Assembly (NCBI GenBank): GCA_039030515.1 | Contig: JBCCEA010000060.1 | Location: forward strand, 1 to 15,216 | DNA: 15,216 nucleotides | Source of the DNA: Myxococcota bacterium | GTDB taxonomy: Bacteria; Myxococcota_A; Polyangia; Polyangiales; Houyiibacteriaceae | Reading direction: 5' to 3' | Part shown: one piece after another, positions 1-15,216 of the stretch | Layout of the letters: each line of letters starts with the position of its first letter | How positions within the stretch are numbered: the first letter of the stretch is position 1 | Position numbers and translations under genes: made by a program | Notes under the pieces: model-generated | Databases searched by the model: none | The model's input: the letters and a program-made list of their open reading frames with translations, nothing else | What the model was told of the DNA's origin: nothing

Positions 1-26
1 CCCACCAATATTCGAAACTTCGTCAT
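1..26 (-). CDS. 5' end of a third cassette paralog (MTKFRILV...), running off the left edge of the window
   Basis: 1-26 is identical to 681-706 and 1367-1392, the first codons of the two complete paralogs; ATG at 26-24. Confidence 0.85.
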
Positions 27-47
27 TACGGCACTCGCTTCTTAGAC

Positions 48-121
48 TTACGGTACCACATAGGCGCCCACGCCCGGACGACTGGGGGGTAGCGGGCGCA
101 GCACTCCGTTTCGGTCGCTTC
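48..121 (-). pseudogene. Duplicated 3' end (last ~24 codons and stop) of the 1449-aa gene
   Basis: Matches 1414-1487 (SDRNGVLRPLPPSRPGVGAYVVP-stop), with TAA in place of TAG. An in-frame TGA lies immediately upstream. Confidence 0.9.
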
Positions 122-142
122 ACTCAAAACTTCAGCGCCACA

Positions 143-706
143 TCACTCAGCCTCTGCCGCATCGAGAGCGCAGTCGTACGAGTCGTTTTTGAGCGCGATT
201 TGGCTGCATTCCTCAGTCGGGTCTGGGGTAAAAGAGACCTGTACGAACCACAGTCGATCGTCTTCCAGCTTTAGCCAAGCCTTTGCCCTAGCGCCGGACA
301 TTGCTCCGGTATAGAAACTCAGGCTGATTACGCCTGAGCAGCCTGTGTCGTCAAGCGTGGCTTCGTGTGCCGCCACAAAGCGATTAAGGTACGTGAACTG
401 AGCCGTTCGTTCGGTAGGTTCACCGATAATGATCCTCTCCCATTCGCTCACCAGCTCGGCTCGATGAGTGTCGCACTCTGCATCAGGAAACCAAGGTTCT
501 TCCAAAACAGACACTCCAAAATGCTCAGGGAGATCGACTACATTATTCGCGCTTCTGTTGCGACAAGACTTCTGATCGTAAAGTTGAAAGTCGATTTCTA
601 GACCACTGAAGTCAATGCAGCGGAATTCAGTTAACCCGCACTCCGCCGCGCTAGAAAACGGCAGCATCGATATGACCACGCCCACCAATATTCGAAACTT
701 CGTCAT
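143..706 (-). CDS. Cys-rich exported hypothetical protein (possible lipoprotein), cassette paralog A, 187 aa
   Basis: Signal-like N-terminus MTKFRILVGVVISMLPFSSAAEC; 7 Cys conserved with paralog B; about 70% identity to B by hand alignment, with many synonymous differences. Confidence 0.85.
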   Translation of the reverse strand: MTKFRILVGVVISMLPFSSAAECGLTEFRCIDFSGLEIDFQLYDQKSCRNRSANNVVDLPEHFGVSVLEEPWFPDAECDTHRAELVSEWERIIIGEPTERTAQFTYLNRFVAAHEATLDDTGCSGVISLSFYTGAMSGARAKAWLKLEDDRLWFVQVSFTPDPTEECSQIALKNDSYDCALDAAEAE

Positions 707-727
707 TACGGCACTCGCTTCTTAGCA

Positions 728-801
728 CTACGGTACCACATAGGCGCCCACGCCCGGAAGACTGGGGGGTAGCGGGCGCAGCACTCCGTTTCGGTCGCTT
801 C
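728..801 (-). pseudogene. Duplicated 3' end (last ~24 codons and stop) of the 1449-aa gene
   Basis: Identical to 1414-1487 except one substitution at 759. Confidence 0.9.
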
Positions 802-822
802 ACTCAAAACTTCAGCGCCACA

Positions 823-1392
823 TCACTCAGCCTCTGCTGCATCGAGGGTGCAGTCGTACGAGTCGTTTTTGAGCACGACGTGGCTGCATTCCTCAGTCGG
901 GTCTGGGGTAAAAGAGACCTGTACGAACCACGGTCGATCCTCTTCTGACTCTAGCCAGGCCTTGGCCTTGGCCTTGACGCCCGGTATTCGCGCGGTTTGA
1001 AACTGAGTGACCAAGACTCCCGAACAACCGATTTCTTCGAGCATGACTTCGTGTGCGGCTACAAAGCGGTCGCGATAGGTGATTTGAGCTGTTCTATCGG
1101 TAGATTCACCGATGATGAGCCCCTCCCACTCGCTCACCAGCTCAGCTCGATGAAGATCGCACTGCTTATCGGGTGACCAAAGTTCATCTGAAACGGACAC
1201 TCGAAAATGCTCGGGTACCTTAACTGCACTATCTAATCCTCTGCGAGGGCAAAACGAAGAAGCGTAGTGTTGAAAGTCGATTTCTAGACCACTGAAGTCA
1301 ATGCAGCGAAACTCATAGAATCCGCACTCCGCCGCGGTAGAAAACGGCAGCATCGATATGACCACGCCCACCAATATTCGAAACTTCGTCAT
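823..1392 (-). CDS. Cys-rich exported hypothetical protein (possible lipoprotein), cassette paralog B, 189 aa
   Basis: Same N-terminus and Cys pattern as paralog A; 2 aa longer, at a GCCTTG micro-repeat near 959-976 (KAKAKA); starts 21 bp after the big gene's stop. Confidence 0.85.
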   Translation of the reverse strand: MTKFRILVGVVISMLPFSTAAECGFYEFRCIDFSGLEIDFQHYASSFCPRRGLDSAVKVPEHFRVSVSDELWSPDKQCDLHRAELVSEWEGLIIGESTDRTAQITYRDRFVAAHEVMLEEIGCSGVLVTQFQTARIPGVKAKAKAWLESEEDRPWFVQVSFTPDPTEECSHVVLKNDSYDCTLDAAEAE

Positions 1393-1413
1393 TACGGCAC
1401 TCGCTTCTTAGCA

Positions 1414-4400
1414 CTACGGTACCACATAGGCGCCCACGCCCGGACGACTGGGGGGTAGCGGGCGCAGCACTCCGTTTCGGTCGCTTCCGATCTCGCCAGC
1501 AGGCCATGGCGGGCTCAGCGGAGCTCCTCCCTGCAGAAGTAGTTGCGTCCCGCTGCTCGTGGCCGGGCTTCCCGTTTGGATCACGTCTCCAGCTGCATCC
1601 AAAACCACTCCAACGCGGCTATCCGGAAACGTTCCGGGATTGTGGATAAGCGCGAGGTTGTCCTGAGCGCTCAGGCTGCCTCCGGTCTGGCAGGTGTAGT
1701 TGCTCGCATCGTTGATCGCAGCCTCCGTGTTTGCCCATCGGCTGAACTCGACTCCCTCCCACTTGCAGAGAACGAGAGGACCGCCGCCCTGCTGCGCACT
1801 GGAGGCATAGTTCGGCGGATAAGAAAAGAGATTGCCGACTACAGACGAAGAAACCAGGGGCGTCAAGGCAAGGCCGTCCAGATGCAGGATGTTGGCGTAG
1901 GGCTCCCGACGTTCGTTCATCCAGTCTGCAAAGGCGAGGAGATTGTTGACCAAGGTAAGAGACTGTATCGACCCTTCGATACGCACGGTGTTGATCGGCA
2001 CGTCTGCCCTCGCAGTGGTGGGCACGAAGTTTCTGCCGGTGACAACGGTAGATTGATAAAGCTGAACAGTCCCCGAGGCTCCACCGTCGATACGGAGGGC
2101 ATCGCCTGCCTGCACGCCTCCCGGAAGGCGGATCACCGAGTTGTCGATAAAGACACTCCCGGCTGCCGCGAGGTCGACTCCGCCGGCATTCAAGGCGTCG
2201 ACGACCCCAACACCTACGCCGTAGGTTCCGCTTAAGGTGCTTCGCGAAACTCTGACCGTGCCGGTGCCCTCGTCGCTCCAGCCAAAGGTGCCTCGAATCG
2301 ACCGGAGCACCTGACCTGAGGTGGAGGCATCGATACCCAAAAGATCGCTATCGGTGAGAATCGCTTCATCGAGATTCGAGGTGAGAAGGGCCGCGTGTTC
2401 AGAATTGGTGGTGGGCAATGCACCTTCAAAAGCGACGAGGGTGGAGTCATGCACCATCAGGGTACCCTCTCGCGCCTGGGTGGCGATGCGACAGAGGCCG
2501 ACTCCTGAAGCGTCCGCGCGTACATGGTTCAGGCGAAGGTCGCTGCGGATGGAGAGCACCGGAGTCACACATTGAAAAGACCGGGACGTGTTCGTCACGA
2601 TCGCCAAATGCTCGAGTCCTACCACCGCGTCCGAGGCCAGCAGTCCCGCCCGGGAGCTTCGCGCCGATGTATTGAAGCGGGGTGTGGTGACCGAAACTAG
2701 GCTGGCGCTGCTGGCGGCATCGAGCTCGAGCGTGGTTTGCAGATCTGGGTTTTGAGCCCAGGAGGCGTCGTGGCCGCCGATCAAGGTCACGGTGCGTGCC
2801 TGTATGGTCAGGGCGGGCTCGGCATACGTTCCGGCCTGGAGATAGACGATGAGCGGCTGGGCGGGATCTGTCGCGCTGAGAGCTGCATGCACCGAAGCGA
2901 ACGGATAGGCCTGGCTTCCCGCCAGGGGATGATCGTCATCGCCAAAGGTGGCTACGTAGACTTCCGGTGCATCAAGCGTCGTCACGGTGACTTGGGCGGA
3001 GGGAAAGCTCGAGAGTTCGCCCGCGCCGTTGACGCTGACGAGTTCAAAGCTGTAGTCGGTGTTTCCGGCGAGACCCACGAGCGACCATCCACTGCTCCCC
3101 TCGGAAACGGCTACCGTGCCCACATCGCGCGTGTCCGGAGCGGTCATTCGGATTCGAATCGCGGTAGCCTCCATCGAATCCCAACTTAGGGTGGCACCTC
3201 CCGGTAGGGGAGCGGCGGTCAAACCCCTGGCGGGTTCAGGGGGTGTCCACAAGAGCAAGGTCGCGGGCTCGCTAAATGCCGCATCACTGCCCGCACCGTT
3301 TTGAGTTCGCGCCTCGAAGCGAAGCTGTCTGTCGAAGGGAAGATCCGTCACGGTCAGGCTTTGTGAGCGTGCATAGGCGATACTTTGGCTGAAGGTGAAA
3401 GAAGCGTCGTCCACGCTTTGTGCCTGCAGCGTGAAACCGGTCGCTGCGGGAGAGAGATCGCTCCACTGCAGCGCGACCCGCGGCAGGTCGCCGGAAACGT
3501 CATGAGCGCTTTGCCCCGAAAATGGAAATGGAGCCGACGGGGTGACCGGACCGGATGCTTGCACGTGGGTGCCGCACATGCCCGAAGGCTCATGAAGGGC
3601 AAAGAGCTCGCAGATGCTCTCGGGGCTTACATCGTGCGCGGCCATGGTTTTGGACATCGCGCGATCGAAGCTGCGGTAGTTCAGCTCGTCGGCATCCCTT
3701 GCAAGGTTGAGGATGATATCGTGCAGTGCCGGCCCGCCGAGGACGACGCGCTCATCCTGAGCGTGCTGGCCATACATCCAGTCGACATCTCGGATGATGT
3801 CCGAGTCGTCTGGATCAAGCGTGAACCGCCAAACGCCGCCGTTGTGAAAGTCGGCGCCGCTGCCGTCGAAAACATCGGTCAAGAGGGTCGCGTAGCGCGC
3901 GATGCGCTCTTCTCGTCGGTCTTCGAGCTGGTTGTCCCGAGTGAAGCGACCTAAGGGGAAGTCTTGAGAATCGCCACCGATGTTGTCCTCCAGGCAGGGC
4001 GCTGAGAGGGGCGAGGCGTCTGCGCGGCAGTAGCTCGACCCGCTCGACCCGACCTGATTCTGGGAGGCCGTAAACTCGAAGTACACGTATCCGCCCGCGG
4101 TTTGGCTCGCGAGAAAGTCTGCCCAGGCCTCGCCGAGCACTCCGGCAGCGCCATCGTCCGGCCCCTGCTGCAGGAGCGAATCGCCCCAGACATCGCCATA
4201 CATGCGGCCGAATGCTCGGCGGCTGTGGTCTGCAAGGAAGGTGCACATGATGTAGTGACCGTATTCGTGGGTTGGCGTCACGCGGCTTCGGGCGCTGTCT
4301 TCCGGGATCACGATATCGACCTCGTCAAAGATCGACGCGAGTCCCGCGGCCGCCGACCATCCACGACCTCGCCCGAAGGAAAGGGTCCCAAACCCGAAAT

Positions 4401-5763
4401 ACCCGAGGCAGGGCGCCACAGCATTGGGAAACACGACGTCCGCGAGTCGACCCGTCCTGACCAGGGCTGTCGGCATACCGCGGGTGAACACCGGGGAACG
4501 CGCCCGAAGGAACCTGGGGCTCTCGTAGTGCACCCGCTCTTGAATGAAGTCTCGGGCGCTCGTCAGCTGGGCGAGCACATTCATGTCGCTTTCGCGGACG
4601 TGCGCATCGATGTGAACGTCGTCGTCGCGGTCGGTGCGGCCGTGAAAAACCGTGATGCGCTTGTCCCAAAGCAAGCCGATTAGATCGGCCGCCTTGTTTT
4701 TCAGCCGGATGTGGACGCGAATGCGTTTGGCCCGAGGCACGTCGAAACGCACAAAACCATTTCGGTCGATGCGCCCCCGATCGAGGCTGACCATGAGGCC
4801 GCTTGCAACGCGAACCTCGGCGCCGTGCGGAATGATGGGCTCGCCCGACCGATCTCCAAGCCAAGCTTGGCGCATCACCTCGTCGGGACGGGTATCGAAA
4901 TCTGGGTCTGTGTTGCGTACGGAAAGACTCAGGGAGAACTTACGGCTGCGGCCGAAGAACTGGCGGACTTCGCTCGAGACCTCGCGGACAAAATTGATGC
5001 CCCGCTGCACGCTTCGACGAATTCGCCTGGCGATGCGGCCACCCAACGCCGCTCGGTACACACCGACAGACGCGTCACCGCGATACGACTCACTGCGGTG
5101 CGACAGGGCATCGCTTGTCGACTCTGCTTCGGCTTCCCCGTCCGGAGCGGGTTCCTCCGCAAAAGCTTCCGTGCCGCCGTACACAAAACCCTGCGCACCC
5201 AGCCAATCGTAGTCGACCGAACCACCCGGCATACGGGCCTCCGGTACGGGCACTTCCTGGAGCAAGATCGCATCGAAGATCGGCTCGCCATCCAACGCTT
5301 CTTGGCGAAAGAGGTTGTAGACCTCTGCCGGGATAAGCGCGAACGCAAAGTCGCCGTACTGAGAACCCGGAAACGTGAATTTTCCGGACTGCTCACCCCA
5401 GCGTTCATGTTCCACCTCAAACAGCGGAAGCGCATCGTAGTGGATTTCAAAAAGGTTGAGCTCTTCGAGATTTTGTCGATCGCGAATCAGGATGAGCACA
5501 TAGTGCAGCGCAGGTCGGCCGTCCTCATCGAGCTCGGTCAGCGCTTCGGTCGTAGACCACTCAAAGGTCTCGACCATGGCCTCGATCTCTTCGGTTTCAA
5601 AAGGAGGCGGAAGTTCCGGCAGGCTCATCGATTCGCCCTCCCCCTCGATATCGACGCGGATCACCTGGGTGTCGCGCTGGTCGCATCCGGTGAGTGCGCT
5701 CCCGAGCATGCCCACCAGCAGTGCTCGCCCGGCAAGCTCCATTGCAGAAAAGGCCCGGCTCAT
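1414..5763 (-). CDS. Large multidomain lipoprotein: HExxH zinc-metallopeptidase-like region, FN3-like repeats, DUF1565-like/right-handed beta-helix, choice-of-anchor-Q-like C-terminus
   Basis: Lipobox-like ALTG-C27; HEYGH at 4269-4255 with downstream GEAWADF; FN3-like LQWSD..., LSWD...GLAGNTDYSFELVSVNGAGE; VYVATFGDD...GSQAYPFASVHAAL...YLQAGTY; C-terminal DRNGVLRP...GVGAY. Domain calls are from motif recognition only. Confidence 0.8.
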   Translation of the reverse strand: MSRAFSAMELAGRALLVGMLGSALTGCDQRDTQVIRVDIEGEGESMSLPELPPPFETEEIEAMVETFEWSTTEALTELDEDGRPALHYVLILIRDRQNLEELNLFEIHYDALPLFEVEHERWGEQSGKFTFPGSQYGDFAFALIPAEVYNLFRQEALDGEPIFDAILLQEVPVPEARMPGGSVDYDWLGAQGFVYGGTEAFAEEPAPDGEAEAESTSDALSHRSESYRGDASVGVYRAALGGRIARRIRRSVQRGINFVREVSSEVRQFFGRSRKFSLSLSVRNTDPDFDTRPDEVMRQAWLGDRSGEPIIPHGAEVRVASGLMVSLDRGRIDRNGFVRFDVPRAKRIRVHIRLKNKAADLIGLLWDKRITVFHGRTDRDDDVHIDAHVRESDMNVLAQLTSARDFIQERVHYESPRFLRARSPVFTRGMPTALVRTGRLADVVFPNAVAPCLGYFGFGTLSFGRGRGWSAAAGLASIFDEVDIVIPEDSARSRVTPTHEYGHYIMCTFLADHSRRAFGRMYGDVWGDSLLQQGPDDGAAGVLGEAWADFLASQTAGGYVYFEFTASQNQVGSSGSSYCRADASPLSAPCLEDNIGGDSQDFPLGRFTRDNQLEDRREERIARYATLLTDVFDGSGADFHNGGVWRFTLDPDDSDIIRDVDWMYGQHAQDERVVLGGPALHDIILNLARDADELNYRSFDRAMSKTMAAHDVSPESICELFALHEPSGMCGTHVQASGPVTPSAPFPFSGQSAHDVSGDLPRVALQWSDLSPAATGFTLQAQSVDDASFTFSQSIAYARSQSLTVTDLPFDRQLRFEARTQNGAGSDAAFSEPATLLLWTPPEPARGLTAAPLPGGATLSWDSMEATAIRIRMTAPDTRDVGTVAVSEGSSGWSLVGLAGNTDYSFELVSVNGAGELSSFPSAQVTVTTLDAPEVYVATFGDDDHPLAGSQAYPFASVHAALSATDPAQPLIVYLQAGTYAEPALTIQARTVTLIGGHDASWAQNPDLQTTLELDAASSASLVSVTTPRFNTSARSSRAGLLASDAVVGLEHLAIVTNTSRSFQCVTPVLSIRSDLRLNHVRADASGVGLCRIATQAREGTLMVHDSTLVAFEGALPTTNSEHAALLTSNLDEAILTDSDLLGIDASTSGQVLRSIRGTFGWSDEGTGTVRVSRSTLSGTYGVGVGVVDALNAGGVDLAAAGSVFIDNSVIRLPGGVQAGDALRIDGGASGTVQLYQSTVVTGRNFVPTTARADVPINTVRIEGSIQSLTLVNNLLAFADWMNERREPYANILHLDGLALTPLVSSSVVGNLFSYPPNYASSAQQGGGPLVLCKWEGVEFSRWANTEAAINDASNYTCQTGGSLSAQDNLALIHNPGTFPDSRVGVVLDAAGDVIQTGSPATSSGTQLLLQGGAPLSPPWPAGEIGSDRNGVLRPLPPSRPGVGAYVVP

Positions 5764-7013
5764 GGGGAAACCTCTTCGGTTTCTTGCGTGTCATCTTCGC
5801 TCGGTGGTGCGGGCTGCAGCAGAACGCGAGAGTCTTGACCGTTGCGTGACGCAACGCGGAGGAAGAGGCTTCCCTGAGTCTCGCCGGATTCGCATGAGAG
5901 GGTGAAAAGGACCGTCTCGCCAAAGGGCAATTCGACCTCCGCTGCTTCTGCGCCATCGGACAGGAACACCCTAGAAAAGGAGGGGCTCGAGAGGATGGCC
6001 TCCATACCGCAGGCCATGGTCACAGAACCGTGCGGCGCAAGACCCTCTGCAGGCATCGACCCGTCGGCCGGAGGCGGCTGTTCGCTGAGCTCATCGTAGG
6101 ACCTGACAAGCAGCAAATCTTGGTCGCCAGTCCATTCGATCTCGTCGCGAAGCCACACGTACTCGAAATCGTCTGTGCCGCGATCGACCGCGACCGTGGA
6201 TCCGTGGTCGGGCATCGACGCCAAAACGGTCGTTCGAAAGGCGGTGGAAAATGCAGGCCAGTCTTCTCTGAAGCCGGCAGGTAGATACACGACCTCTGCA
6301 TCTACCTCACGGTCGATATCAAAGGTAGGCCTTGTCCAAACGAGCGTGCCCGGACCGTCAGGCAACCCCCGCAAGAGGAGCGGGCCTTGTTCTCCCGGCT
6401 CCACCACCGCAAGCGCCAGACGGGGCTCTCCCCATGCAGGTTCGAAGAGAAGCAATGAAGGCTGGTCGGTTTGGTCTTTGGGCGTCGACTCCTTGTCGAC
6501 GGGCCACGTCACCTGGATTTCCCGGCTCCCGTTTGTGAAGAAAAGCTCGCCGATACGGCTTCGGTCGTCCCCGTCGGCCTGGACGAGCGCACGCACCACA
6601 TCACCACCTACAGAGGAGACTTTGCTTGCCTGCTGGCGCAGAGCCGAAATCGAGAGCGTCCCCGGACAGGGCTCCTCGATCAAAAACGGATCGGATGCGG
6701 TAGTGTTGTCAAAGGCGAGCATCACCATGAGCTGGCTTACGGCATGCCTTGGCCACACGTCGTAATCGACGGCCAGAGACTCTCGTTGGCTACCCGCTAC
6801 TAGAAAGGTATGCGTGTGTCCGCGATCGGTGAGTGCGAGCTCAGGTTCGTCGAGATCCTGGACCGAGCAGGGCCGAGGCGGCGCATCGTAGGTATCGGGA
6901 ATTGTCGAATTATTTTCGGTATCGCTCGATGAAGCGCCGTCACCGTCCGGGCATCCAGATAGAGCCAGTGCGAGTGCGCTCGTCAGAACTCGGAGAGATT
7001 TGGATGTATTCAT
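5760..7013 (-). CDS. Hypothetical lipoprotein, 417 aa
   Basis: Lipobox-like LALALSG-C21 followed by a Ser/Asp linker; its stop overlaps the next start (ATGA at 5763-5760). Confidence 0.8.
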   Translation of the reverse strand: MNTSKSLRVLTSALALALSGCPDGDGASSSDTENNSTIPDTYDAPPRPCSVQDLDEPELALTDRGHTHTFLVAGSQRESLAVDYDVWPRHAVSQLMVMLAFDNTTASDPFLIEEPCPGTLSISALRQQASKVSSVGGDVVRALVQADGDDRSRIGELFFTNGSREIQVTWPVDKESTPKDQTDQPSLLLFEPAWGEPRLALAVVEPGEQGPLLLRGLPDGPGTLVWTRPTFDIDREVDAEVVYLPAGFREDWPAFSTAFRTTVLASMPDHGSTVAVDRGTDDFEYVWLRDEIEWTGDQDLLLVRSYDELSEQPPPADGSMPAEGLAPHGSVTMACGMEAILSSPSFSRVFLSDGAEAAEVELPFGETVLFTLSCESGETQGSLFLRVASRNGQDSRVLLQPAPPSEDDTQETEEVSP

Positions 7014-7281
7014 CTACTTCACCGTGATGTCTCTGCCTGTACTTTGTACGTGCATGCCGGAACGCTTCTCCCTTGGACCGCTTGGATAAGTTCTGTGAGG
7101 GTCGCGAACTTACAGAGAATTTGCGCTTTCAGTGTTAAAAGATAGCACTGCACTCCGCAGCCTCAAGCGGAGGCGCACCAAGGAGCGTTCGATCTACGGA
7201 CATCAGCTTCTCGCACGCCGCAACCGAGCTTAAAGAGGCAACCGAGGCTTCCTTGCGCACGGTCTGAACACCACCCGCACA

Positions 7282-7378
7282 CCGTACCCGGTACGGCTTG
7301 TCCAAGACATAGCCTGGCCATATTGGGCGCAGATGAGATACGCCGTACCCAGTACGGCTTGCCCAAGCAGTACGGCTT
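7282..7378. promoter_or_regulatory. Repeated palindromic motif in the divergent intergenic region (candidate operator)
   Basis: CCGTACCCGGTACGGCTTGTCCAAG (7282-7306), CCGTACCCAGTACGGCTTGCCCAAG (7343-7367) and a partial CAGTACGGCTT (7368-7378). Confidence 0.45.
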
Positions 7379-7554
7379 TTCCTAGTCGGTACCTGCTCTG
7401 GAAATCTGACCAGGTGCGGTTGGGGCTGAACGATTTTTTTCAGCAGCGGGAGCATGGCGGCGACGGGTGAGCCTATAAAACCAATCAAGCCGCGGGAAAT
7501 TGGAAAACCGACCGACAGCAGACAACCTTTTGCTACTGTGCCCGATACTACTTG

Positions 7555-7560
7555 GGAGGA
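7555..7560 (+). promoter_or_regulatory. Shine-Dalgarno sequence of pdhA
   Basis: GGAGGA 7 nt before the GTG at 7568. Confidence 0.75.
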
Positions 7561-7567
7561 CTGAATC

Positions 7568-8536
7568 GTGTCGATAAGCGACGAGCTACTCAAACTGTAC
7601 CGTCAGATGTTCGTGATTCGCCGCTTTGAGGAGGAGGCGGCAAGGGCCTACGCGCAGGGAAAGATCGGCGGGTTCTTGCATCTCTACATTGGACAAGAAT
7701 CGGTGGCGGTGGGCGCCTGTGCCGCGATTGAGAAAGACGACTACGTGATGACCACGTATCGAGACCACGGACTGGCCCTCGCCCGAGGTATGCCTCCGGG
7801 AGTGGCGATGGCGGAGCTTCACGGCAAAGATGCCGGATGCTCTCGGGGACTCGGTGGCTCGATGCACTTCTTTGACCCGGAGCGAAACATGCTCGGGGGC
7901 TGGGCGATCGTGGGCGGGCATCTCGCCGTTGGTGCGGGAGTGGCGTTTCGCTCGAAGTATCTCGATGAGGCCTCGGTAACGCTTTGCTTCTTTGGTGAAG
8001 GCGCCACCAACATCGGCGGTTTCCACGAGGGACTCAGCCTGGCGGGTCTGTGGAAGCTGCCCATCGTGTTCATCTGTGAAAACAACGAGTACGCGATGGG
8101 CACGCCGATGTCGCGAACCTCTCCTCTCGACGACCTTTCGGTCAAAGCTGCCGGCTATGGGATGCTTGGCGACTCGATCGACGGGCACGACGTTCAAGTC
8201 GTCCGAGACCGGATTCGCTCGGCGGTTGGTCACGCCCGTCGAGGAGACGGACCGACGTTCTTAGAGGTAAAAACCTATCGCTTCCGGGGGCATTCGATGA
8301 GCGACCCTGGCAAGTACCGCTCCCGCGCAGAGCTTGAGGAGCAAAAGAGGCGCGACCCACTCAAGGTGACCCGCCTGCAGCTGGCGGACGCCGGAATCGA
8401 CGAGTCCGCTTTGGTTGCGCTTGAAGAGAGCGCTGAGCAGGAGATTGCAGATTCGGTATCCTTCGCCGAGTCGGCAGAACCGGCACGTGAAGAGGTCATG
8501 CGGGCCAGCGTCTACGCCCCATCGGAGCAACGGTAG
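7568..8536 (+). CDS. pdhA: Pyruvate dehydrogenase E1 alpha subunit
   Basis: IRRFEE, GKIGGFLHLYIGQE, YRDHG, GGSMH, GEGA...ICENN TPP motif, TYRFRGHSMSDP. Confidence 0.96.
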   Translation: MSISDELLKLYRQMFVIRRFEEEAARAYAQGKIGGFLHLYIGQESVAVGACAAIEKDDYVMTTYRDHGLALARGMPPGVAMAELHGKDAGCSRGLGGSMHFFDPERNMLGGWAIVGGHLAVGAGVAFRSKYLDEASVTLCFFGEGATNIGGFHEGLSLAGLWKLPIVFICENNEYAMGTPMSRTSPLDDLSVKAAGYGMLGDSIDGHDVQVVRDRIRSAVGHARRGDGPTFLEVKTYRFRGHSMSDPGKYRSRAELEEQKRRDPLKVTRLQLADAGIDESALVALEESAEQEIADSVSFAESAEPAREEVMRASVYAPSEQR

Positions 8537-8538
8537 TT

Positions 8539-9525
8539 ATGCGCACAATTCGATACAGAGAAGCGATTCGAGAAGCCCTACTCGAAGAAATGGATCGAGA
8601 CTCCCGAGTCTTTTTGATGGGTGAGGAGGTCGGGCACTACCAGGGAGCGTATAAGGTTTCTGAGGGGCTGCTGGCGCGCTTTGGCGAGTCGCGGGTGATC
8701 GACACCCCGATCGCTGAATCGGGTTTTGCTGGCATCGGCGTAGGCGCAGCGATGACCGGACTTCGACCCGTGATCGAGTTCATGACCTGGAATTTCTCCT
8801 TCGTCGCGCTCGATCAGATTGTGAGCAACGCTGCCAAGGTCTACCAAATGAGCGGAGGAAAGATCTCCGTACCGATCGTGTTCCGTGGCCCAAACGGGGC
8901 GGCAAAGCAGGTGGGTTCCCAACACAGTCACTCGGTGGAACCGTTTTATGCTTCGGTGCCGGGACTCTGGGTCTGCGCACCCGCCACACCCCGTGATGCT
9001 AAGGGGCTGCTGAAAACCGCGATCCGAGACGCCAATCCGGTCGTATTTCTCGAAGGCGAAACTCTGTACAACGTGTCCGGCGAGGTGCCCGACGAAGGCG
9101 ACGAAGAGCTGATTCCCTTCGGAGAGGCACGTACCGCTCGGGAAGGAACAGACTGCACCGTTGTCGTTTGGGGCCGTCCCTATTACGAGACGATGAAGGC
9201 GGTCGAAGCGATTTCAACGGCACTGGAGATCGAATGCGAGGTCATCGACCCGAGGACCGTTCGACCCTTGGATACCGCGAGCATCGTGCAGAGCGTGAAG
9301 AAAACCAATCGATGCGTGGTGGTCCACGAGCATTGGCCGATGGGAGGCCCGGGAGCTGAAATCGTCGACACGGTGCAGCGGGAGGCTTTTGACTTTCTCG
9401 ATGCCCCGGTGGAGCGCGTCGCATCTTTGGACATACCGATGCCGTACGCATCCCATTTGGAAGACACGGTATTGCCCACCGAATCGCGCATTCGGTCGGC
9501 CATCGAGAAGGTTTGCTATGCGTGA
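8539..9525 (+). CDS. pdhB: Pyruvate dehydrogenase E1 beta subunit
   Basis: MGEEVGHYQGAYKVSEGL, DTPIAESGFAG, EFMTWNF, FRGPNG, QHSH. Confidence 0.96.
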   Translation: MRTIRYREAIREALLEEMDRDSRVFLMGEEVGHYQGAYKVSEGLLARFGESRVIDTPIAESGFAGIGVGAAMTGLRPVIEFMTWNFSFVALDQIVSNAAKVYQMSGGKISVPIVFRGPNGAAKQVGSQHSHSVEPFYASVPGLWVCAPATPRDAKGLLKTAIRDANPVVFLEGETLYNVSGEVPDEGDEELIPFGEARTAREGTDCTVVVWGRPYYETMKAVEAISTALEIECEVIDPRTVRPLDTASIVQSVKKTNRCVVVHEHWPMGGPGAEIVDTVQREAFDFLDAPVERVASLDIPMPYASHLEDTVLPTESRIRSAIEKVCYA

Positions 9526-9636
9526 TCGGTCGAATGGATGTGGTCGATCCGCGGCGAGCAGCAGGCCGATTTTTACGCAGTTCAGAACAGATACTGCACG
9601 TACTGCGTCAGTCGGTCCGCGACTCGATCGGCCCGA

Positions 9637-9680
9637 TCACGGTAGTCGGTTTGATAGTGGTCACGATAGTCAGTTTGATA
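9637..9680. repeat. 24-bp imperfect tandem duplication in the pdhB-pdhC spacer
   Basis: TCACGGTAGTCGGTTTGATAGTGG followed by TCACGATAGTCAGTTTGATA. Confidence 0.6.
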
Positions 9681-9729
9681 ATAAGGGCCCGATTCATCCG
9701 CTGATCGGCAGCGGAACACGGAGTGCATA

Positions 9730-11097
9730 ATGGCGAAGATCGTTGGGCTGCCCAAACTATCCCCGACCATGGAAGAAGGAACCCTTTCCCGATGGACCGT
9801 TCAGGAGGGGGACAGCGTCGATGTAGACGACCTGCTTGCCGAGGTAGAAACCGATAAGGCGGTCATGGAGTTTCGATCCTTTGATCGAGGGGTTCTGCTG
9901 AAAATACTGGTGCCGGAGGGCGAAATAGTGGCCCTTGATGCGCCAGTCGCGATCATCGGCACCAAAGGCGAAGACATCTCGGCCTTGCTGCAGCAGGTGG
10001 CGGGCGGACCAGCTACACCATCCACTGCTTCGTCCCCAAAATCCGCCTCGCCCGGCACCCTAGACTCCAGCGGCGCCCTAGACTCAAAAGCGAGCCCCCC
10101 GGACTCCACTGCAGCCTCTGGTTCCTCAGAAGCGAGGGCTTCCAGTATATCCGCAGCTGGAGACAAAGCTCTGAGCGATCCTGGCGACGGACAAAGCAAG
10201 GGCTCCGATCGGATTCTTGCCTCACCGTTGGTTCGTCGATTGGCTCGGGAGAGAGATGTCGATCTGGCGTCCATCTCGGGAACAGGCCCGGGAGGCAGGA
10301 TCATCAAGCGCGATCTTGAGGGTTATGTCGCCACGCCATCATCCAGCGAATCATCGTCATCGCACATTTCATCGTCACCTCACGCGGCCAGCATCGCATC
10401 CAACCTCGTGGATTCTGCTCCGAGGGTAGAGAAGCTGAGCTCGATGCGGCGCACGATCGCCCGACGGCTGACCGAGTCCAAGCAGCAGGTTCCTCATTTC
10501 TACCTCACGATCGAAGTCGATGCGGAGCCGCTCTGGCAAACACGCAAACAGATCAATGCGTCTCTCGATGGTGAAAAGGTTTCGCTCAACGACCTAGTCA
10601 TCAAGGCTTGTGCAGTGGCCCTACGCCGCGTACCGGCCTGCAACGCGTCTTTTGCCGGTGACGCGATTCACTACCATCCAAACGTGGATATTTCGGTTGC
10701 TGTTGCAGTACCGGAAGGACTGATGACGCCAGTAGTGCGAAACGCAGATACCAAGGGCGCGCTTGCCATTTCTCGCGAGGTCAGGGATCTGGCGGCGAGG
10801 GCAAAAGAGCGCCGACTGCTACCTGAAGAGATGACGAACGGCACGTTTTCCATCTCGAACCTGGGGATGTTCGGTATCGACGCGTTCAGTGCAGTGATCA
10901 ATCCCCCCGAGGGAGCCATCCTCGCGGTCGGCGCTGCCCGGGAAGTTCCCGTGGTCGTCGATGGCGCACTCAAGCCGGGGCGACGTATGTCGATGACCCT
11001 CAGCTGCGACCACCGAGTGATCGACGGCGCGATCGGCGCTGGCTATCTCAAGGTATTGCGGGGGCTTTTGGAGTATCCGCTCAACATGATTCTATAG
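9730..11097 (+). CDS. pdhC: Pyruvate dehydrogenase E2, dihydrolipoamide acetyltransferase (one lipoyl domain)
   Basis: LSPTMEEG...EVETDKA lipoyl motif, ASPLVRRLARE...GTGPGGRI subunit-binding domain, SCDHRVIDG catalytic motif; GGAG upstream. Confidence 0.96.
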   Translation: MAKIVGLPKLSPTMEEGTLSRWTVQEGDSVDVDDLLAEVETDKAVMEFRSFDRGVLLKILVPEGEIVALDAPVAIIGTKGEDISALLQQVAGGPATPSTASSPKSASPGTLDSSGALDSKASPPDSTAASGSSEARASSISAAGDKALSDPGDGQSKGSDRILASPLVRRLARERDVDLASISGTGPGGRIIKRDLEGYVATPSSSESSSSHISSSPHAASIASNLVDSAPRVEKLSSMRRTIARRLTESKQQVPHFYLTIEVDAEPLWQTRKQINASLDGEKVSLNDLVIKACAVALRRVPACNASFAGDAIHYHPNVDISVAVAVPEGLMTPVVRNADTKGALAISREVRDLAARAKERRLLPEEMTNGTFSISNLGMFGIDAFSAVINPPEGAILAVGAAREVPVVVDGALKPGRRMSMTLSCDHRVIDGAIGAGYLKVLRGLLEYPLNMIL

Positions 11098-11546
11098 GGC
11101 CGCGGGCGTTCAGGCACGCCATAGCGCCGCTTACCTTCGATGCTCCTCGCTCAACGTACTCAAAGTACGCCTTCGCTCCTGCGCTTCGAGGGCGCTGGCT
11201 CTCTGACGCCCCTGAACGCCCGCGCCGTGATGACAAACGCACCCCATAGCGCCGCTTACCTTCGATGCTCCTCGCTCAACGTACTCAAAGTACGCCTTCG
11301 CTCCTGCGCTCCAGCACGCCTCGCTAGGCCTGAACGCCTGCTTTCCTCCCATGCTCGACGTTCGAAGTATCGTCAATACTCCTTCACGTCTGCGCGTGCG
11401 GGGCGCTGGGCGTTCAAACCCATCGAGACGCGCTGGTCGAGGGCGCTGGCTCTCTGACGCCCCTGAACGCCCGCGCCGTGATGACAAACGCACCCCATAG
11501 CGCCGCTTTGCTCGTCGTCGTCAGGTACCCACGACCGCGGGGGGTT
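11098..11546. repeat. Cluster of ~125-bp palindromic REP/REPIN- or MITE-like elements between convergent genes
   Basis: Inverted arms CGCGGGCGTTCAGG (11101-11114) and CCTGAACGCCCGCG (11211-11224); 125-bp period (11119 vs 11244); central CGTAC-TCAAA-GTACG hairpin; partial copy near 11509-11530. Confidence 0.9.
11311..11436. mobile_element. 126-bp hairpin element inserted inside another copy of the family
   Basis: Copy 1 reads CTCCTGCGCT|TCGAGGGCGCTGG. Copy 2 has 126 bp at that junction, bounded by CCAGCACGCCTCG...CGAGACGCGCTGG (11/13 inverted match). Confidence 0.8.
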
Positions 11547-11584
11547 GGGGGTGAGGTGGCAGAGCGACGCTTACGCACTTGGTT

Positions 11585-12991
11585 CTAGCACATGCCGTGA
11601 AACTTACGATCAGGGTTAGAGAAGACCTTTGAAGGGTTGAGAATGCCTTTTGGATCGAAGACCTGCTTGATCTGTTTCTGATAACTGATCAGCGCCGGAG
11701 ACTGTTCGAGGTGTAAGTAAGGCGCCTTGAGCAAGCCCAATCCGTGTTCGCCACTCAGCGTTCCTCCAAGCTCCAGCGTGCGGCGAAAGAGTCCTTCGAT
11801 GGCTCGGTCCACCCGAGGGCGCTCGTCAGGGCTGTTCCAAAGAAAGTTGACGTGCAGATTGCCGTCTCCGGCGTGACCATACGTGGGGATCAGAATCTCC
11901 TCACGCTCTGCTGTTTCGCGGCAGTACCGCAGGAGATCTCCGATGCGTGGACGGGGGACGACCACGTCTTCTGAGAGCTTGAATGTGGCTTTTCGACGCA
12001 TCGAGTAGCTGAGCTGGCGTCGCGCGCTCCAGAGTCGTTCCCGTTCATTCGAGGTCGCGGCAACGAGAACATCGAGGGCGCCGCAATCGAGCAGTGCATT
12101 GCCGAGTCGTTCGACTTCGCCTTCAAGAAGCGTCTGACTGCCGTCAAGCTCCAGCAACAACATCGCCGTGGCGTCCTTCGGGATATCGAGACCCGCCTGA
12201 GGACGCACGAGTTCCAAAGCCACCGTATCGAGAAGCTCCACACATCGAGGCATGAGGCGCTCGCGAATCGCGGTGTTGACCACACTCTCCACGCCGACGT
12301 CCCCTTTGACAAAGACCATCATGGTCGCGATCGCTTCGGGCTTCGGAATCAGCTTGAGGCGTGCTTCGGTGACGATCCCCAAAGTGCCTTCGCTGCCGAC
12401 CATGAGCGCCGTGAGGTCGTATCCGGTCACGCCCTTGCGAGTTCGCTTACCCAACTGGAGTACGGTTCCGTCACCGGTCACCACGGTCATGCCGAGAACG
12501 TATTCGCGGGTGACCCCGTACTTGAGCGCTCGGGGACCGGCCGCATTGGCGCCGATATTGCCCCCGATAGCGCAAGTGTCTGCAGAGTTGGGATCAGGTG
12601 GATAGAACAGCCCTTCCGCTTCCACCGCGCGATGAACCAGGCCTGTAGGCACGCCCGGCTCCACCAAAGCAGTCATGTCGTGCCGGTCCACTTCACGTAT
12701 TTCCTGCATTCGTTCGAAGCTGAGCACCAGCCCGCCTTGCTCGGGCACAGATCCTCCGACGCGGCTGGTACCGCCACCTCGCGGGGTGATCGGAATACCG
12801 TAGTCGTTGGCCGCCTGAACCACCGCCGCAACATCTGCGGTAGAGGCGACCCGAACCACCGCGACCGGTTCTACCGGCGTAGCTTCGCTTTCATCTTTCG
12901 CGTAAGACTGCAACTGGTCGCGGTCGGTGATCAGAGCATCCGTACCGAGAGCACGGTCGATAGCGATTAGGGCGGCGTCGGTGGATCCCAT
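11585..12991 (-). CDS. FAD-binding oxidoreductase, GlcD/D-lactate dehydrogenase-like (2-hydroxyacid oxidase family)
   Basis: PRGGGTS, YPPDPNS, IGGNIGANAAGP, LKYGVTREYV, GSEGTLG, GHAGDGNLH, SGEHGLG. Confidence 0.92.
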   Translation of the reverse strand: MGSTDAALIAIDRALGTDALITDRDQLQSYAKDESEATPVEPVAVVRVASTADVAAVVQAANDYGIPITPRGGGTSRVGGSVPEQGGLVLSFERMQEIREVDRHDMTALVEPGVPTGLVHRAVEAEGLFYPPDPNSADTCAIGGNIGANAAGPRALKYGVTREYVLGMTVVTGDGTVLQLGKRTRKGVTGYDLTALMVGSEGTLGIVTEARLKLIPKPEAIATMMVFVKGDVGVESVVNTAIRERLMPRCVELLDTVALELVRPQAGLDIPKDATAMLLLELDGSQTLLEGEVERLGNALLDCGALDVLVAATSNERERLWSARRQLSYSMRRKATFKLSEDVVVPRPRIGDLLRYCRETAEREEILIPTYGHAGDGNLHVNFLWNSPDERPRVDRAIEGLFRRTLELGGTLSGEHGLGLLKAPYLHLEQSPALISYQKQIKQVFDPKGILNPSKVFSNPDRKFHGMC

Positions 12992-13088
12992 GAAGCTTCA
13001 TCTTAGTGTCAAACCGCATGAAAGACCTCCTGGGCGACTCGGCCCTGTTGTATTCCAAAGCGACTCTATGGCGCCCCTACTCTACTCA

Positions 13089-13105
13089 CCAGCGCGTCTC
13101 GATGG
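13089..13105 (-). repeat. Isolated terminal arm of the 126-bp element
   Basis: CCAGCGCGTCTCGATGG is the exact reverse complement of 11420-11436. Confidence 0.75.
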
Positions 13106-13149
13106 TCGTGAAGAAGTGAAACCCACCCACTACCCAAGAGGACTTTCGA

Positions 13150-13345
13150 CGAAGAAAGCGGTAGCGAGCGAGAGAAACAAGCAATTCAAGACCTGCTGCG
13201 ACGAGGCCTCCGAGTGCCCATGAAGATCACGTGCGAATGCGTCACCATCGACTTCGAGGCTTCGCTGAACCATCTGCGCGTTCCGCTGCGGCATTGCCAA
13301 CTGGAACGAACGACGAACCTTGTGGAACGTACTTTCGTACAGAAA
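13150..13345 (+). pseudogene. IS256-family transposase C-terminal remnant (boundaries approximate)
   Basis: One frame reads DFEASLNHLRVPLRHCQLERTTNLVERTF, resembling the IS256 (Mutator-type) H-x-x-x-x-RTTN-x-x-ER segment as I recall it. No full ORF is present. Confidence 0.6.
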
Positions 13346-13348
13346 TCT

Positions 13349-13819
13349 TCAGGCTATACCGTCGCGTCGATCCGATCTTCTGGCGATGGGTGGGACGAGC
13401 GGCTGCTCGAACGAGCTCTGCATGCGAACACCGAGCGCGTCTAGGATCCGGCTTGCGCGGTCCACGGTGATGTTGTGGTACTCGTTCCGCTCGTCCCGAG
13501 ACACCTGCGATTCGTGGACGCCGAGCCGGGAGGCGAGCTCGCGCTGCGTGAGACCGAGGGCGATGCGCAACGCGACAAGCGCATGTCCAAGTCCGTGCAG
13601 GTTCATCATGTCTGCGATGTCGCCACGCTTGAGCCGCTCGTAGCTCTCGACCTCTTCGCCGAGCTGGTCGTGGAACGAGCGCAGCGGGTCGATGGCCCGC
13701 TTCACCTCGTCGGGGCCGAGGCCCATGCCTTCCAGGTGTGCCTTGTGGTCGTTCAGGCGAGCGCGCTCTTCTTGGAGCCGCCGCACCGCCTCCTGATACT
13801 CGCTCTCGTTGCGGATCAT
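13349..13819 (-). CDS. XRE-family HTH protein, HigA-like putative antitoxin, 156 aa
   Basis: Start MIRNESEYQEA at 13819, with AAGGAGA upstream and an ATGA overlap with the upstream gene; HTH LRIALGLTQRELASRLGVHESQVSRDE. Confidence 0.85.
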   Translation of the reverse strand: MIRNESEYQEAVRRLQEERARLNDHKAHLEGMGLGPDEVKRAIDPLRSFHDQLGEEVESYERLKRGDIADMMNLHGLGHALVALRIALGLTQRELASRLGVHESQVSRDERNEYHNITVDRASRILDALGVRMQSSFEQPLVPPIARRSDRRDGIA

Positions 13820-14370
13820 GGCTGGTCTCCTTTCTTGATCTTCACGGTTCCTTTGGGCCGTCCGTCGCAGCGTGAGAGGCGAAATGCCGACGAGAACTCG
13901 AGCTCGTTTCCATACTTGTCGCGGATGCCCGAGACCTGGCCGTAGTGGGGGTACATTTCGACTCGATAGTGGCGCCACATCGGCAACTGCTTCTTCGGGT
14001 AGCCGCGATACGGACGTCGCGATGCCGGGTCCCAAGTCCAGACCTTGTGGGGGTCGCGCAAGTTGAGAGCACTTTGCAGTCGACCGCTGGCCAATTCCAG
14101 GAGGTCGCAGACGAAGTACCCGTCGATGTCGTTCGGATGCTCCTTGTCCTCCACGAAGGAACCGTCAAGGAAGATCTCCGTGACCCCGACCTGCCAGAGC
14201 TGTTGGACCAGCACCTCGACGTTGTTCACGAGCTTGCTGCGCCACCCGCGATCCCAGTTCAGGTAGCCTCCCGCGGGACCCTGCACGAGGATCGACGCGC
14301 GTAGCTCGGCCAGCGTCAGCTCGTAGTCGCCGGCAGGCAGGCACCCGTCCGCGTCAAAGTCAGGCAACAT
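13816..14370 (-). CDS. Nucleotidyltransferase-like protein (DUF6932-like), putative toxin
   Basis: MLPDFDADGCLPAGDY N-terminus and the LDGSFVEDKEHPNDID pol-beta-type GS...DxD motif; coupled to the HTH gene. Confidence 0.75.
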   Translation of the reverse strand: MLPDFDADGCLPAGDYELTLAELRASILVQGPAGGYLNWDRGWRSKLVNNVEVLVQQLWQVGVTEIFLDGSFVEDKEHPNDIDGYFVCDLLELASGRLQSALNLRDPHKVWTWDPASRRPYRGYPKKQLPMWRHYRVEMYPHYGQVSGIRDKYGNELEFSSAFRLSRCDGRPKGTVKIKKGDQP

Positions 14371-14439
14371 GGCCCGCCTCTCGCCCGTTTGGGATGCGGC
14401 TTTCTGATGGCTCGGATCGCACTTCGGTCTCCTGACTAC

Positions 14440-14475
14440 ATTTTCGTCAAGCTTGACTTGATTGTCAAGTTTGAC
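14440..14475 (-). promoter_or_regulatory. Promoter with twin palindromic operators for the NTase-HTH operon
   Basis: GTCAAGCTTGAC (14446-14457) and GTCAAGTTTGAC (14464-14475) overlap a minus-strand TTGACA (14468-14463)-N17-GAAAAT (14445-14440). Confidence 0.7.
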
Positions 14476-14581
14476 TCGAAGCGGAGATCAAAGCCGGTGA
14501 CAGCCTAGAAGCCATACTAACACAATAATATCAAACATTTAGCATGGCAAGGAGACGAAGACGGCCTTGTGCTTGTCATCC

Positions 14582-14665
14582 TCAACGCAAGCGCGAGCGG
14601 TTCCGCATGAAGTCGATCTGGTACGGCTCGAGCTCGAAGGAAACGTCGTTGAAGGAGGCGAGGCG
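14582..14665 (-). pseudogene. Short coding remnant, possibly a phage terminase large subunit N-terminus
   Basis: RLASFNDVSFELEPYQIDFMRNRSRLR-stop, almost all codons ending in G/C; cut at its 5' side by an element arm at 14668-14687. Confidence 0.3.
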
Positions 14666-14667
14666 GT

Positions 14668-14731
14668 AGCGGCGCTATGGCGTGCCTCTGTCGCACCCCC
14701 CCGCGGCCGTCCAGGCCTAGCGAGGCGTGCT
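14668..14731 (-). repeat. Mosaic of element-arm fragments
   Basis: 14668-14687 is the reverse complement of 11112-11131; 14695-14710 resembles the reverse complement of 11531-11546 (14/16); 14712-14731 is the reverse complement of 11313-11332. Confidence 0.75.
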
Positions 14732-15109
14732 CCAGCGGGCCTATGTCGGCCCAAACAGCTGCTTGCCTCACATGCTCGTCCCTCAACGTACTCAAAGTAC
14801 GCCTTCGCTCCTGCGCTTCCGGGGCGCTGGCTGTTTGAGCCAACCTAGGCCCGCTGGGGGGTAGTGGTCACTAGGCCTGAACGCCTGCTTGCCTCACATG
14901 CCCGTCGCTCAACGTACTCAAAGTACGCCTTCACTCCTGTGCTTCCGGGGCGCTCGCTGTTTCGTCCAACCTAGGCCCGCTGGGGGATGGTGGTCACTAG
15001 GCCTGAACGCCTGCTTGCCTCCCATGCTCGTCCCTTGAAGTAGCGAAACTACTCCTTCACTCCTGCGCTTCCGGGGCGCTGGCTGTTTGAGCCAACCTAG
15101 GCCCGCTGG
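14732..15109 (+). repeat. Three tandem 126-bp elements (14732-14857, 14858-14983, 14984-15109)
   Basis: Each ends in CCAACCTAGGCCCGCTGG. The first has matching arms CCAGCGGGCCTA...TAGGCCCGCTGG. All share the core ATGCTCGT..-hairpin-CCTTC(G/A)CTCCTG with minor variation. Confidence 0.92.
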
Positions 15110-15216
15110 GCCGAGGAGGAGGGTACTTTTAGGTACCTGACGACAACGAGCATCTTCGGTCAGCCGCTGTTTGGGCCGACACGCGCAGCGGGCCTAGGTT
15201 GGTTCAAACAGCCAGC
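15110..15216 (-). repeat. Two inverted partial copies of the same element family
   Basis: The reverse complement of 15110-15182 reads TGTCGGCCCAAACAGC...ATGCTCGTTGTCGTCAGGTACCTAAAAGTACC. 15186-15216 is the reverse complement of the right arm and runs off the window. Confidence 0.8.

Follow-up and report, generated by a model that had tools for sequence, protein, structure and literature searches.

The window, i.e., the whole stretch of 15,216 bp analysed here (contig JBCCEA010000060.1, in the following C60), begins within a tandem array of a small gene, present in at least four recombined copies. Its predicted lipoprotein product likely inhibits the predicted surface zinc peptidase encoded directly upstream, while the 74-bp repeats between the copies are likely the scar of a single duplication (probability of this combined reading about 0.5). 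The proposed DNA mechanism (duplication, then crossing-over and conversion) is by itself very probable; the inhibitory role of the small lipoprotein stands at roughly even odds. The locus comprises the following features, given in order of transcription with the components of the big gene listed after it:

5760..7013, minus strand: upstream gene, 417-aa predicted lipoprotein, LSGC at Cys21, no family
1414..5763, minus strand: big gene, 1449-aa predicted lipoprotein, LTGC at Cys27
3559..5658, minus strand: conserved core of the big protein (residues 36-735), probable propeptide and fungalysin/thermolysin-like zinc peptidase domain
4255..4269, minus strand: HEYGH zinc-binding motif (residues 499-503)
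4117..4131, minus strand: E545-x-x-x-D549, third zinc ligand motif of gluzincins
1414..1487, minus strand: 3'-terminal 74 bp of the big gene, from which the junction tails derive
1393..1413, minus strand: gap of 21 nt separating the big gene from small gene 1
823..1392, minus strand: small gene copy 1, 189 aa, predicted lipoprotein, eight-stranded beta model, seven conserved cysteines
802..822, minus strand: linker of 21 nt behind the stop codon of small gene 1
728..801, minus strand: tail copy 1, identical to the end of the big gene at 73/74 bp
143..706, minus strand: small gene copy 2, 187 aa
48..121, minus strand: tail copy 2, identical to the end of the big gene at 73/74 bp, stop codon TAA
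1..26, minus strand: start portion of the next small gene, interrupted by the contig end

The first-pass annotation had described the end of the big gene (1487-1414) as repeated at 801-728 and 121-48 with an identical breakpoint, each repeat being followed by the 21-nt gap and a paralogous small gene, and both observations were confirmed. Its count of 4 differing positions out of 116 between the blocks 27-142 and 707-822 was likewise reproduced, as was its estimate of about 70 % protein identity (copies 1 and 2 are identical at 132/189 positions, 70 %). The conserved tract exceeds this non-coding block, with 1-292 and 681-972 being 93 % alike, and thus takes in the gene ends and the signal peptide. 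A promoter and terminator scan of positions 1-1700 yielded 0 sites. The gene for the 417-aa protein runs into the start codon of the big gene. Of the 80 loci L031-L110, 15 (among them two duplicates) encode a homologue of this protein 5' of the peptidase gene.

The window begins at a contig end, and the array resumes at the end of another contig (G000:C52, 23068-21661) with two further full small-gene copies and a fifth one cut after about 21 codons. The leftward extension and unit count that had been proposed as a check thus give a minimum of four complete copies and a fifth, truncated one. The 74 bp that end the big gene recur at all four junctions on C60 and C52, each junction having the order stop codon, 21-nt linker, tail, 21-nt gap and next ATG, and the linker occurs in this genome only at these four junctions. 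Chance is excluded as the source of junction likeness, the score being reached by 0/300 shuffles for each of the four. The ends of C60 and C52 fit the unit with one base missing. Sequencing run X2, which is possibly not independent of the assembly, contains pieces that differ from unit 1 by 9 and by 17 changes, the numbers expected for the two C52 copies, as well as the truncated right end of the array. Assembly collapse as the origin of the identical junctions was ruled out, since the copies differ and the X2 pieces show the numbers of differences expected for the C52 copies. The runs also contain small-gene variants absent from the assembly; these pieces differ among four runs of one study and lie on short contigs, which give neither order nor count. 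Summed contig depth in X2 is several times higher for the array than for the big gene, depth being no copy number.

The copies are mosaics, with crossovers also inside the coding sequence. Unit 3 is 93–97 % alike to unit 2 over alignment columns 201-380, and 95–98 % alike to unit 1 over columns 361-540; informative sites are clustered in blocks (40/51 neighbours alike; 0/20000 permutations). The junction block differs at 0–3 positions per 74 bp, and synonymous divergence between whole small genes amounts to 0.29–0.50, reaching up to 1.0 in the middle region. Every pair of copies is under purifying selection (dN/dS 0.23–0.44 in 6/6 pairs), and dN/dS of the copy pairs gives no sign of positive selection. 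Among the four copies, variable sites are found at 47/100 positions outside the predicted strands vs 17/66 inside. In a quick tree, the small-gene copies cluster by genome, with support of 97–100 for this genome, L031, L035, L043 and L062.

Small-gene arrays are present at 11 loci and arose separately in several lineages. Tail copies are clear in three of these arrays, borderline in one and absent in seven, and their length varies with lineage, L035 having 39 bp and L077 about 50 bp against 74 bp in this genome (12–24 codons per tail). Rare occurrence and unequal length argue for the tail as a duplication breakpoint; accordingly, the 74-bp tail is likely an ordinary duplication scar, now homogenised by recombination, rather than a dedicated cassette site. 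The proposal that the shared block acts as a recombination handle therefore stands in part: the block is homogenised and the copies are recombinant, but crossovers are not confined to it and the tail is dispensable for such arrays. In L010/L031, L022/L032, L043 and L077 the ATG of the small gene overlaps the stop codon of the big gene, so that the ribosome site of the small gene must sit in the tail. A literature search for arrays with an upstream-gene tail in each unit found nothing specific.

Taken as a sequence of events, one illegitimate duplication starting inside the end of the peptidase gene would have copied tail, gap, small gene and linker. Unequal crossing-over and gene conversion between the conserved blocks would then have multiplied and shuffled the units, and may still keep the junctions alike. 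The tail may have been retained because it holds the translation start region of the small gene.

The big protein consists of a peptidase core, FN3 domains and a C-terminal region. The latter is a putative beta-helix, judging from weak DUF1565 matches in 2/8 homologues and from sequence motifs of the beta-helix type. On the strength of the core model, the big gene is predicted to encode a gluzincin (M4/M36-like) surface zinc peptidase. The AF2 model of the 700-residue core (pLDDT 85, pTM 0.90), searched undivided as one query, matches the folds of (i) an M36 protease, fungalysin (Z 16.0, rmsd 4.5, 275 aligned), (ii) thermolysin, M4 (Z 14.0, rmsd 4.0, 248 aligned), and (iii) LasB (Z 12.5), at 9–12 % sequence identity to fungalysin/thermolysin. 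The core shares with these enzymes the fold and the HExxH and ExxxD ligands, but differs in its lipoprotein anchor, propeptide and variable accessory domains. HEYGH was the retrieval pattern for the set of 63 sequences, and its conservation there is therefore circular; it is, however, invariant in 8/8 homologues retrieved without the motif pattern and lies within a helix of the model. E545 and D549, both outside the retrieval patterns, are each present in 62/63 sequences and are located on a helix in the model. None of the 63 cores has an M4 or M36 Pfam match at E 0.1; Pfam and NCBIfam searches gave no family match for the core, and PDB sequences no peptidase match. In the ESM Atlas, a feature match to a Myxococcota cluster, 14 % of whose members carry Mycolysin_M, serves as a lead only. 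In a related strain, 6 of the 14 differences in the peptidase fall within residues 610-658 of the catalytic domain, and the peptidase of related strains has a tract rich in silent and non-silent changes alike.

The small protein is predicted, from a model of moderate confidence (pLDDT 68, eight strands), to be a beta-barrel lipoprotein. Cys23 is present in 59/61 family members and is preceded by G, A or S in 43/61, but by E or D in this lineage, which is atypical for a lipobox; seven cysteines are conserved. The fold matches generic barrels with Z 5.8 or lower, and neither PotE nor any I38, staphostatin or potempin chain is among the matches listed in the VIA structure searches. Searches of Pfam, NCBIfam and PDB sequences with the small family gave no match, 0/61 members matched an inhibitor family in Pfam, including Inh (I38), and the ESM Atlas returned no usable match. 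Outside the array, the best match of the small-family profile among 35512 frames of this genome has an E value of 0.008; the iterated profile is prone to drift, and two antisense matches in L110 were ignored.

Of 57 related loci, 34 have the small gene directly 3' of the peptidase gene; in the other 23 no small gene is detectable behind the peptidase gene and no replacement is evident. This tally covers only loci with at least 700 nt downstream; it leaves out three duplicate loci (L068, L095, L103) as well as L110, which has no peptidase frame on the expected strand. Two loci that are near-duplicates of each other (L087/L089) and at least two with a broken peptidase frame (L066, L075) are still counted. 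The small gene trails the peptidase gene regardless of the sets of N- and C-terminal domains flanking the core, and this constant position indicates the core as the partner of the small protein. In L064, three small-gene copies are located upstream of the peptidase gene. Among 20 small-gene loci, 16 show no full peptidase core in the stretch covered; these loci were mostly chosen for lacking one. In 18/29 pairs, the nearest neighbour of the core and that of the small protein coincide (Mantel rho 0.48), a co-divergence already expected from linkage alone; the small protein diverges faster than the core.

An inhibitory function is suggested by comparison with known systems. In Tannerella forsythia, the M4 peptidase forsilysin is inhibited by the product of a neighbouring gene, PotE, a lipoprotein that forms a barrel of eight strands, and potempin/KLIKK-peptidase pairs in general combine a small lipoprotein gene with an adjoining secreted peptidase gene (available part of PMC9890683). 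The present pair resembles PotE-forsilysin in the (here predicted) eight-stranded barrel and the thermolysin-type partner. Potempins as described there have 98–132 residues and are encoded upstream, one per peptidase, whereas the present protein has about 165 residues and six further cysteines, and is usually encoded downstream and in arrays. Like the calycin-type I38 serralysin inhibitors Inh/AprI and Omp19, which protect against a secreted metallopeptidase, it would form an eight-stranded barrel; I38 proteins, however, block metzincins via a free N-terminus (PMC9486555, in part), while here lipidation is predicted for the N-terminal cysteine, and the enzyme resembles gluzincins.

With respect to gene organization, the closest parallels are the esaG, tipC and lpl arrays of Staphylococcus and Streptococcus, in which paralogues follow one another in tandem downstream of a cognate gene, gene ends and spacers contain conserved blocks, individual genes are mosaic, and copies are gained and lost through homologous recombination (PMC9484751, in part). 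Two hallmarks of such arrays, tandem non-identical paralogues with conserved ends and spacers as well as mosaic genes, are present here, and the earlier likening to immunity arrays proved apt, the big gene being peptidase-like and the small gene resembling its partner. The upstream gene in those arrays encodes a type VII-secreted toxin, whereas here it encodes a predicted lipid-anchored peptidase; a toxin-gene end copied into each spacer is not reported in the accessible part of PMC9484751. Myxobacterial SitAI cassettes likewise link a polymorphic lipoprotein to a partner gene, but the C-terminal domains of SitA are reported to be nucleases moved by outer membrane exchange (PMC5562445, in part), as opposed to a predicted peptidase. 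The best reading, by analogy, is a new peptidase-inhibitor pair acting like the Tannerella potempins and expanded like esaG/tipC immunity arrays: copy 1 would restrain the cell's own peptidase, and the extra copies may widen protection to variant peptidases of related strains. Counted against inhibition were the moderate barrel model, the generic fold matches, the 23/57 loci without small gene, E or D before Cys23, small genes without a peptidase core, the gene order in L064 and the lack of positive selection.

Given the same DNA mechanism, the small lipoprotein may instead be a partner that does not inhibit, or a surface protein of variable sequence, and may have diversified independently of peptidase inhibition, e.g., as a folding or anchoring aid, a specificity adaptor, an adhesin or a target of phages or grazers. 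The frequent occurrence of the small gene beside other genes without a peptidase core, the many peptidase genes without it and the generic calycin-like nature of the barrel agree with this, as do the staphylococcal lpl lipoprotein arrays, the copy number of which varies by the same recombination (PMC9484751, in part). Its persistence behind the peptidase gene across very different domain sets speaks against this and for the core as its partner, and known inhibitors include small barrel proteins encoded beside peptidases.

Rather tentatively, the inhibitor reading might be extended to a polymorphic conflict system, in which the thermolysin-like surface peptidase would harm surface proteins of neighbours, its catalytic domain would vary between strains, inhibitor arrays and orphans would act against non-self enzymes, and the tail would let any copy enter the first, translationally coupled position. 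The variable C-terminal toxin domain and the orphan toxin domains typical of polymorphic toxin-immunity systems are not seen here: the enzyme domain is the conserved N-terminal core and the tails comprise 12–24 codons.

An unlikely origin is sequential displacement, by which the downstream units would be older or foreign alleles and the tails ends of other peptidase alleles instead of local copies. This model is described in PMC5361080 (in part) for Vibrio T6SS immunity arrays and Rhs orphan modules, where partner genes pile up downstream of the active one, whose 3' pieces may be retained in the array. It would account for the tail at L031 junction 1, which ends in NPGVGAFIVP-stop, a family-type ending missing from the resident gene, for pN/pS of 0.41 at L031 junction 1 and L077 junction 2, for the silence of 4/5 distinct tail changes of this genome in the frame of the big gene and for the change-rich tract in related strains' peptidase. 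Other tails, however, have pN/pS of 1.05 and 1.80 (with 12–24 codons per tail, no value is significant), and the reads add one non-silent tail change at position 1438 by the present codon reading. Moreover, the alleles and families mixed in Vibrio arrays stem from other strains, while here copies cluster by genome, a pattern ascribed to duplication in the same source, and the single breakpoint common to four junctions points to one founding event. The Vibrio/Rhs remnant is also a toxin domain, as opposed to 24 codons of a non-catalytic end. Duplication and displacement can nevertheless coexist within one species.

Quite improbable is a near-neutral or dosage-driven tandem duplication yielding variants without distinct specificities: dN/dS is below 1 in all whole-gene pairs and relaxed constraint alone would give loop variation, but the copies have stayed intact despite synonymous divergence of up to 1.0 in the middle region, and arrays have appeared repeatedly, at 11 loci in several lineages. 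A dedicated integron- or shufflon-like system using the 74-bp tail as recombination site is hardly credible despite the identical breakpoint in 4/4 junctions, since the genome's five PF00589 matches (the only family searched; genome 85 % complete) all lie on contigs other than C60/C52, junction folding is no better than in shuffles (z -0.6, no notable hairpin), crossovers fall inside genes, and tails are missing from some lineages and differ among the others in both length and sequence.

The DNA mechanism of the array is already familiar from other systems. Neither protein family is represented by a Pfam or NCBIfam model, and the literature search found no paper on either the peptidase core or the small protein. 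If the small proteins inhibit the peptidase, they would form a hitherto undescribed family of inhibitors of thermolysin-like enzymes, and their genes would be a case of protease-inhibitor genes multiplied and shuffled in the manner of immunity genes. Natural variants of both partners are available, rendering specificity directly testable. Inhibition, if true, would suggest that myxobacteria compete with each other by means of proteases.

Recurrence of the final 74 bp of the large peptidase gene (1487-1414) within the array, as described in the first-pass annotation, was borne out, and so was the setting of each copy, preceded by a 21-nt linker and followed by a 21-nt gap plus a paralogous small gene. 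Likewise, the non-coding blocks show 4 mismatches over 116 sites, and the encoded small proteins are 70 % identical. The features concerned follow an operon-like order (lipoprotein gene, peptidase gene, small lipoprotein array) and are listed here together with their surroundings:

801-728 and 121-48 (-), copies of the peptidase gene's last 74 bp
1414-5763 (-), predicted peptidase gene (1449 aa)
5760-7013 (-), upstream lipoprotein gene (417 aa)
7279-7385, short direct repeats (28 nt x2, 18 nt x3) in the stretch that separates the lipoprotein operon from the dehydrogenase genes, a single locus in the genome
7568-11097 (+), three genes, by translation presumably pyruvate dehydrogenase E1 alpha, E1 beta and E2
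11100-11530 and 14668-15216, intergenic REP/BIME-like repeats (~126-nt units, inverted arms); the 126-nt unit has 161 matches on 45 contigs, a 72-nt unit 17 on 12 contigs
11585-12991 (-), gene taken by translation for an FAD-linked oxidase
13349-14370 (-), DUF6932 gene, then HTH_3 gene, a layout presumably resembling a nucleotidyltransferase-HTH toxin-antitoxin pair

The array runs past the window start, the window being the complete contig G000:C60. Extending it leftwards, as had been proposed, was possible with a second contig of the same genome (C52): the ends of both contigs match the array unit with 1 base missing between them, and C52 adds two full copies plus a fifth, cut after ~21 codons. 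The breakpoint is identical at all four junctions, with 0-3 differences from the end of the peptidase gene over the aligned stretch. On C52 (21661-21818) the array terminates within a unit, and since the final copy stops after the signal peptide region, the right array boundary represents a truncation. Taxonomic labels are Myxococcota for the protein of one close relative and mostly Polyangiales-type for related loci.

The array is real. The locus is present in four DNA runs (X1-X4), all from one marine study. X2, which is perhaps not independent of the assembly, contains the peptidase gene without any difference over 1623-6000, pieces matching both C52 copies by difference count, and the truncated right end. 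A more divergent small-gene variant occurs in X1, X2 and X3 (its two test motifs are absent from the assembly), and further read pieces correspond to none of the four assembled copies; additional variants therefore exist, either in the contig gap or in co-occurring strains. The run contigs are short and provide variants, neither order nor number of copies.

In the four-copy comparison, unit 3 resembles first unit 2 (93-97 %) and then, in the adjoining part, unit 1 (95-98 %). Informative sites are blocked (40 of 51 neighbours alike, reached by 0 of 20000 permutations). Synonymous divergence between copies amounts to 0.29-0.50 for whole genes and up to 1.0 mid-gene (units 1 vs 2), contrasting with only 0-4 % divergence at the junctions, and dN/dS is 0.23-0.44 in all six copy pairs. 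Thus, the copies are functional mosaics with a junction undergoing homogenisation. The supposed role of the shared block as recombination handle agrees with this homogenisation, but crossovers also fall within coding sequence, and the conserved tract, with both gene ends in it, is ~290 bp long. No notable hairpin is formed at the junction, and a search of C60 and C52 gave no tyrosine recombinase (PF00589). As to the suggested cassette exchange without damage to the large gene, homologous recombination of a tail with the true gene end would, judged from the sequence, restore the peptidase gene.

Elsewhere, the middle copy of a related locus (L043, 12140-13943) is a clean recombinant, with its 3' half from copy 1 and its 5' half from copy 3. 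In the lineage of the related genome G012 (P0036-P0043, P0005, P0013-P0015, P0049; sequences unphased to one strain), relatives of the first copy show 21-25 differences in 193 residues, those of the second 4-6 and those of the third 8-15; the peptidase of one relative shows none over 1406 residues. Downstream of the G012 array, at a distance of a few kb, lies what we take, by translation, to be an RtcA, RtcB, RtcR RNA-repair cluster (L010, 4286-8226).

Among 11 arrays compared (that of the window, L031, L035, L043, L060, L061, L062, L064, L077, L080 and L094), three carry a clear tail copy: 74 bp in the window, 39 bp identical in L035 and ~50 bp diverged in L077. The tail of L031 is borderline (27 bp, p 0.057), yet readable as NPGVGAF; the other seven arrays have none. 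In L077 (10775-13973), diverged in-frame tails occupy the junctions of three copies, in which a Gly/Ser linker joins the barrel domain to a Cys-rich C-terminal domain. L064 (5845-7715) has three diverged small genes between upstream lipoprotein gene and peptidase gene rather than 3' of the latter. In a quick tree, copies group by genome for five arrays, and L080 and L094 have two older types in common. In several lineages the small-gene start overlaps the peptidase stop codon, so that a translated duplicate needs the tail. The simplest reading would be a duplication breakpoint within the upstream gene's end, arrived at independently in several lineages, after which unequal crossing-over would copy the tail-bearing unit. 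Some tails may instead originate from other strains' alleles: two appear diverged as coding sequence (pN/pS 0.41), whereas two others do not (1.05 and 1.80), all being short.

The large protein combines a lipoprotein-type signal and FN3 domains with a core of ~700 residues common to 80 related loci, the flanking domains varying widely. Apart from one weak M43 hit, Pfam peptidase models did not match the core. Over residues 241-700 of the core, its confident model (pLDDT 85, pTM 0.90) resembles an M36 fungalysin (Z 16.0, rmsd 4.5, 275 aligned), thermolysin (Z 14.0) and LasB (Z 12.5). HEYGH is invariant in all eight homologues retrieved without a motif; of 63 cores, 62 retain E545 and 62 retain D549. 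The core is read as a predicted new gluzincin family. Over 806 residues, the allele of a related strain (P0035) shows 14 differences, six of them within 610-658, where read variants listed for X1 and X4 also cluster, silent changes included. Strain differences are concentrated in the C-terminal half of the catalytic domain (3791-4144), adjoining parts being nearly invariant. Such clustering, silent changes included, suggests an imported tract in the peptidase gene.

Searched against 1.84 billion representatives, the small-protein profile yielded eight matches; the family was enlarged by iterating the profile on fetched loci. Each of seven conserved cysteines is present in 57-61 of 61 sequences; their odd number would be compatible with one lipidated cysteine plus three disulfides. 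An eight-stranded model (pLDDT 68) was obtained, with weak likeness to avidin, lipocalin and PliC-type barrels (Z no higher than 5.8). PotE of Tannerella is a barrel lipoprotein of eight strands, and the M4 enzyme that it inhibits is forsilysin (PMC9890683); I38 barrels protect against serralysins (PMC9486555). Since small barrel proteins encoded beside secreted peptidases are known as inhibitors, inhibition of the linked predicted peptidase is proposed by analogy, with a probability of about one half.

In the 57 peptidase loci that extend 700 nt or more past the peptidase gene, the small gene directly follows in 34 and is missing behind the peptidase gene in 23. Across 301 genomes of the order (kin not independent, profiles built partly from these genomes), 35 match the small gene, 30 the core and 17 both. 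Paired proteins have their nearest neighbour in common in 18 of 29 cases, which linkage alone could explain, and the small protein diverges faster. No full core was nearby in 16 of 20 fetched small-gene loci, mostly picked for lacking one. The inhibitor role is weakened by the generic fold scores and by the occurrence of either partner without the other, although small genes lacking a peptidase could also represent orphan inhibitors.

Shuffling of tandem partner genes via conserved blocks is known from esaG, tipC and lpl (PMC9484751), and arrays formed by displacement are known from Vibrio T6SS (PMC5361080). A literature search retrieved no paper on the core or small-protein family. The array is a recombining one, produced by a known process, and the peptidase-partner pair attached to it is undescribed.
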